Part shown: positions 1 through 64,000 of the stretch, one piece after another
Numbering within the stretch: the stretch's first letter is position 1
Layout: every line of letters starts with the position of its first letter
Assembly: GCA_902495355.1 (NCBI GenBank)
Contig: CABUWV010000007.1
Span: 33,686-97,685 of the forward strand
Length of the DNA stretch: 64,000 bases
From: an uncultured Collinsella sp.
GTDB taxonomy: Bacteria; Actinomycetota; Coriobacteriia; Coriobacteriales; Coriobacteriaceae
Direction: 5' to 3'
Translations under genes and position numbers: made by a program
The notes under the pieces: generated by a model
What the model saw: only the letters and a program-made list of their open reading frames with translations
Databases searched by the model: none
What the model was told of the DNA's origin: nothing

Positions 1-75
1 ATGCCCGAGTTGCGTAATGCCGTTATGACCGGCATGAAAAAGCGCCGCGCGGAGCTAAAAAACGCCATCGGCTAG
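1..75 (+). CDS. 3' end of an upstream gene (last 24 codons only, product unknown)
   Basis: Frame +1 is open from the window edge (MPELRNAVMTGMKKRRAELKNAIG) to TAG at 73-75. Too short to classify. Confidence 0.3.
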   Translation: MPELRNAVMTGMKKRRAELKNAIG

Positions 76-197
76 CAAGTCTTTTGCTCCTCTACGATAC
101 CCGCGCTGCGGTGGTCTAGCGACTTCGTATTGCGCGGTTGAGTCAAAATGCTGGTACCATACCGTGGATAGCAGTTTTCACGGGTTTGGGGGATGGT

Positions 198-938
198 ATG
201 CCTACCATCGCAATCATCGGTGCACTCGAAAAAGAGGTTGCGCAGATTAAAGAAGAACTGAACGGCGCTCGTGTGGCACAAGAGGCGGGCTTGACCGTTG
301 TCAACGGCGAGCTCGACGGTTTGTCCGTTGTTGCTACGACCGCTGGCATGGGAACCGTAAACGCCGCGGCGGCAACGCAGCATCTCATCAGCAAATATGC
401 CCCGCAGGCCGTTGTGTTTTCGGGCATTGCGGGTGGCCTAAACCCTAAGCTCCATATTAACGACGTGGTTATAGGCAAGTGCCTGCGCTATCTCGATACT
501 GACACGGCGCTCATCGCCGAGTCGGCGCCGGGACTCGAGGAGTTTGTCTCGACGCCGGCGTTGGCTGATGTTGCCGCCGCCGTGCTTGCCGAGCATGGAT
601 TTGTGGATGCCTCGGCGGATGAGAATTCTGCGGAGAAGGACCCCAAGCAGTTCCTGTGTGGCACTATCGCCACGGGTGACCGCTTTGTTACGGGTGACGC
701 CATGCGTAACGCTGCGATTGAGGCCACGCATGCCGATTGCGTCGAGATGGAGGGCGCGGCAATTGCGCACATCGCGGCCAAGAATGGTGTCGATTGCCTG
801 GTGCTGCGCGCTATCAGCGATAATTGTGACGAGGCATATGACGCGTTTTGCGAGCGCGAGTTCGATCTGGATGAGTACGCTCGCACCGCGAGCGGCATCA
901 CGCTTGACATCGTTCGTCGTATCGCCGCCGCGCAATAG
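198..938 (+). CDS. mtnN: 5'-methylthioadenosine/S-adenosylhomocysteine nucleosidase
   Basis: MPTIAIIGALEKEV N-terminus, SGIAGGL, VEMEGAAIAH and RAISD motifs typical of Pfs/MtnN (PNP_UDP_1 fold). I take the ATG at 198 rather than the track start at 138 because family N-termini begin at the (M)xIxIIGA strand. Confidence 0.85.
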   Translation: MPTIAIIGALEKEVAQIKEELNGARVAQEAGLTVVNGELDGLSVVATTAGMGTVNAAAATQHLISKYAPQAVVFSGIAGGLNPKLHINDVVIGKCLRYLDTDTALIAESAPGLEEFVSTPALADVAAAVLAEHGFVDASADENSAEKDPKQFLCGTIATGDRFVTGDAMRNAAIEATHADCVEMEGAAIAHIAAKNGVDCLVLRAISDNCDEAYDAFCEREFDLDEYARTASGITLDIVRRIAAAQ

Positions 939-977
939 CACACCCGTTTTGTAAAAATCTACGACCAAGGAGTATCC

Positions 978-1568
978 ATGGCCGATTCCATTAACTATCA
1001 GCTTGCCAAGTTTGTTGCCAGCTACGGCAAGGTTTCGCAGATCCCCGAGTCCACCTGTCCCGAGGTGAGCTTTGTGGGCCGCTCCAATGTGGGCAAGTCG
1101 TCTATCATGAACAAACTCTTTGGCCGCAAGAACCTGGTCAAGGTTTCGAGCACGCCGGGCAAGACGAGCAACATCAATTTCTTCGAGGCCGACGACGTGC
1201 ACTTTGTGGACCTGCCGGGCTACGGTTTCGCCCGTCGTTCCAAGGCCGAGCGCGACCGCTGGGCCGAGCTTATCGGCGACTTCTTCGACTCAGAGCGCAG
1301 CTTTAACCTGGTTGTGTCGCTGGTGGACATTCGCCACGACCCCAGTAAACTCGACCATGACATGATCGACTACCTGCAGGGCAACGAGTTCAACTTTATC
1401 GTCTGCCTCACCAAAGCCGACAAGCTCAGCCGCACCCAGCAGGCCCGCCAGGCAGCAGCCATCAAAAAACAGCTCAACGTTCCGGCCGAGAACGTGATCA
1501 TCACAAGCTCCCAGACCGGTATCGGCATCGATGAACTAAAAAAGCGCATCGCCGAGGCCTGCCTCTAG
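978..1568 (+). CDS. engB: ribosome-biogenesis GTPase EngB/YsxC
   Basis: G1 GRSNVGKSS, G3 DLPGYG and G4 TKADK motifs, about 196 aa, typical EngB architecture. Confidence 0.9.
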   Translation: MADSINYQLAKFVASYGKVSQIPESTCPEVSFVGRSNVGKSSIMNKLFGRKNLVKVSSTPGKTSNINFFEADDVHFVDLPGYGFARRSKAERDRWAELIGDFFDSERSFNLVVSLVDIRHDPSKLDHDMIDYLQGNEFNFIVCLTKADKLSRTQQARQAAAIKKQLNVPAENVIITSSQTGIGIDELKKRIAEACL

Positions 1569-1644
1569 CAAGTGCTCCTTACCAGCAAGAGCCCCTGCCA
1601 ATAAAAATCAACTATCAGCTCGGCGCCCCTTCAAAGCGTGGGTC

Positions 1645-1831
1645 CCTGTAGACATCCTCAGCAAGGTAGGCGCAGGGACGGTCGGGATGTTCCCTCAAAA
1701 TCATTCCGCAGCGCGAAGGCCCCTTGTCCGTCGCTCCGTAGGAGCAGGGCAAGGGGCCTTCATGCGCGAGGACGATTATGAGGGAACATCCCGACCGTCC
1801 CGGACAGGTATATGGGGAGGATGTCTACAGG
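1645..1831. repeat. three-tier nested palindrome (long imperfect hairpin) between convergent engB and thrB
   Basis: Complementary arms 1645-1659/1817-1831, 1675-1697/1779-1801 and 1715-1726/1750-1761, read directly. The outer arm overlaps the thrB stop codon. Confidence 0.8.
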
Positions 1832-2706
1832 TACTCGATTTGAGCGCCCTCGGTGTCGCACGTCAGAATGTGCGTGTCACACTTGGGGAACTGCTCGCGC
1901 AGCTTGACCTGCAGGAACTTCGCCACGATGGTGTCGTCAGTCACGGCCATGAGGGTCGAGCCGGAGCCACTGATCCAGATGGTCTTGGCGCCTCCGTTAA
2001 GGCAGGTGTCGCGCACGGCGTTGTAGTCGGGGATGAGGCGGCGGCGATAGGGCTCCTGGATGCGGTCGTCGTTGGCGGCGGCAATCAGGTCGAGGTCACC
2101 AGTCTCCAGGCCGCGCGTCATGCCGGCGATGCGGCCCATTTGCCATACGGCGGTGGAGAGTGGAATCTCCTGTGGCACAACCTTGCGGGCCTCGCTCGTA
2201 TGCACCTCGTAGGGCGGAATCACGGTAATAAAACGCAAGCGATCGCTCACCTCATAGCGCAGGCACTGGGGGAGCGAATCAGTCGGCGTAAAGGAGCAGA
2301 CGGCGCCGCCCAGGATGGCGGGGGCGACGTTATCGGGATGGCCCTCGACCTCGGTGGCGATGCGGACGAGTTCGGCGCGGTCGACGGTGTGGCCTGTCAG
2401 CGCGGCGGCAGCCATGATGCCGGCGACGACGCAGGTGGAGCTGGAACCCAGGCCGCGGGCGACGGGCACGTCGGTCTGAATGTCGATAGCGACGGGGAAG
2501 GCCGGCTCGCCCCAGGCGGCCAGAGCATCGACAAAGCTCACATAGACCAGGTTATTCTCGTTTTGAAACTCCTCGGGGCAGCCCGTGATGGTGAGCTTGT
2601 CGGCACGCTCAAAGGTAAAGTGCGAGTAGAGGCTGACGGCCATGCCGAGGGTATCGTATCCAATGCCCAAGTTGGCGCTGGTTGCTGGGACGGTGATTTT
2701 GATCAT
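1825..2706 (-). CDS. thrB: homoserine kinase
   Basis: MIKITVPATSANLGIGYD and GLGSSS (GHMP kinase) motifs. The start is moved to the ATG at 2706; the track extension up to 2778 runs through an intergenic palindrome. Confidence 0.9.
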   Translation of the reverse strand: MIKITVPATSANLGIGYDTLGMAVSLYSHFTFERADKLTITGCPEEFQNENNLVYVSFVDALAAWGEPAFPVAIDIQTDVPVARGLGSSSTCVVAGIMAAAALTGHTVDRAELVRIATEVEGHPDNVAPAILGGAVCSFTPTDSLPQCLRYEVSDRLRFITVIPPYEVHTSEARKVVPQEIPLSTAVWQMGRIAGMTRGLETGDLDLIAAANDDRIQEPYRRRLIPDYNAVRDTCLNGGAKTIWISGSGSTLMAVTDDTIVAKFLQVKLREQFPKCDTHILTCDTEGAQIEYL

Positions 2707-2720
2707 GTGGGTCCTCCTGG

Positions 2721-2832
2721 GCGGGTCTGGCCGTTTAGTTCGCTGCTCGGGCAGTCCTGGCTCGCTCGGAAAGCACATTAAGTGCTTTCCGGCTTGTGCG
2801 GAACTCGCGACGAACTAAACGGCCAGACCCGC
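2721..2832. repeat. nested palindrome in the thrC-thrB spacer
   Basis: 22-bp arms GCGGGTCTGGCCGTTTAGTTCG (2721-2742) and CGAACTAAACGGCCAGACCCGC (2811-2832). Inner stem GGAAAGCAC/GTGCTTTCC at 2768-2776/2782-2790. Confidence 0.8.
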
Positions 2833-2907
2833 TCGCATGCTCGTCATTATCCCGAAAGCTAAATAAAAAGAAGGTGCGCCGGCTTTCGCCGGCGCTTAAT
2901 AAGGGAT

Positions 2908-4425
2908 CTAGTCGGTGCTCATTCGTTTTGCTGCAGACTCGACGTAGCCGGCCATCTCATCGACGTCGCAGACGTCTTCGAAGCGGACGGGTTTGGATTC
3001 GAGTTCGGCGAGCTGGGTCGGGGCGACCGTGTTGGTGGCCTGCTCGAGTACGCGCATAGCCTCAAAATCATCCTCGGGAACGTCGAGGCCCAGGGCGTCG
3101 CAGCAGGCGCGCGGGAACTTGTAGGGGCTGGCGGTCGAAAGCAGCACGCGAGCCTTGGCGCCCTCGGCGGGAGCGACCTTTTCAAAGACGTGATAGCCGC
3201 AAGCGGTGTGCGGGTCGATCACGTAGCCGTTGGCGTCCCAGCAACTCTTGATGGCAGCGCGGACCTCGTCCTCGCTGGCCCAGCCGCAGCCAAAGACGCT
3301 CTGAATCTTGGCCAGCAGCTCGGCGGGTACCTCGTAGCGACCGGTCTGTGCCAACTGCTCCATAAGGCCGGCAACGAGTTCGCAGTCGCCATCGGACAGG
3401 AAGTACAGCATGCGCTCCAGGTTAGAGCTGATGAGGATGTCCATCGACGGCGAGATGGTCGTGAAGAACGGGCGGTTACGGTCGTAGACGCCGGTGGTCA
3501 GGAAGTCGGCAAGCACGTTGTTCTTGTCGCTCGCGACGATGAGCTTGGCGACGGGCAGGCCCATGCGCTTGGCGTAGTAGCCGGCCAAGATATCGCCAAA
3601 GTTGCCGGTGGGCACACAGAACTCTACGGCGTCGCCAGCCTCGATAGCGCCGGCGCGCAGCAGCTGCGCATAGGCGGCAAAGTAGTAGACGACCTGCGGT
3701 ACCAGACGGCCGACATTGATAGAGTTGGCGCTCGAAAGCACCGTGCCGGCGGCTTCCAGGCGCTCGGCAAGCTCCTTATCGGCAAAGATGCGCTTGACGG
3801 CGCTCTGGGCGTCGTCAAAGTTGCCGCGGATGCCGCAGACGGCGACGTTGTCGCCCTCCTGCGTGGACATCTGCAGGTTCTGGACGCGGCTAACCTTGCC
3901 CTCGGGATAAAAGACGGTGATGCCTGTGCCCGGAGCGTCGGCAAAACCGGCGAGTGCGGCCTTGCCGGTGTCGCCCGACGTGGCAGTGACGATCATGATG
4001 CGCTCGGAGCCGCCGTCCTTGGCGGAAGTGCGGGCCATGAGACGGGGAAGCATTTGCAGGGCGACATCCTTAAAGGCGCTCGTGGGGCCGCCAAAGAGCT
4101 CCATCACATAGGTCTGAGGGGCGTCAGCGCCCGGCGCAGCGTCGAGTTTGACGAGCGGCGTAACCTCTTCACTCGCGAACGTGCCGCGGTATGCTTCGTC
4201 GACACACGCCGAAATTTCTTCGGCCGTGTAATCATTCAGTAACATTCCCAACACATCTTGAGCGATTTCAAAGTACGATTTATCTGCAAGCGAGCTGATA
4301 TCGACCTGCTGGGTGCCGAGCTCGTCCGAGACAAACAGACCCCCGTCGGGAGCGATGCCGGTACGGATTGCCACCTTACTTGAGCACGATAAAGTGCGTC
4401 CTCGTGTACTATGATAAGTTCCCAT
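2908..4425 (-). CDS. thrC: threonine synthase (long form)
   Basis: YHSTRG N-terminal motif and the PLP-lysine motif TSAFKD. ATG at 4425 is preceded by GAGGAG. Confidence 0.9.
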   Translation of the reverse strand: MGTYHSTRGRTLSCSSKVAIRTGIAPDGGLFVSDELGTQQVDISSLADKSYFEIAQDVLGMLLNDYTAEEISACVDEAYRGTFASEEVTPLVKLDAAPGADAPQTYVMELFGGPTSAFKDVALQMLPRLMARTSAKDGGSERIMIVTATSGDTGKAALAGFADAPGTGITVFYPEGKVSRVQNLQMSTQEGDNVAVCGIRGNFDDAQSAVKRIFADKELAERLEAAGTVLSSANSINVGRLVPQVVYYFAAYAQLLRAGAIEAGDAVEFCVPTGNFGDILAGYYAKRMGLPVAKLIVASDKNNVLADFLTTGVYDRNRPFFTTISPSMDILISSNLERMLYFLSDGDCELVAGLMEQLAQTGRYEVPAELLAKIQSVFGCGWASEDEVRAAIKSCWDANGYVIDPHTACGYHVFEKVAPAEGAKARVLLSTASPYKFPRACCDALGLDVPEDDFEAMRVLEQATNTVAPTQLAELESKPVRFEDVCDVDEMAGYVESAAKRMSTD

Positions 4426-4529
4426 ATAACACTGCTCCTCGGATGCCTTGGTCCCAATCGGTGAAACCATGGTATCAGAGCGTGCAAAATAGGTTCGCAG
4501 AGGCTTTTTAGAAAGGTAACCTCCAGCCC

Positions 4530-5918
4530 ATGATTAAGATTGCCAAGTTTGGCGGCTCGTCGGTCGCCGACGCCGAACACTTCAAGAAGATCAAGGCCAT
4601 CGTCGATGCCGACCCGGCTCGCCGTTTTGTGGTGGTTTCCGCCTGCGGTCGCCGTTTTAAGGGTGACACCAAGGTGACCGACCTGCTCTATCTGGTCAAT
4701 GCGCACGTTAAGTACCACGTGTCGTGTGAGGAGCTGCTTGAGGACATTGGCCAGCGCTATTTTGATATCGCTGACGAGCTGGAGCTCACCTATCCCATCC
4801 GTGAGGAGTTCGCGGCCTTTGCCGAGCGCGCCCGCTCGGGCGGTTACTCCACCGAGGAGCTCGTGAGCCGCGGTGAGTACTTCACCGCTCGCCTGATGGC
4901 CGAGTACCTGGGCCTGCCGTTCCTGGATGCCGCGACGGTCGTTGCGTTCCATCACGACGGTACGCTCAGCATGAACCGCACCTCCGAGCTGGTGCAGGAG
5001 TACGGTCAGCAGGGCGGCTTTGTTATGCCCGGTTTCTACGGCGCGACGCGTGAGGGCCAGATCAAGCTGCTCGATCGTGGCGGCGGCGATATCTCGGGCT
5101 CGATTTTGGCTAAGTGCCTGGGCGCCGACCTATACGAGAACTGGACCGACGTCTCGGGTTTCTATTCTGCGGATCCGCGTATTGTTCCGGAGGCTCAGCC
5201 CATTGCGCGCGTTACCTACGAGGAGCTGCGCGAGCTTTCGTACATGGGCGCAAGCGTCCTGCACGAGGAAGCCGTGTTTCCCGTGCGCGAGGCAGGCATT
5301 CCGCTGGTCATCAAGAACACCAATGCGCCGCAGGACCCCGGCACCATCATTAGCGAGACGGCTGATGAAGGCGAGGCGGAGCCCATCATTACCGGCGTGA
5401 CCGGCAAGCGCGGTTTTGTCGCCATCAACGTCGCCCGCGACCGCACCAAGCCCCGCGTCGGCTTTATGCGCCGTGCGCTTTCGGTGTTCGAGCGCTATGA
5501 CGTTTCCGTCGAGCACATGCCCACCGGTGTCGACCGCTTTGGCGCCGTGGTGCAGGAGCAGGATGTGCACGATTCACTGTACTCACTCGTGGGCGACATC
5601 CAGCAGGAGGTCGAACCGCTCGAGATCGAGGTTGTCGAGGGCTTGGCGCTCATCGCTACCGTCGGCCGCAACCTGCGCGGTCGTGCAGGTATCTCGGGCC
5701 ATCTGTTTGGCATGCTCGGCCAGGCCGGCGTGAGCGTGCGTATGATTTCGCAGAGCTGTGACGAGATCAACATCATTATCGGTGTCGAGGAGAAGGACTT
5801 CGACCTAGCGATTCGGACCATTTACCGTGCCTTCTCCGATGAGAACGGCATTGTGAAGGTCTCCGACCTGGAGGCTCCCGCGCCGGTCGATCCCGCTCTG
5901 GCCGCGCTCAAAAAGTAG
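4530..5918 (+). CDS. ask: aspartate kinase
   Basis: MIKIAKFGGSSV N-terminus, amino-acid kinase fold, C-terminal ACT-like region (LIATVGRNL...ISQSCDEINI). Confidence 0.9.
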   Translation: MIKIAKFGGSSVADAEHFKKIKAIVDADPARRFVVVSACGRRFKGDTKVTDLLYLVNAHVKYHVSCEELLEDIGQRYFDIADELELTYPIREEFAAFAERARSGGYSTEELVSRGEYFTARLMAEYLGLPFLDAATVVAFHHDGTLSMNRTSELVQEYGQQGGFVMPGFYGATREGQIKLLDRGGGDISGSILAKCLGADLYENWTDVSGFYSADPRIVPEAQPIARVTYEELRELSYMGASVLHEEAVFPVREAGIPLVIKNTNAPQDPGTIISETADEGEAEPIITGVTGKRGFVAINVARDRTKPRVGFMRRALSVFERYDVSVEHMPTGVDRFGAVVQEQDVHDSLYSLVGDIQQEVEPLEIEVVEGLALIATVGRNLRGRAGISGHLFGMLGQAGVSVRMISQSCDEINIIIGVEEKDFDLAIRTIYRAFSDENGIVKVSDLEAPAPVDPALAALKK

Positions 5919-5990
5919 CGACTGCTCGGTAGATTTTTGGGTCATGTCTCAAAAAACTAAGGCGGGGCGTTTCGTTTCGGTTTCGTTTCG

Positions 5991-6023
5991 ACGGGGCGGG
6001 TTTCGTGTCCGCCCCGTTCTTGT
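5991..6023 (+). terminator. hairpin downstream of ask (ACGGGGCGG-loop-CCGCCCCGT, then TCTTGT)
   Basis: 9-bp GC stem at 5991-5999/6009-6017. The U-tract is weak. An upstream CGGGGCG at 5963-5969 could pair alternatively. Confidence 0.45.
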
Positions 6024-6091
6024 ATACACTGGCAACAATATTCGGCCTGCTTGGCGTGCGGGCGATAGCCACAACCTTTAAAGGGGGAAGC

Positions 6092-7117
6092 ATGAAACAG
6101 TACACGGTTGCTATTTTGGGCGCCACGGGAGCCGTGGGCACCCAGATGCTCGAGTGCCTCAACGAGCAGGAGTTTCCGGTCGGTAAGCTCAAGCTGCTAG
6201 CGAGCGCGCGCTCTGCAGGCAAGACCGTTGAGTTCCGCGGCGAGCAGGTTGTGATTGAGGAGGCTTGCCCCGAGGCCTTTGAGGGCTGCGACATCGTACT
6301 CGGCGCCGCCGGCGACGATATCGCCAAGGAGCTGCTGCCTGAGGCCGTCAAGCGCGGCGCCGTCGTAGTCGATAACAGCCACGCCTTCCGCATGGATCCC
6401 GAGGTGCCGCTGGTCGTGCCCGAGATCAATGCCGATGACATTGAGTGGCACCACGGCCTGATTGCCAACCCCAACTGCGCGACTATCATCGGCCTGGTTC
6501 CCACCTGGCCGCTGCACCAGCTTGCCGGCGTGAAGCGTATGATCGTGTCCACGTATCAGGCAGCTTCGGGCGCTGGCGCGCCCGGTATGGCCGAGCTCGA
6601 GGCTCAGCTGGCCGCTCTGGGCCGTGACGAGGAGATTCCCGAGCCGCGCGCCTTTGCCGCCCAGCTGGCGAGCAACCTGATTCCGCAGATTGGCGGCGTC
6701 AAGGAGGAGGGCTTTACCTCCGAGGAGATGAAGTTGCAAAACGAGGGCCGCAAGATCATGCACCTGCCCGAGCTGCGCGTGAACTGCACCTGTGTGCGCG
6801 TGCCGGTGCTGCGTTCGCACTCCGAGAGCATTACGCTCGAGTTTGAGCGCGACATCACGGTGGAAGAGGCCCGCGCTGCGCTGGCTGCCGCTCCGGGCGT
6901 GAAGCTCGTTGACGACATGGGCGCCGAGGATGCGCACGACCGCTTCCCCATGCCGATGGACACCTCCGACCAGGACCTGATTTGGGTCGGTCGCGTACGC
7001 CGCGACATCTCGAACCCCGAGGCCGCGCGTGGCATCACCTTCTGGTGCTGCGGCGACCAAATCCGTAAGGGCGCGGCAACCAACGCCGTCCAGATCGCTA
7101 AGCTGCTCTGCGAGTAG
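6092..7117 (+). CDS. asd: aspartate-semialdehyde dehydrogenase
   Basis: MKQYTVAILGATGAVG Rossmann N-terminus and the active-site region IANPNCATI. ATG at 6092 follows AAGGGGGAAG. Confidence 0.9.
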   Translation: MKQYTVAILGATGAVGTQMLECLNEQEFPVGKLKLLASARSAGKTVEFRGEQVVIEEACPEAFEGCDIVLGAAGDDIAKELLPEAVKRGAVVVDNSHAFRMDPEVPLVVPEINADDIEWHHGLIANPNCATIIGLVPTWPLHQLAGVKRMIVSTYQAASGAGAPGMAELEAQLAALGRDEEIPEPRAFAAQLASNLIPQIGGVKEEGFTSEEMKLQNEGRKIMHLPELRVNCTCVRVPVLRSHSESITLEFERDITVEEARAALAAAPGVKLVDDMGAEDAHDRFPMPMDTSDQDLIWVGRVRRDISNPEAARGITFWCCGDQIRKGAATNAVQIAKLLCE

Positions 7118-7129
7118 TGTGACCTGTCC

Positions 7130-7259
7130 GGCGGGGGCCGGGCTTAGTTTTCAGAACGTCCTCGACCATGTGTGGCGCCTTGTCCTGCTCCTTCGGAGCC
7201 GCGGACAAGGCGCCACACTGGTCTGCGGAGTGTTCTGAAAGCTAAGCCCGGCCCCCGCC
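7130..7259. repeat. nested palindrome downstream of asd
   Basis: 28-bp arms at 7130-7157/7232-7259 and 16-bp inner arms at 7170-7185/7203-7218. The core at 7178-7210 resembles the core of the 1645-1831 element. Confidence 0.8.
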
Positions 7260-7519
7260 TGCGGTGACTCGGCTGCGAGCAGTCTGCGATGGGGCCGTTG
7301 TTGGTTGGGGCCGCTGGCCTGATGTGGGGGCGCGCGGCTGTTGCGGGCCCTGGTCCCGGTGGCGGCCTCGGCGCTTTGCGCCTGCCGCCTTTGGGGACTG
7401 TGGGGCGCGGCCGGCAGCTGCGGCGCTTCGCGCCTGCTGCCTGAGGTGACTTTGGGGTCGATTGGGGTTGTCTGCACAATTCGCGGTATTATGTTGCGGA
7501 GTTTTGAAAGGAGCCGCTG

Positions 7520-8098
7520 GTGGTCACGACGACGTTTGCTTCGCCTTTGGGCGAAATCCTGCTTGCCGCTGATGGCCGCGGTTTGACGGGGCTTTGGTTT
7601 GAGGGGCAGGAGCACTTCGGCTCCACGCTTCTCAAAGAAGATCCCGAACATGTTGAAGGCGCCGATGCGGTTTCTGGTGCTGGCGGCATGTCTTCGGTGA
7701 ATCCGACAAACGGTGCTGCCTCGTCGGTACTTGAGCGTTCTTGGGCTTGGCTGAATGCTTATTTTGCGGGGCAGGAGCCTCGGTTTACGCCGCCGTTGCA
7801 TATGATTGGTACGGCGTTTCAGCGCGAGGTTTGGTTTGAGCTGCTTTCTATCCCGCGTGGCGAGGTCGCTACGTATGGTGAGATCGCCCAGCGTGTTGCG
7901 GCTCGACATCGTGTACCGGGAAACGAAGCACCCGTTGCGTCTCCCCGTGCCGTGGGGGCCGCGGTCGCGCGTAATCCCATTTCGATTATTGTGCCGTGCC
8001 ATCGCGTGGTTGCCGCCGATGGTTCGCTCAACGGATATGCCGGCGGCCTCGACCGCAAGGAGTGGCTGCTGCGGCTTGAGGGCGCGTACGAGGAGTAA
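7520..8098 (+). CDS. ogt: methylated-DNA--protein-cysteine methyltransferase
   Basis: Active-site PCHRVV motif and the helix-turn-wing region ATYGEIAQRV. GTG start lies 6 nt after GAAAGGAG. Confidence 0.85.
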   Translation: MVTTTFASPLGEILLAADGRGLTGLWFEGQEHFGSTLLKEDPEHVEGADAVSGAGGMSSVNPTNGAASSVLERSWAWLNAYFAGQEPRFTPPLHMIGTAFQREVWFELLSIPRGEVATYGEIAQRVAARHRVPGNEAPVASPRAVGAAVARNPISIIVPCHRVVAADGSLNGYAGGLDRKEWLLRLEGAYEE

Positions 8099-8138
8099 CG
8101 CTCGAGCACTTTGCATAGCCAAGATGCCGTGAAAGAAC

Positions 8139-8290
8139 GGGACATGCTTTCCGAATGGAGGCTCAGACGGAAACTACGTCCCGGAATTCCGTTTTAAAGC
8201 GGGATGCGCTTTCCGAATGGCGTTCCAAGCGGAAACCGTGTCCCGGAATACAGCCTCAGAGTGGGACGCCGTTTCCGGCTGAGACCACCT
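8139..8290. repeat. about 2.5 tandem copies of a 62-bp hairpin-forming unit
   Basis: Units start at 8139, 8201 and 8263 (GGGAC/GGGAT). Each contains CTTTCCG...CGGAAAC and GGGAC...GTCCC pairings. Confidence 0.75.
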
Positions 8291-8304
8291 GCCTGGACAT
8301 CGAT

Positions 8305-9555
8305 CTACGCCCGCTCCTGCAGGGCGTAGATGGACTTATCCATGTTGAACAGGTAAGCCACAACGCAGACGATGAAGAACGCCGACAGATTACCGAAACC
8401 GAAGACCTCGCAACCGATAAGGATGGTCGCGAGCAGCGTGTTGGTGGCGCTGCCAAAGACGGCGGCGTATCCCAGCGCGGCGCAAAGTTCGATGGGCATG
8501 CCGAGGATTCCGGCGAGCACGACGCCAAGGCTCGCTCCGATGGAGAACAACGGCGTCACCTCGCCACCCTGATATCCTGCGGCAAGCGTGGTAATGGTGA
8601 GTGCGAATTTGAGCGCCCAGTCCCAAGGCATGATGGCGTCCTTGCCGTCACCGTTGAGCGCTGCCGATATCAGGTTGGTACCAAGTCCGCAGTATCGCCC
8701 CTGCCACAGTGTGAACAGAATCGCTGATAGCGCGATGCCCATAACGGCGATTCGTACATAGGGGTTGGGGAGCAGTCGCGCCGCAAGGGTCTTGGCGTGG
8801 GCAAGGCACCAGGCAAAGGCGCCGCCTACCATGCCAAACGCGATACCCAGCACCGCAAGCCGTCCAAGACCGGGGAGATCAAGCGCGTATGAGGCGACAA
8901 CGGCGACTTCGAACTTCTCGAGTCCCAGGGCGCCGGAGGTCATACTTGCGGCGAGCGAGGCCGTAAGCGCGGGGAACAGCGCGCGGTATTCCATGCGTCC
9001 TGCGACCAGTACTTCGATAGCAAAGACCGTGGCGGCGAGTGGCGTTCGAAAGAGTCCGGCAAAGCCGGCGGCCATGCCGATAAGCAAAAACGTGTTGCCG
9101 GGGTTTCGGAAAGGTAGACGCCGGCCGATCCAGTGCGAAACGGTTGCACCGATCTGCACGGCTACGCCCTCGCGTCCCGCGCTGCCGCCAAAGAGGTGCG
9201 TCCCCCACGTGCTCAGCATAACGAGCGGCACGAGACGCGGGGAGATGACGTCTTCGCGCCCGTGGCCTACGTCAAATACCAGGCTCATGCCGCGGTCGGT
9301 GCCCTTGCCCCAAGTACGGTAGGCAAACACGATGGCAAGGCCCGCGAGGGCGAGGAAGGGAAGAAGCAGGGTGATGTACTCGTCGCGGAAGACGCCAATC
9401 GCCAGAAGCACGCGTCCAAAGAGGGCACAGATGACGCCAACGATGATGCCGATAGGGATTCCGACGGCACCCATAAGCACGAGGCCGCTATAGGTGTTGA
9501 GCAAGCGTTTGATTCTGCTCGATACGTTGCTTTCCGACATTTTGTTTTCCGACAC
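8305..9555 (-). CDS. CLC-family anion channel/antiporter, probably CLC-F type fluoride/proton antiporter
   Basis: Polytopic membrane protein with GMSLV, GREGVAVQIG and GGEVTPLF. The GREG(V/T) and GEVTP signatures are those I recall for the CLC-F clade. GTG at 9555; an alternative ATG is at 9540. Confidence 0.7.
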   Translation of the reverse strand: MSENKMSESNVSSRIKRLLNTYSGLVLMGAVGIPIGIIVGVICALFGRVLLAIGVFRDEYITLLLPFLALAGLAIVFAYRTWGKGTDRGMSLVFDVGHGREDVISPRLVPLVMLSTWGTHLFGGSAGREGVAVQIGATVSHWIGRRLPFRNPGNTFLLIGMAAGFAGLFRTPLAATVFAIEVLVAGRMEYRALFPALTASLAASMTSGALGLEKFEVAVVASYALDLPGLGRLAVLGIAFGMVGGAFAWCLAHAKTLAARLLPNPYVRIAVMGIALSAILFTLWQGRYCGLGTNLISAALNGDGKDAIMPWDWALKFALTITTLAAGYQGGEVTPLFSIGASLGVVLAGILGMPIELCAALGYAAVFGSATNTLLATILIGCEVFGFGNLSAFFIVCVVAYLFNMDKSIYALQERA

Positions 9556-9725
9556 TTGCTCTCTTGATAGAAAAAGAGCTGGAGTTGCGCATCGTTGAGA
9601 GGCTTTCCAGCTTTAGCAAAACAAACTTATAAGATGCGACGGGCCGCGTCAAGATAATTACCGGACGGCCTAGGAGGCGGCTGGTTGGCTGGCTTAAAAC
9701 CCAGCGCGTGAAATGACGCTCCGCG

Positions 9726-10364
9726 CTATTCAGCGCGCTTGATAGGATGACGAACCACGGTCTTTAGTTTCTCCGGTGCACATTTGCGTGGATCGGAGAG
9801 ATAGATTTCGTGATGTAAACGGGTGCCTGAGAAGTCGGGGACATAGCCCTGCTCGGTCGTGTATTCATGCATAGCGTTTACGGTCGCCGGTTCGTCGTCA
9901 TAGGGCCCGGTGTGCATGCATTGAACGCAGAGACCCTCGTCAACTTTAAGCAGCTCGACGGCAGAAAAGTCCAGTTTCTTTTTGGCCGTGGCCTCCGCGA
10001 CTGCCCAGTCAAAATCATCTCGGCTGACGAAATCGGGCAGGCGGATGCACGAGATAAAGTTGAAATCGTCCTTGCGTACATAATCGATGTCGCCGCTCGG
10101 GGAGTCTTGCCACCAGAAACCCTCGAGCGGAGGTACCACAAAGTCGAAATAGCCCTCGATACTCCTTGAGCCTTTCTTCGACATCTTGACGGTATAGGCG
10201 ATGCCGTAAAGCAGCGGCAGGGCGTTTTGATACTCGCCACCTTCAGTATTTGGGTCGCCCTTTCCGCGAACGGCAACGTAGCTCATAGGCGGGACAGTTA
10301 CGATACTCGGCTTGCTCGCAGGTCTGTAGAGCTCCTTGCATTCCTTCTTAAAGTCGAACGCCAT
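9726..10364 (-). CDS. GyrI-like small-molecule-binding domain protein
   Basis: N-terminus FDFKKECKELYRPASKPSIVTVPPMSYVAVRGKGDPN matches the widespread GyrI-like family pattern. No enzymatic motif. Confidence 0.6.
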   Translation of the reverse strand: MAFDFKKECKELYRPASKPSIVTVPPMSYVAVRGKGDPNTEGGEYQNALPLLYGIAYTVKMSKKGSRSIEGYFDFVVPPLEGFWWQDSPSGDIDYVRKDDFNFISCIRLPDFVSRDDFDWAVAEATAKKKLDFSAVELLKVDEGLCVQCMHTGPYDDEPATVNAMHEYTTEQGYVPDFSGTRLHHEIYLSDPRKCAPEKLKTVVRHPIKRAE

Positions 10365-10420
10365 GTTGGCCGCCTTTCTGCGTATTGGCCTGCTTAGATA
10401 ACGGAATCATATCATAGAAA

Positions 10421-10434
10421 CGAACAGCTGTTCG
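10421..10434. promoter_or_regulatory. perfect 14-bp palindrome CGAACAGCTGTTCG upstream of the GyrI-like gene (candidate operator)
   Basis: Read directly. It lies 57 nt upstream of the ATG at 10364 in an AT-richer stretch. Confidence 0.3.
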
Positions 10435-10540
10435 AATGATTTGGCTGACAGATTGAGATGCGTGCGTTGTGTTTGGCGGTCGGCCTGACCCCGTCGATGA
10501 TGTCTCTGCCTTCCCGGCGCCTCATCTATAGCCGCCATTT

Positions 10541-10585
10541 CCCCATATAAAACCTGCCAAAATAAACCTGTCCCTTTTTGGTAGG
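10541..10585 (+). repeat. 45-nt dispersed stem-loop repeat, copy A
   Basis: CCCCATATAAAACCTGCCAAAATAAACCTGTCCCTTTTTGGTAGG. One of five near-identical copies in the window. Confidence 0.9.
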
Positions 10586-10635
10586 TGCGAAATGGGTAAT
10601 ACTAAAGAGTTATCCGACCAGATGGGAATTAATCG

Positions 10636-11337
<702 letters not shown>

Positions 11338-11342
11338 CGCCC

Positions 11343-14108
11343 ATGGACCAGGACCGCCAAAACAGCCTACGCCGCGACGTGCAGAACACGGAGCGCGAGC
11401 AGGATTTTACGACCTACCGCACTGCCCAAAGCTCAAACGATATGGTGCCGACGGTTTTTCGCCGTGGCATCTACCGCACAATCCGAGGCAGTCTTAAGCG
11501 CTTCTTGTCAATCGTGGTCATCACCGCGCTTGGCGTGAGCGTGATGTGCGGCCTTAAGGCGGGTTGCGAGGACCTGTGCGATTCGGTTGACGCCTACTTC
11601 GACCAGCAAAATGTCTATGACATTAACGTGCAGTCGACCTATGGCCTGACTGACGATGATCTCGCCGCCATCCAAGAGGTCGATGGTGTCGAGACGGCCG
11701 AGGGCATCTACACCGAGACCGCCTACACCGCCGTGGGTACAACGCGCGAGCGCGTGGTCGTGCAGAGTCTCTCCAAGGAGAACATCGATCAGCCGGTGCT
11801 CGTGAACGGCGATTTGCCCGAGAGCGCTGATGAAGTCGCGGTGACTTCGAAGTTCCTGAAGGCATCGGGCAAGAAAATCGGCGATACGGTGAGTTTTGCC
11901 GCCAATGACGCGAGCTCGTCGAACCAAAGCGCCAAGGATCAGTTTGCCGCGGGCGATTACACCATTACGGCCGAGGTCCTCGATCCCACTGATGTGAGCT
12001 CCGACTCGACAGTCAACGCCTTTCGCGCTGCTTCGGCGGCGGACTATAAGTTCTATGTGAGCGAGGACGCCGCGACATCTTCTTCCTACTCCGCGGTCCA
12101 CGTGATCGTCGAGGGAGCCAAGAGCCTCAACTCCTATTCGGATGCCTACGCGGCAAAGATCAACAAGGTCAAGGGCAATATAGAGAAGATTCGCGAGGAG
12201 CGTGAGAAGGCGCGCGCTCAGGAACTGACGGTCGACACGCCGGCAAGCTTGGATGCGGCCGAGCGCCAGGCGAATATGCTCTTTGGGATTGAGCAGGACA
12301 ACATCAATCGCATGGCAGAGGGCAGCGAGGAGCGCGTGCAAGCGCAGACCGACCTGGATCAGCGCCGCGCCGCCGCCGACCAGCAGTTTGCCGATGCCCG
12401 CGCCGAGCTTTCCGATCTGGGCGAATGCACCTGGTACATCCAGGACCGCGGCAATATCGCAAGCTACTCGAGCGTGGAGAGCGATAGCTCGTCAATTGAG
12501 GCTATCGCCACGGTGTTCCCGTTCATCTTCTTTATCGTCGCCGTGCTCATCAGCCTTACCACCGCCACGCGTATGGTCGAGGAGGAACGCACACTCATCG
12601 GCCTGTATAAGGCGCTCGGTTATTCGCGCGGACGCATCCTGTCCAAATACGTGGACTATGCGCTGTGGGCCTGTCTGATCGGCGGCGTGCTCGGCAACAT
12701 CATCGGATTTGTGGGCCTGCCGCTGTTCCTGTTTACGGTGTTCGACGACATGTACTCACTGCCCCAGATGCTGCTTTCGTACGACATCGTGTCGTCGCTC
12801 GTGTCGGTGGCGCTGTTTGCCGTGGGCGTGGTGGGCGCCACGATTATCGCCTGCCGCCACGAGATGGCCGAGACCCCGGCCTCGCTTATGCGTCCCAAGG
12901 CCCCGCGCGCTGGCTCGCGCATCTTGCTCGAGCGCATCGGCTTTATCTGGCGCCGCATGGGCTTTTTGAACAAGGTCGCTGCACGCAACCTATTCCGCTA
13001 TAAAAAGCGCGCCTTTATGACCATCTTTGGCATCGCGGGTTGCACCGCGCTTGTGATCTGCGGTATGGGTATTCGCGACACGTCGGTCGCGCTTTCGCCC
13101 AAGCAGTACGGCCACATCACACGCTACGATCTGCTGGCGGTCGCCAATCCCGACGTTTTTTCGCAGACGTGCGCGGCGCTCGACGAGCGAAGCGCGGTCA
13201 AGGATTCCGGTGTGACCGTAACTTCGACGCTGCCGATCATGACTGACAACGTTACCTTTACGTTTGGCGGCAAGAGCGAGACCGTGCAGCTCATCGTGAT
13301 TCCCGACGACCGCACGGGTGACTTGGGCGATTACGTGCGCCTTGAGGATGAGTCCAAAGAGCCGCTGTCTTTGCGTGACGGAGACGTGTATCTGAGTAAG
13401 AGTTCACAGTTGGTGCTGGGGATTCAGCCGGGCGATACGGCTCACGTCCAGGATTCGTCGCTCAATGTTGCCAAGGTCAAAGTCAGCGACATTTCGCTTA
13501 ACTATCTGGGCAACACGCTTTACATGACGCAGGGCACCTATGAACGTGCGTTCGGTCGAAGCGCACGCCTCAACGGCGTCTTTGTGCTGCTTAAGGGTTC
13601 ATCTTCTGACCAGATTGCGTTTAGCAAGAAGCTTAAGAGCGACGGTTGGCTCACCATCTCAAGCACGGCCGAACATTGGCAGAACTACGAGGCGAACTTC
13701 ACTATCATCAATTCCGTCGTGGTGCTCGTGACCTTTATGGCGGCGTGCCTGTCGTTTGTGGTGGTGTTTACGCTGTCCAACACGAATATCTCCGAGCGCG
13801 AGCGCGAACTGGCGACCATCAAGGTGCTGGGCTTCCGTCGTGGCGAGGTGCACCACTACGTCAACAAGGAGACGCTGATCCTCACGGCGATTGGCACCGC
13901 ACTGGGCGTGCCGCTGGGTGGCCTGCTTGCCGAGAGCTTTACGTACATCCTGCAGATGCCGTCGCTGTACTTTGATGTTGAGGTCGAGCCGCTAAGCTAC
14001 GTGCTCGCCGTGGTGCTTTCCTTTGGCTTTACGTTTATTGTCAACCTCGCCACCAATCGTACCCTCAACAAGATCGACATGGTCGGCGCCCTCAAAAGCG
14101 CCGAGTAA
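11343..14108 (+). CDS. FtsX-family ABC permease with two permease modules and large extracytoplasmic/coiled-coil loops
   Basis: Two FtsX-like 4-TM blocks (around 12.5-12.9 kb and 13.7-14.1 kb). Adjacent to and coupled with the ATPase. A GTG at 11331 is an alternative start. Confidence 0.8.
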   Translation: MDQDRQNSLRRDVQNTEREQDFTTYRTAQSSNDMVPTVFRRGIYRTIRGSLKRFLSIVVITALGVSVMCGLKAGCEDLCDSVDAYFDQQNVYDINVQSTYGLTDDDLAAIQEVDGVETAEGIYTETAYTAVGTTRERVVVQSLSKENIDQPVLVNGDLPESADEVAVTSKFLKASGKKIGDTVSFAANDASSSNQSAKDQFAAGDYTITAEVLDPTDVSSDSTVNAFRAASAADYKFYVSEDAATSSSYSAVHVIVEGAKSLNSYSDAYAAKINKVKGNIEKIREEREKARAQELTVDTPASLDAAERQANMLFGIEQDNINRMAEGSEERVQAQTDLDQRRAAADQQFADARAELSDLGECTWYIQDRGNIASYSSVESDSSSIEAIATVFPFIFFIVAVLISLTTATRMVEEERTLIGLYKALGYSRGRILSKYVDYALWACLIGGVLGNIIGFVGLPLFLFTVFDDMYSLPQMLLSYDIVSSLVSVALFAVGVVGATIIACRHEMAETPASLMRPKAPRAGSRILLERIGFIWRRMGFLNKVAARNLFRYKKRAFMTIFGIAGCTALVICGMGIRDTSVALSPKQYGHITRYDLLAVANPDVFSQTCAALDERSAVKDSGVTVTSTLPIMTDNVTFTFGGKSETVQLIVIPDDRTGDLGDYVRLEDESKEPLSLRDGDVYLSKSSQLVLGIQPGDTAHVQDSSLNVAKVKVSDISLNYLGNTLYMTQGTYERAFGRSARLNGVFVLLKGSSSDQIAFSKKLKSDGWLTISSTAEHWQNYEANFTIINSVVVLVTFMAACLSFVVVFTLSNTNISERERELATIKVLGFRRGEVHHYVNKETLILTAIGTALGVPLGGLLAESFTYILQMPSLYFDVEVEPLSYVLAVVLSFGFTFIVNLATNRTLNKIDMVGALKSAE

Positions 14109-14238
14109 CCTGTCCTGGGATTCAAGTTCTAGCGAGCTGCCGACGCGCCCGCAGCAGCATTTTTGCATAAACCGCCCCGCCAAATGCATACTTTGACGGG
14201 ACGGTTGCTTTTTGCCCACAGGTACCCCAGGGGGCGCC

Positions 14239-14450
14239 GTGCAAATTCCGGAGTATTCAGCGTCCCGGGGTCCGCGGGCGCGGGGGCGGGGGTGCAAAAC
14301 TGCGCTGAAAGCCCCGATTCTGAGCCCCAACGCCTCTAGAGCCGCTCGTTTTTTTACAGGATGCGGCCCATGGTGCCTGCCTTTCGCCCAAAATCCAGTA
14401 TGCAGGCACCCTCGGCTGCTGAATACTCCCAAAAATGCACGCCGCATCCT
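14239..14450. repeat. inverted-repeat-bounded non-coding element with interleaved inner stems
   Basis: GTGCAAATTCCGGAGTATTCAGC (14239-14261) versus GCTGAATACTCCCAAAAATGCAC (14418-14440). AGGATGCGGC/GCCGCATCCT at 14358-14367/14441-14450. GGTGCCTGC/GCAGGCACC at 14372-14380/14402-14410. Confidence 0.7.
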
Positions 14451-14505
14451 ACCCCAGGCACCCGCAGCAAGAAGACGAATAGCCTCGGACTCCCTAGTTA
14501 CCGCA

Positions 14506-14626
14506 GGAGGCCCCAGGGCTTACCTCCCAAATCTTTCCGCAGGACGGAAAGACCCCGCCGCGCGAAGCGCACGGCGGGGTCCTGACATGTCCGAGGACGA
14601 TTTGGGAGGTAAGCCCTGGGGCCTCC
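14506..14626. repeat. nested palindrome just downstream of pfkA
   Basis: 28-bp arms at 14506-14533/14599-14626. Inner GACCCCGCCG/CGGCGGGGTC at 14551-14560/14572-14581. Small TTTCCG/CGGAAA stem at 14534-14550. Confidence 0.8.
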
Positions 14627-14649
14627 GATGAGAGCAGTTCCAGCCGAGG

Positions 14650-15729
14650 CTACTCGTCGCCGAAGCTGATGCCCAGCGCCTTGGCCTCGCGCACCAGATC
14701 GCTCTGGGGGTCGACAAACTTGAGCTTGCCGGCGACATCCTCGAGCGGCATGTGGCACATTTTGCCGTCGCGCAGGGCAATCATGTAGCCAAACTCGCCG
14801 CGCAGGCAGCCGAGCGCTGCCTCGACGCCGCACTGAGTCGCAAAGATGCGGTCCTGGGCGTCGGGCTGGCCGCCGCGCTGCGTGTGGCCGGGGATGGCGA
14901 CGCGGGTCTCGCGACCGGTCTTGGCCTCAATCTCCTTGGCGATGTCGTACACAATCGACGGGCTCGTGCGCTCGGCGAGCTTTTTCTTGTACTCCTTCTT
15001 GGACAGCGCTGCGTCCTCCTTGGAGATAGCGCCCTCGGCGACGGCTACGATGGTAAAACGGCTGCCGGTCTCCATGCGATGCTCGATGGTCTTGATGACG
15101 TTATCCATGTCGTAGGGAATCTCGGGAATCAGGATGACGTCTGCGCCGCCCGCGACGCCGGCATACAGCGGGATCCAGCCAACCTTGTGGCCCATGATCT
15201 CGATAACGAACACGCGCCCATGGCTCGAAGCGGTGGTGTGGATGTCGTCGATGCACTTGGTAGCGACGTCGATGGCGCTCGTAAAGCCAAACGTCAACTC
15301 GGTGCCCCAGGTGTCGTTATCGATGGTCTTGGGCAGGGCGATAACGTTGAGGCCCTCTTCGCGCAGGCGGTTGGCGGTCTTGGTGGAGCCGTTGCCGCCC
15401 AGCATAAACAGGCAGTCGAGCTGCAGCTTATGATAGGTGTGGACCATCGCCGGCACCTTCTCGACGCCGTCGGCCTCGGGGGTATCCAGGCGCTTGAACG
15501 GCGTGCGGCTCGTGCCTAGGATGGTGCCGCCGCGGGTGAGGATGCCGCTAAAATCGGCGGGCGTCATGACGCGGAACCTGCTGTAGATAAGGCCCTGGTA
15601 GCCGTCCTCAAAACCATAGATCTCGATAGGCTCTTCGCTATTGGTTATAAGCGTTTTGACGATGCCGCGCATGGTGGCATTGAGCGCCTGGCAGTCGCCG
15701 CCACTGGTAAGAAGACCGATTCTAAGCAT
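14650..15729 (-). CDS. pfkA: 6-phosphofructokinase
   Basis: LTSGGDCQALNA, MLGGNGS and PKTIDND motifs, about 359 aa. Confidence 0.9.
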   Translation of the reverse strand: MLRIGLLTSGGDCQALNATMRGIVKTLITNSEEPIEIYGFEDGYQGLIYSRFRVMTPADFSGILTRGGTILGTSRTPFKRLDTPEADGVEKVPAMVHTYHKLQLDCLFMLGGNGSTKTANRLREEGLNVIALPKTIDNDTWGTELTFGFTSAIDVATKCIDDIHTTASSHGRVFVIEIMGHKVGWIPLYAGVAGGADVILIPEIPYDMDNVIKTIEHRMETGSRFTIVAVAEGAISKEDAALSKKEYKKKLAERTSPSIVYDIAKEIEAKTGRETRVAIPGHTQRGGQPDAQDRIFATQCGVEAALGCLRGEFGYMIALRDGKMCHMPLEDVAGKLKFVDPQSDLVREAKALGISFGDE

Positions 15730-15869
15730 GATGAATCCTTCCGGGCAAGTTATAACATGCGCATAAGTTTACCCCCGCACACTGTTGATACGGGGGTAAA
15801 ACGTGTTAGCCCAAGCGTATAGAAATGTAAACAACGTCAGGTGAGCGTAAGATCGACGGACCTGGCTCC

Positions 15870-16955
15870 TTACAGTGCGAAGGCATCGACGTCGCCCCAG
15901 TGGCGGCGCAGCGTGATGGCGGCGGCGGGTTCGGTATTGTCAAAGACGACCGACCATTGCGTATTACTGGTGATGTCTTCCGGATTGGGCTCTTGTGCTG
16001 CGGCGCGCAGGGCTTCCCAGGCAATCGTTTCGTCCTGGGCACCGACATGGGCGTCAAGGACATCGGCGATTGCGACGGCGCGCTCTTTACCATGACCCAG
16101 CTCACCATTCTTTTGGTCGGGCAGCACTTCGTCGCCATAGCAGGCGTAGAAGTTCGTAACCTGGCGTACAGGAGTCGCTTTGAAAGCGCGGTCCGGATCG
16201 CGCGGATCCCACTCTACTACGCGCGCGTCACCGGCGGCGTCGTTGATAAAGAAGTGGTAATCGCGTCCTGCCATGGCGTGCATGTCGTAGGCGGAAAGCA
16301 GGTCGACAGCTTCTTGCGTGGTGGCGGCACGTTCGAGCACCAGACGGATGGCGAGCGAGGTGTTGATGATGGGGCGTTGCGTGTCCTGGTCACAGGGCTT
16401 GGAATCCAGGGTGAGTACGGCAATGGACACGCCGCATTCGTTAACACCGTCGAGCTGGGCAAACGGGCCCATGAGTGCGGCGGCGCGTCCGGCGACGGAG
16501 TCAAGTGGAGTGTTGGCGCCCAGGTTATTGAGGGCCGCAAACCCGATGGAGGCATAGCCGCCGCGTGGGTGATTGCGCACCAGCAGCGCTGAGGTGTCGT
16601 CTTTAAAGTCGTAATTGCGACCGGTGCGCACGCGGCCTTCGGCATCTACGGCGGCAAAAGCGCTGCAGGCAAACTGGGGCGCCTGGACATGTGCCGGCGC
16701 ACCGGGCAGCACCTGCGCCACCACGGCATCGATGTAGGCCTGATCGTCGCGCACGCCAGCGGCGATGATGCGATCAAGATCGTAGTCGTAGGCGATGTCG
16801 ATTGCGTACAGGTCATAGCCATCCGCGTAGCCGGTCAAGCGTCTGAGCGACGCGGCGGACTTGATTTGCTTGCGGTAAACGATGCCGGCGGCAGCGGCAA
16901 AGCCGACGGCGACTCCCGCGACACCGCAGGCGATGGCAATGTTACGTGGCTTCAT
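15870..16955 (-). CDS. membrane-anchored Ntn hydrolase of the choloylglycine hydrolase / linear amide C-N hydrolase family
   Basis: N-terminal TM anchor (IAIACGVAGVAVGFAAAAGIV), then QFACSAFA...GRNYDF, i.e. a candidate nucleophile Cys followed by the family's RNxD motif. Confidence 0.65.
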   Translation of the reverse strand: MKPRNIAIACGVAGVAVGFAAAAGIVYRKQIKSAASLRRLTGYADGYDLYAIDIAYDYDLDRIIAAGVRDDQAYIDAVVAQVLPGAPAHVQAPQFACSAFAAVDAEGRVRTGRNYDFKDDTSALLVRNHPRGGYASIGFAALNNLGANTPLDSVAGRAAALMGPFAQLDGVNECGVSIAVLTLDSKPCDQDTQRPIINTSLAIRLVLERAATTQEAVDLLSAYDMHAMAGRDYHFFINDAAGDARVVEWDPRDPDRAFKATPVRQVTNFYACYGDEVLPDQKNGELGHGKERAVAIADVLDAHVGAQDETIAWEALRAAAQEPNPEDITSNTQWSVVFDNTEPAAAITLRRHWGDVDAFAL

Positions 16956-17116
16956 GACGGTTCCTCTCGTCCTGTTAGCGCAATTGTCGCAAAAGGGGCG
17001 CGGGCATGATGGCTCAACTTGGTGAGCGGTGCGGAATTAAGCACGGAATGAAGAGTGCGGCGCTGGCGTGGCGGGGTATGCTGGAGGGGACCATCAACCC
17101 AGCGAAAGGGGAGAGC

Positions 17117-18502
17117 ATGACGGATCAGGAAACGCCCGAGCGCGCGCACGTGACGGCCGACGATATCGAGGCCGCCAACGACCTTATCGACTTTATCGAG
17201 GCATGCCCCAGCATGTTTCATACGGCGGCGACCATTATGGCCGAGCTCGACGAGGCGGGCTTTACCTACCTGCCCGAGAACGCGGCATGGGATATCGAGC
17301 CGGGCGGGCGTTATTACACGCAGCGCAACACCTCGAGCGTCGTTGCCTTTAAGGTGGGCGAGGACCTGGCCGCGACGTGGGGCGAGGACGGCGTTGCCGG
17401 TGACTATCATTTTCAGCTCACGGCGTCGCACAGCGATTCGCCGACGTTTAAGGTCAAGGCTGTGCCCGAGCTCGATGGCGCGGGCGAGACACTGCGCCTG
17501 AACACCGAGGCCTACGGCGGCATGATCGACTACACCTGGTTCGATCGCCCGCTGGCGCTCGCGGGCCGCGTACTGGTGCGCGAGGGCGACCGTATTGAGA
17601 GCCGCCTGCTTGCCACCGAGCGCGAGGTCGCTATCATTCCGAGTCTTGCTATCCATATGAACCGCGGCGTTAACGAGGGCTTTGCTCCCAACCGAGCCGT
17701 CGACCTGTGCCCGCTCATCAGCGCCGGCGAACTCAAGCAGGGAGATTTTGATGCCCTGATTGCCGAAGAGCTGGACGTTGAGCCCGAGCAAATTCTGGGC
17801 CGCGATTTGTTCCTGGTCAACCGCCAGGATGCGCGCATTTGGGGCTGGGCCGACGAGTTTATCTCGACGCCCAAGCTCGACGACCTGGCCTGCGCCTATA
17901 CCTCGCTGCAGGCATTTTTGGGTGCTGAGAACGCGCGCGATGTCTCGGTCTTCTGCTGCTTTGATAACGAGGAGGTTGGCTCCGAGACCAAGCAGGGCGC
18001 CATGTCGACGTTCTTGGCCGACGCGCTGCGCCGCATCAACGGATCGCTGGGCTTTGACGACGAGTCGTACCATCGCGCACTTGCCGCCTCGATGCTTGTG
18101 AGCTGCGACAACGCGCATGCCGTGCACCCCAACCACGCCGAGAAGTGCGATGCCCGCAACCAGGTTGTGCTTAACGGCGGCATCGTCATCAAGGAAGCCG
18201 CCAACCAGCACTACTGCACCGATGCCTTTAGCCGCGCGGTGTTCCAGGCCATCTGCGATGATGCCGACGTGCCCACGCAGGCCTTTGCCAACAAGAGCGA
18301 CATGGCCGGCGGCTCTACGCTTGGCAATCTGTCCAATATGCAGGCGAGCATGCATGCTGTGGACGTGGGCCTGCCGCAGCTTGCCATGCACTCGAGCTAC
18401 GAGACCGGCGGCGTGCGCGACGTTATGTACGCCATCCGCGCCCTCACGGCTTTCTACGAGCGAAACCTAACCATCAACGGAGCCGAAAGCGCGGAGCTCT
18501 AA
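17117..18502 (+). CDS. M18-family (aspartyl) aminopeptidase
   Basis: SHSDSP, DNEEVGS and CDNAHAVHPN metal-ligand motifs. ATG at 17117 follows AAAGGGGAGAG. Confidence 0.85.
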   Translation: MTDQETPERAHVTADDIEAANDLIDFIEACPSMFHTAATIMAELDEAGFTYLPENAAWDIEPGGRYYTQRNTSSVVAFKVGEDLAATWGEDGVAGDYHFQLTASHSDSPTFKVKAVPELDGAGETLRLNTEAYGGMIDYTWFDRPLALAGRVLVREGDRIESRLLATEREVAIIPSLAIHMNRGVNEGFAPNRAVDLCPLISAGELKQGDFDALIAEELDVEPEQILGRDLFLVNRQDARIWGWADEFISTPKLDDLACAYTSLQAFLGAENARDVSVFCCFDNEEVGSETKQGAMSTFLADALRRINGSLGFDDESYHRALAASMLVSCDNAHAVHPNHAEKCDARNQVVLNGGIVIKEAANQHYCTDAFSRAVFQAICDDADVPTQAFANKSDMAGGSTLGNLSNMQASMHAVDVGLPQLAMHSSYETGGVRDVMYAIRALTAFYERNLTINGAESAEL

Positions 18503-18504
18503 AA

Positions 18505-18549
18505 CCTACCAAAAAGGGACAGGTTTACTTTGACAGGTTTTATCTGGGC
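18505..18549 (-). repeat. 45-nt dispersed stem-loop repeat, copy B (most diverged)
   Basis: The reverse complement reads GCCCAGATAAAACCTGTCAAAGTAAACCTGTCCCTTTTTGGTAGG. Confidence 0.85.
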
Positions 18550-18786
18550 AAATGCCGCAATGCCAACGGCAAGACGGAACTGCTAAGGCTTGCAGATAAA
18601 GCTGGCGCCAGCGAAACGCCGCAGGTAGAGCAAAAGTCAGCGAGAGCCCGCCGTTTGAGCCAAGGTGCCGTGAAATGAAAAGGCGCTGACCTTCTGGTCG
18701 CGCCTTTGAAATTGAACGGCAGATTGGCCAAACGGCGGGCTCGCAGCGTCGAGGGGTTCCGGCGTTTGGCAAAACGCCGGAACAAC

Positions 18787-19732
18787 CTAATGCTCAATCC
18801 AGCAACGCAGGGTCTCGCCGGCTTGCAGGTGACGCAGATTCTCTGCGGCAATGTCGACCACATTGTTGAGCGTGGCGGCCAGATGGAACCAGCCCGAGAT
18901 ATGCGGCGTAATGAGCATGTTAGGCGCATCCCACAGTGGGCTTGTCTCAGGCAGCGGCTCGGGGTCGGTGACGTCGACCGCGGCGCCGGCGAGATGACCC
19001 GACTCCAGGGCGGCAACCAAGTCGTCGGCGACCACAAGGTCGCCGCGGCCGCCGTTGGCAAAGAAGGCGCCCGGTTTCATCGCAGCGAAGAACTCGGCGT
19101 TCGCCAAGCCGCGGGTCTCGGGCGTGCTGGGCATAAAGGATGCGACGATGTCAGCCTCGGCCAGACGCTCGGGCAGGGCGTCCATGCTGTCCATGTCCTC
19201 AAACACAATGGGGTAGACGAGCGGATGGCGCTTGATGCCGCGGACGTGCGCACCCATGTTGCGGCAGAGCGTGGCGAAGTGGCCACCGATATCGCCCGCG
19301 CCCAGCACCAGCACATTGGCGTTTTTGAGCGAGGTGACCGGCCCCAAATCCTCCCAGCGATGCTCGCGCTGCAGGTCCTGGTAGCCGGGCAGGCGCTTCA
19401 TCATAGACAGCACCATGGCAAACATGTGCTCGCTCACGGCCTGGCCGTAGGCGCCTACCGAGCAGGAGAGCTTAGCGTCGGCTGGCACGGTGCCAGCGGT
19501 CAAGTAATCGTCATAGCCCGCGGTCTGCAGTTGCAGCAGCTGGAGGTGCTCGCACGCGGTAAGCAGGGCAGGGTCTATGTTGCCCAAGATCACGTCGGCG
19601 TTGGCGACCTGCTCACGTGTGATGGCGTCGGCGCTCGTATAGATAAAGTCCTCGCCCGGAGCGCTCGACTCAAGAATTGCGCGATGGCGGTCGTTGACGG
19701 GCAGCAAAACCAGGATGTTCACAAGCAGTCCT
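18787..19732 (-). CDS. D-isomer-specific 2-hydroxyacid dehydrogenase family protein
   Basis: NAD motif VLGAGDIGG and C-terminal ITPHISG. I place the start at the GTG at 19732, 6 nt after GGAAAGGA. The track ATG at 19788 would translate through repeat copy C. Confidence 0.8.
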
Positions 19733-19742
19733 TTCCGCTCGA

Positions 19743-19785
19743 CCTGCCAAAAAGGGACAGGTTTATTTTGGCAGGTTGTATCAGG
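19743..19785 (-). repeat. 45-nt dispersed stem-loop repeat, copy C
   Basis: The reverse complement reads CCTGATACAACCTGCCAAAATAAACCTGTCCCTTTTTGGCAGG. Confidence 0.9.
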
Positions 19786-19855
19786 CAAAACGTTATAAAA
19801 ACGCCGGGCTACGCGATGGTTAACATATCCATCGCGTAGCCCGGCGCATCCACAG

Positions 19856-20743
19856 CTACCAGCTCAGCAGCTCGTAACCATCCTCGGTCACCACGAGCTG
19901 TACCTCGCACTGGGCCGAATCGCTGCCGTCCTTGGTGCGCACGCACCAGCCGTCACCCTTGCTGATCTTGATGTCGGGCGCTCCGGCGTTGACCATGGGC
20001 TCGATGGTAAAGACCATGCCCGGGGCCATGATAGTGTCCACATCGGGTGCCTCGGTGGTAAAGCCCACAAACGGGTCCTCGTGGAACTCCTTGCCAATGC
20101 CGTGTCCGCCGTACTCGCGCACCACGCTAAAGCCGGCGTCCTCGACCGTCTTTTGCACGGCCTCGGCCATCACAGACAGCGGCAGCCATGGCTTGACGGC
20201 TGCCAGACCCGCCTTCACGCTGGCGCGGGTGACGTCGACCAAGCGCTGGCGCTCGGCAGAGACCTCGCCGATGCAGAACATGCGGCTCGAATCACTAAAG
20301 TAGCCGTCCAAAATCGTGGAGCAGTCCACGTTGATGATGTCGCCCTCGTGCAGCACGTCCGTATCGCAGGGGATGCCGTGGCAGACGACGTCGTTGATCG
20401 AGGTACACACGCTCTTGGGATAGCCCTCGTAGTTGAGATCGGCCGGCGTGCCACCGTGCTCGACGGTGTAGTCGTAGATCATCTGGTCGATCTGGTTGGT
20501 GGTCATGCCAGCGGCGATGTGCTCGCCTACGTAATCGAGCACGCCCACGTTGATGGCGGCCGAGCGCTTGATGCCCTCGATATCGGCGGGCGTCTTGTAG
20601 AGCGTGCGGGGCAGAACCTCCCAGCCCTCTTCCCACAGGCGCTCGAGGCGCTCATCAAAGGCGCTATGGCATTTCTTATATTTTTTGCCGCTGCCGCACC
20701 AGCAGGCGTCGTTGCGGCCGGGCACGGGTCCATTGTCAAACAT
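19856..20743 (-). CDS. map: type I methionine aminopeptidase with N-terminal SEC-C zinc motif
   Basis: CWCGSGKKYKKCH (SEC-C) followed by the pita-bread fold with HGIP and metal-ligand D/H/E positions. Confidence 0.9.
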   Translation of the reverse strand: MFDNGPVPGRNDACWCGSGKKYKKCHSAFDERLERLWEEGWEVLPRTLYKTPADIEGIKRSAAINVGVLDYVGEHIAAGMTTNQIDQMIYDYTVEHGGTPADLNYEGYPKSVCTSINDVVCHGIPCDTDVLHEGDIINVDCSTILDGYFSDSSRMFCIGEVSAERQRLVDVTRASVKAGLAAVKPWLPLSVMAEAVQKTVEDAGFSVVREYGGHGIGKEFHEDPFVGFTTEAPDVDTIMAPGMVFTIEPMVNAGAPDIKISKGDGWCVRTKDGSDSAQCEVQLVVTEDGYELLSW

Positions 20744-20798
20744 GGCTAACTTCCTTTCATTCGCAGCTAGTATAGCCCACTCACAGGGCAGCTGCGCG

Positions 20799-21581
20799 CT
20801 AGTAGCTCACCTGGCAGGGAATGCCGAGGGCGCGCACGCGCGCGGCAATGGCGTCGAGCACCTCGGGTGCTGCCTTGGCAAGGCCGGCGACCGGTGTCTC
20901 GCGCGCTACCGTGTAGATGGTTGCTTCTTGTGGGCGAATGCGCTCAAGCGCCGCGAGCCAGGGGGCAACGTACTCCTCGCCGGTGTTGTCGATGAGCTTG
21001 CCCTGATACTCACCGGTCAAAAAGATCGTCTGGATAATAACGTGACCGTCAAAGCTTGCGAACGTCTCGATCTGGTGCTCGACGTCGTAGGGGCCAACAG
21101 GCTGGTCGAGCAGCTGGATAAACGCCGGGTCGACGGTATCGAGCTTAAGAATGTTGTCGTCGACCATCATGAGCGCGTCGTGCACTTCGGGGCGGTCGGC
21201 GCGCGTGCCGTTGGAGAGCACGGCGATCTTGGAGTTTGGGGCAAGCTCGTCGCGCAGCGCGACGGCGCCGGCGATGGCCTGCGGAAACTCCGGTGCGGCG
21301 GTGGGCTCGCCGTTGCCTGCGAAGGTGATCACATCGGGGAGCTCGCCCTCGGCTGCCATCTCGCGCAGCTTTGCCTCGAGCGCGTCGAGTACCACGGCGG
21401 CTGTGTTGTACGGCTCATGGCAGGGGCGCTCGGCGTTGAGGCCGTTTTCGCAGTAAATGCAGTCGAACGTGCAGATTTTGCCGCTGGCCGGCATCATGTT
21501 GACGCCGAGCGAGAGGCCAAGGCGACGGCTGCGAACGGGCCCAAAGATGGGGCTGGCATTCAAAAACGTAGACATAGGCAT
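20799..21581 (-). CDS. radical SAM protein (function unknown)
   Basis: GPVRSRRLGLSLGVN followed by the CTFDCIYC (CxxxCxxC) cluster motif. ATG at 21581 is preceded by GAGGAG. The track ORF extends much further upstream without support. Confidence 0.8.
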   Translation of the reverse strand: MPMSTFLNASPIFGPVRSRRLGLSLGVNMMPASGKICTFDCIYCENGLNAERPCHEPYNTAAVVLDALEAKLREMAAEGELPDVITFAGNGEPTAAPEFPQAIAGAVALRDELAPNSKIAVLSNGTRADRPEVHDALMMVDDNILKLDTVDPAFIQLLDQPVGPYDVEHQIETFASFDGHVIIQTIFLTGEYQGKLIDNTGEEYVAPWLAALERIRPQEATIYTVARETPVAGLAKAAPEVLDAIAARVRALGIPCQVSY

Positions 21582-21800
21582 ATGCTCCTCAAGACAATTG
21601 TGCCTAAGCATAGCATCGGCTCCAAAGCAAGGTGCGGGCTCTTGCTTTACAAGTTTCGTTTTTTCACGTCGCCCATTATGCCGCGCCATGAAAAGCCTCG
21701 GGTCGGGTAAAGTTAATCTGTTAACAAGGTGTAAGGCAATGTGGGTCCATCCAACCGCGCTGACGTGCAACTGGATGAGCATTGATGATGGGGGCACAAC

Positions 21801-22610
21801 ATGAATTATACGGTCGAGAATGCGGGCACCACGATTGCCTGTCGCGAATATGCCGGCCCAGATGTGTCGCCTGATGCTCCTGCCTTGGTGTGCGTGCACG
21901 GCGCTTGTGTCGACGGCACATTTTTCGACGGTATCGCTTGTGAGCTCAGCCGCAACTACCGTGTAATTGCCTACGACCGCCGCGGCTGCGGTGGCAGCAG
22001 CGATGCGGCAGACGGCAGCTATGATCTTGCCGCTCAGGCCGCCGACCTGCAAGCCGTGATCGAACACGTTGGCGCTCCGGCAAATGTGCTTGCGCATAGC
22101 GCCGGCACGTTGGTGGCGCTGGAGCTTCTTCGCACCGAACCCCATCTCGTCGCCCGTGCGATTCTGCATGAGCCGGCTGTGTCGGCCGAAGGCGTCGGTA
22201 TGGGCGCAGCTCCGGTTTTGCTCGATATGATTGCGGCTGGAAAGGTTTCAAGGGCGCTCCGGCTTTTCTTGGGAGCTCTCGGCGACTTGGACCCCGAGGC
22301 TCCTGGGACGACCGAAGCGGAAGTCAAACATGCCCTGCGCAATGGTCGTTGCTTTATGGCGAACGAATATGGAACAAATATGACTTACGTTCCCAATTGG
22401 GATAGTGTCTGCGCATCGAAGTCCGTTGCTGCTGTGCTTCTCGGCGAGCTTTCGCTCGGTACGCCCCGCGAGGCTGGTACGCGAGCGGCTGCCGAATATC
22501 TCGATTGCCCCCTTGTGACGATCCCGGGCGCGCATAACGGTCTGCGCGATCGCCCCGTTACGGCGGCAAACGCCGTTCGCGATGTCTTGGAGCGTTGGCA
22601 CGCTCGATGA
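21801..22610 (+). CDS. alpha/beta-fold hydrolase
   Basis: HG oxyanion region (VCVHGACVDG), nucleophile elbow AHSAG, C-terminal GAHNG. Confidence 0.75.
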   Translation: MNYTVENAGTTIACREYAGPDVSPDAPALVCVHGACVDGTFFDGIACELSRNYRVIAYDRRGCGGSSDAADGSYDLAAQAADLQAVIEHVGAPANVLAHSAGTLVALELLRTEPHLVARAILHEPAVSAEGVGMGAAPVLLDMIAAGKVSRALRLFLGALGDLDPEAPGTTEAEVKHALRNGRCFMANEYGTNMTYVPNWDSVCASKSVAAVLLGELSLGTPREAGTRAAAEYLDCPLVTIPGAHNGLRDRPVTAANAVRDVLERWHAR

Positions 22611-22694
22611 CCTGCGGGGAGAGGGGCTGTTAGCGTTTCGTCATTGTTAACGAATGCGCCCATAACCGCGCGCCCGCGGCTCCATTACCGCCGT

Positions 22695-22723
22695 TTGCCA
22701 GGTCATAAAAATGTAACGATAAT
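22695..22723 (+). promoter_or_regulatory. candidate sigma70-type promoter for the GGDEF/REC/HD-GYP operon
   Basis: TTGCCA (22695-22700), 17-nt spacer, GATAAT (22718-22723), about 85 nt upstream of the ATG. Confidence 0.45.
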
Positions 22724-22809
22724 CGCGCGTTTGCCTTCAGCTGTTAGATGCTACCCTTGTACCAATTGATATGCACCGTTGCCGTGCGTAACGATAGGAA
22801 GGGCCCCAT

Positions 22810-24690
22810 ATGCTCAATAATCACGAGGTCAATCTAACCGACGAGGAGGCTGCCGCCGAGGTCGCCCGTGTCGCAAGGACCTACCCCGTGGTACGTTTGC
22901 TGTCGGCCGATCAGATTAAGAGCGAGCCTAACTGCCTGCTCGCCGGCGATCGCTGCCCTTGTCTGCGTCAGTCGAGTCTTGAGGCCTTGACAGATTCCGA
23001 TGAGGTGTCGGAGCAACTGCTCAACGATGGTGTTGAGTACCGCGCCCGTCTGCGCCCTCTAAAGGTCGAGGGCGAGCCTCATGTCTTGCTGATGGTGCGT
23101 CCGATCGATGGGCAAGAGGCTGCAGAAGAGGACCTTGTCTACACCGACGTGCTGACGAATGTGCGCAATCGCCGATATTACGAAGAAAAGCTCCGTAGCG
23201 CCCGCATGAAGGCCGGTGTTGCGATGATCGACCTTGATGATTTTAGGGTCTTCAACGATACGTGTGGCCGCCATGCCGGCGACCTTGCGCTCGGTGCTGT
23301 GGCAACAGCCATACGCAGCGGAATTCGTTCGACTGACGAGCTTGTACGCTATGGCTGCGACAAGTTTGTGGTCGTCATGCCCGATATTCCCTCCGATGAC
23401 TTCACCCGTCGCCTGCACCAGGTGTCCGATGCCGTTCATGCCACGATTGTTCCGGGCCATGAGTACGTGAGCTTGACGGCATGTATTGGTGGCGTTCGCA
23501 TTCATGGCGAGACGGTCGATGAGGGTGTTGGCCGCGCTGTCCAGTTACTGAGCCGTGCCAAGGCAAAAGCCGGTACGGTCGTGACCGATGCCGATTCCAT
23601 CGAGGCCTTCCAAAGCGAAAAGCCTTTGGTGCTTATTGTCGATGACTCCGACATGAACCGAGCCATTCTCAACGAGATGCTCAAGGACGAGTATTGCATT
23701 CTCGAGGCCGCCAACGGTCGTACGGCGCTCGACATGGTCGACCGCTATGGCGATGAGTTGTCGCTCGTGCTACTGGATATTGTCATGCCGGGCATAAGCG
23801 GCTTTGAGGTGCTGGCCGATCTGTCGCGCCGATCGGGTATCGACAATCTGCCTTTCATCATGATTTCGAGCGAAGATTCCGATGATATGGTTTTGCGCGC
23901 GTACGAGCTGGGCGCCTCGGACTATATCAACCGCCCGTTTGACTCCCGTGTCGTGCGCCGCCGTGTAAGCAACACCATCCGCCTATACGCCAAGCAGCGC
24001 CGCCTGACGAGCCTGCTGTCCCAGCAGTACAACGAGCGCGTCAAGAACAGTCGCATGCTCATCGACATCATGGCCGGCGTCATGGAGCTTCGCAATGGCG
24101 AGAGCGGCAGGCACGTTACGAACATCGAGAAGCTGACCGAGCTGCTGCTTGGCTGTCTGGTCCAGCGTAGCGGCACGATCTCCCTCGACAATGAGGAACG
24201 CTCTACGATTGCCCTGGCTTCGGCGCTGCACGATATCGGCAAGATGTCGATTGACGATGCGATTCTCAACAAACCCGGGCGCCTTACGCCCGAGGAGTTC
24301 GAGATTATGAAGACGCATACCACGATGGGCGCCGACATGTTGCTTGAGCTGGGCCGCCATCACGTCGGCAATGCGCTTATGGAATATGCGTACCAGATTG
24401 CGCGTTGGCATCACGAGCGCTGGGACGGCAAGGGCTATCCCGATGGCCTTAAGGGCGACGAGATTCCCATTGCCGCGCAGGTGGTCTCGGTGGCCGACGT
24501 GTATGATGCGCTGACGAGCGTGCGCGTGTACAAGGACGCTATCCCGCACAAGGAGGCGATCCAGATGATCCTGGACGGTAAGTGCGGTACCTTTAACCCA
24601 CTGTTGCTCGACTGCCTGCTCGAGGTGCAAGACCGTATTGCCGAGACGTTGGCACGCCCCGCCGACGTTGTCGCGTTTCCCACGATTTAG
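22810..24690 (+). CDS. multidomain c-di-GMP protein: Cys-containing N-terminal region, degenerate GGDEF, REC receiver, HD-GYP phosphodiesterase
   Basis: The GGDEF fold carries RYGCDKF in place of GGDEF but keeps RSTD (RxxD) upstream. REC: LIVDDSD...LLDIVMPG. HD-GYP: ALHDIGK...HHERWDGKGYPDG. Confidence 0.85.
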   Translation: MLNNHEVNLTDEEAAAEVARVARTYPVVRLLSADQIKSEPNCLLAGDRCPCLRQSSLEALTDSDEVSEQLLNDGVEYRARLRPLKVEGEPHVLLMVRPIDGQEAAEEDLVYTDVLTNVRNRRYYEEKLRSARMKAGVAMIDLDDFRVFNDTCGRHAGDLALGAVATAIRSGIRSTDELVRYGCDKFVVVMPDIPSDDFTRRLHQVSDAVHATIVPGHEYVSLTACIGGVRIHGETVDEGVGRAVQLLSRAKAKAGTVVTDADSIEAFQSEKPLVLIVDDSDMNRAILNEMLKDEYCILEAANGRTALDMVDRYGDELSLVLLDIVMPGISGFEVLADLSRRSGIDNLPFIMISSEDSDDMVLRAYELGASDYINRPFDSRVVRRRVSNTIRLYAKQRRLTSLLSQQYNERVKNSRMLIDIMAGVMELRNGESGRHVTNIEKLTELLLGCLVQRSGTISLDNEERSTIALASALHDIGKMSIDDAILNKPGRLTPEEFEIMKTHTTMGADMLLELGRHHVGNALMEYAYQIARWHHERWDGKGYPDGLKGDEIPIAAQVVSVADVYDALTSVRVYKDAIPHKEAIQMILDGKCGTFNPLLLDCLLEVQDRIAETLARPADVVAFPTI

Positions 24691-24714
24691 TTTGAACAAA
24701 GGAGTTTTTAATCC

Positions 24715-25071
24715 ATGATTTCCATGCGTGAGGCGTATGAGAAGATCGGCGCTAATTATGATGACGCGTGCGCTCGGCTGATGGGCGAGGAAATGCTTGC
24801 CCGCTTTGCCCCCAAGTTTTTGGATGACGAGAGCATGGACAAGCTGGAGGCCGCCATGGCGGCAGGAGACGCCGAAGGTGCGTTTATGGCATCGCACACG
24901 CTCAAGGGCGTGAGCCAGAACCTGGGATTCGATAATCTGTACGAGCCGGCGGTCGTGGTGACCGAAGCGCTGCGCGGCGCCGATGCCGTTGACGGCGCTC
25001 GCGAGGGAATGCATGCGTTGCAGCAGCAATATGCGGCTACGATGTCGGCCCTGCGCGAAGCGGCTGAATAA
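24715..25071 (+). CDS. Hpt (histidine phosphotransfer) domain protein
   Basis: SHTLKG phospho-histidine motif, about 118 aa and helical. Lies 24 nt after the upstream stop with an AAAGGAG RBS. Confidence 0.75.
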   Translation: MISMREAYEKIGANYDDACARLMGEEMLARFAPKFLDDESMDKLEAAMAAGDAEGAFMASHTLKGVSQNLGFDNLYEPAVVVTEALRGADAVDGAREGMHALQQQYAATMSALREAAE

Positions 25072-25095
25072 GAGCTTGCGAGCCTTGATGACTAT

Positions 25096-25159
25096 GAGAG
25101 TGGATAATCTCCCGTTTTAGGCCCGGTGGTGGCCTCGAAGTGGGAGATTATCCACTCTC
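25096..25159. repeat. perfect 18-bp-stem hairpin at the high-GC/low-GC boundary
   Basis: GAGAGTGGATAATCTCCC (25096-25113) and GGGAGATTATCCACTCTC (25142-25159), with inner AGGCC/GGCCT. A partial extra copy, ATCCACTCTC, lies within 25176-25190. Confidence 0.8.
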
Positions 25160-25300
25160 GTTCGATACGTGTCCAAAATCCACTCTCACCCCTTCTGATT
25201 AGTGAATGGGCTATGCGCACTGGCGGGGCTTTCCGCATGCAATCAATATCGTTGTTCGATAAACTGTTCGAATAACGATAGAGTCGATGAGGGTGAGTGT

Positions 25301-25861
25301 ATGTCTAACAGCGTTCAGCGTATGGCCAAAGCGGGCGAAAATATCAGGAAGCTTGGCTTTTGCATGGCAGCCGTTTTTGCAGGGATGCTCGTCGCTTTTG
25401 CCGCGTTGGTTGTTTACGTGATCTGGTATGCGGTTGCAAACGTTGCTTCTGTCGATTCATTCGGCGTCGTGACGCTTCTCGATGGCGGGTGCATCGTTAT
25501 CCCAAGCGGACTGTGCCTGGCACTCGTCGTGGGTATTTCGCTTGTCGTTCTGTGTGGGATCAGCCGTAACATCTCGCGAGGCGTCTCGCCCTTTACCAAG
25601 ACGCATGTGCGGCTTATCCGTGTTCTTGCGCTTGCCTTTGCTGTTAACGCCGCGGTTTCGCTTATTGGTGCCTACGGATCGGTCAATCTTACCATTGGTG
25701 GGCTGGAGCTTTACGTCGTGCCTCATTCCTTCGTTATTGAGATTTGCCAAGGCGTTGCCTTTGATGCGGGGTCGCTTATCGGCGCAGTTGTCTGTTTGTT
25801 TATCTCGGCGATCTGGAGTTATGCCTCGCTGCTCCAAGAGCAGTCTGACGAGCTTGTGTAG
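25301..25861 (+). CDS. DUF2975-family membrane protein
   Basis: About four TM segments, ISRGVSPFTKTHVRLIRVLA and C-terminal SLLQEQSDELV resemble the DUF2975 pattern as I recall it. Immediately followed by a small Xre HTH gene, the usual partner. Confidence 0.65.
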   Translation: MSNSVQRMAKAGENIRKLGFCMAAVFAGMLVAFAALVVYVIWYAVANVASVDSFGVVTLLDGGCIVIPSGLCLALVVGISLVVLCGISRNISRGVSPFTKTHVRLIRVLALAFAVNAAVSLIGAYGSVNLTIGGLELYVVPHSFVIEICQGVAFDAGSLIGAVVCLFISAIWSYASLLQEQSDELV

Positions 25862-25869
25862 GAGGAAAC

Positions 25870-26199
25870 ATGAGCTATCTCATCATCGAGCTTGAGACGC
25901 AGCTGCTTAAGACCGGAAAGACCAGCGCTGATCTGATTCGGGCGACGGGGCATACTCCGGCTAATATTTCAAAGCTTAGAAACGGAAAAATTAAAGCTAT
26001 TCGCCTTAAGACGCTTCTCGATATTTGCGATGAACTTGACTGTCAACCGGGAGATATTATTCGGCGGGTGAGTGAGAAAGAGCTTGAGGAGCTTATTGTT
26101 GAGCGTGCAAAAAATGTCGTGAGGCAGATGCGGAATGGTGGAGGCAATGAGGCGTCGCTTCCGACATCAGTCTTTGCTGTAGATTTGAGCGACGAGTAG
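25870..26199 (+). CDS. Xre/Cro-type HTH transcriptional regulator (YozG-like)
   Basis: HTH LIRATGHTPANISKLRNGKIKAIRLKTLLDICDELDCQPGDII. 8-nt gap after the DUF2975 gene. Confidence 0.8.
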   Translation: MSYLIIELETQLLKTGKTSADLIRATGHTPANISKLRNGKIKAIRLKTLLDICDELDCQPGDIIRRVSEKELEELIVERAKNVVRQMRNGGGNEASLPTSVFAVDLSDE

Positions 26200-26233
26200 C
26201 ATATAGCGAGCAGCTAAAACGAGATATTGGTGT

Positions 26234-26265
26234 GATGGGGCCCGTGTCTAGCGCGGGCCCCATCT
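26234..26265 (+). terminator. intrinsic terminator after the HTH gene
   Basis: GATGGGGCCC (26234-26243) pairs with GGGCCCCATC (26256-26265), followed by TCTTT. Confidence 0.6.
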
Positions 26266-26344
26266 CTTTAAATTATCTTGACAAATATGAGTTATCGAAA
26301 AACAATAACAACCATGCAAAACGATAAAGGAAAGAAGGAACGAT

Positions 26345-27106
26345 ATGAGCGGTTTTTCTATCAAGCAGAACGGGGGTCCAATGAACGCATCAGCGATTAA
26401 GCTATCAAAGGTGTCAAAGCGCTACGGGAAACGGCGCGTTTTGCATGACGTTTCCTTCGAGGTGCATCAGTCTGAGCTCTGTGCCCTTGTCGGTGCAAAC
26501 GGTGCGGGCAAAAGCACGCTTATTAAAATCGTCTTGGGCCTCTGCGAGCCATCGTCGGGGAGCGTGGAGCTCTTTGGAGGCAAATCAAAAAGAGAGCTTG
26601 GCTTGATGCGGACGCGTGTCGGCTATGTGCCAGATTCCAGCGGAGCATACCAATCCCTCAGTGCGGTTGAGAATCTCCAAATCCGATGTTTGGAATGGGG
26701 GCTTGATGCGAATCGTGAGATTCCTCGCGTTTTGAGCCTAGTTGGACTGGATGCCGATGAGAAAAAGAACATGAGCAGTTTTTCTCTGGGAATGAAACGG
26801 CGGCTGGATATAGCTACGGCTTTGTTGGGTGACACTGATCTGCTTATTTTTGATGAGCCAGCGAACGGGTTGGACCCGCTGGGCATCGAGAGTATATGGG
26901 CCCTTATCGGTCGATTGAATCGAGAACAGGGTAAGACCATGCTCATCTCTAGCCATGATTTGGATGAGTTGGCATCAGTTGCAACAAGTTGCGTGTTTAT
27001 CCATGACGGCGAACTGCTGAAAAAGGAACCGATGGACGTCATAAGGGATGAGGCATCGTCCCTAAAAGAGTATTACAGGCGCTTGATGAAGGCGGTCTCG
27101 CTATGA
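26345..27106 (+). CDS. ABC transporter ATP-binding protein (ABC-2/LanF-like)
   Basis: Walker A GANGAGKST, signature FSLGMKRR, Walker B LLIFDEPANGLD. Strong RBS GAAGGA. The Q-loop position reads VPD (acidic rather than Gln). Confidence 0.85.
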   Translation: MSGFSIKQNGGPMNASAIKLSKVSKRYGKRRVLHDVSFEVHQSELCALVGANGAGKSTLIKIVLGLCEPSSGSVELFGGKSKRELGLMRTRVGYVPDSSGAYQSLSAVENLQIRCLEWGLDANREIPRVLSLVGLDADEKKNMSSFSLGMKRRLDIATALLGDTDLLIFDEPANGLDPLGIESIWALIGRLNREQGKTMLISSHDLDELASVATSCVFIHDGELLKKEPMDVIRDEASSLKEYYRRLMKAVSL

Positions 27107-27927
27107 AGCGGGCGATCCATCCCATAAAGGCAGATATGATGCGTTTGCACAGGATGTTTCCGGCGAAGTTTGGTCTTACGCTTATGCTGGCGTTCGGCCT
27201 TCTCTTCTGTGTCTTTCTAAAAAACGGAACAACGTTGCTCGCCTTTGGCAATAGCGTTTTTGGGGAGGATATTGGTTTCTGCTGGAATGTAATCGATCCT
27301 TCTGCACCCGATGAGTCCCTTGTGCGCAGTGCTTTTGCCGGCACCTCCCTGTTCGTTCCGCTCATCGTTTGCCTGGCGATTTTACAGGAGCGCGGCTATG
27401 AAGAGGGATGCCGAATTTCTTCAGCAAGAGGTCTTGCCCGCTTTAACGGGGCTCTGGCACATGCACTTTCGTCTTCTTTAATAATCGGCGCAGCATATAG
27501 TGCGCTTTGCCTTCTTCTTTTTGCAATAGCCATAATACGTGGAGGGCATAACTACTCGCACGACATGCTAACTGCATTTTTGCCCGCAATGATAGTCAAC
27601 GCCGTATTGGTGATATCGGTTGCGCTGGAGACGGTGACCATCTATCGGATTACAGGCAGCGCTGTATTGAGCGGGGCTGCGATAATAATTGGATTTGTCA
27701 TGAGCTTGACGCTCTACGGAACTTACCTTCAGACGCCCATACCGTCCTTGCGATGGATCTTCTTTCTTCCGGGGCCGTACCTTGGAGTCGGATGTGCCCT
27801 TGGGTATAGCGATATGGGGCAGCTGACGCTTCTGGGATATGGCGCGGCAGCCAGCTGTCTGTCGGTATTGATTTACGCTCTCTTGAGCTTTCGCGCTGGG
27901 GGTGTGCTCAATGGCTCGTCAGATTAA
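27103..27927 (+). CDS. polytopic membrane protein, putative ABC-2 permease subunit 1
   Basis: ATGA start/stop overlap with the ATPase gene, about six hydrophobic segments, no recognisable family motif. Confidence 0.6.
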   Translation: MKRAIHPIKADMMRLHRMFPAKFGLTLMLAFGLLFCVFLKNGTTLLAFGNSVFGEDIGFCWNVIDPSAPDESLVRSAFAGTSLFVPLIVCLAILQERGYEEGCRISSARGLARFNGALAHALSSSLIIGAAYSALCLLLFAIAIIRGGHNYSHDMLTAFLPAMIVNAVLVISVALETVTIYRITGSAVLSGAAIIIGFVMSLTLYGTYLQTPIPSLRWIFFLPGPYLGVGCALGYSDMGQLTLLGYGAAASCLSVLIYALLSFRAGGVLNGSSD

Positions 27928-28729
27928 AAGACTTCTCCAGTCAGAATTGAAGCATGTGAGCAAATGGACGTACGCCTTAATCCTGGTAATTTATGCGTGC
28001 ATGGTGGTATTGCAGCTTAATTCTTTCCCGATGTGGTTCTGCAGCCTCCGTGAGAACAGTTTCTTGGGCTTTTTCCCAGACCCGACGCTTCGGCTATCGG
28101 CGGAGGATGTCCTTCTATTTGGTAATGCAGAGGTTTTTCGCGGTCTGCTGTTCAACGTAGCCCCGTTGGCTCATGCATTGTTCTTTCCGTTCATCGCGGC
28201 TTGCATTGTGCCGTGCTTTGTCAGTTCGGGCTTTATTGAGGAACCGTGGGGGCTGTCGGAGGCTCGGGGAGGGAAGCGTGTGTGCGCTATCGTTGCGCGA
28301 GTGGTGCTGTCTTCTTTTGCCCTTTTGGGCGCGTTTGTCCTGTCGAGTGTCGTTTTGTACTGTCTTAACTGCGTAATCGTTTTGGATGCTCGGCAGTATT
28401 TCGACCTGCATGTATTTTGCTATCGACTTCTTCTGGCGAGTGTCGTCTGCCTTGCATACGTGGTCTCTTGCGTGATCGTTGTTTCCTATTTTGGGTCCGG
28501 CTTCGGTCCGATTGGCATGCTGTTGCTTGTCAACGTCGTAGCGATCTACATACAGCTCGGGACCAATTCCATGCTTCCGCTTCCAGCCTCGATGCTCATG
28601 TGGATTTGTGGCGTGACCCCGTTGGGGAATAGTCAATGCATTTCGATTCTAATTGACTGCCTAATAAACGTAGCAAGCGTTTTTGCCATTTGCTTTACCG
28701 TCGACCGATTGCGGTCGAGATTTCTTTGA
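27911..28729 (+). CDS. polytopic membrane protein, putative ABC-2 permease subunit 2
   Basis: Overlaps the previous gene by 17 nt (ATG at 27911; GTG at 27902 is an alternative). About six hydrophobic segments. Confidence 0.6.
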   Translation: MARQIKRLLQSELKHVSKWTYALILVIYACMVVLQLNSFPMWFCSLRENSFLGFFPDPTLRLSAEDVLLFGNAEVFRGLLFNVAPLAHALFFPFIAACIVPCFVSSGFIEEPWGLSEARGGKRVCAIVARVVLSSFALLGAFVLSSVVLYCLNCVIVLDARQYFDLHVFCYRLLLASVVCLAYVVSCVIVVSYFGSGFGPIGMLLLVNVVAIYIQLGTNSMLPLPASMLMWICGVTPLGNSQCISILIDCLINVASVFAICFTVDRLRSRFL

Positions 28730-28772
28730 TTGTTTGTGAGGGAAAATCATACCGAGCATACCAAATACAGGG

Positions 28773-28808
28773 GGGGTGGCGGGCACCGTGGCTGGTGTCC
28801 GCCACCCC
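28773..28808. terminator. GC-rich hairpin between convergent genes (candidate bidirectional terminator)
   Basis: GGGGTGGCGG (28773-28782) pairs with CCGCCACCCC (28799-28808). Confidence 0.5.
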
Positions 28809-28842
28809 GGCATGGAAGGTTTAAGCCTGCGTGATTCGCGAG

Positions 28843-29652
28843 CTAGCGAGCCTGCTTAACCTTTGCCGCTGCCTCGACAAACGACTTCCACAGGTTAAAG
28901 TCGGTCTCGAGCGTCTTCCACGTGTACTCAGGGTGCCATTGTACGCCCAGGCAGAAAGGCTGGCCTTCAACTTCGATGCACTCGGGAACGCCGTCGGTTG
29001 CCTTGGCGACCAAGCGCGTGCTCTTACCCAGACGGTCGACGCAGCAGTGGTGTGCGGAGTTGGTCTGGATTAGCCTGTGCCCGCCAACCGCGCGTTCCAG
29101 CAGCGAGCCCGGCACGACCTCGACGGGGTGCACGGGATCGTTGAGCACGTGGGTGTGACGCCACTGCGTGCGACCCTCGCGCGCACCCAGGCTCGGCACG
29201 TCCATGCACAGGGTGCCGCCGGTGGCGACGTTGAGCAGCTGCGTGCCGCGGCAGGTGGTAAAGAGCGGCTTTTTGGCGCGGATTACCTCGTCGACCAGCT
29301 TAAACTCAAAGCTATCGCGGATCTCGCAGCAGAGGGTGGGGTCGTAGGGTCGATCATCGCCCCAACGTTTGGGATTGACATCGGGGCCGCCGGGAATGGC
29401 GATACCGTCAGCGATTTCCACGTAATGACGGATGACCTCAATGTCCTCGGTGATGGACATCTGCAGCGGCAGGCCGCCGGCGGCAAGAATGGCATCGACA
29501 AAGACACTTGCGATTTCCTCGTTGGGGGAGAGCGTCTCGCTCAAAAACGGCTTTGCTTCTTCCCAACGCGGTGCCACCAGGATGAGCGGACGGTCGGTGG
29601 GGGCAACGTCGACGTGCGGGGTATAGGACGAGGAAGTATGGGTTCCGATCAT
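28843..29652 (-). CDS. class I glutamine amidotransferase / peptidase C26 (gamma-glutamyl-GABA hydrolase-like)
   Basis: GIAIPGGPDVNP, nucleophile CRGTQLLN and VQWHPE motifs. Confidence 0.8.
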   Translation of the reverse strand: MIGTHTSSSYTPHVDVAPTDRPLILVAPRWEEAKPFLSETLSPNEEIASVFVDAILAAGGLPLQMSITEDIEVIRHYVEIADGIAIPGGPDVNPKRWGDDRPYDPTLCCEIRDSFEFKLVDEVIRAKKPLFTTCRGTQLLNVATGGTLCMDVPSLGAREGRTQWRHTHVLNDPVHPVEVVPGSLLERAVGGHRLIQTNSAHHCCVDRLGKSTRLVAKATDGVPECIEVEGQPFCLGVQWHPEYTWKTLETDFNLWKSFVEAAAKVKQAR

Positions 29653-29739
29653 AGGTGCTGCTTTCGAATCTGAAGGTGACAGGGCGCATGAGAGACGTAG
29701 GACAACACTTTCAATGTATTTGTCCCACGGGGAGGCTGG

Positions 29740-30504
<765 letters not shown>

Positions 30505-30540
30505 GGTGCTCGGCTCCTTATGACTCGAAATGGTAAAGCG

Positions 30541-31374
30541 TTAGCGGATGATGGTCGCGCCGGTCTTGTGCGAAACATAGACAGCGGCCTTGTTGATCGC
30601 GACGTTGATGAGGATATAGATGACCGCGATTACCAGGTAGACCGACACGAGGGCGTCGTAGTTGGTAATGAGCACGCGGGCATTTTGCATCAGGTCGGGA
30701 TAGCTCACCACGTAGGCGACGGTGGTGTCCTTGACTACGACCACAAGCTGCGAAATCAACGACGGAATGATAAATCGAATCGCCTGCGGCAACACGATTT
30801 TAAAGGTGATTTTAGCCTTGGAGAGACCGAGCGCCTGGGCGGCTTCGACCTGGCCGCGCGGCACGGCGTTGACGCCGGCGCGGAAGATCTCGGCAAGTAC
30901 ACCGGCTGCAGCAAGCGCGACGGGAAGCGTGAGCATCCAAAACGACGGCAGCGCTATCTTGTACTGGGGCAGCACCAAAAAGAAGAAGTAGATGAACAGC
31001 AGGCTCGGCACGCCGCGGAAGAAATCGGTGAGCACGCGGCAGACCAGCTGCAGCGGCTTGATGCCGCTGGTGCGGCCGAGCATAAGGGCTAAGCCCAGTA
31101 CCAGCGCAATGACGCCGGCAGTGAGTGCGACTTTAACGGTGCCCTCAAAGCCGGCAAGCAGGAACTTCCAGGTGGTGAGGTGCGTAAAGAAATACCAATA
31201 GTGGACCGAAAGCTGGCCGGTCACATAAAAGCGCTGCAGTACCAGGGCGACGAGCGCGGCGACGGCGACGAGTGAGATGGCGGTGCCGATGCGAATCTTG
31301 GCGCGCATCTTGGGGCCGGGAGCCTCGTAGAGCGCATCGCGCATGGTGAGCGCGGAGGTGGAGTGCTTGCTCAT
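30541..31374 (-). CDS. amino-acid ABC transporter permease
   Basis: His/Glu/Gln/Arg-type permease with an EAA-like loop (VEAAQALGLSK). Confidence 0.85.
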   Translation of the reverse strand: MSKHSTSALTMRDALYEAPGPKMRAKIRIGTAISLVAVAALVALVLQRFYVTGQLSVHYWYFFTHLTTWKFLLAGFEGTVKVALTAGVIALVLGLALMLGRTSGIKPLQLVCRVLTDFFRGVPSLLFIYFFFLVLPQYKIALPSFWMLTLPVALAAAGVLAEIFRAGVNAVPRGQVEAAQALGLSKAKITFKIVLPQAIRFIIPSLISQLVVVVKDTTVAYVVSYPDLMQNARVLITNYDALVSVYLVIAVIYILINVAINKAAVYVSHKTGATIIR

Positions 31375-32030
31375 CGGAGGATCCTCACCTTCTTATCGAT
31401 GTAGTTGCCAATGTGGCTCACCACAAAGGCCGTGCCCAGGTAGCCGAGCGCCGAGATAAAGAACGCGGCGACGCCGCCGAGCGAGCGCGTGTTGATATAG
31501 CTCACCACGCCGGTGAGCTCTTGCGGCTTAAGCGGCACCTGGCTGCCGAGTGCGGTGGTGAGCATGACGGCGATAAAGAGGTTGGTCATGGGCAGCACAC
31601 TCGAGCGCAGCGCCTGCGGAATCACGATCTTGGCGAGGATGCGGCTGAAGCTCATGCCGAGCGAGCGGGCGGCTTCCACCTGACCGACGCCAACGGTGTT
31701 GATGCCGCTCATAAAGTTCTCGGAGCCAAAGGCCGAGCCCAAAAGGACCGTGGCGACGATAACGCAGGTACGGTAGGGCAGAACGACCTTGAGCGGCGGC
31801 AGCGCATAGACGACGATAATGAGCAGTGCGATGCCGGGGATGTTACGGAAGACCTGGACATACAGGTCGCCAAAGACGCGCAGCGGCTTGAGCGGCGACA
31901 CGCGCATCACGGTGACGGCGACGGCCAGCACCATGGCGATGGCAAACGACTCAAGCGTCATACCCCAGGTTGCTAGCAGCGCGTCGATATAGTTCTGGCC
32001 ATAGAGCGACCAGAGTTCGGAGAGACTCAT
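31371..32030 (-). CDS. amino-acid ABC transporter permease
   Basis: EAA loop VEAARSLGMS. 4-nt overlap with the downstream permease. Confidence 0.85.
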   Translation of the reverse strand: MSLSELWSLYGQNYIDALLATWGMTLESFAIAMVLAVAVTVMRVSPLKPLRVFGDLYVQVFRNIPGIALLIIVVYALPPLKVVLPYRTCVIVATVLLGSAFGSENFMSGINTVGVGQVEAARSLGMSFSRILAKIVIPQALRSSVLPMTNLFIAVMLTTALGSQVPLKPQELTGVVSYINTRSLGGVAAFFISALGYLGTAFVVSHIGNYIDKKVRILR

Positions 32031-32168
32031 GCGGACCTCCCGCCGATAAGGAAAGGGGCTCCCGTGTGTACGGAAGCCCCGACAACTCTGTGAGGAAACA
32101 GTTTACCGCAATAAAGCGCATCGTGCGTTTCCATATGGTTTCGTTGCGGCCGTTACCAGGCTCGTTGC

Positions 32169-33164
32169 CTAGGCGCCGATCTCGGGCAGCTCGGGAACAT
32201 TGGTGTCGCCCGTGCGGTCGCCGATGCAGATCTGCCACAGCTCGGTCCAGGTGCCGTCGTCCTCGATCTTCTTAAGGAAGTCGTTGACAAAGGCGACGCC
32301 GTCGGAATCGAGCGGCAGACCGATGCCATAGGGCTCCTTGCTGCCGAAGGGCTTGCCGGCGATCTTGTACTTACCGGGCTCGCGGACCAGGGCGCTCTGC
32401 TGCATGTTGTTATCGATGACGTAGGCGTCAACGCGACCCTGCTGGAGTGCCTGACGGGCCTCCTCGTCGGTCTTGAACTCCTGCTGGCTGGCCTTGGGAG
32501 CGAACTCCTCCAGGATGGCGGGGCCGTTGGAGCCGGACTGGACGGCGACGTTCTTGTCGGCCAGGTCGTCGACGCCCTTGATGTCGTCGTTATCGGCGAG
32601 TACCAGGATGGCTTGCTGGGTGTAGTAGTAGGGGCCGGCAAAGGAGACGAGCTTCTTGCGCTCGTCAGTGATGGTGTAGGTGGCAAAGACGGCGTCGACC
32701 TGGCCGTTCTGCAGGACGGACTCGCGCGTGTCCGAGGTCACCTGGGTGATCTCGACCTTGTTTTCGCCCAGAATGTAGTTGGACAGGAGCTGTGCGATAC
32801 CGGCGTCGAAGCCGCGGGTCTGACCGTCTTTCTCGTTGAGGAGGGAGAAGAGCGTGGAGGTCTGAACGCCACCGATATTAAAGACGCCGGCGTCCTTGAC
32901 GGCCGTGGCCCAGGTGCTGGCGGCGATGGCGTCGTCATCGGCCTTGGGGCCGTTGTCGACGAGCTTGTCGAATGCCTTGGCGTCGAGCGTGGTGGAAGCC
33001 TCGGTATCATTGGAGCTCTTGGAAGAGCCGGCGGCGGAGCCCTTGTCGGCCTCGGCGCTGGTGTCGGAGCAGCCGGCAAGACCAAGGCCGGCGACGGTTG
33101 CGAAGGTGGCGGCAACGAAGCCGCGGCGGTCGAGAACGACCTGCTGGGAGAGGTTCTTGCTCAT
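32169..33164 (-). CDS. amino-acid ABC transporter substrate-binding lipoprotein
   Basis: Twin-arginine-like RRGF signal, lipobox LGLAGC, family-3 SBP body. Confidence 0.85.
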   Translation of the reverse strand: MSKNLSQQVVLDRRGFVAATFATVAGLGLAGCSDTSAEADKGSAAGSSKSSNDTEASTTLDAKAFDKLVDNGPKADDDAIAASTWATAVKDAGVFNIGGVQTSTLFSLLNEKDGQTRGFDAGIAQLLSNYILGENKVEITQVTSDTRESVLQNGQVDAVFATYTITDERKKLVSFAGPYYYTQQAILVLADNDDIKGVDDLADKNVAVQSGSNGPAILEEFAPKASQQEFKTDEEARQALQQGRVDAYVIDNNMQQSALVREPGKYKIAGKPFGSKEPYGIGLPLDSDGVAFVNDFLKKIEDDGTWTELWQICIGDRTGDTNVPELPEIGA

Positions 33165-33207
33165 GGTAGAACACCTTTCTCAATAAAATCCCTAGCGGTT
33201 GAGTAGA

Positions 33208-33237
33208 GTTATACCCTATCGCGCTCAAATGGGTCAA
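33208..33237 (-). promoter_or_regulatory. candidate promoter of the amino-acid ABC operon
   Basis: On the minus strand: TTGACC (33237-33232), 18-nt spacer, TATAAC (33213-33208). Confidence 0.45.
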
Positions 33238-33280
33238 CACGAAATAACTCAGAAACATACTTACCTTATGGGTTATTCTG

Positions 33281-33325
33281 CCTACCAAAAAGGGACAGGT
33301 TTATTTTGGCAGGTTTTATCTGGGC
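33281..33325 (-). repeat. 45-nt dispersed stem-loop repeat, copy D
   Basis: The reverse complement reads GCCCAGATAAAACCTGCCAAAATAAACCTGTCCCTTTTTGGTAGG. Confidence 0.9.
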
Positions 33326-33433
33326 AAACGTCGAATATTGCAGCTGAGATAGCGCTTTGCAGACGGCATAATCGCTCGCGGCGGTCGCTATAATGGCGGC
33401 AACGCGACGCATATATAAGTAAGGAGATCGCGT

Positions 33434-34636
33434 ATGAACGGTTACTCGTTTTTCGCGCCGACCAAGGTGTTGTTTGGCGCGGGCAAGTTGGGCGAGCTGG
33501 GCGCGCAGAAGCTGCCCGGCACCAAAGCGCTCATCGTTACGACCGGCGGCAACTCGGTCAAGCGCTTTGGATATCTGGGACGTTTGGAGGCGGAGCTCGA
33601 CCGCGCCGGCGTGGCGCACGAGCTGTTCGACCGCATTGAGCCCAACCCGCTGCGCGAGACGGTCAACAAGGGCGGCTGGATGGCGCGCACCCATGGCTGC
33701 GACTTTGTCCTGGCGCTCGGCGGCGGTTCGGTCATGGACGGCAGCAAGGGCATCTGCGCGGTGGCGGCAAACCCGCATGCGGACGCCGAGGGCAACGAGT
33801 GCCCCGGTGACATCTGGGACTTTGTGAATGGTGGCACTGCGCTCGGCCTGCCTATTCCTAACGATCCGCTACCGCTTGTTTGCGTGACCACCACGGCGGG
33901 CACCGGCTCCGAGGTCGATGCGGGCGGTGTCCTGTCCTGCGAGGACAATGACGAGAAGCTTCGCCTGGGCGACCCGCGCCTGTTTCCGGTGCTTTCGATC
34001 GTTGATCCCGAGCTTATGGTGAGCGTTCCGGCACGTCTGACCGCTTATCAGGGATTCGACGCCCTGTTCCATTGCGTTGAGTGCTACATCTCAAATACCA
34101 ACACGCCCATGGGTGACATGGTTTGCCGCGAAGGCATCCGCCGTGCCGCCGCGGCGCTGCCTACGTGTGTCAATAATGGCGATGACCTGGAGGCGCGCTC
34201 GAGCCTTGCGTTTGCCAACACGCTCGGCGGTTATGCCATGGATGCCTCGGGCACCACGGGCTCGCATGGTCTTGAACATGGCATGAGTGCGCACCATCAC
34301 GACTTGCCGCACGGTGCCGGACTCATCATGATTGCGCGCGCCTACCACACGTGGATGATCGATCACGGTGCCGCACCCGAGCGCTATATCGACATGGCGC
34401 GTCTGATGGGCAATGCCGCTGCGGATGATCCGCATGATTTCGTGATTGAGCTCACGCGCCTGATGGAGACTTGTCATGTGGCCGACCTCGCCATGAGCGA
34501 GTGGGGGATTACGGTCGAAGAGCTGCCGGCCATCACGCACAACGCTCTGACGACCAACGGCGTTCTGTTTAGCCATGACCCCGTGACGCTGACCGACCCC
34601 GACGTCGTTGAAATTCTCAAGAACAGCTACCGCTAG
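33434..34636 (+). CDS. iron-containing (group III) alcohol dehydrogenase
   Basis: GGGSVMDGSK motif, His-rich metal site (HGLEHGMSAHHHDLPHG), about 400 aa. Confidence 0.85.
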   Translation: MNGYSFFAPTKVLFGAGKLGELGAQKLPGTKALIVTTGGNSVKRFGYLGRLEAELDRAGVAHELFDRIEPNPLRETVNKGGWMARTHGCDFVLALGGGSVMDGSKGICAVAANPHADAEGNECPGDIWDFVNGGTALGLPIPNDPLPLVCVTTTAGTGSEVDAGGVLSCEDNDEKLRLGDPRLFPVLSIVDPELMVSVPARLTAYQGFDALFHCVECYISNTNTPMGDMVCREGIRRAAAALPTCVNNGDDLEARSSLAFANTLGGYAMDASGTTGSHGLEHGMSAHHHDLPHGAGLIMIARAYHTWMIDHGAAPERYIDMARLMGNAAADDPHDFVIELTRLMETCHVADLAMSEWGITVEELPAITHNALTTNGVLFSHDPVTLTDPDVVEILKNSYR

Positions 34637-34653
34637 TTGCCTTGCTGCTTTGT

Positions 34654-34786
34654 CTTAATCTGTAACATTTGCAGCCGTTTTTGCCGAGTAGCTGTTGCAG
34701 ATTGAGATTTTCTTTTCAGGGGAATTCGAACGTCTCAATCTGTAACAGTTAGACGGAAATTCGGGCCATAGATGTTACAGGTTAAG
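34654..34786. repeat. four alternating copies (F-R-F-R) of a 15-17-nt motif (YTNAATCTGTAACAK) spaced about 39 bp apart
   Basis: Copies at 34654-34668 (F), 34692-34708 (R), 34732-34748 (F) and 34772-34786 (R). AT-rich. Confidence 0.75.
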
Positions 34787-34805
34787 ATAATCGCGTCGCG
34801 AAAAC

Positions 34806-34844
34806 AAAAACCTCCGCAGGGGTGCTTCCCTTGCGGAGGTTTTT
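34806..34844. terminator. bidirectional intrinsic terminator between adh and dxs
   Basis: AAAAA-CCTCCGCAGGG-loop-CCCTTGCGGAGG-TTTTT, abutting the dxs stop codon. Confidence 0.8.
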
Positions 34845-36626
34845 CTATTCGTTCAGCAGACGTACCGCTTCGGCGGCCATGTTCTCGACCGTCATGCCGG
34901 ATTGCGCCAGCAGCTCGTTGGGGTCGTAGCGGTCGGGGAAGCCCTTGGCGATGCCGAAGGTGCGTGTGCGCACTGGCGTGCAGGCCAAGTAGCACGCGAC
35001 ACGCTCGCCCCAGCCGCCGTCCAATATGCCGTCCTCGAGGGTGACGACAACGCGATGCTCGGTGGCAAGGCTGTCGAGGAACTCGCGGTCGAGCTCGGTT
35101 GCAAAGCGCGGGTTGACGAGCGTGGCCTCGATGCCGTACTCGGCAGCCAAGCGGTTTGCCATGCGCTCGCCCAGCTCAAAGAAATCGCCAAGCGCAAGCA
35201 CGGCCACATCGCGGCCCTGACGTACGACGTTGTAGCGAACGGCGCTGTAGTCGGTGTCCTCGGCGGGCGCCAAATCGGGGCGGCTCACCAGGCCAATGCC
35301 GGGCACGCGGATCGCCACGGGATGCTCGCGGTGGTCGAGTGACCAGCTCAGCATGGACAGATATTCCTCCATGCAGGCCGGTGCCAGGTAGTGCATGTTG
35401 GGAAGACCGCCCAGCATGGAAATATCAAAGAACGAAAGGTGCGTCTCTGACGTGGTGCCAAAGATCGACGCGCCAAACACCAAAATGGTTGCCGGGGCGT
35501 CGTTGAGGCACAGGTCGTGCCATAGCTCGTCGTAGGCGCGCTGCAAAAACGTGCCGTACACACCAAAGACTGGCTTGGCGCCCGAGCGCGCAAGCGCGGT
35601 GGCAAAGGTCACGGCGTGCTCCTCGGCAATGCCCACATCGACGAACTGTTTGCCGGCGGCAGCGCGAAGCTCAGGTGTAAAGCCCATGATGTAGGGCGTG
35701 GCGGCCGTGATGCCCACGACCTGCGGATCGCGCTTGATGGCGGCGCTGAGCGCCTCGCCCGTAATGTCGGCGTAGGTGCGCGGCGCAGGCTCGCTCGGAT
35801 GGCCCGGGCAGAGCTTGCGCCCGGTCACCATGTCAAACGGACCCACGTGGTGCCAGCGCTCGGGGTCGCTCTGGGCTGGCTCAAAGCCCTTGCCCTTGGC
35901 GGTGGAGACGTGCAGCACGATGGGATGATCGATATTACGCAGTTCCTGCAACGCGTCGACGAGGGCCAACACATCGTTGCCGGCGTCCAGATAGCGGTAG
36001 TCGAGCCCCATCGCGCGGAAAACGTTGCGCTCACAGGTGCCGTTGCTGGCACGCAGCTCGGCCAGATTGCGATACAGGCCGCCATGGTTCTCGGCAATGG
36101 ACTGGTCGTTATCGTTGACGATAATGATCAGGTTGCTATCGAGTTCGGCGGCATTGTTAAAGCCTTCAAACGCCAGGCCGCCCGAAAGCGAGCCGTCGCC
36201 AATGATGGTGATGACGTTGTACGCATCGCCCGCCAGGTCACGAGCGTGCGCTAGCCCGCAGCCCAGGCTCACCGAGGTCGAGGTGTGGCCCATGGCGAAC
36301 AGGTCGTGCTCGGACTCGTCGGGATTGGCAAAGCCAGAAGCCTCACCATAACGCTCCGGATCGATATAAGTGTACGCGCGCCCGGTCAGCGCCTTGTGGG
36401 CGTAGGTCTGGTGCGAAACGTCAAAGACAATCTTGTCGATGGGGGAGTTAAATACGCGATGAAGCGCAACCGTAAGCTCAACGACGCCCAAGTTGGGGGC
36501 AACGTGCCCGCCGACGGCGGCGGAGCTTTCGAGGATTGCCTGACGGATCTCGCCGCAGAGCAGCGGAAGCTCGGCGCGGTCGAGAGCCTTGACGTCCTCG
36601 GGCGTTGTCGTTTGCGTAAGCAGCAT
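34845..36626 (-). CDS. dxs: 1-deoxy-D-xylulose-5-phosphate synthase
   Basis: GGHVAPNLGVVELTVALHRVF, DVSHQTYAHKALTGR and the ThDP motif GDGSLSGG. Confidence 0.85.
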   Translation of the reverse strand: MLLTQTTTPEDVKALDRAELPLLCGEIRQAILESSAAVGGHVAPNLGVVELTVALHRVFNSPIDKIVFDVSHQTYAHKALTGRAYTYIDPERYGEASGFANPDESEHDLFAMGHTSTSVSLGCGLAHARDLAGDAYNVITIIGDGSLSGGLAFEGFNNAAELDSNLIIIVNDNDQSIAENHGGLYRNLAELRASNGTCERNVFRAMGLDYRYLDAGNDVLALVDALQELRNIDHPIVLHVSTAKGKGFEPAQSDPERWHHVGPFDMVTGRKLCPGHPSEPAPRTYADITGEALSAAIKRDPQVVGITAATPYIMGFTPELRAAAGKQFVDVGIAEEHAVTFATALARSGAKPVFGVYGTFLQRAYDELWHDLCLNDAPATILVFGASIFGTTSETHLSFFDISMLGGLPNMHYLAPACMEEYLSMLSWSLDHREHPVAIRVPGIGLVSRPDLAPAEDTDYSAVRYNVVRQGRDVAVLALGDFFELGERMANRLAAEYGIEATLVNPRFATELDREFLDSLATEHRVVVTLEDGILDGGWGERVACYLACTPVRTRTFGIAKGFPDRYDPNELLAQSGMTVENMAAEAVRLLNE

Positions 36627-36854
36627 CGTTGTGGGTTACTCCATGCGAATCGTGCGCCGGCACTCCCTCGGCCGGCACAATTGCACAAGACAGTCTCGCA
36701 CATTTTGGCGTTTGATATGTGACGGCGGCGCGGTAATTCGCCAACTGGTGGGGCAAAACGTTTTGTCCGATGCCATACTGATATGTTCCATGATGTTTTT
36801 ATCGATTGTGCACAGGCCGTGGCTTGTCGCCGTGAGTCGCTGGAAGGAGGCAGC

Positions 36855-37391
36855 ATGTCCGATGCCGTTCGTGCCGAAAAAATCGCGCACGAGGTCGACT
36901 ATGCCGCCCGCCAGCTGGCCCAGGCGGGCCGCTTGGACCTGACGCACGAGTTTATCCAGCATGGCGACGTGACGGTCTATGCACATGTGACTTCGGTAGC
37001 GCGGGCGAGCCTGTCCTTTGCCGAGCGCTTGGGCCGTGCCGGCATTTCGGTCGACCGTGCTTCGTTGTTGCGCGGGGCCCTGCTGCACGATTACTTTCTC
37101 TATGACTGGCACGATCCCGACCCAAGCCATCGGCTGCATGGCTTTCGCCACCCGTTTTTTGCCCTGGCACGTGCGGAGGAAGATTTTGAGCTGACGCCGC
37201 GCGAACGGAACATTATCGTGCGGCATATGTTTCCGCTGGTGCCAGTGCCGCCGACGTGTCGTGAGGCTTGGATTGTATGCCTGGCAGATAAATGGTGCGC
37301 TCTGCGCGAGACGGTCGCCGGTCGTCTGCGGCGCAAGGACGAGGCGGACGATGACGTGAGTAAAGCATCGAGCGAAAAGAGGAGAGGGTAG
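36855..37391 (+). CDS. HD-domain phosphohydrolase
   Basis: LLHDYFLYDWH and RHMFP motifs. ATG at 36855 follows GGAAGGAGG. Confidence 0.7.
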   Translation: MSDAVRAEKIAHEVDYAARQLAQAGRLDLTHEFIQHGDVTVYAHVTSVARASLSFAERLGRAGISVDRASLLRGALLHDYFLYDWHDPDPSHRLHGFRHPFFALARAEEDFELTPRERNIIVRHMFPLVPVPPTCREAWIVCLADKWCALRETVAGRLRRKDEADDDVSKASSEKRRG

Positions 37392-37394
37392 ACG

Positions 37395-38414
37395 GTGGAA
37401 ACCGCGATTGATATGGCGTTTGGCGGCGCGACGCTTGCCGCCTGCCCACTCTCGGCACTGGTGCTCTCGTTTGCCTTTTACGGGTTTTGCGGTTGGGCAT
37501 GGGAGTCGACAGTATGTGCCATGCTCAATCACGGACGATTTGCCAACAGCGGCTTTTTGCTGGGGCCGTGCTGCCCAATCTATGGCGCGGGCGGCATTGC
37601 CTGCTGGCTGCTGTTGCGCGGGATTCCGGATGCCTCGAGCCAGTTTGTCGCTGCAGCACTCGTATGCAGCGTGATTGAGTATAGCGTAGGCGTGCTGTTG
37701 GAAAAAACAACGGGCGCTCGCTTTTGGGATTATTCGCACCTGCCGTTTAACCTGCACGGACGTATCTGCCTGTACTGGGCCTGCGCGTTTGGCCTGGGTT
37801 CGTTGTGCATTTGCCGTTTGGTGGAGCCGGCATTGCTGGGACTGCTTGGCCATCTGCCGGTGCTGATTGTGCGGCTGTCCGCCTTTATCGTCGCGGTCGC
37901 GATGATGGTCGACGCGGCATGCTCGTTGGCGAGCTGGCGGCGTCTGTCCGATCAGCTGGAGCGCGTGCGCGCCGACCTTGCCGACCGCATCAACGAGTCG
38001 CTTGCCGATGCCTCGGACTCAATGCTCGAGCGCATTCCCGATTCGGCAATCGACTCGGTGGCACAGACGCATATCCGCAGCCGTGCCGTTAACGCGTGGC
38101 TGGCCGAGCTGGGCGACGCGACACTCGATGCCCTTCGTGAGAAGGCTTCGATGCCGACATTTATCTCGGATGGTGCTCGCGGCCTGGCACTTGCCGCCCG
38201 CCGCGTGGCCGATGCCGCGCCGAGCATGCCGCGTCCGTCGCTCAGTCGCCGCCTTGCCGGCAAGCGCATGAGCCGTCCGGTGCCAAGCGTGTCGCTCAGC
38301 CGACGCGACCTGCGCTTCTTCAATGCCTTCCCGCGCTTGCGCATCAACCGCTACGAAGGTGTCATTCGAGCAACTAATCTCCGCGACCGCGCCCACGAGC
38401 TGTTTCGGCGCTAG
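37395..38414 (+). CDS. membrane protein of the putative 'ABC-transporter type IV' (DUF1113-like) family with an Arg-rich C-terminal tail
   Basis: FYGFCGWAWES...GPCCPIYGAGG motif block as I recall it for this family. 3-nt gap after the HD gene. Confidence 0.55.
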   Translation: METAIDMAFGGATLAACPLSALVLSFAFYGFCGWAWESTVCAMLNHGRFANSGFLLGPCCPIYGAGGIACWLLLRGIPDASSQFVAAALVCSVIEYSVGVLLEKTTGARFWDYSHLPFNLHGRICLYWACAFGLGSLCICRLVEPALLGLLGHLPVLIVRLSAFIVAVAMMVDAACSLASWRRLSDQLERVRADLADRINESLADASDSMLERIPDSAIDSVAQTHIRSRAVNAWLAELGDATLDALREKASMPTFISDGARGLALAARRVADAAPSMPRPSLSRRLAGKRMSRPVPSVSLSRRDLRFFNAFPRLRINRYEGVIRATNLRDRAHELFRR

Positions 38415-38612
38415 CCGGGACGGGCACGCTCACGGCTCCCTTGCTCGCGTATTTCCCGTCCGTTTCGCGTCCGTTGCCGTGCCGTTTCTAAGATTGCGGC
38501 ACCGTTTCCATTCGACAACGCAGCGTTTAACAACGCCGTATCTGGTCTACACCAGTTGCCCCTCGGCCGCATTATGGGCGCCGACAACGTTCATGCGATC
38601 AAGGAGGAGCGA

Positions 38613-39890
38613 ATGTACGATACGGGATCGACAACGTTTATGCTCATCTGCACCATGCTCGTGTTTTTAATGACACCGGGTCTGGCGTTTTTCTATGGCG
38701 GCCTGTCCAGGCGCAAAAATGTCATCAACACCATGCTCATGTGCTTTGGCGCCATTGGCCTGGTTGGCGTGCTGTGGATTGTTGCCGGCTGGTCGCTGGC
38801 CTATGGCGGAGACGGCTCGAGTCCGTTTATTGGAGGCCTTGACCAGCTACTGTGCCTTTCGGTGCTCAACCAGGTGCTGCAGGCGGCCGAGGGCAATGCC
38901 ACTGACGGCGCCGTCTACCCTCAGATCATCAACATCGCCTTTCAGATGGCATTTGCCATGATCACTGCTGCTATCGTCACGGGCAGCCTGGCCGGCCGCG
39001 TTAAGTTTGGTGCCATGACGGCCTTCCTGGGCATTTGGCTGCTTGTGGTCTATGCGCCGCTTGCCCACATGGTTTGGGGCGGCGATGGCTCCTTTATCGG
39101 TGACATTATCGGCGCACTCGACTTTGCCGGCGGCGACGTGGTGCACATTTCGTCCGGTCTTACGGGCCTGATCCTCTGCTTAATGCTCGGCCGTCGTCGC
39201 GGTTTTGGCATGGTGAGCTATCGCCCGCATAACGTGCCGTTTGTGGCGCTGGGCGCCGGGCTGCTTTGGTTTGGCTGGTTTGGCTTTAACGGCGGCAGCG
39301 AGTTTAAGGCCGACGCCGTGGCGGCACTCGCCATCCTCAACACCGTGACGGCCAGCGCGGCGGGCATGGTCTCGTGGCTTGCCGTCGAGCGCGTGCACAC
39401 CGGTCGCCCCACGCTGGTGGGCGCCAACACCGGTCTGGTTGCGGGCCTTGTGGTGGTCACGCCCGGCGCGGGCTTTGTCGAGCCGTGGGCGGCGCTGGTC
39501 ATGGGCCTGATCGTATCGCCCGTCTGCTACCTGGCCATCAGCCATCTTAAGACCAAGTTTGGCTACGACGATGCACTCGATGCGTTTGGTTGCCACGGTA
39601 TCGGCGGAATTTTGGGCGGCGTGCTCACGGGTCTGTTCTGTGTGCCGGAGCTTTCGTGGACCGGTAAGGGTGGCCTGTTCTACACGGGCGACGTGTCGCT
39701 GCTCGTCTCGCAGATCCTGGGCATTGTGGTGACGGTCGCTATTGTGCTGGTGCTCGATTTGGTGATCGCCGCGGTGGTCAAAGCGCTATTCCACGGCAGC
39801 CTGCGCGTGGACGAGGCCGACGAGGCGCTGGGCCTGGACGCAAGTCAACACGGCGAGAGCGCGTATCCTTCGTTCTCCGGACTCGATTAG
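38613..39890 (+). CDS. amtB: ammonium transporter
   Basis: LMTPGLAFFYGGL, DFAGGDVVHISSG and AFGCHGIGG motifs. ATG at 38613 follows AAGGAGGAG. Confidence 0.9.
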   Translation: MYDTGSTTFMLICTMLVFLMTPGLAFFYGGLSRRKNVINTMLMCFGAIGLVGVLWIVAGWSLAYGGDGSSPFIGGLDQLLCLSVLNQVLQAAEGNATDGAVYPQIINIAFQMAFAMITAAIVTGSLAGRVKFGAMTAFLGIWLLVVYAPLAHMVWGGDGSFIGDIIGALDFAGGDVVHISSGLTGLILCLMLGRRRGFGMVSYRPHNVPFVALGAGLLWFGWFGFNGGSEFKADAVAALAILNTVTASAAGMVSWLAVERVHTGRPTLVGANTGLVAGLVVVTPGAGFVEPWAALVMGLIVSPVCYLAISHLKTKFGYDDALDAFGCHGIGGILGGVLTGLFCVPELSWTGKGGLFYTGDVSLLVSQILGIVVTVAIVLVLDLVIAAVVKALFHGSLRVDEADEALGLDASQHGESAYPSFSGLD

Positions 39891-39993
39891 CAGCTTCCCC
39901 AAGCACCGCACCTCGGCCTTCAATCGTCGTTTGCGTACCTTAAGTACGCGGCACTCCTCTTTCAGGCCGATCTGCGGCACTTGGGAAACCTGC
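39891..39993. repeat. nested palindrome in the amtB-glnK spacer
   Basis: About 28-nt imperfect arms at 39891-39918/39965-39993. Central perfect palindrome GCGTACCTTAAGTACGC at 39933-39949. Confidence 0.75.
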
Positions 39994-40031
39994 TAAGACC
40001 TGTTAGTTGCACTTATCTGATCTACAAGGTT

Positions 40032-40054
40032 GGTCTGCGGCACCTGGGAAACCC
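40032..40054 (+). repeat. third copy of the amtB-glnK arm motif (GGTCTGCGGCACCTGGGAAACCC)
   Basis: Direct repeat of 39968-39990 (GATCTGCGGCACTTGGGAAACC), 45 nt upstream of glnK. Confidence 0.7.
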
Positions 40055-40099
40055 GCGCCTCATGTAAAGGGATACGTTGATTATTGAGAGGAATTCATT

Positions 40100-40438
40100 A
40101 TGAAAAGGATCACGGCTATCGTGCGCCAGGAAAAGCTTGAGGTTCTTAAGGATGCGCTGTTTGCTGCCGATGTTCGCGGCATGACTATCAACCAGGTGCA
40201 GGGCTGCGGTGCACAGCATGGCTGGAAGGAATACGTGCGTGGCAACGAGTTGCTTGTCAACACAATTCCTAAGGTACAGTTCACCCTTATCTGCGTCGAT
40301 GAGCACGTTGATGTCATTGTCGAGATTATCTGCAACGCTGCTCGCACCGGAGCCGTCGGCGACGGCAAGATTTGGGTCGAGCCGGTCGAGGAGGTCATCC
40401 GCATCCGCACCGGCGAACACGGTCCCGCCGCGGTGTAG
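40100..40438 (+). CDS. glnK: P-II nitrogen regulatory protein
   Basis: 112 aa, MKRITAIVRQEKLEVLKDAL and TGAVGDGKIWV motifs, located after amtB. Confidence 0.9.
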   Translation: MKRITAIVRQEKLEVLKDALFAADVRGMTINQVQGCGAQHGWKEYVRGNELLVNTIPKVQFTLICVDEHVDVIVEIICNAARTGAVGDGKIWVEPVEEVIRIRTGEHGPAAV

Positions 40439-40512
40439 AATCGACTGCCTGCCATTCGCAACGTTAAAATACTGCAATGAGGCACAAGACTTGCGTTGCG
40501 GATGGACAGATT

Positions 40513-41175
40513 ATGGGGCGTAATAAATATCCCGAGGAGACGGTTGCGAAGATTCTCGACGCGGCGCTGGAGCTATTCTGCGCACAGGGTTATGAGGGGA
40601 CGAGCATTCAAGATATCGTCGACCGCCTCGATGGCATGACCAAGGGTGCTGTCTATCATCACTTTAAGAGCAAAGAGGAGATTTTCAACGCCGCATTTGA
40701 TCGGGCAATGGCTCCGATTGTTGAGCAACGTCGCTCAACGCTTGGTATCGGCAATATGACCGGAGCCCAAAAGCTCAAGCGATTGTACGCGCCCGAGTCT
40801 GTCGTTCCGCAAATTGAGCTATGGGCACGCATGCATCCTGCGGCAGATCCGGTAAAAAGCTCGCGTCTACTGGCGATGCAGTACCAGGGCTCGTTTGACG
40901 AGTCGGCCGATGGCTGTCTCTTGCCAGTAATCGAGGAGGGCATCGCTGACGGCTCCATTGCGTGCGAATGTCCGCGCGAAGCGGCAGAGGCGGTATCGTT
41001 GTTGGCGAATCTTTGGCTGCTGCCGCTGTTCCGTCCGCTTGAGACCAAGGATCGAATGCTCGCTCGCGCGCAATGTTTGGCGCAGATGGCGGCCGCGGTG
41101 GGGCTCGATTTGGGTAATGAAGTGCTCCAGACAACGGCTCAGATTTGGGACGTATGGGACCGCGCCGGGTGGTAA
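40513..41175 (+). CDS. TetR/AcrR-family transcriptional regulator
   Basis: N-terminal HTH ILDAALELFCAQGYEGTSIQDIVDRLDGMTKGAVYHHFKSKEEI. Confidence 0.85.
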   Translation: MGRNKYPEETVAKILDAALELFCAQGYEGTSIQDIVDRLDGMTKGAVYHHFKSKEEIFNAAFDRAMAPIVEQRRSTLGIGNMTGAQKLKRLYAPESVVPQIELWARMHPAADPVKSSRLLAMQYQGSFDESADGCLLPVIEEGIADGSIACECPREAAEAVSLLANLWLLPLFRPLETKDRMLARAQCLAQMAAAVGLDLGNEVLQTTAQIWDVWDRAGW

Positions 41176-41190
41176 TATAGATACCAACGG

Positions 41191-41244
41191 TATTTAATGA
41201 CTTGAAAAGGGTAGCCACGGCTGCCCTTTTCAAGTCATTAAATA
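41191..41244. repeat. perfect 21-bp-stem hairpin between the TetR and MFS genes
   Basis: TATTTAATGACTTGAAAAGGG (41191-41211) and CCCTTTTCAAGTCATTAAATA (41224-41244), flanked by the small palindromes ATACCAACGGTAT and ACATACTAATGGTATGT. Confidence 0.85.
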
Positions 41245-41275
41245 CATACTAATGGTATGTATAGGGGACAGGCTT

Positions 41276-42538
41276 ATGGCTAGAATGCGGAGGAGTAGCG
41301 TCTCGTTGGCGCAAAAAACAGTGCGATCTATCAGGCTTTTCGGTCTTCTTGTTGCACAGCTGTGCGCGTATTCGATGTTGTCGGCACTGTGCTTTGCGTG
41401 CCCGCTTTACTTGTTCGATTGCAGCGGCTCGTCAATGTTATATGGTGCCGTCGCGGCGATAGCGTTCGTGCCGGGCGTGCTTGCGACTCCGGCTGGCGGA
41501 ATCTTGGCGGATCGTGGGAGACATCGCGGGGTTCTTGTGGTGCTTGGCATTGTTCTGATGGCTGCATCGCTGTTGTTTATCCCCATGAAGCGGTCGCTGC
41601 CTCTTGCCGTTGTCGTGATGGCAATACTTTGCGTCCAATATGGCATCCAATCGCTGCTGAAACCGATGCTTCAAATTGAGACGGTGCACATGATGGGCCA
41701 AGAAAAGGTTGAGCGTGCCACAGCGTTGGTCTCGCAGGTAACCATGGCGAGCAATATCTTGGGGCCTGTAGTCGGGACGGCAGTCTATGGGTGCTTTGGT
41801 ATCGATGCTCTATGCGAAACCGCGGCGTTGACGTTTGCGATGTCAGCCCTGCTGTTCGGGGGCACACTCAAGCGATATGCCTCATCTGGAATGACAGGGG
41901 ACAGTACGACTTGCTTGACATGCCGAAGCGATTTCCGGGAGTCGATTCGGTACCTGGTTCAAAACGCATCATTGCTCGTTGTGTTTTTGCTTGCGGCCAT
42001 TTTGAACCTTGCGTTAGTTGGGTTAACGATTGGTGCTCCCATTGTTGTTTCAAAGCATCTCGGAATACAGTCATCCTTTGTTGGGATTATTGAGGTGGCT
42101 ATGGGCTTGGGTGGTCTTGTCGGCAGTGCTTTGGTCGGTATTTGGCCGCATCGTTTTTCCTTCAAGGGCATATGTCGATATGTTGCGATGATTTGTTTTG
42201 GGGTCGTACCGATTATTGTCACGCTACTGAGCGGTCCTGATGAATTAGCGTTTGCCGCGCTTGCGGCCGGCTCGGCATGGGCCATGGTATGGGCAAGCAT
42301 TACATCGGTTGAAATCGTTTCATTCGTTCAGCGGTCAACGCCAAAGGAACTCTGCGGAAAAGTGCTGGCACTCGTTTATATGACGCTTTCCTGTGCAACG
42401 CCTATTGGCCAATTGGTTTACGGGCTCGCATATGATCGATGGACACCGGCGATTGTATTCGCAGGAATGTTGGCGGTGCTGACGTTGACTACGGTGCAGT
42501 TTTATCGGTTGAAAAGTCGCTTGTGGCAATTGTCTTAA
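41276..42538 (+). CDS. MFS transporter
   Basis: About 12 hydrophobic segments and an MFS loop motif (GGILADRGRHR). ATG at 41276 lies 7 nt after AGGGGA. Confidence 0.8.
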   Translation: MARMRRSSVSLAQKTVRSIRLFGLLVAQLCAYSMLSALCFACPLYLFDCSGSSMLYGAVAAIAFVPGVLATPAGGILADRGRHRGVLVVLGIVLMAASLLFIPMKRSLPLAVVVMAILCVQYGIQSLLKPMLQIETVHMMGQEKVERATALVSQVTMASNILGPVVGTAVYGCFGIDALCETAALTFAMSALLFGGTLKRYASSGMTGDSTTCLTCRSDFRESIRYLVQNASLLVVFLLAAILNLALVGLTIGAPIVVSKHLGIQSSFVGIIEVAMGLGGLVGSALVGIWPHRFSFKGICRYVAMICFGVVPIIVTLLSGPDELAFAALAAGSAWAMVWASITSVEIVSFVQRSTPKELCGKVLALVYMTLSCATPIGQLVYGLAYDRWTPAIVFAGMLAVLTLTTVQFYRLKSRLWQLS

Positions 42539-42653
42539 GGCGCAGGGACACCGTGGATTTGCGGAAGCATTGTCCCGCCGCGCCGGGACGCCATTGTCTG
42601 GGCATGTCTCTCCTTCGTCTACAATATCGTGCAGACGAAGGAGAGGCATGCCC

Positions 42654-43511
42654 ATGATCAAGATGTTTGCGAGTGACTTAGACGGAACGCTGCTCAACGC
42701 CCTGCACGAGGCAGATGGGACCATCCGCCGTGCCATTCGCGAGCTGACTGAGGCTGGCCTGCATGTGGTTCCCGCGACCGGGCGCTCGACGTTGCCGATC
42801 GGCGAGCATGGCTTTACGGGGCTGGCGCTCGATGCCTGCTGCTCTAACGGCTCCATCGTGCGCGACAGTCATGGCGAGGTGCTCAAAACCTGGACCATCG
42901 ATCCGCAGGTTACCGAGGAGCTGCTCAAGGCATTCCCGGACATTTGCTTTGATTGCTCCACACCCGATGGCATGTTCTCGAGCGGTTCGTTCGAGATGCA
43001 TCAGGCGGGCTTTAAAAAGGACAGCCCCATCAAGCGTATTGTGATGCGCGGCATGCGTGCACGTGGCGGGTATCACGAGGAGCAGTATTTCGACCAGTCG
43101 ATCGGTGACATCCTGCGCCACGATGTGTGCAAGATCAACTGCCGCGTGACCTCGCCCGAGCTGGAGCGCGACCTTAAGGCGTATTTGGCCGAGCGTTCGG
43201 ACCGTGTGGTCAACGCGCCGTTCGATCCGGTGATGTTTGAGATCACGGACGTGGCATGTAACAAGGGCGAGAGTGTGGCTTGGCTGGCGGGCTACTACGG
43301 TATTGCCGAGGATGAGGTTGCGGTTTACGGCGACGGCGGCAACGATATTGCTATGCTCAAGCGTTTCCGCCACAGCTACGCGACCAAAAACGGCAGCGAC
43401 GCGGCCAAGGCCGCCGCGAGCGCGACTATCGGTAGCTGCATGGTCCACGCCGTCCCCAAACATATGTTCGCCACCATGCGCAAGCAAAACTCCCGCACCG
43501 TCATCGAATAA
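42654..43511 (+). CDS. Cof-type HAD-IIB phosphatase
   Basis: FASDLDGTLL (motif I) and YGDGGNDIAML (motif IV). Confidence 0.85.
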   Translation: MIKMFASDLDGTLLNALHEADGTIRRAIRELTEAGLHVVPATGRSTLPIGEHGFTGLALDACCSNGSIVRDSHGEVLKTWTIDPQVTEELLKAFPDICFDCSTPDGMFSSGSFEMHQAGFKKDSPIKRIVMRGMRARGGYHEEQYFDQSIGDILRHDVCKINCRVTSPELERDLKAYLAERSDRVVNAPFDPVMFEITDVACNKGESVAWLAGYYGIAEDEVAVYGDGGNDIAMLKRFRHSYATKNGSDAAKAAASATIGSCMVHAVPKHMFATMRKQNSRTVIE

Positions 43512-43512
43512 T

Positions 43513-43539
43513 GTGACAAAGGGATGGCCCCTTTGTCAC
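43513..43539. repeat. 27-bp palindrome, left copy (GTGACAAAGGG-ATGGC-CCCTTTGTCAC)
   Basis: Perfect 11-bp arms. A related copy lies at 43946-43972. Confidence 0.85.
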
Positions 43540-43570
43540 GGGGCCTGTGTTCTTGGAATACGAACATATA

Positions 43571-43600
43571 TTCGTATATATAACTAGGCTCTGGTAGAAT
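43571..43600 (+). promoter_or_regulatory. candidate promoter for the small hydrophobic ORF
   Basis: TTCGTA (43571-43576), 18-nt spacer, TAGAAT (43595-43600) with TGG just upstream. AT-rich context. Confidence 0.45.
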
Positions 43601-43664
43601 CGGCATTGTTGACGGCAGTTCCATGTGCCGGGCAACGCCCTCCATCTGATGGGAGGTGATGCCC

Positions 43665-43790
43665 ATGACCGATCTGATTGATTTCGTGAGACTTCTGACC
43701 GCTTTGGTCTCGTTCTTCACGGCGCTCGTCGGGCTTTCCGAGGCACTCAAGCAACGTTCGAAGCAACGTAAAAGGGGTCGCCGCCGCTAA
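43665..43790 (+). CDS. 41-aa hydrophobic peptide with a poly-Arg/Lys tail (candidate type I toxin / holin-like toxin)
   Basis: MTDLIDFVRLLTALVSFFTALVGLSEALKQRSKQRKRGRRR. GGGAGG at 43651-43656 lies 8 nt upstream. Below the ORF-track size cutoff. An in-frame ATG also occurs at 43659. Confidence 0.55.
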   Translation: MTDLIDFVRLLTALVSFFTALVGLSEALKQRSKQRKRGRRR

Positions 43791-43852
43791 GGCGTTGACC
43801 CCTTAATCCAAGCAACGGCGCTGCCCAGCTTTCCAGAACTTGGGCTGCCGTC
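43767..43852 (-). ncRNA. predicted cis-antisense small RNA overlapping the 3' end of the small ORF (candidate antitoxin RNA)
   Basis: Bounded by a minus-strand promoter (TTGTCC-17-TAGAAT) and the hairpin at 43772-43804, which on the minus strand is followed by UUUU. The ends are estimates. Confidence 0.3.
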
Positions 43853-43858
43853 GACACT

Positions 43859-43887
43859 ATTCTACCCACGAATGACATTTTGGACAA
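43859..43887 (-). promoter_or_regulatory. candidate convergent promoter (minus strand)
   Basis: On the minus strand: TTGTCC (43887-43882), 17-nt spacer, TAGAAT (43864-43859), preceded by TGGG. Confidence 0.5.
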
Positions 43888-43945
43888 TCGGTAATGCCGC
43901 CCTAAAAACCTGGCACAACCTGCACAACCTAGGCGGTCGCTGGAT

Positions 43946-43972
43946 GTGACAAAGAGGCTGCCCCTTCGTCAC
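43946..43972. repeat. 27-bp palindrome, right copy (GTGACAAAGAGG-CTG-CCCCTTCGTCAC)
   Basis: Related to 43513-43539, including the shared ATGTGACAAAG lead-in. Confidence 0.75.
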
Positions 43973-44065
43973 AACCCAAATATTGCCTTTACGTGTTGAT
44001 GCACACGGTGTGCAATAATACTCGCACTGTGCAATAGCGCACAGGCTGAGTAACAAGGAGGACGC

Positions 44066-44776
44066 TTGTCCCAGCTCGAGAAATGCGATCGCCGGTCTCT
44101 TCGCTCGCAGCGTGCCCTTCGCCAGGCACTTGCCAGCGAGCTTGCCGAAAGCGGCGACCTTTCGCGCATTAACGTCGCGTCGCTCACCGAGCGTGCCGGC
44201 CTTACGCGCCGCACGTTCTATTCGCACTACCGCGATATCCCCGACTTTATCAGCCAGATCGAGGACGGCCTGCTTGCCGAGATTCGTGAGCGGGTGGAGC
44301 TTATCACCGCAGCTCAATTACCCGATCTTTACCGCAACATCGACGAGCTCGAGCCGGCACCCGGTTCGGTTGAGCTGCTTCGCTATCTTGCGGCTAATCG
44401 CGACCTTATCGGGGCCCTGCTGGGCCCGGGCGGCGACCCTGCCTTTATTAAAAAGATTATCGACACCGCGCGTGAGGCTGTGGTGCCGCGTGCACAGACG
44501 GGCATTTTGGGCTTGGCGCTGGGCACCTTCTTTGACTACTACGTCACCTATGTCGTGAGTGCCGAGGTCGGCATGATCCAACGTTGGTTTGAGCGTGACC
44601 TTTCTGAATCGCCCGAGACCATGGCGCGCATTATGACGGTCATCGCCTTTGTGCGCCCCGGCGACCTGTATGGCCAACCCATCGATATCAACGTGCCGGA
44701 ATACGGCATGAAGCTATTGAATCTGCAGCTCGAGGACGCGGTCGACACCACCGCAACCGTCGAGTCCAACAACTAA
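44066..44776 (+). CDS. TetR-family transcriptional regulator
   Basis: HTH INVASLTERAGLTRRTFYSHYRDIPDF. TTG start. The stop lies 11 nt before the giant downstream gene. Confidence 0.75.
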   Translation: MSQLEKCDRRSLRSQRALRQALASELAESGDLSRINVASLTERAGLTRRTFYSHYRDIPDFISQIEDGLLAEIRERVELITAAQLPDLYRNIDELEPAPGSVELLRYLAANRDLIGALLGPGGDPAFIKKIIDTAREAVVPRAQTGILGLALGTFFDYYVTYVVSAEVGMIQRWFERDLSESPETMARIMTVIAFVRPGDLYGQPIDINVPEYGMKLLNLQLEDAVDTTATVESNN

Positions 44777-44787
44777 GAGGAGAGACA

Positions 44788-47700
44788 ATGAGCAAACTCG
44801 TCGAGGGCATTAAAGACCGTGTGGTCGCTGTCGCACGCGAGGCTGCGCCCGCCGTGGTGGACGCCGCGCAGAAGGCCGCGACCGCGGCTGCCGAGAAAGT
44901 TGCTGAGGCAGTTGCCGATGCCAAGAACGTGGCAGGGGAGACGTCCGTCGTCAGCGAGCCCGCCACCGCCGCTGAGCCCGTAGCCGCCGCCCAGGCCCCC
45001 GAAGGCGCGATCTTCAACCCCGAGGCCGCCCGCGGCAACCTGCACCTGGGTATCGACGTGGGCTCCACCACCGTTAAGCTCGCCGTGCTCAACGACGACA
45101 ACCAGATTGTCTATGCCAAGTACCAGCGCCACCACACCGACGTCCGTGCCTGCGCCCGCGACCTGTTCGAGGGCGCTGCGACCGTGCTGCCGATGGCCCA
45201 GATGACCTGCGCCATTACCGGCTCGGGCGGCCTGCTGCTGTCCCAGTGGCTCGACCTGGAGTTTGTCCAGGAGGTCATCGCCAGCAAGCGTGCCGTCGAG
45301 ACCCTCATCCCGGCCACCGATGTCGCCATCGAGCTGGGCGGCGAGGACGCCAAGATCATCTACTTCGACAACGGCATCGAGCAGCGCATGAACGGCACCT
45401 GCGCCGGCGGCACGGGCGCCTTCATCGACCAGATGGCCACTCTGCTGCACACCGACGCCAGCGGCCTTAACGAACTCGCGGCCAACGCCACCACCATCTA
45501 TCCCATCGCCAGCCGCTGCGGCGTTTTTGCCAAGACCGACGTGCAGCCGCTGCTCAACGAAGGCGCCCGTCCCGAGGACGTCGCCGCTTCCATCTTCCAA
45601 GCCGTCGTGACCCAGACCATCTCGGGTCTGGCGTGCGGCCGTCCCATCCGCGGCAACGTCGCCTTCCTGGGCGGCCCGCTGCAGTACCTCTCCGAGCTGC
45701 GCCACCGCTTCTACCTCACGCTCAACCTGGACGAGGAGCACCGCATTGTGCCCCAAAACGCTCACCTGTTTGTGGCGAGCGGCGCCGCCATGGCGCATGA
45801 GTCCAACAAGCTCAGCACGTTCCCGCAGCTCATCGAGGCCATCGACAGCCTGGGCGACACGCAGGGTGCCGAGGTCGAGCGCCTGGATCCGCTCTTTGCC
45901 ACCGATGAGGACTTTGCCGAGTTCAAGAACCGCCACGACCAGGAAGTCGTCCCCAAGGGCAAGCTCGACGGCTACACCGGCCGCGTGTTCATTGGCATCG
46001 ACGCCGGTTCCACCACCATGAAGGCCGCGCTCGTGGGCGAGGACGGCCAGCTGCTGCACACCTGGTACGGCAACAACAACGGCGACATCCTGGGCACGGC
46101 CAAGGTCATCATGGCCGATTTCTACAACCACATCCCCGTCGGCTGCACTATCGGCCACGTGACCACCACGGGCTACGGCGAGGCGCTGCTCATCGAGGCC
46201 CTCAAGGCCGATTCCGGCGAGATCGAGACCGTTGCGCACCTGCGCGGCGCCAAGGCATTCCTGCCCGGCGTCGAGTTTATCCTGGACATCGGCGGCCAGG
46301 ACATGAAGTGTCTGCGCGTCAAGGACGGCGTTATCGAGCACATCATGCTCAACGAGGCCTGCTCGTCGGGTTGCGGTAGCTTTATCGAGAGCTTCGCCGT
46401 CTCTATGAACATGGACGTGCGCGCGTTCGCCGATGCCGCCATCCATGCCAAGGCCCCGGTCGACCTGGGCAGTCGCTGCACGGTCTTTATGAACTCGCGC
46501 GTCAAGCAGGCGCAAAAGGAAGGCGCCACGGTGGGCGACATCGCGGCCGGCCTGTCCTATTCCGTCATCAAGAATGCCCTGTTCAAGGTCATTAAGCTGC
46601 GCGACCCCAAGGAGATCGGCAGCCAGGTGATCGTTCAGGGCGGCACCTTTATGTCCGATGCCACGCTGCGCGCGTTTGAGCAGCTCACCGGCGTTCATGC
46701 CGTGCGTCCTGATATCGCCGGCTGTATGGGCGCTTACGGTGCGGCCCTGCTCGCCCGCGATCGCGCCGGCGCCGACGGCACTTCGACCATTCTTTCTGCC
46801 GAGGACATCGCACACCTCACCGTGACGCAAAAACACGTCCGCTGCGGCCGTTGCTCCAACAACTGCCAGCTCACCGTCAACGATTTTGGCGGCGGCAGAC
46901 GCTTTATCACCGGCAATCGCTGCGAGAAGGGTGCCGGCCACAAAAAGCAAAAGACCGAGGCTCCCAACCTCTTCAAAAAGAAAAACGAGCTGCTGTTTAA
47001 CCGCGAGGTGCTGAGCCCCGACGAGGCCCCGCGCGGCACCGTCGGCATCCCGCGCGCGCTCAACATGTACGAGAACTACCCCTTCTGGCATGCGTTCTTT
47101 ACGCGCCTGGGCTTTAGCGTACAGCTGTCCGACCAGTCGAGCAAAAAGACCTACCAGGCGGGCATCGAGTCCATGCCGTCCGAGAGCGTGTGCTATCCGG
47201 CCAAGATGAGCCACGGCCACGTGATGAACCTCATCGACCGTGACGTCGACTTTATCTGGATGCCGTGCGTGCGCTGGGAGCGCAAAGAGGACCCGACGGC
47301 TGGCAATTGCTATAACTGTCCCATCGTTATGAGCTACCCCACGGCGCTGGCGCTCAACATCGATGAGATCCGCGAGCAGAACATCGAGTTCCTGTACCCG
47401 TTTGTGCCCTATCACGACAAGACCGAGCTCAAGCGCCGTCTGTACCAGGTGCTCGCCGTCGACCGTGTGGCCGATGCCGAGGCCGGTCGCGGTCGCGTGC
47501 GTGGACCCAAGATCACGCGCTCCGAGGTCGATGCCGCCGTCAACGCTGCCTTTGAGGCCGATGCGCGTTTCCACGAGGATATCCAGACCATGGGCGAGGA
47601 GGCTCTTAAGTGGGTCGAGGACCACGGCGGCCACGGCATTGTACTCGCCGGCCGTCCTTACCACAACGACCCCGAGATCAACCACGCCCTGCCTGAGCTT

Positions 47701-49569
47701 ATCTCGAGCTTTGGCTTTGCGGTCTTTACCGAGGATTCGCTCGCGCATCTCGTGAAGCCCGAGCGTCCGATTCGCGTCGTTGACCAGTGGATGTACCACA
47801 GCCGCCTGTACGCCGTCGCCCGTTTTGTGACGATGCGCAACGACCTGGACCTGATCCAGCTCAATTCCTTCGGCTGCGGTCTGGATGCTCTGACCACCGA
47901 TCAGGTTCAGGAGATTCTGGAAGCCAGCGGCAAGATCTACACCGTGCTCAAGATCGATGAGGTGTCCAACCTGGGCGCCGCGCGCATCCGCATCCGCTCG
48001 CTCATGGCGGCGCTCAAGGACCAGGAGGCCGAGCGCTTGGCCGAGGCCACGGCCGCGGGCGAGGCCTACGAGCAGGGCGACGCCGCGCCGGTGGCGCCCT
48101 CCACGGATGCCCCCGCGTTCGCGAGCCGCAAGTACACGTTTGAGGCTCAGCGTGAGAGTGCTTCGACCGCGTGGCCCAAGGTGCCCTTTACCGAGCAGAT
48201 GCGCGAGGAGGGCTACACCATCCTGTGCCCGCAGATGGCGCCGATCCACTTTGACCTGGTCAAAGAGGTGTTCCGTGGTGCTGGCTACAACTTGGAGCTG
48301 CTGCCCTCGACCGATCACGATGCCGTCGAGGCCGGCCTGCGCTACGTGAACAATGACATTTGCTATCCGTCCATTTTGGTGACCGGCCAGATTATGGAGG
48401 CCATCGAGAGCGGTCGGTACGACCTCTCCAAGACGGCCGTGGTTATCAGCCAGACCGGTGGCGGCTGCCGTGCCACCAACTACATCGCACTCATCCGCAA
48501 GGCCCTGCGCGAAAGCGGCCACCCCGAGATCCCGGTGATCTCGCTTTCTGCCGTGGCGCTCGGCGAGGACAACCCCGGCTTTAAGATTACGCCGGCGCTG
48601 CTTAAGCAGGCCGTGTACGCGGTGCTCTTTGGCGACGTGATGATGCAGATGCTCTACCGCTGCCGCCCGTACGAGGCTACGCCCGGTGCGGCGAACGCGC
48701 TCTACGAGGAGTACATGGCGCGCGCCCGCAAGCTGGCGCCTAAGTTCAACCGCCACAACTACACCAAGCTGTGCCGCGAGGCCATCCGTGCGTTCGACAC
48801 CATGCCGCTCGTGGGCGAGGGCACCAAGCCGCGCGTGGGCGTGGTTGGCGAGATCTTGGTTAAGTTCCACCCCACGGCCAACAACCATGTGGTCGATGTT
48901 ATCGAGCGCGAGGGCTGCGAGGCCGTGGTGCCGGGCCTGCTCGACTTCTTCCTGTACTCCATGAGCAACGCCGAGCTGCAGAAGGACGAGCTGGGTAGCT
49001 CTGCCACTACGCGCGCGGGCATGCAGGCGCTTATTAAGCTCGTGGACTGGATGCGTACGCCGGTGGAGGAGATGCTCGAAAAGTCTCGCCGCTTTGAGGC
49101 GCCCGAGCGCATCGGTACCATGGCCGACAAGGCCCGCACGGTGCTTTCGGTGTGCAACAACATGGGCGAGGGCTGGCTGCTCACGGCCGAGATGCTCGAC
49201 CTGATCGACCACGGCGCACCCAACATCATCTGCACGCAGCCCTTCGCGTGCCTGCCTAACCACGTGGTGGGCAAGGCCGTGATCAAGGAGCTGCGCCGCC
49301 AGCACCCCGAGAGCAACATTGTTGCGGTGGACTATGATCCCGGCGCGTCTGAGGTCAACCAGCTCAACCGTATTAAGCTCATGATCAGCGTGGCCAAGGA
49401 AAACATGCGCGCCGGCAAGGGCTTTAAGCTCGAGAAGGTGGCGCCGCTCGCGATGGACGAGGTCACCGGCCAGATGCGTGCCCACGATGGCTGCGTGAGC
49501 TGCGGACCGGCCAGCGAGGAGGCCGTTGCATCGGTCGCCGAGCGTCTGGGACGCGGCATTAAGAAGTAA
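44788..49569 (+). CDS. 1593-aa fusion: Ala-rich N-terminus, two BcrAD/BadFG-type activase ATPase domains, Cys-rich linker, 'CoA enzyme activase' uncharacterised domain and 2-hydroxyacyl-CoA dehydratase D-component-like domain
   Basis: GIDVGSTTVK...NGTCAGGTGAFID and GIDAGSTTMK...NEACSSGCGSFIE (two activase modules), CGRCSNNCQ...GNRCEKG, and PRALNMYENYPFW...SVCYPAK. Confidence 0.85.
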   Translation: MSKLVEGIKDRVVAVAREAAPAVVDAAQKAATAAAEKVAEAVADAKNVAGETSVVSEPATAAEPVAAAQAPEGAIFNPEAARGNLHLGIDVGSTTVKLAVLNDDNQIVYAKYQRHHTDVRACARDLFEGAATVLPMAQMTCAITGSGGLLLSQWLDLEFVQEVIASKRAVETLIPATDVAIELGGEDAKIIYFDNGIEQRMNGTCAGGTGAFIDQMATLLHTDASGLNELAANATTIYPIASRCGVFAKTDVQPLLNEGARPEDVAASIFQAVVTQTISGLACGRPIRGNVAFLGGPLQYLSELRHRFYLTLNLDEEHRIVPQNAHLFVASGAAMAHESNKLSTFPQLIEAIDSLGDTQGAEVERLDPLFATDEDFAEFKNRHDQEVVPKGKLDGYTGRVFIGIDAGSTTMKAALVGEDGQLLHTWYGNNNGDILGTAKVIMADFYNHIPVGCTIGHVTTTGYGEALLIEALKADSGEIETVAHLRGAKAFLPGVEFILDIGGQDMKCLRVKDGVIEHIMLNEACSSGCGSFIESFAVSMNMDVRAFADAAIHAKAPVDLGSRCTVFMNSRVKQAQKEGATVGDIAAGLSYSVIKNALFKVIKLRDPKEIGSQVIVQGGTFMSDATLRAFEQLTGVHAVRPDIAGCMGAYGAALLARDRAGADGTSTILSAEDIAHLTVTQKHVRCGRCSNNCQLTVNDFGGGRRFITGNRCEKGAGHKKQKTEAPNLFKKKNELLFNREVLSPDEAPRGTVGIPRALNMYENYPFWHAFFTRLGFSVQLSDQSSKKTYQAGIESMPSESVCYPAKMSHGHVMNLIDRDVDFIWMPCVRWERKEDPTAGNCYNCPIVMSYPTALALNIDEIREQNIEFLYPFVPYHDKTELKRRLYQVLAVDRVADAEAGRGRVRGPKITRSEVDAAVNAAFEADARFHEDIQTMGEEALKWVEDHGGHGIVLAGRPYHNDPEINHALPELISSFGFAVFTEDSLAHLVKPERPIRVVDQWMYHSRLYAVARFVTMRNDLDLIQLNSFGCGLDALTTDQVQEILEASGKIYTVLKIDEVSNLGAARIRIRSLMAALKDQEAERLAEATAAGEAYEQGDAAPVAPSTDAPAFASRKYTFEAQRESASTAWPKVPFTEQMREEGYTILCPQMAPIHFDLVKEVFRGAGYNLELLPSTDHDAVEAGLRYVNNDICYPSILVTGQIMEAIESGRYDLSKTAVVISQTGGGCRATNYIALIRKALRESGHPEIPVISLSAVALGEDNPGFKITPALLKQAVYAVLFGDVMMQMLYRCRPYEATPGAANALYEEYMARARKLAPKFNRHNYTKLCREAIRAFDTMPLVGEGTKPRVGVVGEILVKFHPTANNHVVDVIEREGCEAVVPGLLDFFLYSMSNAELQKDELGSSATTRAGMQALIKLVDWMRTPVEEMLEKSRRFEAPERIGTMADKARTVLSVCNNMGEGWLLTAEMLDLIDHGAPNIICTQPFACLPNHVVGKAVIKELRRQHPESNIVAVDYDPGASEVNQLNRIKLMISVAKENMRAGKGFKLEKVAPLAMDEVTGQMRAHDGCVSCGPASEEAVASVAERLGRGIKK

Positions 49570-49596
49570 CTGGCCTGCTTTGGGCTAGATATGAGG

Positions 49597-49635
49597 CAAA
49601 CGGGTGATAGCCGTACCGGTTACCACCCGTTTTTG
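49597..49635 (+). terminator. intrinsic terminator after the giant gene
   Basis: AAACGGGTG...CACCCGTTT stem followed by TTG. Confidence 0.6.
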
Positions 49636-49654
49636 CTGGACACATGTTGCGTAA

Positions 49655-49875
49655 ATGACCTTGCTACAGCCTTCCGTGGGCTTGCCCGATTTTTGGGCCG
49701 GTTCGGGCTTTGAGGACAAGTTACTGCAGGCCCAAGGCGATTTTTCGCTCAACGCGGGCCAGCACAGCGTGACCTATCTGCCAAACGACGAGATGATCGC
49801 TGCGGACTGCCCATCGCCACCTACGAGATGGAAGCCGAGAAGTACATCTACCGCGTGTACAAGTACGAGCTGTAG
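49655..49875 (+). pseudogene. possible frameshifted gene remnant
   Basis: Protein-like text in one frame (GFEDKLLQAQGDFSLNAGQHSVTYLPNDEMIAAD) continues in another (GLPIATYEMEAEKYIYRVYKYEL, stop at 49873-49875). No family recognised. Confidence 0.2.
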
Positions 49876-50065
49876 GGCCGCGCTTAGGTTTGACCAATGG
49901 AGTATGAAAACACGCCGTTCGCCGATGCCCCCTCCGCGAGTGGCAGCCATATGGTTTGATGTCAGAAACATATAGTTGTCGCTAGCCTGCTGGCGACGTT
50001 CTCCCTGATATCGGAGGTTCCAGGTATGTTTCGCGCTCCGTTAAACAACTATCGGTTGGGCTAAC

Positions 50066-50515
50066 ATGGGTCGCCGTGCTATTTCGATAGCCCTTGCAGT
50101 GGTCTGCCTGGCTGTGCTACTGGGCGCTACAGGGCTGTTTGCTATAAGCCGAGAAACGTCCTATATGCAGGAATGCGCTTCCGAAGGGTTTGCCATTGAT
50201 GGTTTCTATCGGGATGACAAAACGAGTCGGGAAACCCTGGCTTTTCTTGAGGAGGACAACTGTCGATGGCAGCTGGTCGACCAAGACGGAATCTGCACAG
50301 ACGGACAGTTTAAGCGTACGGATGACCCCAACATCCTGATATTAAAGAAGGAAAACGGCGAAGAATTCGGTACGGTCCACGTGGCGTATATGTCACGCCG
50401 ACGCGAGCAGGGCCAGCTCTATCTATTTAGAGATAGCAAAGTGACCCGGTTTTATCTGGTGAGCACCGATCCGGCGTTTACGGTGGAGTCTGGCGATGTC
50501 GATGCGGACGTCTGA
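50066..50515 (+). CDS. hypothetical membrane-anchored protein
   Basis: N-terminal TM/signal anchor (AISIALAVVCLAVLLGATGLFAI). No recognisable domain. Weak RBS. Confidence 0.45.
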   Translation: MGRRAISIALAVVCLAVLLGATGLFAISRETSYMQECASEGFAIDGFYRDDKTSRETLAFLEEDNCRWQLVDQDGICTDGQFKRTDDPNILILKKENGEEFGTVHVAYMSRRREQGQLYLFRDSKVTRFYLVSTDPAFTVESGDVDADV

Positions 50516-50640
50516 TTCACGGCAATAAAACAGCGAGCGGGGCTCGGGTGTGAACTGCACCCCGCAATTTGCTCGTGTCCGTATCGCGTCTGCGCCTCGT
50601 CGTAACTTGCGTCCGTGCGAGCATTCATCCCGCGCCGGCA

Positions 50641-51780
50641 TCACTTCACATCAAACTCCACGCGATCGAGTTCGGGCACGTTGAGGTCAATGAGCTTGCG
50701 GCCGACGCGGCGGTCGTGTGCCCCAAGCGCCTCGCTTGTCGTCACATGGGCGACGATTTCGCGCTTTACAATGCCTTCCTCGTCCCCTTCGGTGGCCGAG
50801 GTCTCGACGGCGACGGTGTAATCCTTAAAGCCTGGCAGCACCGCCGCAAGCTCGCGCGTGGTTTCGGTGACGCCGTAGCCGTCCTGCACGCCGGCCTGCG
50901 CCGAGCCAATGGAACCCGCCGTCATAACAATGCAGGGGATGGTAAAAATCACCGTGCCCACAATGATGCGGCGGCGCACCTTGCGCGACAGCTCATCGAC
51001 CTCGGCGTCTTCCTCGGCCGTTACGACGCCGTCGCCGTTGAGGTCGCGCTTGAGCGGTACACGCAAAAGAAGCAATACGGCTTCGGCTGCCAGCGCGATA
51101 AAGACGACGTTGATGCCAAACTCGTAAAGGGCCGAGAGGAACAGCGGCCCGCTCGCGATAGCGATGCCGTAACCAGCCGCGCACAGGGGCGGCATGAGCG
51201 CGGTGGCCACGGCCACGCCGGCGATGAGCGTGGCGGGTTCCTGGTCGCGCGAGTTGCCCAGGCCGCCCGCAAAGCCGCCCGCGAGCGCGACGGCAAGGTC
51301 CCATACGGTGGGTGTCGAGTTGTCGATGATGGCCGCCGTGGTGGTGCCAAGGGGCGAGAGCTTAAAGTACAGCGTGGACGTGACCAGGCAAAAGACCATT
51401 TGCAGCGCGAGACCGGCGACGGCCTCGACGGCAATCTCGCGGTCGAGCGTGGCGATGCCGTATGCCATGGCAAGGACCGAGCCCATGAGCGGGCAGATGA
51501 GCATGGCACCTACAATGGCGATGTCCGAGTCGATATCGAGACCGATGCTCGCGATGAGCATGGCGATGATGAGGATGCATAGGTGAGAGCCGGTCAGGCG
51601 TGCCCCGTTTACAAAGCGCTTGCGAATCACGTGGTAGGGCGCGCGACCCTCGCGAATGTTGAATGCGCGCTTTAAAAAGCGACCAGCCTGTTCGGCAGCC
51701 TCACTATGGGCAGGGCGGATGCCATGGCGCCGGTGATGGCGTTCACGCAGTCGCTTGATCTGTTGTTTGTCGAGTCCCAT
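50641..51780 (-). CDS. DUF389-family integral membrane protein
   Basis: LCILIIAMLIASIGLDIDSDIAIVGAMLICPLMG motif block. Start is moved to the ATG at 51780. Confidence 0.7.
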   Translation of the reverse strand: MGLDKQQIKRLRERHHRRHGIRPAHSEAAEQAGRFLKRAFNIREGRAPYHVIRKRFVNGARLTGSHLCILIIAMLIASIGLDIDSDIAIVGAMLICPLMGSVLAMAYGIATLDREIAVEAVAGLALQMVFCLVTSTLYFKLSPLGTTTAAIIDNSTPTVWDLAVALAGGFAGGLGNSRDQEPATLIAGVAVATALMPPLCAAGYGIAIASGPLFLSALYEFGINVVFIALAAEAVLLLLRVPLKRDLNGDGVVTAEEDAEVDELSRKVRRRIIVGTVIFTIPCIVMTAGSIGSAQAGVQDGYGVTETTRELAAVLPGFKDYTVAVETSATEGDEEGIVKREIVAHVTTSEALGAHDRRVGRKLIDLNVPELDRVEFDVK

Positions 51781-52087
51781 GTCCACCTCGTTCCAGCGCG
51801 GTCCGCGCAACGCGCCCGTTGTCCTAACTCTACACCGTGGCGGGCGGGGTGTCTGTTGGATGCGGAATCCGATAGGGCGGATGACGCGGGAGCAAATGCA
51901 AATCACAGGTTCAATTCCATCCCGCGAGAATATGATGCACCAGCTCCTTCAAATGTGACGAAACTGTGAAGCACGAGAGCGTGAATTTCAAATAATACGC
52001 TGGTCGCCAATGTTGCGCAACAGAATTCAAAAATCGACAGCTACCGTTTGATACGTATGGATACATCCGTGTCAAAGGGAGAAAGCC

Positions 52088-55000
52088 ATGGCAAACTACA
52101 GTCCACAACACTTTGAGCCTCGGGCTAAGGCCGTCAACGTCAAGGGCGTTGCCAACCGCGCCGTCGCAACCGTTTTGACGGCGGGCCTCATCGCTCAGCC
52201 GCTCATGTCGCCGCTGGCGGCAATCGCGGCACCGTCAACCGATAACGGCGATTCTGTTCAGGGGGGGTAGTTCTGTAGAGAACACCGTTGTCGCCGGTAA
52301 CCAAGCGGTCGCAAAGACGGCTGCCCAGCTGGCCGAGGAGTCGGCAAAGCAGCTCAAGGACGCTCAGGCCGCCTACGATGCCGCCCAGAAGAAGGCCGAC
52401 GCGGCGGGCCAGTCTCAAAAGCAGGCGCAGCAGCAAAAGAATCAGGCCTCGCAGGCAGTAAGCGACAACGAAATCGAGCAGAACGCAGCAGAAGTCGCCG
52501 CGCTCCAGGAGAAGATCGACGAGCTTAAGGCGGCCGTCGAAAAGACCGAGCAGCAGCAGAAGAAGCTGGGCGACCTCAACGATCAGCTCGATCAGGCCAA
52601 CAAGAGTGTCGAGGATAAGACCCAGGCGCTCAAGGACGCCAAGGCAAAGCAGGATGAGGCCAAGAAGGCCCTCGACGATGCACAGGCCAAGCTCGAGGCC
52701 ATGGGTATGGACGAGTACGAGGCCGCCAAGAGGGCCGTCGAGGACGCGCAGGCAAAGCTCGATGACGCCAATAAGGCCGTTGCTACTGCACAGGCCAATC
52801 TGGACCAGGCCAAGGCTGCCGAGGCTAGCGCCCAGCAGGAAAAGAAGGACACTGAGGCCGCTCTGACGACTGCCCAGGCCAAGAAGCAGGAGACTGCCGC
52901 TGCGCTCGCAGCCGCAACCACCGCGCGCGATAACGCCCAGCAGAAGTTCAACCAGGCGCAGGCCGCGCTCGATGCTGCCGTCTCGGGTACGGGTGTCGAC
53001 CTGAGTGCGCTTGAGGCCGCCAAGATCGCTGCTGCTGGTGAGCTCAAGACCGCGCAGGCGGAGCTCAATGCCGCGACGGATGCCGACGCCACCGCACAGA
53101 CAAATCTGCAGGCCGCCCAGGCTGCCGTCGCTGCCGCGCAGGAGAAGGCCAACGCCGCCAACGCTGCTGTGGCATCTGCCCAGTCTGCATACGATGCGGC
53201 AAACAAGGAGTACAAGGACGCGGCCAGTAAGCGTGACGCCGCGAAGACGGCATACGAGCAGGCCCAGCAGACCGAGGCCGACAAGAAGGCTGAGTACGAC
53301 CGACTCGTCGAGATTCGTCAGCAGAAGAGCAACGAGTTCGATCAGGCTCGTGCTGAAGTAACCGACGCGCACAATGCATACGACGCCGCAAACGCCGAGG
53401 TCGAGAAGCTTAACCAGCAGATTGCCGACCTCAAGTCGAACATGACCGTAGATCAGAATGTCATCAACCAGGGTATGTTCGGCTTCATGAACTACATCAT
53501 CGGCGGCAGCCAGTTCACGGCCACGCAGAAAAAGAATGCCCAGGAAGCCGCATCGATGCTGACCGGTGCCGCTGACAAGGCCGAATGGTATGACAAGTAC
53601 GTCGATCAGGACATGTCTCGCGACACCAATCCGCTTTCCTTGGAGCAGATGCGCAACGCCCTGACCTACCTCGATACCCAGAACAACCTCCGCAAGGCGA
53701 ACGGTCAGTCGGAGCTCAGCGTCAGCCTCCGCATGACTGCGGCAGCCGCACTTAATACATCATATTCATCGAACATCTGGGGACACTCGAACTGCTATTT
53801 CGATCAAGGTGAGAACCTTGCGGGCGGCGGCGGAGCATACACCGGAGGCGAAACCGAGGATACCCTCGGCTGGCCATATACCGGTCTCTACACCCAGGAG
53901 AAAGAGGCATTCGATAAGTACGTTGCACAGTATGGCGACGAACTCGGCAGCCACCGATATGATTCCTACTATATCTACCAGCACTACAACAGCATCTACC
54001 ATGAGTGCGGACACTATCTCAATATCATCGATGCCGGTGCGAAGGCTATCGGCATCGCAACTGGTAGCGGTAAGAACACCGATTCCGAGGTAACCATTTT
54101 CGACTATAGTGGAAGCACGGGGCAGAAGGACTTCACTGTCTCCGAGTTCAAGAAGCTCGTCACCGACTATATCGATTCTGCTTACAATGCAGGCGGCACT
54201 CAGGAGCAGAAGGAGCAGCTGAAGCAGCTACAGAATAAGCTGGCGGAGGCGCAGAAGAACTTCGGGACTGCCGGAACGGCTTATTCTGACGCATTGGATA
54301 AGCAAGAAAGCTCTCGCGACGCCTATACCGCGGCCGACACGAACATGAACACCGCCAAGGGCGAGTATGAGAAGGCTAAGTCCGGTACCGCCGCCGCGAA
54401 GACGGCATACGACGCTGCGAAGGACGCACTCGGCGGAATCGACATCGAGTCCCTCAAGCAGAACCTCGATGCCGCCAAGGCCGAGGCCGCTACTGCCCAG
54501 GCGGCTCTCGATAAGGCAAACGCCACGCTTGCTGACAGTAAGACGAAGGCAGCCGAGGCCGCTGCTCACAAGGCGAAGGCTCGCAGCGCCCGCGATGCCG
54601 CCAAGGCAAAGTCCGAACAGGCCAATGAGGCGTATGACAACGCTACCGCTTCGGTCAAGGACCTTGCCGCCAAGTGCGATGCCGCCAAGACGGATCTTGC
54701 GAACAAGCAGGGCACGCTTAACGATGCCAAGAAGGCCGACGACACTGCCCAGGCTGGCGTTGACAAGGCTCAGGCCGCAGATGTGCACGCCGCGACCGCT
54801 CTTTCGGGCGCCAAGCAGGCAGTTGCCGCCAAGACGCAGACCCTGTCCGACGCACAGGCGAAGGCCAAGGCTGCCGAGGGCGAACTGGCCGGCGCAAACA
54901 AGGCCTTCGAGCGCTTCGCTGGAGCCCAGAAGGCGGTCGACGACGCCAAGGCCGCCTATGACGCCGCCGTCGCCGGTGTCGCCGATGCCCAGAAGCAGCT

Positions 55001-55541
55001 CGAGGCCGCCAACGAAGCCGTCGTCGATGCGACCTTCGAGATCGTCGAGGCCAAGGCCGAGCTTGCCAACGACGAGGCGCTCAAGGCCGATCTTGAGGCT
55101 GTCGACCACAAGGCATCCCTTGCCGCGGGCACGACGGGCAACGAGAAGCTGGTCAAGCTGAACGCTGCCTACGCTCGCTATAAGGCCGCCGTCGATGCCG
55201 CCGCTGGCCTCAAGGCTGCTCTGAGCGATGCCGATGCCAAGCTGTCCGATGCCAACGACGCCTATGCCGCCGCGCTTGCCGAGCTCGGAGATGCCAAGGA
55301 TGCCCTGGCTGCCGCTCAGGCCGAGTACGACAAGTATCATCCCAAGGCTGAGCCGCAGGCCAAGCCTCAGGTTGCGCAGGCTGCTGCAAAGGCCCCCGTT
55401 GCCAAGAAACAGGCTGCGCCTGCCGCGCTCGCCCAGACTGGCGACAATTCCGCGCTTGCGGGCGAGGTGTTCGTCATCGGCGGTGTGACGCTCGTGGCAG
55501 CGGGCGTGACGCTGGGCGATCGTCGTCGCAAGCAGATGTAG
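52088..55541 (+). pseudogene. frameshifted (possibly phase-variable) LAQTG-anchored coiled-coil surface protein with a central CAP/SCP (YkwD-like) domain
   Basis: The signal-peptide ORF at 52088-52270 stops right after a G7 run. A different frame is open from 52266 to 55541 and ends LAQTG + hydrophobic stretch + RRRKQM. Removing one G fuses the two. Confidence 0.8.
52261..52267 (+). repeat. G7 homopolymer at the frameshift site
   Basis: ttca-GGGGGGG-tag, read directly. Confidence 0.95.
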
Positions 55542-55608
55542 CGTTTCGAGCGTAGATTCTGCAACGAACTTCGGTTCATAGCAGGAACGCTTCGATAGCT
55601 TAACCGAT

Positions 55609-55654
55609 AAGGCCGGCGCGCTGTTAAACGCAGCGCGCCGGCCTTTCTTTGTTT
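55609..55654 (+). terminator. intrinsic terminator of the surface-protein gene
   Basis: AAGGCCGGCGCGCTG-TTAAAC-GCAGCGCGCCGGCCTT followed by TCTTTGTTT. Confidence 0.8.
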
Positions 55655-55661
55655 CGATATC

Positions 55662-55701
55662 AAAAAGCCCGGTCAGCAGCCGCAGAAGCTACCGACCGGG
55701 C
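55662..55701 (-). terminator. intrinsic terminator of the OPT transporter gene
   Basis: On the minus strand: GCCCGGTC...GACCGGGC followed by TTTTT. Confidence 0.7.
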
Positions 55702-55742
55702 AAGCCGTAGGCAATATGGTTGCTGTCGAGCAGCTGCTCGAC

Positions 55743-57446
55743 TTAGCCCAGCAGGCTTAAGCCCACGGAGACAAACGCCAGGATAACGCCGACGATGGAC
55801 TCGCCGCCGAGCAGGCCGCTGGCGACAACCAGGCCCTGTTCCTGGAAGGCGGCGTCCTTGGCAGCCCTCTCCTCGTCAGAAAGACCAGCGGTGGCGTCGC
55901 GGTGGGCGGACCACTTGTCGTAGGCGAGCTTGACGCAGGAGCCCAGGAATGCCGTGAGTGACATGTAGAACGGCAGGTACACGCCCAGGCCGATCATCAT
56001 GGCCGGAATACCGAGCCAGTACATGACGATGCCGGCGATAAAGCCGCCAACGAACCACGGCACGCTCGGGATGCCCGAGACCATGGTGGCGACGACGCTT
56101 GCCTGCGCGGCGACAAAGCTCTTGTCGGGGCCAAAGGCGTCCGGGCCATAGGCGGTGACGAGCGCGACCATGACGGCGGCGGCGACCAGGGCGCCCACGA
56201 TGCCGCCAATGGCTTGGCCGATCCACTGCGCACGCGGGTTGGTGCCCAGCACGGCGCCGGCCTTAAAGTCGTTCATGACGTCGCCCGCAAGGCCGCACGC
56301 CACGGCTACGATGCCAGCGATAAAGAACAGCTTGACCTGAGCGATCTGAGCGAAGGCAGCCACGATGAGCATAACGATGAGGCCAAAGATTTCCATGGGG
56401 TCGATGCCCGTCTGGCCGCAGCTCTGTGCGCTCATGATGGTGGTGACAAAGGTGAACAGCGTCACGATGACGGCCGGAACGGGGCCAAGGTCAAGCACGA
56501 TGGCGATGATCACGGCGATGGCGGCAGCGCCCAGGCCGATGATGCCGGCGTCGAGCTTAAGGGAGCCCGAGATGAGCGACTGCTCGTCGGTGTCGGTGGA
56601 GCTGTCGGCGGCAAGACCGCGGACGATACCGGCGACCTGCGGCAGGATGTCCTTGAGGACGACGGCGACGCCAAAGCCCATCATGAGGCCCATGCCCAGG
56701 GACTTGACGATGCCCTGTGCAGTCACAACGTCGAACAGACCGGCAGCGGTGCCGCCCACGATGATGCCAAAGTTGCCCAGCAGGGCGCCGGCAAACCAGA
56801 AGGCGACCGGGGCGAAGCCCACGAGGAAGCCGACGGAGAGCAGCATGGGCGAGTTGTAGATACCAAAGGTCACGCCGGGGATGTTGAGCGTGCATAGCAT
56901 ACTGGGCACAATGCCCAGGGCGTCGCGCAGCACGCTATAGATGCCGGCGATGGCCATGGAGCCAAAGAGCTGCTTGCCGGTTTTGCCGCCGGCCTCGGTT
57001 GCGCGCAGGGTCTGGGCAGCGGCGTTGCCGGTGGGGAACTCAAGCGCGGCGTCCACGATAAAGTGACGGTGGATGAGCGCGGTGGCCAGCAGGCCCAGGA
57101 TGGTGCCGGCGAGTGCCACGATAAACATGTCGAGCCAGCTGATCTGGTCGGCATAGCCCAGCATCCAAGCGCCCGGGATGGTAAACGCCAGGCCGCCGGC
57201 GACCATGGCGCCCGCGGACATGATGGTGTGGGTGACGTTGGCCTCGTTGAGGCTGGCGTTGCCCATGAGCTTCAGGAAGAACAGCGAGATGACGGCAGCG
57301 AAGACGATCGGCCAGGGGAGTGCGCCCATCTTGAGGGCGGTGTAGGCCGAGCTTGCCGTGATGATCACGCAGCCAAGGACGCCGATGACGACGCCACGCA
57401 GCGTGAGTTGCCCGCGCATCGAAGCACGGTTCGAGGGATTGCTCAT
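55743..57446 (-). CDS. OPT-family oligopeptide transporter
   Basis: 567 aa with about 16 hydrophobic segments. N-terminus LTLRGVVIGVLGCVIITASSAYTALKMG is typical of bacterial OPT proteins. Confidence 0.8.
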   Translation of the reverse strand: MSNPSNRASMRGQLTLRGVVIGVLGCVIITASSAYTALKMGALPWPIVFAAVISLFFLKLMGNASLNEANVTHTIMSAGAMVAGGLAFTIPGAWMLGYADQISWLDMFIVALAGTILGLLATALIHRHFIVDAALEFPTGNAAAQTLRATEAGGKTGKQLFGSMAIAGIYSVLRDALGIVPSMLCTLNIPGVTFGIYNSPMLLSVGFLVGFAPVAFWFAGALLGNFGIIVGGTAAGLFDVVTAQGIVKSLGMGLMMGFGVAVVLKDILPQVAGIVRGLAADSSTDTDEQSLISGSLKLDAGIIGLGAAAIAVIIAIVLDLGPVPAVIVTLFTFVTTIMSAQSCGQTGIDPMEIFGLIVMLIVAAFAQIAQVKLFFIAGIVAVACGLAGDVMNDFKAGAVLGTNPRAQWIGQAIGGIVGALVAAAVMVALVTAYGPDAFGPDKSFVAAQASVVATMVSGIPSVPWFVGGFIAGIVMYWLGIPAMMIGLGVYLPFYMSLTAFLGSCVKLAYDKWSAHRDATAGLSDEERAAKDAAFQEQGLVVASGLLGGESIVGVILAFVSVGLSLLG

Positions 57447-57638
57447 ATAAAACTCCTTTGCGTATATCCGCTTCCTCCGGGAGCGCCGCTACGGATACGG
57501 CGCGGGAAGTCGGGTTACCAAGGGCCGCCGCGTGAGCTCGCGCGCGACCGCGCACCAGTATAGCCGCAAGCTAGTCATTTTGGGATGACTGGTTTAGGTA
57601 GGCGATATACTGCTGGGCAGACGAAAGGAGCGCCGACG

Positions 57639-58490
57639 ATGCTTAATGGGTGCGCATATATATTGACGGTCGACGTGGGCAACACGTTCATTCGCTTTGG
57701 CCTATTTGCCGAGGATTCGGCTGCGGCGCAGGAATGTCCGCTTGCGACGTGCGAGATCACGACGCCGTCGAGCATCACGGCCGATGAGGCTCGTATGAGG
57801 CTCGCGCAGGTCATGGGCGCGCTGTCAGCCGATGCGGGCGTGCCGGGTGCACTCGTTCCCGCGGCCGCAGTGCTGAGCTGCGTGGTGCCGGCGCTCGAAC
57901 GCCCGTGGAAGGCGGCTCTTTCCCGTACCTGCACGGGGCGCGTGCTCACCGTGGGGCCGGGACTTAAGACCGGCATACCCGTGCACTACGATGACCCGGC
58001 CGAGATCGGCCCCGACCGCATCGCCGATGCCGTGGCGGCCCGTGCCGTCTACGGCTCTCCGTGCATCGTGATCGACCTGGGCACGACGACCAATATCGAG
58101 GTCATCGATACGCACGGAACCTTTGTCGGCGGCGTCATCGCGCCGGGTCTGGCACTTGGCGCCCGCTCGCTTTCGGCCGCTGCGGCGCGCCTGCCGCAGG
58201 TCGAGCCCTCGGCACCCACGCATGTGATCGGTCGCAACACGCGCGAGGCCATGCGCTCGGGCGTGGTCTTGGGCGAGGTGGCCCGCATCGACGGCATGCT
58301 CGATATGGTGCTTGCCGAGATGCGCGCGACCAAGGCGGCGGGGGAGGGCGACGTGCCCATCGTCATTACCGGCGACGACGCCGAGGCGCTCGCGTTGCTG
58401 GTCGGCCATAGCCTGACGGTTGACGACGCGCTGACGTTGCGGGGTCTCGCCGAGCTCTACCACATCAACCAAAAGCCCCGCCGCGTGTAA
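57639..58490 (+). CDS. coaX: type III pantothenate kinase
   Basis: LTVDVGNT and VIDLGTTT (ASKHA) motifs. ATG lies 8 nt after GAAAGGAG. Confidence 0.85.
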   Translation: MLNGCAYILTVDVGNTFIRFGLFAEDSAAAQECPLATCEITTPSSITADEARMRLAQVMGALSADAGVPGALVPAAAVLSCVVPALERPWKAALSRTCTGRVLTVGPGLKTGIPVHYDDPAEIGPDRIADAVAARAVYGSPCIVIDLGTTTNIEVIDTHGTFVGGVIAPGLALGARSLSAAAARLPQVEPSAPTHVIGRNTREAMRSGVVLGEVARIDGMLDMVLAEMRATKAAGEGDVPIVITGDDAEALALLVGHSLTVDDALTLRGLAELYHINQKPRRV

Positions 58491-58574
58491 AAGTGAGGGC
58501 GCCGGTGGGACAAACGCCCCCACCTTTCACCTGCTACAATGGGTCAAACTATTGCGATTTCGGAGGTGTCTGCC

Positions 58575-59099
58575 ATGTCGGACGATCTTCATCAAACTTC
58601 GTCAGGCAAGCGCCTGGACGTCATTAGCTGGGACGAGTTCTTTATGAGCGTGGCCATCGCCGCGCAGCGCCGCAGCAAGGACCCCAACACGCAGGTGGGT
58701 GCGTGCATCGCCAACACCAACCACCGCATCCTTTCGGTGGGCTACAACGGTACACCCTCGGCGCTCAACGACGACTTTTTTCCGTGGGGTACGAGCGACG
58801 ACCCGCTGCAGGACAAGCACAACTACGTGGTCCATGCCGAGGCCAACGCCGTGCTCAACTACCGTGGCTCGCTCAAGGACCTCGAGGGTTCCACGGTCTA
58901 CGTCACGCTGTTCCCGTGCCATGACTGCGCCAAGATTTTGGCGCAGGTGGGCGTGGGCGAGGTTGTCTACCTGGACAACAAGTACGCCGACACCGATGAC
59001 GGACGCATCAGCCGCCGCATCCTCGACTCCTGTGGCATCAGCTACCGCCAGGTTATCGTCGATGTTCACATCGGCACCGAGGGGCGGGCTCAGCAGTAG
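58575..59099 (+). CDS. dCMP deaminase (ComEB-type)
   Basis: HAEANA and PCHDCAK zinc motifs. ATG lies 8 nt after GGAGG. Confidence 0.85.
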   Translation: MSDDLHQTSSGKRLDVISWDEFFMSVAIAAQRRSKDPNTQVGACIANTNHRILSVGYNGTPSALNDDFFPWGTSDDPLQDKHNYVVHAEANAVLNYRGSLKDLEGSTVYVTLFPCHDCAKILAQVGVGEVVYLDNKYADTDDGRISRRILDSCGISYRQVIVDVHIGTEGRAQQ

Positions 59100-59270
59100 C
59101 GCGTGGCAACGCCAGCTGGCAACAAAAGGCAGCCAAAAGAGCCCCGTCCCAAATTGACTGCTCGTGAAAGTCGTGTCCGCGCGCATGGACGGCTCGTGAG
59201 CGGGTACACGGCTGTAGTAACATAGCTCTGTCCGCGGGCGCGCCCGCGTTATTGTGAGAAAGGAGCCCCT

Positions 59271-59549
59271 GTGGCTGTTAACGAAGAGCTGCTTAAGAAG
59301 GTTCTTGAAGAGATTCGCCCCAACCTACAGGCCGACGGCGGCGACATGGAGTATATAGGCGTTGATGACGAGGGCGTCGTCAAGCTGGAGCTTCAGGGCG
59401 CCTGTGCCGGTTGTCCCATGAGCGCCCTGACGCTTTCCATGGGCATCGAGCGTATCCTCAAGGAGCACGTGCCCGGCGTTACGCGTGTCGAGCAGGTCAA
59501 TGCCTCCGGCGAGACCGATGACCTGTACGACGAGTATGCGCCGTTCTAA
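59271..59549 (+). CDS. NifU-like (Nfu C-terminal domain) Fe-S assembly protein
   Basis: LQADGGDMEY...GACAGCPMS motif. GTG start lies 6 nt after GAAAGGAG. Confidence 0.8.
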   Translation: MAVNEELLKKVLEEIRPNLQADGGDMEYIGVDDEGVVKLELQGACAGCPMSALTLSMGIERILKEHVPGVTRVEQVNASGETDDLYDEYAPF

Positions 59550-59658
59550 GAAGTGAAAGCTGCGGGCGATATGCTCCGCATAGACGTCACGCCCGAATAT
59601 GCGGCTGCGAGCGCAAGGCCCGCGGCCGCATTTGTATGTAGGGAGCAGGGGGACCGAT

Positions 59659-60480
59659 ATGCTCAACGACCTCTACCATATGCTTGATCCCGTCGCCATC
59701 TCGGCGGGGCCCATCACCATCTACTGGTACGGCTTGGCCTATGTGGTCGGCGCTCTGCTCACGGCGGTCGTCATGTACCGCACGCAGCGCCGTTGGGGTT
59801 TTGACATTACGGTCGACGACCTGACGAGTGTCGTGGTCGGCGTGGTCTTTGGCCTTATCATTGGCGCCCGCCTGTTCTACGTCATCTTTTACGGCGACGG
59901 CTACTACTGGGCGCATCCGCTCGAGATCTTTGCTACCAATGAAGGCGGCATGAGCTTCCATGGCGGCCTGGTGGGCGGCATCATCGGCGGCGTGCTCGTG
60001 TGCCGCATGTACAAGCTCGACGCCTGGACCATCGCCGACCTTGCCGTTATCGGTGCTCCGCTGGCCTTATGTCTGGGACGCTGCGCCAACTTTGTCAACG
60101 GCGAGCTGTGGGGCAAGCCGACCGATCTGCCCTGGGGCGTGATCTTTGGCGGCACCGCGGGCGATATGCCGCGCCATCCCTCCCAGCTCTACGAGGCATT
60201 CCTCGAGGGTATTGTGCTCTTTTGCATTCTGCAGGTGCTCAGCCGCAAAAAGCCGCTACTGCCCCAAGGCACGTTTATGGGCGTCTTTGTGATGGGTTAC
60301 GGCATCGTTCGCTTTTTGATTGAGTTTGTGCGTGTGCCCGATGCGCAGCTGGGCTATCTGCTGGGCGGCGTCATCACCATGGGTCAGCTGCTGAGCCTGC
60401 CGCTCGTAATCGCGGGCCTGGCGCTCATCATCTTTGCTCGTCGCCGCAACCAACCCCAGCGCATCTACCTCGACGCTTAA
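59659..60480 (+). CDS. lgt: prolipoprotein diacylglyceryl transferase
   Basis: YWYGLAY, GGMSFHGGL and GRCANFVNGELWG motifs. Confidence 0.9.
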   Translation: MLNDLYHMLDPVAISAGPITIYWYGLAYVVGALLTAVVMYRTQRRWGFDITVDDLTSVVVGVVFGLIIGARLFYVIFYGDGYYWAHPLEIFATNEGGMSFHGGLVGGIIGGVLVCRMYKLDAWTIADLAVIGAPLALCLGRCANFVNGELWGKPTDLPWGVIFGGTAGDMPRHPSQLYEAFLEGIVLFCILQVLSRKKPLLPQGTFMGVFVMGYGIVRFLIEFVRVPDAQLGYLLGGVITMGQLLSLPLVIAGLALIIFARRRNQPQRIYLDA

Positions 60481-60547
60481 CCACCAAAAAGTGAACAGGC
60501 ACCTTTGTGGTGGTTCGCTGGGCAACGATGACAGAACCGTAACGTTT

Positions 60548-60592
60548 CCCCAGATAAAACCTGCCAAAATAAACCTGTCCCTTTTTGGCAGG
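60548..60592 (+). repeat. 45-nt dispersed stem-loop repeat, copy E
   Basis: CCCCAGATAAAACCTGCCAAAATAAACCTGTCCCTTTTTGGCAGG. Confidence 0.9.
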
Positions 60593-60614
60593 TTTCTAGA
60601 AAGGCTTTCGGACT

Positions 60615-62798
60615 GTGAAGGATTCCGACCTCTCCACAACGGCTGCGCGCGACGCTGCCCGCATCGTCTGGTTTAAGCGCTACCCCGCCAAGCAGACGCT
60701 CATCGCATTTTTGCTCGCGCTGTTGGCGACCACGGCGTTTTCCATCGATCCTGCCCCGGTGTCGAGCAACGCAGTCTTGGCGATTGACCCCAAAGCCTCG
60801 GGCATGCTGTACGTGTGCTACGAGGTGCTCCTTTCGTTTGCCGGCCATACCGACGCGGTCATGCTGCTTGCACTTGCCTGCCTGCTCACCTTGCCGTTTC
60901 GCTACGTGTTCTTTGGCCGTGGCGACACCTGGCGTCCATCGATCATTCTGCCGTCGCTGTTCTTCGCCATCTGCATGGTGTTCGGCCGCAGCTACGACCT
61001 CACCGACTCGGCCGAGATTGTCCTTGGCGACAAAGCTCGCATCATCTGCGCCTGGATTGGCGGCGCGGGCTGGATGCTCCTGGCGATCGTTGCCTTCTAC
61101 CTTGCCTTTGAGTGTCTAGATTGGCTGAGCTCTCGGCGCATCCCGTTTTCCGAAGCGCACTTTGGCCGCGTATGGCGTGTGACTCACGCCGTGCTCTCGG
61201 TCCATCCCTTTGCCGGGCCCTTCCTGGTGCTTATGATCGCCTGGACGCCCACGCTCATCGCTTCGCTGCCCGGCCTTTTTATGGGAGATACGGGCGCGCA
61301 GATTCGCCAGTGGTTCAACTATCCCAACGGCACGAGCGACTACCTGCGCCTACTCAACCCCAACGTGCTGCTCAACGGGCATCATCCCGTAGTGCACACG
61401 GCCATTATCGGCTCGTGCGTTCAGCTGGGGCTTTCGCTGTTCAACAGCGCTAACGCGGGTCTTGCCATCTACACCTGCGCTCAATTTGTCATCACGGCCG
61501 CCTGCATGGCCTATTCCATTTCATCGCTGCGCAAACTGGGCGTGAGCCTGCCGGTTCGCGGTGCGATCCTGCTGTTCTTCGCGTTTATGCCGATGTTCTC
61601 TAACTACGCGGCGTTGCTCACCAAGGACGTGCTCTTTGCCGACGCGTTCTTGGTGCTGCTGGTACAGACCGTCAAGCTCGTGGCATGTGGCTTGCCCCGT
61701 CGTGATGCCAATGTCGAGCGAGCGGGCGAGAAAGCCCCCGTGCTCTTTGCGCGCCACGACTGGCTGCTGCTCGCTCTGGGCTCCATGGGTTCCACGTTCC
61801 TGCGCAACGGCGGCCTGGTGTTTCCCCTGGCGGCATGCGTAATCGCGGCGGCGTTTTGCGTATGGGACGTGCATGTGGCTCGTCGTGCAGCCAAGCAGAC
61901 TGGTGCTGCGCCTTCAGGCGCCATCCCGCGTTTCCGCTGGGTTGGCGTTCTCGCGGTGCTCGCGCTCTGCCTTGCCTCTAATATGTACTTCACCAAGGTC
62001 TTTATGCCGGCGCACGATATCACGCCTGGTTCCAAGCGCGAAATCCTCTCGATTCCGTTCCAGCAGACGGCTCGTTTCGTCCAAAAGCACGACGGCCTCA
62101 ACTCGGGCGTCAACCCCACGGTTAAGGAGGACGGCACCATCGTGGAGGCTCCTTGCGACGGTTCGGTGACCGACGAAGAGCGTGCCGTGATCGATCGCGT
62201 ACTCAAGTACGAGAACCTGGGCCGCCGCTACAACCCCGACAAGTCCGATGCCGTCAAGAACTGCTTTAACGAGTACGCCTCGCAGGAGGACATCGATGCC
62301 TATTTTGAGGTGTGGGCCCAGATGTTCAAAAAGGATCCCGAGTGCTATATCTCGGCGCTCATCAATAACTACTACGGTTATTTTTATCCGAGCGCGCGCG
62401 ATGCCTGGGTCTACAGCACGGCGCGTAGTGCCGAGATCATGGCGCGTCCCGACAACCTCAAGTACTTCGACTTCCATCCGGTTGACAGCAACGTGGTGCG
62501 CTGGTGCGACCACCTGATCAATTTGTACCGTGTGGCGGTGCAGCGTGTTCCCTTTATCTCGCTCACCATGAGCTCGGCCACCTACGTGTGGATCATGATC
62601 GCCGTGGTGGTCTACTTGCTGCGTCGTCATTCATGGCGTGCGCTGGCGATCTGGGTGCCGCTGTTGGGCGTGCTCGCTGTGTGCCTGATTGGCCCGTGCA
62701 ACGGCTCGACTTACATGCGCTACCTGTATCCGGTCATCGCCTGCATGCCCTTCGCCATCGGCGCCACCGTCACCCGCAGCGACTTCTTCTGGTTCTAA
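60615..62798 (+). CDS. large polytopic membrane protein (possibly DUF6020-like), function unknown
   Basis: More than 10 hydrophobic segments, an NGHHPVVHT motif and a soluble insert around 62.0-62.5 kb. The GTG start is uncertain. Confidence 0.6.
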   Translation: MKDSDLSTTAARDAARIVWFKRYPAKQTLIAFLLALLATTAFSIDPAPVSSNAVLAIDPKASGMLYVCYEVLLSFAGHTDAVMLLALACLLTLPFRYVFFGRGDTWRPSIILPSLFFAICMVFGRSYDLTDSAEIVLGDKARIICAWIGGAGWMLLAIVAFYLAFECLDWLSSRRIPFSEAHFGRVWRVTHAVLSVHPFAGPFLVLMIAWTPTLIASLPGLFMGDTGAQIRQWFNYPNGTSDYLRLLNPNVLLNGHHPVVHTAIIGSCVQLGLSLFNSANAGLAIYTCAQFVITAACMAYSISSLRKLGVSLPVRGAILLFFAFMPMFSNYAALLTKDVLFADAFLVLLVQTVKLVACGLPRRDANVERAGEKAPVLFARHDWLLLALGSMGSTFLRNGGLVFPLAACVIAAAFCVWDVHVARRAAKQTGAAPSGAIPRFRWVGVLAVLALCLASNMYFTKVFMPAHDITPGSKREILSIPFQQTARFVQKHDGLNSGVNPTVKEDGTIVEAPCDGSVTDEERAVIDRVLKYENLGRRYNPDKSDAVKNCFNEYASQEDIDAYFEVWAQMFKKDPECYISALINNYYGYFYPSARDAWVYSTARSAEIMARPDNLKYFDFHPVDSNVVRWCDHLINLYRVAVQRVPFISLTMSSATYVWIMIAVVVYLLRRHSWRALAIWVPLLGVLAVCLIGPCNGSTYMRYLYPVIACMPFAIGATVTRSDFFWF

Positions 62799-62834
62799 TT
62801 TGGTGCATTGAGGGCCAGGTTTCTTTGCACCAAA
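62799..62834 (+). terminator. hairpin directly after the membrane-protein stop codon
   Basis: TTTGGTGC (62799-62806) pairs with GCACCAAA (62827-62834). No clear U-tract. Confidence 0.35.
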
Positions 62835-62963
62835 GGGGACATCATCACGACGCCTTCATTTTGGGGTTTATCTCGCAGGCCAGTAGGTATATCATAACGA
62901 CGTTTGTTTATATTGCCCGAGCATCTGCGCTGGGCTTTAGGTCGAAACCGATAGGAGACACGT

Positions 62964-63770
62964 ATGTCCGGACACTCTAAGTGGGCCACAACCAAGCATC
63001 GTAAGGGCGCGCAGGACGCCAAGCGTTCCGCCCTCTTCTCCAAGCTCAGCCGCAACATCACCGTTGCTGCCCGTCTCGGCGGTGACCCGCTGCCCGAGAA
63101 CAACGCCAGCCTCGCCGCTGCCGTTGCCAAGGCCAAGGCTCAGTCCATGCCTAAGGACAAGATCAAGTCCGCTATCGACAAGGCTTTTGGTTCGGGTGCT
63201 GACGCCGCCGTCTACGAGAACATCGTGTACGAGGGCTACGGTCCCGCCGGTGTCGCCGTCTACGTCGACTGCCTGACCGACAACCGCAACCGTACCGCTG
63301 CTGATGTCCGTTCCGCCTTCTCCCACGCTGGTGGCAACCTGGGCACCTCCGGCTCCGTCGCCTTCCAGTTTGAGCGCAAGGGCCAGATCGTCGTCGCCAA
63401 GGAGATCCTGGACGAGAATGCCAAGAAGGAGACCATGATCGCCAACGGTGCTGCCGGTGACGAGGATGAGTTTATGATGGCGATCGCCGAGGCCGGCGGC
63501 GAGGACTACGAGGACGCCGGCGAGGAGTGGATCGTCTGGACTACTGCCAACGAGGTCATGGCTGTCTCCAAGGCGCTCGAGGAGCAGGGCGTCCAGGTCA
63601 AGGGCTCCGAGACCACCATGGTCCCGACCACCCCGACCGAGGTCTCCGGCGCCGACGCCAAGAAGGTTCAGCGCCTCATCGACCGTCTTGAAGAGCTCGA
63701 CGACGTCCAGGATGTTTACAGCACCATGGACATGACCGACGAGGTCATCGCTGCCCTCGAGGAGGAGTAG
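62964..63770 (+). CDS. yebC: YebC/PmpR-family transcriptional regulator
   Basis: MSGHSKWATTKHRKGAQDAKR N-terminus, about 268 aa with an acidic insert. Confidence 0.9.
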   Translation: MSGHSKWATTKHRKGAQDAKRSALFSKLSRNITVAARLGGDPLPENNASLAAAVAKAKAQSMPKDKIKSAIDKAFGSGADAAVYENIVYEGYGPAGVAVYVDCLTDNRNRTAADVRSAFSHAGGNLGTSGSVAFQFERKGQIVVAKEILDENAKKETMIANGAAGDEDEFMMAIAEAGGEDYEDAGEEWIVWTTANEVMAVSKALEEQGVQVKGSETTMVPTTPTEVSGADAKKVQRLIDRLEELDDVQDVYSTMDMTDEVIAALEEE

Positions 63771-63839
63771 CGCCCGCACGGGTTAAGCCGTGCATATCTG
63801 GGCATAATGAAGCGAGCATGCAAGCCTCGTGGAATAGAT

Positions 63840-63882
63840 GAGCCGGATCCGCGTGCGTAGAGCACCGGACCCGGCTCTTTTA
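63840..63882 (+). terminator. candidate terminator after yebC
   Basis: GAGCCGGATCCG...CCGGACCCGGCTC followed by TTTTAT. Confidence 0.45.
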
Positions 63883-63936
63883 TAATGAAGCGAACCGTTT
63901 TGCATTTCGAGAGCCGAGATTTGAAGGGAGCGCCGC

Positions 63937-64000
63937 GTGCGCGTACTCAAACGAGCCCTAGCGATCGTGTATCTTGCCGCCACCATCGTGGCGCTGGGTA
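63937..64000 (+). CDS. 5' end of a gene running off the window (hydrophobic N-terminus)
   Basis: GTG lies 6 nt after GAAGGGAG. Reads VRVLKRALAIVYLAATIVALG. Confidence 0.3.
   Translation, partial: MRVLKRALAIVYLAATIVALG

Follow-up and report, generated by a model that had tools for sequence, protein, structure and literature searches.

Gene content of the island

The window, the 64-kb stretch of DNA analysed here, contains a 3.7-kb low-GC island, a genuine cassette that this human-gut Collinsella genome acquired horizontally. Its five genes form two units in tandem (Table 1). The first consists of a membrane protein gene and an HTH_26 regulator gene, and corresponds to the YozG-like Xre regulator behind a small membrane protein of the original prediction. 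The terminator and TTGACA box said to follow this unit are present as well. The second unit encodes an ABC ATPase and, as predicted, two permeases of roughly 270 amino acids coupled to it, the three reading frames overlapping successively.

Table 1. Features of the island, in window coordinates
Feature	Position	Strand	Description
Inserted island	25088-28830	+	~3.74 kb in place of ~75 bp of the Hpt/C26-peptidase intergenic terminator of empty-site genomes
Perfect palindrome	25096-25159		18-bp arms (25096-25113, 25142-25159), 100% complementary; 28-nt loop
Operator box 1 (candidate)	25246-25262	-	overlaps inverted repeat
Inverted repeat	25248-25279		ATCGTTGTTCGA-N8-TCGAATAACGAT, read from sequence; just upstream of sensor gene
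Membrane protein	25301-25861	+	186 aa, four hydrophobic segments; putative sensor, sequence orphan
Xre/Cro-type HTH_26 regulator, YozG type	25870-26199	+	109 aa; PF13443 at E = 1.4e-17; putative repressor of both promoters
Intrinsic terminator of sensor-regulator operon	26234-26274	+	14-bp stem (26234-26264), 10 GC pairs, then T-rich tail TCTTTAAATT
Promoter	26278-26309	+	TTGACA at 26278, 17-nt spacer, AACAAT as -10; overlapped by operator box 2
Operator box 2 (candidate)	26291-26309	+	GTTATCGAAAAACAATAAC
Relic ATG-AGC of deleted peptide gene	26345-26350	+	aligned with peptide-bearing alleles L079, L094 and L009
ABC ATPase	26345-27106	+	PF00005
Permease 1	27103-27927	+	274 aa; type V (ABC-2) fold, conserved S-x-A-R-G motif
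Permease 2	27902-28729	+	275 aa from GTG (ATG at 27911 more likely); paralogue of permease 1
GC-rich hairpin	28773-28808		15-nt arms (28773-28787, 28794-28808), 93% complementary; between convergent permease 2 and C26 peptidase genes

Composition and insertion site

Sliding 1-kb windows have a GC content of 0.49-0.53 at 25-29 kb and about 0.57-0.65 elsewhere in the 64 kb; the averages are 0.509 for the island and 0.605 for the rest. The contrast is thus real, but the 42-52% against ~65% given originally somewhat exaggerates it. GC at third codon positions (GC3) is 0.50-0.59 in the five island genes and 0.71-0.82 in flanking genes.

Comparison with 30 empty-site Collinsella loci places the true ends at ~25088 and ~28830. 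Both of the hairpins that had been taken to bound the island exist, but they lie within the inserted DNA, since the ends are outside them. Among 80 Collinsella genomes, 37 carry the island, 30 have an empty site and 13 give no information, so that it is accessory as well as foreign in composition, and horizontal acquisition is borne out. Its genes include neither an integrase nor a transposase, as had been noted, and a target-site duplication was not found.

All Collinsella carriers have the island at this one site, between the Hpt gene and the C26 peptidase gene. The shared site and the missing mobility gene and duplication might suggest that the region is ancestral, with a low GC content that reflects membrane-protein composition, and was deleted from genomes without it. 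We consider this very improbable. The GC3 deficit extends to the soluble ATPase and HTH protein, and empty sites have an intact bidirectional terminator, whose left half still precedes the island in allele L079; the event was therefore an insertion into the terminator. Moreover, homologous cassettes of ~50% GC reside at unrelated chromosomal sites in other hosts of 63-66% GC: after RecQ (L009), after FeoB (L098) and before Ldh (L010).

The left hairpin has the perfect 18-bp stem originally described, and its region has a folding energy of -48.7 kcal/mol as RNA (z = -5.7). It has no Rfam match and is not island-specific; it belongs to an intergenic repeat dispersed in Collinsella, and 104 of the 123 copies in a metagenome scan occur in unrelated contexts. 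A related half-arm is found at 25169-25187. Every occupied allele has the right hairpin and no empty one does; it is the island's own terminator, replacing that of the empty site.

Putative sensor-regulator pair and operator

The membrane protein is conserved in the L009 (39% identity) and L098 cassettes. Its original assignment to DUF2975 is unsupported: the window protein has no Pfam match at E <= 10, the DUF2975 model matches neither it nor the L009 copy and gives E = 0.86 for the L098 copy, and hhalign assigns a probability of 0.5%, although the weak alignment is colinear. DUF2975 is a good analogy; family membership is not demonstrated. Some metagenome assemblies contain frameshifted copies of the sensor gene. 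The regulator, with dN/dS of 0.035, is the most constrained island gene.

In gene order, sizes and short spacing, and in having an upstream inverted repeat, the pair resembles YoaS-YozG pairs, in which a DUF2975 membrane protein is combined with a Cro/C1-type HTH_26 repressor. The HTH protein shares 35-48% identity with YozG-type regulators. Of 12 plasmid loci inspected that encode such a homologue, 10 have a DUF2975 or DUF2975-like gene immediately in front of it (bioRxiv 10.64898/2026.09.15.751765). Unlike YoaS-YozG, the island pair includes a membrane protein that fails the DUF2975 model and an HTH protein with an extra conserved C-terminal tail of ~40 amino acids, and is tied to a defined target operon.

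The box TTATCGAANNACAAYRA occurs just twice in 64 kb, against 0.16 occurrences expected, and there is one copy at each island promoter. It is kept in all peptide promoters examined (L009, L079, L098, L016 and L011; see below), and in cassettes whose permeases are merely ~28-45% identical. Judged from gene order and the position of this motif, the HTH protein probably acts through the shared box TTATCGAA..ACAA to repress the two promoters, and probably interacts with the membrane protein.

CylR1/CylR2 of the Enterococcus faecalis cytolysin system likewise combine a small multi-pass membrane protein with a small Xre-type HTH repressor beside a toxin-peptide operon. CylR1 is about 94 amino acids long and has three transmembrane segments, whereas the island protein has four hydrophobic segments, and cylR1R2 is divergent from its target operon, whereas the island's units are in tandem. 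CylR2 is absent from the PDB matches of the island HTH protein and has no detectable sequence similarity to it. CylR1/CylR2 are thought to de-repress their operon once extracellular peptide accumulates (PMC3709268).

ABC transporter

An AlphaFold2 model of permease 1 (pLDDT 80, pTM 0.80) has a type V (ABC-2) fold, with NosY, PmtD, ABCG25 and TarG as top Foldseek matches. Just 28 relatives of this permease were found among 1.84 billion representative proteins. The two permease families are paralogous: their alignments match each other in hhalign with a probability of 97% (E = 6e-11), and the S-x-A-R-G motif is common to both. The nearest solved relatives of the ATPase are NosF and the nucleotide-binding domains of ABCA proteins. 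In its Q-loop, GYVPD aligns to CPQ of ABCA3, so that Asp replaces Gln, as it does in all relatives.

LanFEG transporters (NisFEG, NukFEG), which are F2:E:G type V transporters with a modified Q-loop (bioRxiv 10.1101/2025.10.09.681468), and CprABC of Clostridioides difficile share with the island one ATPase gene followed by two genes for weakly similar six-transmembrane permeases with overlapping frames, a type V fold and an acidic residue in place of the Q-loop glutamine. CprABC-type systems also occur without a peptide, as orphan resistance modules (PMC5786555). The architecture originally called LanFEG-type is thus present, but the best NCBIfam model of the ATPase, TIGR03740 (lantibiotic protection), reaches 186.6 bits where its cut-off is 309.75, and neither the LanE/LanG models nor the ABC-2 models of Pfam and NCBIfam match the permeases. 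The Q-loop is acidic, as had been noticed, but with Asp, whereas the LanF E-loop is defined by Glu. LanFEG is a good analogy for the transporter; membership of that family is not demonstrated. Regulation also differs, LanFEG being controlled by the LanRK two-component system.

PmtABCD/PmtCD of staphylococci, which export phenol-soluble modulins, are type V ABC exporters dedicated to small unprocessed peptides, as is proposed here for the island transporter. Among structural matches to permease 1, PmtD ranks second (9q2n_A, 6xjh_A), and the relationship is limited to the fold, at 9-11% identity. Pmt serves both secretion and producer protection and, unlike the island, is under a GntR-type repressor.

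A lost cysteine-rich peptide gene

Rare Collinsella alleles and every distant relative have a sixth gene between the promoter and the ATPase gene (L079, L094, L099-L102, L218, L009/L010, L016, L011 and L098). It encodes a conserved cationic peptide of 39-42 amino acids with six cysteines, whose pattern is conserved in alignments. pN/pS is ~0.3, and one exact variant occurs in 215 blocks of the contig index. No bacteriocin biosynthesis genes had been noted originally; these relatives have the peptide gene exactly at the position of the window's deletion scar. The scar lies at 26350/26351, where the relic ATG-AGC is fused to the ATPase in a frame that is kept in all window-type alleles, and the alignment shows a clean deletion of the peptide gene. 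The ancestral ATPase start is probably the ATG at 26381. The earlier idea of an orphan peptide-resistance module thereby gains direct comparative support.

The peptide has no match among known bacteriocin families and, like the permeases and the sensor, belongs to no named family; its structure model (pLDDT 46) is unusable. The peptide is not a lantibiotic, since it has few Ser or Thr residues and the cassette lacks modification enzymes. In contrast to LanFEG loci, the transporter's partner is a short Cys-rich peptide without a lanthipeptide synthetase, LanT or LanI, and in contrast to phenol-soluble modulins, which are amphipathic helices without cysteines, it has six of them. Collinsella is a strict anaerobe, and three disulfides outside the cell are therefore not assured; the cysteines could instead bind metal, or undergo modification by an enzyme encoded elsewhere.

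The transporter could be a general LanFEG/CprABC-type resistance system for antimicrobial peptides or lantibiotics, gained as a defence against peptides from other species, to which the small ORF of the relatives is incidental. The F, E and G architecture, the acidic Q-loop position, the TIGR03740 match and the known orphan CprABC-type systems (PMC5786555) all fit, and yet we regard it as a distinctly poor prospect. Every lineage examined has the peptide gene together with the transporter, even where permease identity falls to 28%, and the promoter and operator are the same throughout. The low ATPase score, the unmatched permeases and the Asp also argue against it.

Selection and proposed function of the remaining genes

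The transporter genes have dN/dS of 0.14 (ATPase) and 0.33-0.34 (permeases) in comparisons made mostly between peptide-less alleles, and a permease is disrupted in only ~2 of 36 alleles. The remaining genes are under purifying selection, and the remnant is still in use. The permease values exceed those of flanking genes, which would fit a partial relaxation of selection.

These raised values would also suit an unlikely account in which cells secrete the peptide as a pheromone or quorum signal, or as a metal-binding thiol peptide, the ABC system is merely its exporter, and the window cassette is a decaying or repurposed leftover. In keeping with it, there is no immunity protein or processing enzyme, conservation of the peptide is higher in its N-terminal 15 residues than in the Cys-rich part, frameshifts occur in some sensor genes, and a membrane sensor with an HTH regulator would also fit autoinduction (PMC3709268). 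However, an exporter without cargo should decay, yet ~34 of 36 alleles are intact, no window-type allele interrupts the frame that starts at the relic ATG, and dN/dS is well below 1. Furthermore, the Cys-rich part has a strong positive charge, +4 to +5 in Collinsella forms, and differs from strain to strain, like antimicrobial cores.

We favour, as the probable explanation, that the island is a peptide-less "orphan", the immunity-only remnant of a bacteriocin-like peptide export/immunity cassette. ABC transporters are known to serve as bacteriocin immunity (PMC10598978). The complete form is a small mobile cassette of gut Coriobacteriia with two transcription units. One encodes the four-transmembrane membrane protein and the putative YozG-type repressor, and the other, behind a sigma-70-like promoter overlapped by the conserved candidate operator, comprises the peptide gene, a leaky terminator, the ATPase gene and the genes of the two paralogous type V permeases. 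Because the cassette brings no further exporter, protease or modification enzyme with it, we infer that peptide export falls to the F2-E-G-type transporter, which would also keep the producer's membrane free of the peptide, a double role like those of Pmt with phenol-soluble modulins and LanFEG with lantibiotics. The peptide itself may have antimicrobial, bacteriocin-like activity. The HTH protein would repress both promoters, and repression would be relieved when the membrane protein senses extracellular peptide, as proposed for CylR1/CylR2 (PMC3709268).

In the lineage of the window, a microhomology deletion of ~165 bp removed the peptide gene together with its attenuator, and the transporter genes now follow immediately on the ribosome-binding site and start codon of the peptide. 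Since the cassette has lost its peptide gene, the retained, regulated transporter most likely protects the cell from peptide made by neighbours. Such a cell would no longer make the peptide, but would keep regulated protection against producer strains of its own species.

An accessory cassette at a three-state site

A single chromosomal site of Collinsella occurs in three states: empty, occupied by a full cassette with a gene for a cysteine-rich peptide, and occupied by a cassette from which the peptide gene has been precisely removed. We fetched 80 Collinsella genome loci through the flanking GGDEF-REC-HD protein and scored all nine local genes; the island is present in 37, absent from 30, and the remaining 13 contigs end too early. 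In the empty loci the Hpt gene is followed by a convergent C26 peptidase gene, with about 112 bp and a GC-rich bidirectional terminator between them. Flanking proteins are 94-99% identical to those of the window in occupied and empty genomes alike, and alignment places about 3.74 kb of island DNA where empty genomes have about 75 bp.

The original prediction of a low-GC island, acquired horizontally and devoid of mobility genes, is borne out. In 1-kb windows across the whole window, GC content is 0.49-0.53 at 25-29 kb versus about 0.57-0.65 elsewhere, and GC3 is 0.50-0.59 in the five island genes versus 0.71-0.82 in neighbours on both sides. The perfect 18-bp repeat, the terminator, the TTGACA box and the right-hand GC hairpin lie where they had been read, and a search at the island for flanking direct repeats, a target-site duplication, and integrase or transposase genes found none. 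Homologues bear names such as Collinsella aerofaciens, which identifies the host as a Collinsella.

If the region were not an acquired island, the empty genomes might be the derived ones. Against this, the left half of the empty-site terminator survives directly before the first island bases in L079 (an occupied Collinsella locus), which indicates insertion into the terminator and not deletion in the empty genomes. Related cassettes also occur at other sites in other hosts, namely after RecQ (L009), before Ldh (L010) and after FeoAB (L098). These have about 50% GC in hosts of 63-66% GC, and the region is therefore a small mobile cassette. With its deviant composition, its presence or absence at a fixed site and its other sites in other hosts, the island is real, accessory and horizontally acquired.

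Two further features of the area were observed. At empty sites (for example, L021, L022, L024, L035 and L052), the ~40 bp from the Hpt stop codon to the terminator exist in at least three unrelated sequence versions; despite the 94-99% identity of the flanking proteins, this hypervariable spot coincides with the insertion point. A second, milder GC dip (0.54-0.56) at 40477-43511 begins just past an ammonium transporter gene, covers genes for a TetR-family regulator, an MFS transporter and a HAD-family hydrolase, and may be another accessory efflux cassette.

Coordinates of the island, its genes and its signals in the window
Feature	Position	Strand	Remarks
GGDEF-receiver-HD(-GYP) protein and stand-alone Hpt protein	22810-25071		Adjoin left side of island; core, in occupied and empty genomes
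Island, ends by alignment	25088-28830		
Perfect inverted repeat, 18-bp arms	25096-25113 / 25142-25159		
Half-arm relative of the palindrome	25169-25187		
17-nt box, copy 1	inside inverted repeat 25246-25279		20-55 bp upstream of sensor gene
Membrane protein (putative sensor)	25301-25861	+	186 aa, four hydrophobic segments
HTH_26 protein	25870-26199	+	109 aa
Terminator	26234-26264		
TTGACA box	26278		
17-nt box, copy 2	26292-26308		Overlaps -10 region of transporter promoter
ABC ATPase	26345-27106	+	
Permease 1	27103-27927	+	About 275 aa, about six TM; frame overlaps ATPase and permease 2
Permease 2	27902-28729	+	About 275 aa, about six TM; frame overlaps permease 1
Right-hand hairpin	28773-28808		

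Complete cassettes encode a cysteine-rich peptide

In all contigs with distant relatives of permease 1, the ATPase gene comes first, followed by those for permease 1 and permease 2. In L009 and L010, a 41-aa ORF with a strong ribosome-binding site ahead of it lies between the conserved promoter and the ATPase gene. The same peptide gene is found in L079 and L094, which are Collinsella loci with the island at the same Hpt/C26 site, and related peptides are encoded by the more distant cassettes L016, L011 and L098. Alignments of these peptides (for example, MSWIVKPSYVDPGGGCNGYCKKFCGARVCTKNCSKNYCGVYS in L079, MNWIVKPMYVDPGGGCNGYCKTYCTARLCNNKCSKFSCAIY in L009, MEWYIDTYQFVAGGGTGCDYRCTAKLCSGNCDLACFIRW in L016 and MEWYAVVSGGNNCGLNSCVAFACAKGNTCPCLGVNICFH in L011) show conservation of Met1, Trp3, a glycine run and a cysteine ladder. 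The general form is M-x-W...GGG-C-x3-C-x3-C-x4-C-x3-C-x4-C, which is cationic and has six cysteines. Between lineages the gene has a pS of 0.62-0.69 and a pN of 0.19-0.22, which shows that it truly codes for protein; conservation is higher over the first 15 residues than in the Cys-rich part.

The peptide has no relative in Pfam, NCBIfam or the PDB, where only chance-level matches to myticin and a scorpion toxin were obtained. It accounts for 11 clusters among 5.8 billion, none of them named. One exact variant occurs in 215 blocks of a contig index, and in all four contigs listed it lies at the Hpt/C26 site. An AF2 model of the peptide (pLDDT 46) was discarded. In peptide-positive alleles a hairpin followed by a T-run (GCTGTTGCCAGAC..GTCTGGCAACAGCGGTTTTATT) separates the peptide gene from the ATPase gene, which is the usual layout for making much peptide and less transporter.

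A 258-aa radical-SAM gene ~4 kb upstream was considered as a peptide modifier and rejected. It belongs to the conserved flank in all seven Collinsella loci examined, and the cassette moves to other sites in other hosts without it. The peptide might also be a signal or a metal-binding peptide, an alternative to the role that we propose below.

The window carries a deletion scar in a cassette still under selection

The original prediction had suggested an orphan module, and a deletion scar now gives this status a firm footing: it lies where relatives encode the six-cysteine peptide, which is previously undescribed. In an alignment from promoter to ATPase, the promoter, operator and ribosome-binding site are all present in the window, as are the first two peptide codons (ATG AGC, 26345-26350), after which the sequence jumps to the spacer just before the start codon of the ATPase itself (ATG at 26381). 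Some 165 bp, comprising the rest of the peptide gene and the attenuator, are lost, and the trinucleotide AGC is common to both breakpoints. The region is readable in 36 occupied genomes. About 32 have the same deletion as the window, two have a slightly larger one (ATGAGC joined to GCATCAGCG), and two keep the peptide gene.

All window-type alleles read in frame from the relic ATG into the ATPase, with no stop between (MSGF[SA]IK[QR]NG[GR]P-MNAS...), and an in-frame TAG of the peptide-positive spacer is AAG in the window. The 253-aa ATPase ORF of the window therefore starts with a 12-residue extension (26345-26383) made of the start of the peptide gene and the old spacer; its sequence is variable between peptide-less alleles. 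The kept frame and the change from TAG to AAG suggest selection for translation from the ribosome-binding site of the peptide.

Against 14-26 further island alleles of Collinsella, which are mostly peptide-less, the window has dN/dS values of 0.035 for the HTH regulator, 0.14 for the ATPase, 0.18 for the sensor, 0.34 for permease 1 and 0.33 for permease 2; flanking genes have values of 0.03-0.14. Permease 1 appears disrupted or shortened in only about two of 36 occupied alleles. The low ratios and the few disrupted permeases imply that purifying selection still acts on the peptide-less cassette and is somewhat weaker for the permeases. Such persistence would be unexpected for a pure exporter without cargo and would be expected for a protective transporter. 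Protection could also be the task of a general lantibiotic or antimicrobial-peptide resistance pump, an alternative to a transporter dedicated to the cassette's own peptide. The two apparently damaged copies of permease 1 (14294-15107 in L096 and about 15093 in L089) are rare signs of orphan-cassette decay.

A predicted heterodimeric type V exporter

The ATPase has a standard ABC domain, for which the best NCBIfam model is TIGR03740 (lantibiotic protection), but its 186.6 bits are below the cut-off of 309.75, which leaves it outside that family. Its top PDB sequence matches are the nucleotide-binding domains (NBDs) of ABCA3/7/4/1, 1vpl / TM0544 and NosF, which are of the type V class. The Q-loop glutamine is replaced by aspartate (GYVPD aligned to CPQ of ABCA3), and this Asp is conserved in all relatives of the ATPase. 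The proposed resemblance to the acidic Q-loop of LanF thus holds as regards charge, but the residue is Asp and not the Glu that defines the E-loop.

Neither permease matches a Pfam or NCBIfam model at E <= 0.01, and neither can be assigned to the LanE/LanG (MutE/MutG) or ABC-2 membrane families. The 11 permease 1 relatives searched likewise gave nothing significant, the best scores being for ABC2_membrane with single members (E 0.3-0.55), and the permease 1 profile had no sequence match in the PDB. An exhaustive search of 1.84 billion representative proteins yielded 28 matches to permease 1, only eight of which are both distant and full-length, at 21-45% identity. The AlphaFold model of permease 1 (AF2, on the 28-match alignment) has a pLDDT of 80 and a pTM of 0.80, and its top Foldseek matches in the PDB are all type V transmembrane domains (TMDs) with TM-scores of 0.5-0.63: NosY, PmtD (of the phenol-soluble-modulin exporter), ABCG25, ABCG5/8, TarG and Wzm. 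The families of permease 1 and permease 2 are paralogous over their whole length (hhalign 97%, E = 6e-11) and have in common an S-x-A-R-G motif past the second helix.

An NBD of the ABCA/NosF/DrrA class combined with the type V fold modelled for permease 1 marks the transporter as a type V (ABC-2) exporter. It is predicted to combine one ATPase with a heterodimer of type V membrane subunits, the architecture of LanFEG (bioRxiv 10.1101/2025.10.09.681468). The assignment to LanFEG-type exporters therefore stands in its arrangement of one ATPase and two distinct type V permeases, but not in family membership by sequence. Also, unlike LanFEG, complete cassettes carry a Cys-rich peptide and no LanB/C/M/T/P/I, and so are not associated with lanthipeptide clusters. 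By analogy, the transporter probably works like LanFEG or the Pmt system, yet it is no demonstrable member of either family. Overall, the original interpretation was largely right in spirit.

The putative sensor, the regulator and their probable operator

The HTH protein belongs to PF13443 (HTH_26), with 64.1 bits against a cut-off of 22 (E = 1.4e-17). Its closest plasmid-borne relatives are YozG-type proteins of Priestia, Bacillus cereus pCER270, Providencia, Streptomyces, Legionella, Parabacteroides and Kitasatospora. In 10 of the 12 plasmid loci examined, the gene directly upstream is annotated as DUF2975 or encodes a same-sized protein with a sub-threshold DUF2975 score. The YoaS-YozG operon is reported to be conserved across phyla and to have inverted-repeat operators upstream (bioRxiv 10.64898/2026.09.15.751765). 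The island has a YoaS-like context, in that the sensor gene directly precedes the HTH_26 gene and its product has about four TM segments and a size within 145-230 aa.

The proposed pair of a DUF2975 protein and a YozG-like Xre regulator is supported by the HTH_26 match and by this gene position, but the sensor misses the gathering score of DUF2975 (PF11188, 27 bits). The window and L009 proteins have no match to the model at E <= 10, and the L098 orthologue scores 10 bits (E = 0.86); a true member from B. cereus pCER270 scores 141.8 bits. Alignment of the sensor with bona fide plasmid DUF2975 proteins (four, then eight; hhalign, both alignments shallow) gives a probability of 0.5% and E = 0.12. 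Weak as it is, this alignment runs colinearly through 82 columns, in which VSPFT is matched to AFS and the C-terminal QSDELV to ENDLTV. On sequence, the DUF2975 label for the sensor is unproven.

The 64-kb window has exactly two copies of a 17-nt box, TTATCGAANNACAAYRA, where 0.16 are expected, one upstream of the sensor gene and the other at the transporter promoter. The copy at the transporter promoter (GTTATCGA-N-ATAAC) is kept in every peptide promoter examined, down to about 28% permease identity. This pattern fits repression of both units by the HTH protein. CylR1 and CylR2 regulate the enterococcal cytolysin (PMC3709268). The PDB matches of the HTH protein do not include CylR2; homology was therefore dropped, and CylR2 is used as an analogy alone.

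The C-terminal 40 aa of the HTH protein (26075-26196) are absent from annotated plasmid YozG-type proteins (about 68-83 aa) and end in a conserved VFAVDLSDE (SVFAVDLSSE in L009, NVYAVDLSEE in L098); this tail may be a contact surface for the membrane partner. Membrane-protein variants of 197 aa were considered as a second isoform and rejected, since they are +/-1 frameshift products in an alternative frame. In these versions, from metagenomes and NCBI (P0186, P0188, P0191 and other 197-aa clusters), a 1-nt shift at about window position 25550 leads into the frame of window ORF 25482-25895. The frameshifts may reflect inactivation of the sensor in some strains or errors of sequencing or assembly.

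The left hairpin is a dispersed repeat

The 18-bp arms of the left palindrome (GAGAGTGGATAATCTCCC...GGGAGATTATCCACTCTC) are strictly conserved at the left edge of all occupied alleles, and the 28-nt interior varies yet still pairs. A metagenome scan found the same arms in at least 120 contigs (loci L107-L226), and 104 of 123 scanned copies are not beside an Hpt or sensor gene. Other short repeats, such as GAGCGTGGATTTTCGGACGC and CTCATTTAAGTACGTCCCCAATGAG, surround the copies. The palindrome is absent from the L009 and L098 cassettes. It is thus one copy of a REP-like palindrome that is dispersed in Collinsella genomes; this copy is located within the inserted DNA and is not cassette-specific. 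We rejected a known RNA or a simple terminator, as an Rfam scan of 24900-29000 gave no match and the repeat is dispersed. The palindrome may represent a REP/MITE-like element or a structured RNA.

In L068, a contig of a Collinsella metagenome-assembled genome (MAG), the Hpt gene is followed at 5825-6050 by the hairpin, a second, diverged hairpin copy and then pdxT/pdxS, with no island. Two explanations are possible, namely rearrangement between copies of the repeat and chimeric assembly across it.

Proposed function and implications

In its full form the cassette most likely produces a small, cationic peptide rich in cysteine, which the heterodimeric type V ABC transporter would export and keep out of the producer's membrane. 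This role would resemble that of Pmt with phenol-soluble modulins. ABC immunity transporters, to which the cassette transporter can be likened, are known for leaderless and circular enterocins (PMC10598978). By analogy with CylR1/CylR2 (PMC3709268), extracellular peptide might act on the membrane protein, which would then modulate the HTH repressor. The window strain has most likely lost production and kept regulated protection, and would be an immune non-producer.

As a whole, we advance only tentatively the view that the cassette peptides form an undescribed ribosomal family of human-gut Coriobacteriia, for which a dedicated heterodimeric type V transporter, bearing an Asp 'D-loop', provides both export and resistance, and which is controlled by a diverged YoaS/YozG-like peptide-sensing pair. 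Collinsella aerofaciens and its relatives rank among the most prevalent Actinomycetota of the human gut, and the literature searched describes no bacteriocin of the genus Collinsella. If the view is true, peptide sensing that leads to immunity or export would be the first concrete function for the YoaS-YozG module, and one locus of a prevalent gut commensal would hold a polymorphism of producers, immune cheaters and sensitive strains.

The peptide, both permeases and the sensor belong to no named family, and characterising the peptide and the permeases could yield a new class of peptide as well as a new branch of type V ABC exporters. Through the cassette, a YozG-type regulator and the membrane protein paired with it are tied to a defined target promoter whose operator is conserved, a link that could help explain the role of the widespread YoaS-YozG pair. 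Empty site, full cassette and peptide-less cassette are the layout expected for sensitive, producer and immune non-producer strains, and the three-state site thus lends itself to direct tests of strain-level competition in the gut.

Follow-up and report, generated by a model that had tools for sequence, protein, structure and literature searches.

To our knowledge, type I toxin-antitoxin systems have been characterized almost only in Firmicutes and Proteobacteria. In the TxpA/RatA, BsrG/SR4, BsrE/SR5, and YonT/SR6 systems of Bacillus subtilis, the duplex of the two RNAs triggers decay of the mRNA. In the Gram-positive families, the antisense RNA lies on the 3' side and partly overlaps the mRNA and the ORF (T1TAdb paper, PMC8594479). 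Our literature search found no paper describing a type I system in Actinobacteria or Coriobacteriia. Here, we describe a cassette in a 64,000-nucleotide stretch of Collinsella DNA (the window), the core of which (~43555-43890), judged from its sequence, is probably a type I toxin-antitoxin-like module that represents a family not described before, with a mechanism that we infer. Its convergent 3'-overlap layout, likened by an initial annotation of the window to that of known type I systems, agrees with the Gram-positive layout given in PMC8594479.

Like the four B. subtilis systems, the cassette appears to encode a small single-helix membrane peptide and a convergent cis-antisense RNA across the ORF end and the 3' UTR. 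It differs from them in that the peptides share no sequence similarity, the host belongs to another phylum (Actinomycetota, Coriobacteriia), the chromosomal copies carry a LexA-type operator, and the antisense-RNA gene repeats the mRNA leader in inverted orientation. Most of the Bacillus loci lie in prophage remnants, whereas the Collinsella cassettes are found in core chromosome, plasmid, and conjugative contexts. The features of the locus and its flanks are as follows.

43511-43539, no strand: upstream palindrome, 29 nt, directly after the stop codon of the HAD hydrolase gene; flank, outside the cassette
43561-43574, no strand: LexA (SOS) box-like operator CGAAC-ATAT-ATTCG, sharing positions with the sense-promoter -35
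43571-43600, plus strand: predicted sense (toxin) promoter, -35 TTCGTA, 18-nt spacer, -10 TAGAAT (43595-43600)
43607-43664, plus strand: predicted mRNA leader with a putative transcription start site, including the SD-sequestering hairpin 43630-43664
43607-43621 and 43630-43639, plus strand: left arms of the inverted repeat, within the mRNA leader
43665-43790, plus strand: 41-codon ORF, hydrophobic helix at residues 4-22, narrow polar stripe, tail of net charge +8
43762-43804, minus strand: predicted intrinsic terminator of the antisense RNA, hairpin 43772-43804 plus U-tail, overlapping the last 8-9 codons of the ORF
43762-43852, minus strand: predicted antisense small RNA, ~90 nt with putative ends; 5' hairpin 43814-43852, linker, terminator
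43817-43856, plus strand: right arms of the inverted repeat; the minus strand of the same DNA is the 5' hairpin of the antisense RNA
43859-43887, minus strand: predicted antisense promoter, -35 TTGTCC (43887-43882), 17-nt spacer, -10 TAGAAT (43864-43859)
43944-43972, no strand: downstream palindrome, 29 nt, ~55 bp past the cassette end and ~95 bp upstream of the TetR gene; flank

All the features that the initial annotation listed were found in the sequence where it had placed them. The repeated unit extends over ~43555-43890 (~340 bp), from the sense promoter to the -35 of the convergent minus-strand promoter. Nucleotide homology between copies at locus A, the site seen in the window, and copies at a further site, locus B, is confined to the stretch between the two promoters, and within locus A (70 sequences) the core is better conserved than the flanking HAD gene. 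The cassette had been called AT-richer, and G+C content is indeed 54% between the palindromes versus 60% for the window. It had also been called unannotated, which holds for the ORF track used at that stage; in RefSeq, the orthologous 41-aa ORF is present as "hypothetical protein" (WP_022094649.1, WP_256637919.1, and WP_255413117.1), and no RNA gene is annotated at the orthologous loci.

The cassette is multicopy, occurring at other chromosomal sites, on Collinsella aerofaciens plasmids, and beside conjugation genes. A second chromosomal locus adjoins an RNase_T-type exonuclease gene, the C. aerofaciens plasmids with the cassette carry ParA, CopG, and RelB, and one copy adjoins ArdC-N/MPTase-PolyVal genes. 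C. aerofaciens ATCC 25986 has both chromosomal copy A and a copy on pCaero1. No relatives were detected in viral contigs by scanning or in phage sequences by BLAST. Pattern scans of metagenome contigs with the conserved leader returned 0 and then 12 matches, the latter unrelated and from high-GC soil sequences, with no family member among them.

The 41-codon ORF proposed at 43665-43790 is present and conserved; its translation is MTDLIDFVRLLTALVSFFTALVGLSEALKQRSKQRKRGRRR, and the ORF list holds a GTG-extended form of 44 aa. The hydrophobic helix and strongly basic tail reported for it are borne out: residues 4-22 average 1.99 on the Kyte-Doolittle scale, and the C terminus carries a net charge of +8. 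A polar stripe of D3, D6, R9, T12, S16, T19, G23, and E26 can be read off the sequence. The peptide is thus predicted to be a single-helix membrane protein with a strongly basic cytoplasmic tail, a toxin-like design. Database relatives number 359 and 413, clustering at 50% identity gives 72 clusters for the family, and a tBLASTN search for the peptide in related genomes, which the initial annotation had proposed as a check, confirmed at least 571 Collinsella loci. Across eight lineages, peptide length stays within 38-42 aa while identity falls to 43%. The dN/dS of the ORF is 0.14-0.66 with dS up to >1, indicative of purifying selection, and the frame, length, and start and stop positions are kept across lineages with saturated synonymous divergence. 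On this comparative record, the ORF is a real gene.

No family was found for the window peptide in Pfam (E <= 1) or NCBIfam (E <= 10), and in a scan of ten diverse members at E <= 10 only single chance-level matches came up, the best at E = 0.068. PADLOC assigned no family to the peptide or to these ten members. The known toxin families considered were Fst, Hok/Gef, Ldr, TisB, Ibs, ShoB, and holin-like toxin. Because the peptide matches none of the known toxin families, the label toxin is taken from design and context only. A single transmembrane helix with a charged C terminus would also suit a holin-like or bacteriocin-like peptide of a lysis or competition system, and one family member gives a chance-level match to a phage holin family (E = 0.15). 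We regard this explanation as extremely improbable: the cassette is not linked to endolysin, immunity, transporter, or phage genes in any context seen, phage and viral collections hold no relatives, and the peptide lacks a leader or double-glycine motif. Many natural alleles are broken by an IS110-family element within the ORF, an interruption that fits selection against a toxin and simple dispensability alike. A natural truncation ending in ...KTI also occurs.

The sense promoter TTCGTA-18-TAGAAT described in the initial annotation is present at 43571-43600, though below the -35 threshold of the consensus scan, which missed it because its -35 is weak; it has an extended -10, with TG at 43592-43593. 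Every lineage that retains the leader has a -10 (TAGAAT, TAGACT, CATAAT, TATAAT, or TATATT) upstream of it, mostly of the TGn extended type. The chromosomal copies appear to carry, over the sense -35, a candidate LexA operator that the initial annotation did not give. Its half-sites CGAAC and ATTCG are invariant in 89 of 89 fetched copies of loci A and B, while the 4-nt spacer varies (ATAT, AAAC, and ACAT), and the same box is also found in the distant lineage L095. The box is missing from the plasmid copies, which have an ordinary -35, and from several lineages altogether.

The cassette box, CGAAC-N4-ATTCG, departs from GAAC-N4-GTTC at one position. Three boxes of the GAAC-N4-GTTC type (AGAACGAATGTTCG, CGAACAGTTGTTCC, and CGAACATTTGTTTG) lie upstream of C. 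aerofaciens lexA, which was located by tblastn with B. subtilis LexA, and the gene divergent from Collinsella lexA encodes a LysM protein, the position of YneA/ChiZ-type SOS division inhibitors. Nothing specific on LexA or SOS boxes in Coriobacteriia was found in the literature. Two other candidates were discarded: CAAACATATGTTCG at 43457-43470, inside the HAD gene, is not conserved as a second operator (CAAACACATGCTCG in the type strain), and a 212-aa ORF beside a perfect box at 10421, considered as LexA, is a GyrI-like protein. A tblastn search of PLSDB with E. coli RecA gave no Collinsella match among the matches listed, and in the C. aerofaciens record examined ruvCAB is absent downstream of yebC.

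With this operator, the locus invites comparison with TisB/IstR-1 and DinQ/AgrB of E. coli. As in those systems, the toxin promoter would be under LexA control, with an RNA antagonist that is presumably constitutive; a short amphipathic transmembrane helix with a polar stripe is likewise predicted for the peptide, and the mRNA is translationally inert as made, which for Collinsella is a prediction of folding models. Neither TisB nor DinQ is homologous to the Collinsella peptide. Their antisense RNA genes lie on the 5' side of the toxin gene, divergent from it and with no overlap, and the RNAs act at a standby or 5' site, whereas the Collinsella RNA overlaps the 3' end.

SOS control would also raise the question of whether the peptide is harmful at all. 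SidA of Caulobacter, a protein of 29 aa, is SOS induced, and the Collinsella product could similarly be a nontoxic, DNA damage-induced small membrane protein, a SidA-like modulator of division or transport tuned by a cis-antisense RNA with no addiction logic. The LexA-type box at chromosomal copies fits such a role, as does the occurrence of many IS-disrupted natural alleles with no obvious consequence, and the peptide, whose toxicity we only infer, has no homology to known toxins. Nevertheless, we consider this explanation unlikely. Plasmid and conjugation-linked copies without the LexA box retain the peptide, the SD trap, and the antisense gene, which is the pattern of an addiction module rather than of a host SOS effector; Collinsella already has the LysM protein in the YneA/ChiZ-type position; and layered repression by operator, SD trap, and antisense RNA is what would be expected for a harmful product. 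If the peptide did prove nontoxic, the locus would still be a clean example of an SOS box-controlled small membrane protein with a dedicated antisense RNA.

The type I-like module, which we prefer, would be controlled in its mRNA leader as well. The SD, GGGAGG at 43651-43656, has CCTCC (43639-43643) opposite GGAGG (43652-43656), and the RBS-sequestering stem suggested from this pairing stands, since the ViennaRNA minimum free energy (MFE) fold buries the SD in a 14-bp three-part hairpin (43630-43664) that is kept across lineages. In 10 sequences from seven lineages, this hairpin is 90.6% paired, with between-copy variation in the loop, and each of the 10 modeled transcripts has 3-5 of its 5 SD bases paired.

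The leader is also one side of a long inverted repeat, in which 43607-43621 and 43630-43639 pair with 43842-43856 and 43817-43826, respectively. This relationship between the leader and the antisense-RNA gene was missed in the initial annotation. Among cells of the aligned arms, 89% are paired and 10 pairs are changed on both sides, a number reached by 0 of 500 shuffles, with 1-5 in slid controls. The outer helix shows a moderate strand bias, with 27 G·U versus 7 A·C on the plus strand; the repeat of the type strain (L019) fits the minus strand better. A 5'-3' closing helix is part of the MFE structure in all 10 modeled full-length transcripts. No canonical plus-strand terminator lies inside the conserved core, and the stop-codon hairpin lacks a U-tail on that strand; hence, formation of the predicted closing helix needs read-through, to 43856 or beyond. 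The leader/3' covariation could reflect gene conversion between the arms of an inverted duplication rather than selected RNA pairing.

This architecture recalls Hok/Sok of plasmid R1 and AapA1/IsoA1 of Helicobacter pylori, in which plasmid and chromosomal copies exist, the SD is sequestered, and long-distance 5'-3' pairing locks the full-length mRNA in an inactive state. The Collinsella cassette likewise has plasmid and chromosomal copies and a predicted SD trap, and a comparable 5'-3' pairing may form in its mRNA. The antisense RNAs of Hok/Sok and AapA1/IsoA1 bind the 5' part of the mRNA, and 3' trimming is required for activation, whereas the Collinsella RNA covers the 3' partner of the closing helix. 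The Collinsella peptide has no Hok homology, and the locus has no mok-like reading frame.

On the minus strand, the promoter TTGTCC-17-TAGAAT noted in the initial annotation is the sole match of a consensus promoter scan in 43300-44200 (1 found, 0.4 expected). Its -10 (TAGAAT, TAAAAT, TAGGAT, or TATACT) occupies the same place in seven of eight lineages; most also have a TTG-type or TCGACA -35 at a spacing of 17-18 nt, and the promoter is nearly invariant among the 70 locus A sequences. It is poor or missing in two lineages, L095 and L093 (20-nt spacer). The terminator hairpin (43772-43804) is confirmed by folding; a simple terminator scan did not call it, probably because of an internal loop in the stem. 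A U-run in the minus orientation only, as had been observed, is seen in 11 of 11 sequences (6-7 U per 10 nt on the minus strand versus 1-4 on the plus strand). The stem shows compensatory changes in these 11 sequences, with 15 G·U versus 0 A·C cells on the minus strand. The U-tail is encoded by Lys/Arg codons at 43762-43771, and Arg codons are CGN inside the stem and AGR in the A-run.

RNAalifold gives the antisense RNA two hairpins with 21 pairs, 8 of them with compensatory changes, and 28 G·U pairs versus 3 A·C cells on the minus strand; the single-sequence z-score is -2.6. A search of 43000-44500 against Rfam 15 (E <= 10) returned only a chance match to HgcE outside the cassette, at 14 bits with a gathering score of 50. 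A predicted minus-strand RNA of ~90 nt is thus supported. By position, its complementarity to the mRNA is perfect over the last ~26 nt of the ORF and the ~60 nt that follow, which agrees with the proposal of a minus-strand RNA overlapping the ORF 3' end.

Strand-specific structure of this strength, together with conservation of noncoding 43791-43890 that equals or exceeds that of the ORF, would also be expected if the functional product were the minus-strand small RNA acting in trans or a structured plus-strand RNA, the ORF being secondary or part of a dual-function RNA. This is quite improbable given that the reading frame, its length, and its start and stop are maintained at saturated synonymous divergence with dN/dS well below 1, that the SD and its sequestering hairpin are conserved, and that the only extended complementarity of the small RNA within the window is to the cassette itself. 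Pairing of the antisense RNA in trans with the leader or SD was also considered and rejected, as the inverted repeats make the two RNA 5' regions alike; owing to the repeat, the predicted antisense RNA in its 5' half nearly copies the mRNA leader instead of complementing it.

This distinguishes the cassette from the par locus of Enterococcus plasmid pAD1 (Fst/RNA II), where direct repeats produce complementary RNA 5' regions that serve as an interaction site, while the Collinsella repeats are inverted. As in par, the Collinsella cassette would have a small toxin with plasmid-borne copies, convergent transcription across a shared hairpin terminator, and an intramolecular 5' stem-loop limiting translation. 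Unlike in par, the RNA overlap in Collinsella includes coding sequence, and in most lineages the terminator has a U-tail on one strand only.

The generic definition of a type I locus includes a small (<~60-aa), hydrophobic, membrane-directed protein and an RNA gene, antisense or adjacent to the toxin gene, able to pair with the toxin mRNA. In Collinsella, the former is the conserved 41-aa peptide under purifying selection and the latter a predicted RNA whose pairing is computed. The definition also includes growth arrest or membrane damage when the protein is overproduced and suppression of toxin synthesis by the RNA through mRNA decay, a translation block, or both, effects that we would predict for the Collinsella cassette. 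The type I-like reading put forward at the outset (a basic-tailed hydrophobic peptide, a sequestered SD, and a convergent 3'-overlapping antisense RNA) gains strong comparative support from purifying selection on the ORF, the multicopy and plasmid-borne cassette, the kept minus-strand promoter, and the minus-only terminator, and the cassette probably represents a new type I toxin-antitoxin family.

In the mechanism that we propose, LexA bound to CGAAC-N4-ATTCG over the -35 would keep the peptide promoter of chromosomal copies off until DNA damage, while plasmid copies, with an ordinary -35, would escape LexA control. The mRNA leader would fold so as to bury the SD and the sequence up to the AUG, and in the full-length transcript the 5' end would pair with the 3' region to give a compact, poorly translated mRNA. 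The antisense RNA would form a long duplex with the mRNA 3' end, leading to double-strand-specific cleavage and decay as in txpA/RatA and bsrG/SR4, and would also displace the leader from its 3' partner. When in excess over the antisense RNA, the peptide would insert into the membrane, with expected depolarization or damage. A fuller version of this scheme, which we consider rather unlikely, would make the cassette the first type I family of Actinomycetota, dispersed in the abundant gut genus Collinsella as SOS-controlled chromosomal copies and unregulated plasmid or conjugative copies. In it, the antitoxin RNA, its 5' half being a near-copy of the leader, would not only trigger duplex decay but also act as a leader mimic that outcompetes the leader for the 3' closing element and switches the mRNA between folds.

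Collinsella is among the most prevalent actinobacterial genera of the human gut. If correct, the type I assignment would extend the phylogenetic range of the class to this genus, and both the toxin and the small RNA would found new sequence families, which Pfam and Rfam lack. A membrane-active peptide would then be tied to the SOS response in a gut commensal, with bearing on antibiotic- or DNA damage-induced dormancy and on plasmid maintenance in the genus. The cassette offers a compact, well-sampled system for studying how antisense control, SD trapping, and 5'-3' mRNA closure coevolve, with hundreds of alleles, eight diverged lineages, and natural IS knockouts as a resource.

The last question concerns the flanks. 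Two palindrome copies do bracket the cassette, at 43511-43539 and 43944-43972; they are 29 nt long and 83% identical, and the 64 kb hold no other match at <=3 mismatches (0.00 expected from shuffles). The initial annotation took them as marks of a cassette inserted or duplicated as a unit. This part of its account finds no support, because the palindromes are absent from all other cassette loci examined (locus B, the plasmid copies, and lineages D-H) and nucleotide homology among paralogues ends at the two promoters, 15-55 bp inward of the palindromes. It is accordingly highly improbable that the cassette is a MITE-like element, small and mobile or prone to recombination, set by the palindromes or by the internal inverted repeat, with the ORF and promoters as passengers. 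The bracketing pair found nowhere else in the 64 kb, an internal inverted repeat of at least 25 bp, the presence of the cassette at several genomic sites, and its targeting by an IS110-family element would all suit such an element; however, besides the distribution of the palindromes, the internal repeat is not terminal, the promoters and operator lie outside that repeat and inside the conserved unit, neither target-site duplications nor an associated transposase are seen other than the IS interrupting the ORF, and phage and viral collections hold no copies.

On this evidence, the palindromes are not parts of the cassette but hairpins specific to this locus, and their changes over evolution are compensatory. 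The upstream one holds its position in locus A across ~80 Collinsella genomes with compensatory variants (e.g., ATGGCAAAGGAAC..GTTCCTTCGCCAT), and an alternative, terminator-like stem with T-rich sequence after it is called there on the plus strand. The arms of the downstream palindrome reach up to 15 nt in other strains. Neither is likely to be the TetR operator; over the TetR promoter region there is a different, perfect palindrome of the form 7-1-7 (44000-44014).

The cassette stands between two protein-coding genes, and all the elements listed in the initial annotation are present in the sequence where it had placed them. The locus reads as follows:

42570-43511, Cof-type HAD hydrolase gene, flanking the cassette
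43511-43539 and 43944-43972, 29-nt palindromes, 83% identical to each other
43561-43574, overlapping the sense -35, LexA-type box CGAACATATATTCG, an addition to the initial annotation
43571-43600, plus strand, sense promoter TTCGTA-18-TAGAAT, read in the sequence and by comparison with related sequences
43639-43643, plus strand, CCTCC facing GGAGG at 43652-43656, read in the sequence
43651-43656, plus strand, Shine-Dalgarno (SD) sequence GGGAGG, read in the sequence
43665-43790, plus strand, 41-codon ORF, read in the sequence
43772-43804, hairpin at the ORF end, read in the sequence and by comparison with related sequences
43887-43859, minus strand, antisense promoter TTGTCC-17-TAGAAT, from a consensus promoter scan
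44066-44776, TetR-family regulator gene, on the other flank

The cassette is single copy within the 64-kb window and AT-richer, as had been noted, with 54% G+C between the palindromes versus 60% window-wide. The minus-strand promoter was the sole promoter-like site found by the consensus scan of 43300-44200. The sense promoter was missed by that scan and the 43772-43804 hairpin by a terminator scan, so both were assessed by comparison with relatives.

A minus-strand -10 (TAGAAT, TAAAAT, TAGGAT or TATACT) lies 3' of the ORF at the same position in 7 of 8 lineages, with a TTG-type or TCGACA -35 at a distance of 17 to 18 nt in most. Between this promoter and the ORF, RNAalifold predicted two hairpins with 21 pairs from 11 sequences, 8 of them maintained through two-sided changes. 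Read as minus-strand RNA, the helices contain 28 G·U pairs versus 3 A·C cells, the latter being would-be G·U pairs on the plus strand; for the terminator hairpin alone the numbers are 15 and 0. The proposal that the hairpin carries a U-run in the minus orientation alone holds across relatives, as in each of the 11 sequences the 10 nt past the second hairpin have 6 to 7 U on the minus strand and just 1 to 4 on the plus. This strand asymmetry is, on comparative grounds, the decisive point for a minus-strand RNA, and a small-RNA gene on this strand has good computational support. The U-tail is encoded by Lys/Arg codons just before the stem, with Arg codons being AGA/AGG in the A-run and CGN inside the stem, a dual coding of the ORF end that fits selection on the terminator. 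With inferred ends, the predicted antisense RNA runs from about 43852 to about 43762 (~90 nt) and covers the last ~26 nt of the ORF, in agreement with the convergent 3' overlap suggested initially; a search of Rfam found no resemblance to it. The cassette is likely, judging from its sequence, to be a type I toxin-antitoxin module with a Gram-positive layout. Gram-positive families such as TxpA/RatA and BsrG/SR4 have an antisense RNA on the 3' side overlapping the ORF end (PMC8594479), likewise predicted here.

All lineages that retain the leader have a -10 hexamer 5' of it, usually with a TGn extension. The stem thought to sequester the ribosome-binding site is part of a predicted three-part hairpin (43630-43664) that pairs the entire SD and reaches the AUG; it is 90.6% paired over 10 sequences from 7 lineages, and differences between copies fall in the loop. 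In addition, leader segments 43607-43621 and 43630-43639 form an inverted repeat with 43842-43856 and 43817-43826. In ten sequences 89% of its cells are paired and ten pairs show two-sided changes, a pairing reached by 0 of 500 shuffles (slid controls, 1 to 5), and in the plasmid subtype the arms GGGCAGCGCC/GGCGCTGCCC become GGGCAGAGCC/GGCTCTGCCC. When the plus transcript was modelled from its predicted start to an assumed 3' end just before the minus-strand -10, each of the ten lineages gave a minimum-free-energy fold in which the 5' end closes on the 3' end and the SD is paired, reminiscent of the way hok and aapA1 mRNAs are locked 5' to 3'. No plus-strand U-tail terminator was found within the core. 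Since the small RNA has its 5' hairpin encoded in this same DNA, gene conversion could also keep the repeat arms alike; the outer helix has 27 G·U versus 7 A·C, only a moderate bias toward the plus strand, and within-population polymorphisms mostly preserve plus-strand pairing, the type strain being an exception. Whatever the cause of the repeat, the 5' half of the antisense RNA resembles the leader and not its complement, which excludes pairing in trans with the SD region.

That the locus is centred on its RNA seems rather unlikely; start, stop and length (38 to 42 aa) of the ORF are preserved over eight diverged lineages, with pairwise dN/dS of 0.14 to 0.66 and dS often >1. A collection of 5.8 billion proteins contains 359 relatives of the peptide, nearly all of 41 aa and from Collinsella, whose sole name at source is "hypothetical protein." At least 571 tblastn-confirmed loci were obtained when one genome per GTDB species was scanned (80 were kept, nearly all titled Collinsella and two titled only "uncultured bacterium"), and 72 clusters when 1.84 billion cluster representatives were searched with a profile, with some members just 43 to 60% identical, e.g., MVDLIIELARLLASLAALATALVDMSKARRRNPRRKKRGRRR. 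The description of the ORF as unannotated is right for the ORF track first used and wrong for RefSeq, where the orthologue is annotated as a hypothetical protein. The peptide plan is constant: an acidic N terminus, a hydrophobic helix of ~20 residues along which polar residues recur at every third or fourth position as a stripe, and a tail rich in K and R (for the window peptide, Kyte-Doolittle mean 1.99 for residues 4 to 22 and tail net charge +8). Neither the window peptide nor ten diverse members matched a family in Pfam, NCBIfam or PADLOC. By these comparisons, the ORF is a genuine gene that is conserved and belongs to a new family. That its product is a holin- or bacteriocin-like peptide is highly improbable; neither viral contigs nor phage genomes yielded any cassette relatives.

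The generic structural features of a type I system are all found computationally, and membership of a known toxin or RNA sequence family was found in none of Pfam, NCBIfam, PADLOC and Rfam. Literature searches turned up no account of the peptide or RNA, and none of a type I system from Actinobacteria or Coriobacteriia; to our knowledge, the class has been characterized almost only in Firmicutes and Proteobacteria. If correct, the type I reading would add a new family, unusually rich in natural variation and resident in a prevalent gut genus, although this would be a kind of system already known, not a categorically new one.

At locus A, the HAD hydrolase-TetR position, the window's subtype occurs in about 80 Collinsella genomes, where 43560-43945 is almost invariant in nucleotides and better conserved than the HAD gene 3' end and the palindromes. 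A second subtype (…FVKLLT…LLTALIGL…) occupies another chromosomal site, locus B, divergent from an RNase_T/DnaQ-type exonuclease gene. Homology between the two starts just left of the LexA-type box (about 43555) and stops at the minus-strand -35 (about 43890). A third subtype (MTDFTE[FL]VKLL…KKKGHRR) is found on C. aerofaciens plasmids, including putative_pCaero1 of the type strain (23 kb), which also carries ParA, CopG, a recombinase and a RelB antitoxin, and further lineages occur in yet other contexts. In record L093, an ArdC-N/MPTase-PolyVal anti-restriction-type gene (505-1578) lies ~600 bp upstream of a distant family member, MTELTEYVRLLTALVGLLAALAKATSEAPKQKASRKRKGHRH (2184-2312); such genes are typical of conjugative elements, which indicates carriage of this member by one. 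Judged by these homology limits and contexts, the unit is two convergent promoters with the intervening DNA, multi-copy and partly on mobile replicons.

The initial idea that the cassette inserted or duplicated as a palindrome-bounded unit is not supported, as the palindromes accompany it nowhere else: they are absent from locus B and from every other non-A cassette locus examined. They have no other matches within the window even at 3 mismatches (none expected by chance) and keep fixed positions in most locus A genomes. Their variation is compensatory and retains the hairpin (GTGACAAAGGG…CCCTTTGTCAC, ATGGCAAAGGAAC…GTTCCTTCGCCAT), with downstream arms of up to 15 nt in many strains. A mobile element defined by the palindromes or the inverted repeat is very unlikely. 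The upstream copy is plausibly the HAD gene terminator, since it comes immediately behind the stop codon and shares sequence with a terminator-like site. At locus A alone, the cassette may have inserted into a hairpin already present there; no empty HAD-TetR site was seen among the loci examined. Distinct from both, a perfect 7-1-7 palindrome, TGCACAC-G-GTGTGCA (44000-44014), lies across the TetR-family gene's likely promoter, near TGTGCAATA repeats at about 44009-44033, and is a plausible autoregulatory operator.

Some copies are altered. In place of the basic tail, many family members (P0068, P0074, P0128, P0130, P0147, P0158 and P0236) end in ...K(K)TI*. In the loci examined (L109-L111), this ending is caused by an IS110-family element (about 3100-4690; DEDD_Tnp_IS110 and Transposase_20; terminal repeats ATATGAGAAAGCCATT / AATGGCTTTCTCATAT) that interrupts the A-run immediately 5' to the terminator hairpin; past the element, the cassette 3' part was not found. 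Subtypes A, B and C share the ending, which suggests a sequence-specific insertion hot spot within the cassette. One plasmid-type copy (L108, 2950-3052), beside metallophosphoesterase and DUF5067 genes as on pCaero1, retains the 3' antisense region and has no promoter, leader or SD, the sequence 5' of its ATG being replaced; it resembles a naturally occurring "antitoxin-only" remnant, or else an allele that was rearranged. PLSDB entry NZ_OY725717.1 ("plasmid 6," 899,693 bp), with core genes lexA, groEL, lysS, murI and the arg operon, carries the orthologue of the window's locus and appears to be a mislabelled chromosome fragment; the real plasmid copies are on small plasmids of 23 to 30 kb.

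The half-sites of the LexA-type box, CGAAC and ATTCG, are unchanged in 89 of 89 locus A/B copies fetched, with a variable four-base spacer (ATAT, AAAC or ACAT), a pattern that reads as the signature of a dimer-binding site. An identical box lies 5' of a family member that is distant and lower in GC. In Firmicutes and Actinobacteria, LexA recognizes GAAC-N4-GTTC. The C. aerofaciens lexA gene, located by tblastn with B. subtilis LexA (52% identity), has three such boxes 37 to 93 bp upstream of its start (AGAACGAATGTTCG, CGAACAGTTGTTCC and CGAACATTTGTTTG), and the third departs from the consensus at one position, like the cassette box. From these boxes and the overlap with the sense -35, we infer that LexA represses the chromosomal copies, as in TisB/IstR-1 and DinQ/AgrB. 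The main rival, an SOS-induced, non-toxic small membrane protein tuned by antisense RNA, would share this control and has an appreciable though minor chance of being right; it is weakened by the plasmid and conjugative copies without the box. Plasmid copies and several other lineages lack the box and have an ordinary -35.

A near-match to the LexA motif, CAAACATATGTTCG (43457-43470), in the HAD gene 3' end 104 bp upstream of the cassette box, is probably due to chance; it is not conserved, the type strain having CAAACACATGCTCG. In C. aerofaciens (L119, from NZ_OY725717.1; 3379-3831 and 3992-4636), a LysM-domain gene with nrdR and dut after it is transcribed divergently from lexA, and the three boxes lie in the shared intergenic region. 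Such an arrangement is known for SOS cell-division inhibitors of the YneA/ChiZ type in other Gram-positive bacteria. Elsewhere in the window, a perfect intergenic LexA-type box, CGAACAGCTGTTCG (10421-10434; context AACGAACAGCTGTTCGAAT), precedes a GyrI-like-domain gene on the minus strand (9726-10364) by ~57 bp; since sbmC/gyrI belongs to the SOS genes of E. coli, the window may hold a second member of the LexA regulon here.

Follow-up and report, generated by a model that had tools for sequence, protein, structure and literature searches.

The window, the whole 64-kb stretch of uncultured Collinsella DNA that we analyzed, contains a conserved chromosomal Collinsella gene that is split into two reading frames by a run of seven guanines (Table 1). 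The first part carries a signal-peptide-like region with a basic n-region, the hydrophobic segment AVATVLTAGLIAQPLMSPLAAIA and, by inspection, a predicted cleavage site after A-I-A; the same N-terminal layout was found in the full-length orthologs and in a distant paralog carried on a 30-kb plasmid. The second part terminates at a TAG at 55539-55541, and with the tract virtually repaired it aligned over its full length with 73 orthologs. Removal of one G gave a continuous product of 1150 aa and addition of two Gs one of 1151 aa, and both repaired forms occur naturally as G6 and G9 alleles. The modal tract elsewhere is G9, coding Q-G-G-G. The TAG that follows the tract terminates both the G7 and the G10 frames, and in the G8 frame the stop falls three codons further on. 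The first-pass annotation had described a 60-codon signal-peptide-like ORF ending in a TAG right after G7, a downstream frame open from 52266 to 55541, and a fusion of both parts into about 1150 aa by G6 or G9; direct reading of the sequence and the computed products bore out this description.

Table 1. Coordinates of the features of the tract-containing gene, numbered from the first letter of the window
Feature	Coordinates	Strand	Basis or remark
Shine-Dalgarno-like GGGAG	52077-52081	+	6 nt 5' of the ATG at 52088; read from sequence
Signal-peptide-like N-terminus, residues 1-47	52088-52228	+	Sequence inspection
60-codon ORF, MANYS...AIAAPSTDNGDSVQGG, translated in the G7 (OFF) state	52088-52270	+	Sequence read
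Poly-G tract, G7 in the window; codons 58-60	52261-52267	+	Sequence read
Downstream frame (GSSVENTVVAGNQ...), mature protein; 1091 codons plus stop, intact	52266-55541	+	Translation
TAG directly 3' of the tract	52268-52270	+	Sequence read
N-proximal helical arm, ~390 residues, Ala/Lys/Gln/Glu-rich	52272-53441	+	Composition, translation
Globular head with CAP/PR-1 domain	53442-54197	+	Pfam match 53670-54107
GENLA motif	within 53808-53834	+	CAP head
GHYLNIID motif	54009-54032	+	CAP head
C-proximal helical arm, ~380 residues	54198-55337	+	Translation, structure model
Ala/Pro/Lys-rich spacer, would cross the cell wall	55338-55424	+	Translation
Sorting signal: LAQTG (55428-55442), hydrophobic segment (55443-55517), RRRKQM (55521-55538)	55428-55538	+	
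Intrinsic-terminator-like hairpin, 16-bp stem, then T-rich tail	55609-55655	+	Sequence scan

The tract-containing gene is monocistronic and is followed by a convergent gene. Its chromosomal setting is one of housekeeping synteny, with DUF389, OPT transporter, pantothenate kinase, dCMP deaminase, NifU and Lgt genes as conserved neighbors, and no conjugation genes adjoin it. A scan for sigma-70 promoters upstream of the gene, which is uninformative for this phylum, gave no match, and no Rfam families were found in 48000-60000.

The product of the joined frames is a protein of ~1151 aa with a central CAP domain between two helical arms of ~390 residues. Pfam PF00188 (CAP/PR-1) matched residues 528-673 of the joined protein along the whole model (positions 1-117 of 117) with 39.4 bits, above the gathering score of 21.1 (E 1.2e-9), which places the protein in the CAP superfamily. 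In the structure model the head had an alpha-beta-alpha core, and Foldseek matched it to PR-1 and GAPR-1 structures with a probability of 0.8-0.9. The part of the N-proximal arm nearest the head was predicted by AlphaFold2 as a single long helix, and this arm gave coiled-coil matches to SMC and PgrA models below threshold. The protein had first been described as a coiled-coil protein; the two long helical arms agree with that description, which had missed the central CAP/PR-1 domain, so that the protein is not solely coiled coil. The C-terminal Ala/Pro/Lys spacer, LAQTG, hydrophobic segment and RRRKQM of that earlier description were all located at defined coordinates. The sorting signal is kept in the orthologs, and the plasmid paralog ends NLAQTG...KKRREQM. 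A sortase probably anchors the protein in the cell wall, and the assignment of LAxTG to a class E sortase is plausible; no sortase signature was found in the 64-kb window. Displayed in this way, the protein would be a PrgA-like "lollipop" reaching ~55 nm off the wall.

Next, we compared the tract among thousands of public assemblies. The comparison of tract length among strains, which had been proposed in the first-pass annotation, revealed a polymorphism from G4 to G11 that comprised in-frame and out-of-frame lengths; the flanks were identical and the run was always pure G. The in-frame lengths (G9 and G6) predominated, with G9 by far dominant. Among the GTDB species representatives, the 76 loci with a readable tract and start consisted of ~70 G9, three G6, two G8 and one G10, and 70 loci coded an intact protein of 1103-1169 aa. 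The representatives that are isolates (about ten) were all ON, nine with G9 and one with G6. An unbiased pattern scan of metagenome contigs yielded 80 G9, 13 G8, 12 G7, nine G10 and six G6 tracts, all pure G, and apart from the peak at G9 the lengths followed no 3-nt periodicity, with G7 as common as G8. By exact look-up, truncated OFF products were found for G7 in 1887, for G8 in 2205 and for G10 in 1953 index blocks of public assemblies, the G7 blocks being those with the identical 60-aa product of the window, and the G4, G5 and G11 products were present on 68, 30 and 44 contigs, respectively. Sources of OFF products included the isolates Collinsella sp. CLA-AP-H1 (G7) and C. aerofaciens GT464 (G10), RefSeq WP_ entries and contigs >2 Mb.

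The window (G7) and its closest relative, L013 (G10), were separated by only nine substitutions in 5.9 kb, and OFF states were located at the tree tips of many lineages. Tract length differed in 29% of pairs with identical 1.5-kb flanks, compared with 37% expected for random pairs. Tract length is without phylogenetic signal, identical-flank pairs differing as often as random ones, as expected of a tract that changes much faster than point substitutions accumulate. The locus has features sought in a phase-variable homopolymer gene: a 5' coding-region run of at least about seven bases (G7 here) and a polymorphic length between conserved flanks, the spread of which is inflated by low-coverage contigs.

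This inflation was quantified by comparison with sequencing coverage. The share of non-G9 tracts was 85% in contigs below 2.5x and 12% in contigs at 15x or more (Fisher p = 0.006), and many of the low-coverage contigs were chimeric or carried other frameshifts. Read-level noise, minor variants or poor assembly therefore account for part of the spread among metagenome contigs, and homopolymer calls at this site in low-coverage MAGs are untrustworthy. Non-G9 alleles were also present at high coverage (L206, G7 at 70x; L171, G10 at 20x; L226, G8 at 167x).

The coverage dependence of the tract calls raises the question of whether the G7 of the window is itself a homopolymer sequencing or assembly error, the true genome having G9 or G6. 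Sequencing through G tracts is a known difficulty, and Illumina reads of them are unreliable (PMC9187656). In addition, breaks or junctions fall at the tract in three assemblies (L058, L075 and L084), and the closest relative of the window has G10 rather than G7, at ~6x coverage. We nevertheless consider such an error unlikely. The tract is the only private indel of the window in 12 kb, and the other long ORFs of the window (up to 1593 aa) are intact, which argues against a generally error-prone assembly; an error-prone long-read assembly of the window was rejected on the same grounds. Moreover, the same G7 recurs throughout the 1887 index blocks, among which are a cultured isolate, contigs >1 Mb and one contig at 70x, and a two-base consensus error is unlikely in short-read data.

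Equally, the gene might be a fixed pseudogene in the lineage of the window, in the course of being lost, with the first lesion having happened at the tract. The window and its closest relative are both out of frame, and in the same frame; G7 should slip less readily than G9, so that the state of the window may be long-lived; and other strains carry irreversible loss-of-function alleles. Nonsense alleles were identified at K313 (L001), at Q241 (L002 and L043), near codon 342 (L074) and near codon 710 (L239). Foreign DNA interrupts the gene in L003-L007, where it had no match in plasmids or viral contigs; in L075 and L084 the junction with foreign DNA lies at the tract. Since such irreversible alleles segregate, Collinsella may simply tolerate loss of the protein, and the tract could be a hotspot for mutation and not a switch under selection.

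The state of the OFF alleles makes the pseudogene explanation improbable. In the window, the downstream 1091 codons are intact despite abundant AAG, CAG and GAG codons, each of which is one step from TAG; further inactivating mutations downstream of a fixed G7, which the first-pass annotation had named as the mark of a dead pseudogene, were looked for in this frame, and it carried none. Elsewhere, the strains with OFF alleles on long contigs were only 91-94% identical to the window, yet 25 of these 26 alleles kept the full downstream ORF, and the four tract-OFF alleles of the GTDB-plus-window set were all intact after virtual repair. The intactness of these alleles and the position of OFF states at tree tips in many lineages argue against a decaying pseudogene, and the alleles are probably reversible. 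The dN/dS ratio for the whole protein was 0.21, falling to 0.14 in the CAP head, demonstrating that the protein is under purifying selection, and the ratio of 0.18 between the window and L008 gave no sign of relaxed constraint.

The tract also looks maintained as pure G. GGG accounts for 6% of the Gly codons in the window, and whereas just 17% of the four-fold sites in the flanking sequence show no variation, the third positions of both GGG codons never vary. A G7 run by itself is ordinary; what exceeds chance is that it sits between two long, homolog-supported frames and is conserved. G7 runs are under-represented in the window, with two observed against 7.6 expected from shuffles. The second of these (28770) is intergenic, within a terminator-like hairpin, and was set aside as unrelated to the gene.

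Several other readings were rejected. The first protein search suggested universal disruption of the gene, since nearly all of the 120 matches listed covered 46-70% of the query and most were ~699 or 790 aa long with the N-terminus missing. The DNA-level scan gave 70 intact orthologs, and the short gene calls were traced to nonsense or OFF alleles, to contig ends and to a possible gap in an assembly or scaffold. Recoding of TAG, considered because each of the first two nonsense alleles had a TAG, was discarded, as TAG is the ordinary stop of several genes in the window and, given the abundance of AAG, CAG and GAG, the expected nonsense codon in this gene. An invertible promoter or a tandem-repeat switch was likewise discarded, there being no convincing inverted repeats near the promoter region and no tandem repeats within the gene.

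It is very improbable that the OFF lengths still yield full-length protein through transcriptional slippage or +1 ribosomal frameshifting at GGG-TAG, with the tract tuning the level of expression: a slippery GGG codon does lie directly 5' of the stop in the G7 and G10 alleles, a layout resembling known +1 frameshift sites, and OFF alleles are common and intact, but the dominance of the in-frame G9 would be unexpected if frameshifted decoding were efficient, and no stimulatory element was found.

The explanation that we favor, with a probability of about 0.75, is that the locus is a simple-sequence contingency switch that undergoes slipped-strand phase variation in the manner of the Bifidobacterium G-tract switch. 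In the sequence comparisons the frameshift looks like a genuine, probably reversible switch and not like an error or the mark of a dead gene. The locus had been put forward as a phase-variation candidate sequenced in its OFF state, and this proposal gains support from the length polymorphism, the common and intact OFF alleles, and the clean assembly of the window. In the mechanism that we propose, DNA polymerase would slip on the poly-G run (codons 58-61), which lies ~11 codons past the predicted signal-peptide cleavage site, and would gain or lose Gs. The Coriobacteriia are reported to be without both MutSL and NucS mismatch repair (PMC5290159), so that slippage errors would stay uncorrected. 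G9 and G6 would hold the frame (ON), whereas G7 and G10 would meet the TAG at once and G8 three codons on (OFF), leaving a product of the signal peptide plus ~13 residues; the G7 of the window would correspond to OFF. Because the tract codes a short Gly linker at the predicted mature N-terminus, in-frame length changes would be harmless. Such a switch would be expected to operate reversibly and at a high rate within clones, OFF cells would lose surface display, and the resulting heterogeneity may be beneficial, for example through escape from IgA or phage or through changed aggregation or adhesion.

A stronger version of this switch, which we regard as tentative and somewhat short of an even chance, is a selected contingency locus, with which Collinsella, apparently without any known mismatch repair, would bet-hedge the display of a core, ~55-nm PrgA-like CAP fibril across and within human hosts. 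The OFF state would be episodically favored by secretory IgA, by fibril-using phage, or by a need to change aggregation or conjugation, and shorter tracts, G7 among them, would represent slower, semi-locked OFF states. Episodic selection for OFF would explain the recurrent irreversible knock-outs by nonsense mutation and by interruption or junction with foreign DNA.

Phase variation is textbook knowledge in mucosal pathogens and barely documented in abundant gut commensals. Collinsella is among the most prevalent gut Actinomycetota. If the slipped-strand switch is real, it would give a very common human gut bacterium an ON/OFF marker that is heterogeneous by nature, spans the population and is readable from metagenomes, and with which in vivo selection for or against a major surface structure (IgA, phage, aggregation) could be probed. 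The conserved, uncharacterized PrgA-like CAP "lollipop" is itself likely to be a dominant feature of the Collinsella surface. Annotation pipelines split its OFF alleles into a "hypothetical protein" of 60-64 aa and an N-terminally truncated CAP protein.

With respect to the protein, the closest known system is enterococcal PrgA. Its chain 6z9l_A was the top Foldseek match (E 1e-4, probability 1.00, with a TM-score of only 0.18-0.31) and the only PDB match with E <0.001. PrgA/Sec10 of pCF10 (PDB 6Z9L) consists of a signal peptide, a long helix, a central CAP domain, a second long helix and a sortase motif (bioRxiv 10.1101/2020.06.18.156562), and the Collinsella protein has the same architecture, with these parts in the same order. 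The arms of PrgA are shorter (~250-270 residues versus ~390 in Collinsella), and its sorting motif is LPxTG rather than LAQTG. PrgA is encoded in a conjugative-plasmid setting with aggregation-substance and T4SS genes, in contrast to the chromosomal Collinsella gene, and is not known to be phase variable. Sequence similarity to the PDB PrgA chains was detected neither by phmmer nor by profile search, and NCBIfam TIGR04320 (PrgA/Sec10) scored 56.7 bits against a cut-off of 70, its best stretch (residues 171-274) lying in the N-proximal coiled-coil arm. Membership of PrgA/Sec10 by sequence was accordingly rejected, the likeness being one of architecture and fold.

With respect to the tract, the classical homopolymer switching of surface genes in Campylobacter, Helicobacter, Neisseria and Haemophilus shares with the Collinsella locus a poly-G/C run near the 5' end of the coding sequence, frameshift-based ON/OFF states, intact OFF alleles and a length uncorrelated with phylogeny; Campylobacter and Helicobacter also have no functional mismatch repair, as is reported for the Coriobacteriia. 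These Gram-negative pathogens carry dozens of such loci in each genome, whereas only one coding tract was seen in the 64-kb window of Collinsella, a Gram-positive commensal. Mycobacterium tuberculosis undergoes reversible homopolymer frameshifts, for example in the 7C tract of glpK. It is likewise an actinobacterium without MutSL in which short coding G/C homopolymers lead to frequent reversible loss of function, but the gene is a metabolic one tied to drug tolerance and does not encode a surface protein, and mycobacteria possess NucS.

A close parallel is found in Bifidobacterium breve, in which bbr_0113 and bbr_1889 are sortase-dependent pilus genes switched by replication slippage at an intragenic G tract (PMC9187656). 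Both organisms are gut commensals of the Actinomycetota, and both have a G tract (9-12 Gs) near the 5' end of a gene for a sortase-dependent surface structure, a division of that gene into "a" and "b" ORFs, a strain-variable length, and an in-frame length that restores one ORF. The two systems differ in that Collinsella belongs to the Coriobacteriia, reported to be without both mismatch repair systems, and in that the bifidobacterial tracts lie in pilus operons whereas the Collinsella tract lies in a single monocistronic gene for a CAP-domain stalk protein. In B. breve, experiments have measured the switching, which for Collinsella is proposed from sequence comparisons; the B. breve reference is out of frame, whereas the commonest state of the Collinsella gene in the databases is in frame.

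The frames at this locus were arranged as the first-pass annotation had read them: a TAG directly after seven Gs closed the signal-peptide ORF, and translation showed the overlapping downstream frame to be open as far as the wall-anchoring signals at its end. Virtual removal of one G or addition of two fused the frames into a joined protein of 1150 or 1151 aa, and both of these in-frame alleles, G6 and G9, were found in relatives. The gene was regarded as monocistronic because a terminator-like hairpin lies 3' of it and the next gene is convergent. A run of seven Gs is in itself unremarkable; the window had two, against 7.6 expected from shuffles. The only other one (28770-28776) is intergenic, in a GC-rich terminator-like hairpin (GGTGGCGGGCACC...GGTGTCCGCCACC) between convergent ORFs.

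Features of the CAP-protein gene in the window
Feature	Position	Strand	Basis or remark
Ribosome-binding-like GGGAG	52077-52081	+	upstream of ATG at 52088
60-codon ORF (MANYSPQHFEPRAKAVNVKGVANRAVATVLTAGLIAQPLMSPLAAIAAPSTDNGDSVQGG)	from ATG 52088	+	sequence read-out
Poly-G tract, seven Gs	52261-52267	+	sequence read-out
TAG stop	52268-52270	+	directly 3' of the seven-G run
Downstream frame, 1092 codons open	start 52266, TAG at 55539-55541	+	translation
Ala/Pro/Lys spacer	55338-55424	+	C-terminal part of downstream frame
LAQTG	55428-55442	+	C-terminal part of downstream frame
Hydrophobic segment	55443-55517	+	C-terminal part of downstream frame
RRRKQM	55521-55538	+	C-terminal end of downstream frame
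Strong terminator-like hairpin	55609-55645		3' of CAP-protein gene

The description of the product as a coiled-coil protein fits its two helical arms (~390 residues each, rich in Ala, Lys, Gln, and Glu) and had missed the central CAP/PR-1 domain between them (Pfam PF00188, residues 528-673 of the joined protein, 39.4 bits with a cut-off of 21.1). In an AlphaFold2 model (mean pLDDT 73.6), residues 400-800 ran from a long helix through an alpha-beta-alpha head into another long helix. The sole PDB match of the model with E < 0.001 was enterococcal PrgA (6z9l_A; E 1e-4, probability 1.00, TM 0.18-0.31), followed by the CAP domains of PR-1 and GAPR-1 (probability 0.8-0.9). PrgA has been described as a 40-nm stalk of two helices (55-303 and 531-798) that carries the CAP domain at its tip; in sequence order, the CAP domain lies between the helices, with a signal peptide before them and LPxTG after (bioRxiv 10.1101/2020.06.18.156562). 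The Collinsella protein has the same order of parts but longer arms, and its stalk would measure ~55 nm. Assignment to the PrgA/Sec10 family was unsupported: the NCBIfam PgrA model scored 56.7 bits against a cut-off of 70, with its best-scoring stretch in the N-proximal coiled-coil arm, sequence and profile searches gave no match to the PrgA chains in the PDB, and the chromosomal location of the gene also counted against it. A plasmid-borne location like that of PrgA was seen for a 1092-aa paralog near parA/parG on a 30-kb C. aerofaciens plasmid (L209 4546-7824, NZ_CP084005.1), composed of a signal peptide, helical arm, CAP domain (34% identical), helical arm, NLAQTG, hydrophobic segment, and KKRREQM, without a homopolymer tract. 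The protein was under purifying selection (mean pairwise dN/dS 0.21; CAP head 0.14; arms 0.24-0.27), and RefSeq held an intact 1151-aa copy from C. aerofaciens TSDC17.2-1.1, annotated as 'CAP domain-containing protein'.

Named homologs carried the source labels C. aerofaciens or Collinsella sp., placing the organism in Collinsella (Coriobacteriia). The gene stood in conserved housekeeping synteny (2-hydroxyacyl-CoA dehydratase/activase, DUF389, CAP-protein gene, OPT transporter, type III pantothenate kinase, dCMP deaminase, NifU, and Lgt). The dehydratase/activase-like gene of the window (44788-49569) encodes a 1593-aa fusion of BcrAD_BadFG ATPase and DUF2229; between it and DUF389 lies a strain-variable region, with a 3-hydroxyacyl-CoA dehydrogenase gene and arylsulfotransferase gene fragments in some strains.

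Comparison among strains, which the first-pass annotation had proposed, gave tract lengths from G4 to G11, both in and out of frame. We scanned GTDB with one genome per species and took the best 80 of 503 relatives, of which 76 had a readable tract and start. The in-frame lengths were G9 (~70 of the 76, including L064, where an A-to-G change made a run of ten with the frame retained) and G6 (three: L027, L081, and L086); out-of-frame lengths were G8 in L014 and L067 and G10 in L013. At 70 loci the encoded protein was intact, with a length of 1103-1169 aa and RRRKQM or RRRKHM at its C-terminus. Metagenome contigs were also scanned with an unbiased pattern that accepted any 3-18 bases in the interval bounded by the conserved flanks; at least 120 contigs matched, and in all those listed the tract was pure G (G9 80, G8 13, G7 12, G10 9, and G6 6). 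Exact look-up of the truncated product predicted for each length found those of G7 (60 aa, identical to that of the window), G8 (63 aa), and G10 (61 aa) in 1887, 2205, and 1953 index blocks, respectively, and those of G4 (59 aa), G5 (62 aa), and G11 (64 aa) in 68, 30, and 44 contigs. Their sources included the cultured isolates Collinsella sp. CLA-AP-H1 and C. aerofaciens GT464 and RefSeq WP_ entries, and the longest contigs with G7, G8, and G10 products exceeded 2 Mb. A more distant homolog, P0099, has ATKGDSAIE in place of the tract, so the tract characterises the C. aerofaciens-like group.

Some of this spread could be technical, and the G7 of the window could itself be a homopolymer sequencing or assembly error. 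Short reads and assemblers are unreliable at this site; an explicit warning exists for Illumina reads across G tracts (PMC9187656). One MAG contig (L058) has the first G of the tract as its first base. Where the contig name gave a coverage, the share of lengths other than G9 was 85% below 2.5x, 30% at 2.5-5x, 44% at 5-8x, 22% at 8-15x, and 12% at 15x or more (Fisher p = 0.006), and many low-coverage contigs contained chimeras or further frameshifts, so that noise or minor-variant paths account for some of the length variation in metagenome contigs. However, OFF lengths also occurred at high coverage (G7 at 70x in L206, G10 at 20x in L171, G8 at 11x in L187 and 167x in L226), in isolates, and on contigs 0.2 to 2.3 Mb long. 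The tract was the sole private indel of the window in 12 kb compared with 87 related loci, and its other long ORFs were intact up to 1593 aa, which together argue against a generally error-prone assembly; an error confined to the tract is improbable.

It is equally unlikely that the gene is dead and fixed in the lineage of the window. No second inactivating lesion was present in its downstream frame, dN/dS against the related locus L008 was 0.18, and OFF lengths were dispersed over the tree. A complete downstream ORF was present in 25 of the 26 OFF alleles retrieved from long contigs, all 26 being from strains only ~91-94% identical to the window; one counted as complete (L230) has an R-to-C change in the tail, and the exception (L232) lies on a 2.09-Mb contig of unrecorded sequencing technology. 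Tract length differed in 29% of pairs with identical 1.5-kb flanks, against 37% expected for random pairs, and thus turns over more quickly than point substitutions accumulate. Nine substitutions in 5.9 kb separated the window (G7) from L013 (G10), its nearest relative. The tract contains two consecutive GGG codons, although GGG accounts for just 6% of the Gly codons of window genes, and both third positions were invariant in 171 sequences, whereas invariance was seen at just 17% of flanking four-fold degenerate sites (roughly p = 0.03). This codon use, the invariance, and the depletion of G7 in the window suggest that the tract is maintained.

The length polymorphism and intact OFF alleles support the first-pass proposal of a phase-variable gene captured OFF, and we put the probability of a real slipped-strand ON/OFF locus, genuinely OFF in the window, at about 75%; its population-level support is unusually broad. 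Replication slippage would alter tract length, presumably reversibly and probably at a high rate. G9 or G6 would be read as Q-G-G-(G)-S-S-V-E... into the full secreted, wall-anchored protein, G7 or G10 would meet the TAG immediately, and G8 would add G-V-V-L before a stop; OFF cells would produce only the signal peptide and ~13 residues and presumably lose surface display. The tract encodes a Gly linker ~11 codons past the predicted A-I-A cleavage site, so in-frame length changes should be harmless, and polarity is no problem because the gene stands alone. G7 was about as frequent as G8, possibly because shorter tracts slip more slowly and so persist longer at one length. NucS and MutS-MutL were both reported absent from all Coriobacteriia analysed (PMC5290159), so slippage errors at G9 would stay unrepaired.

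Irreversible alleles also occurred, which indicates that loss of the CAP protein is tolerated or sometimes favoured. Independent nonsense alleles were found in different strains (K313* in L001; Q241* in L002 and L043; stops at ~codon 342 in L074 and ~codon 710 in L239, a protein cluster with n=51 members). The tract was an in-frame G9 at all these loci, and the two alleles inspected at the DNA level had TAG from AAG (L001) and CAG (L002). L238 had an extra frameshift besides G10. In five assemblies from different samples (L003-L007), foreign DNA followed ...NTA at the site corresponding to 54357 of the window, shortening the product to 769 aa (cluster of n=25 members), with no match in plasmid or viral collections; it reads GGTCACTCGAAAAACTAAACGCAACGCTGCAAAGG... 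and occupies the last 15-130 nt before the contig ends, as at a repeat. Two GTDB MAGs (L075 and L084, 1-56) had 53 nt of foreign DNA at the contig start, joined to GGGTAGTTC... inside the tract at the equivalent of 52265. The same 40-mer was present in two viral contigs of IMG/VR; in L236 (680-2390) it adjoins a reverse-transcriptase ORF (Pfam RVT_1) with an Rfam RT-2 RNA (RF03077, 141 bits) 5' of it. A mobile or viral element with a reverse transcriptase and its RNA thus appears to have joined the gene at the G run. The irreversible losses fit fluctuating selection on a surface structure and equally allow the tract to be a tolerated hotspot; for this reason a selected switch, with any benefit it may bring, is a tentative reading, held with less confidence than the switch itself.

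Within limited coverage, our literature search found nothing tying Collinsella to phase variation, homopolymers, or the CAP protein, a weak indication that no earlier description of the switch exists. This kind of mechanism is well known; new are the lineage that hosts it and the protein targeted, an uncharacterised core PrgA-like CAP stalk. Repair-deficient Campylobacter and Helicobacter show the same mode of action in their classical poly-G phase variation. Bifidobacterium offers the nearest parallel, an intragenic G-tract switch in sortase-dependent pilus genes, which shares phylum, niche, and strain-to-strain length differences with the Collinsella locus and resembles it in having a tract, there of G10-12, near the 5' end that divides the gene into 'a' and 'b' ORFs (PMC9187656).
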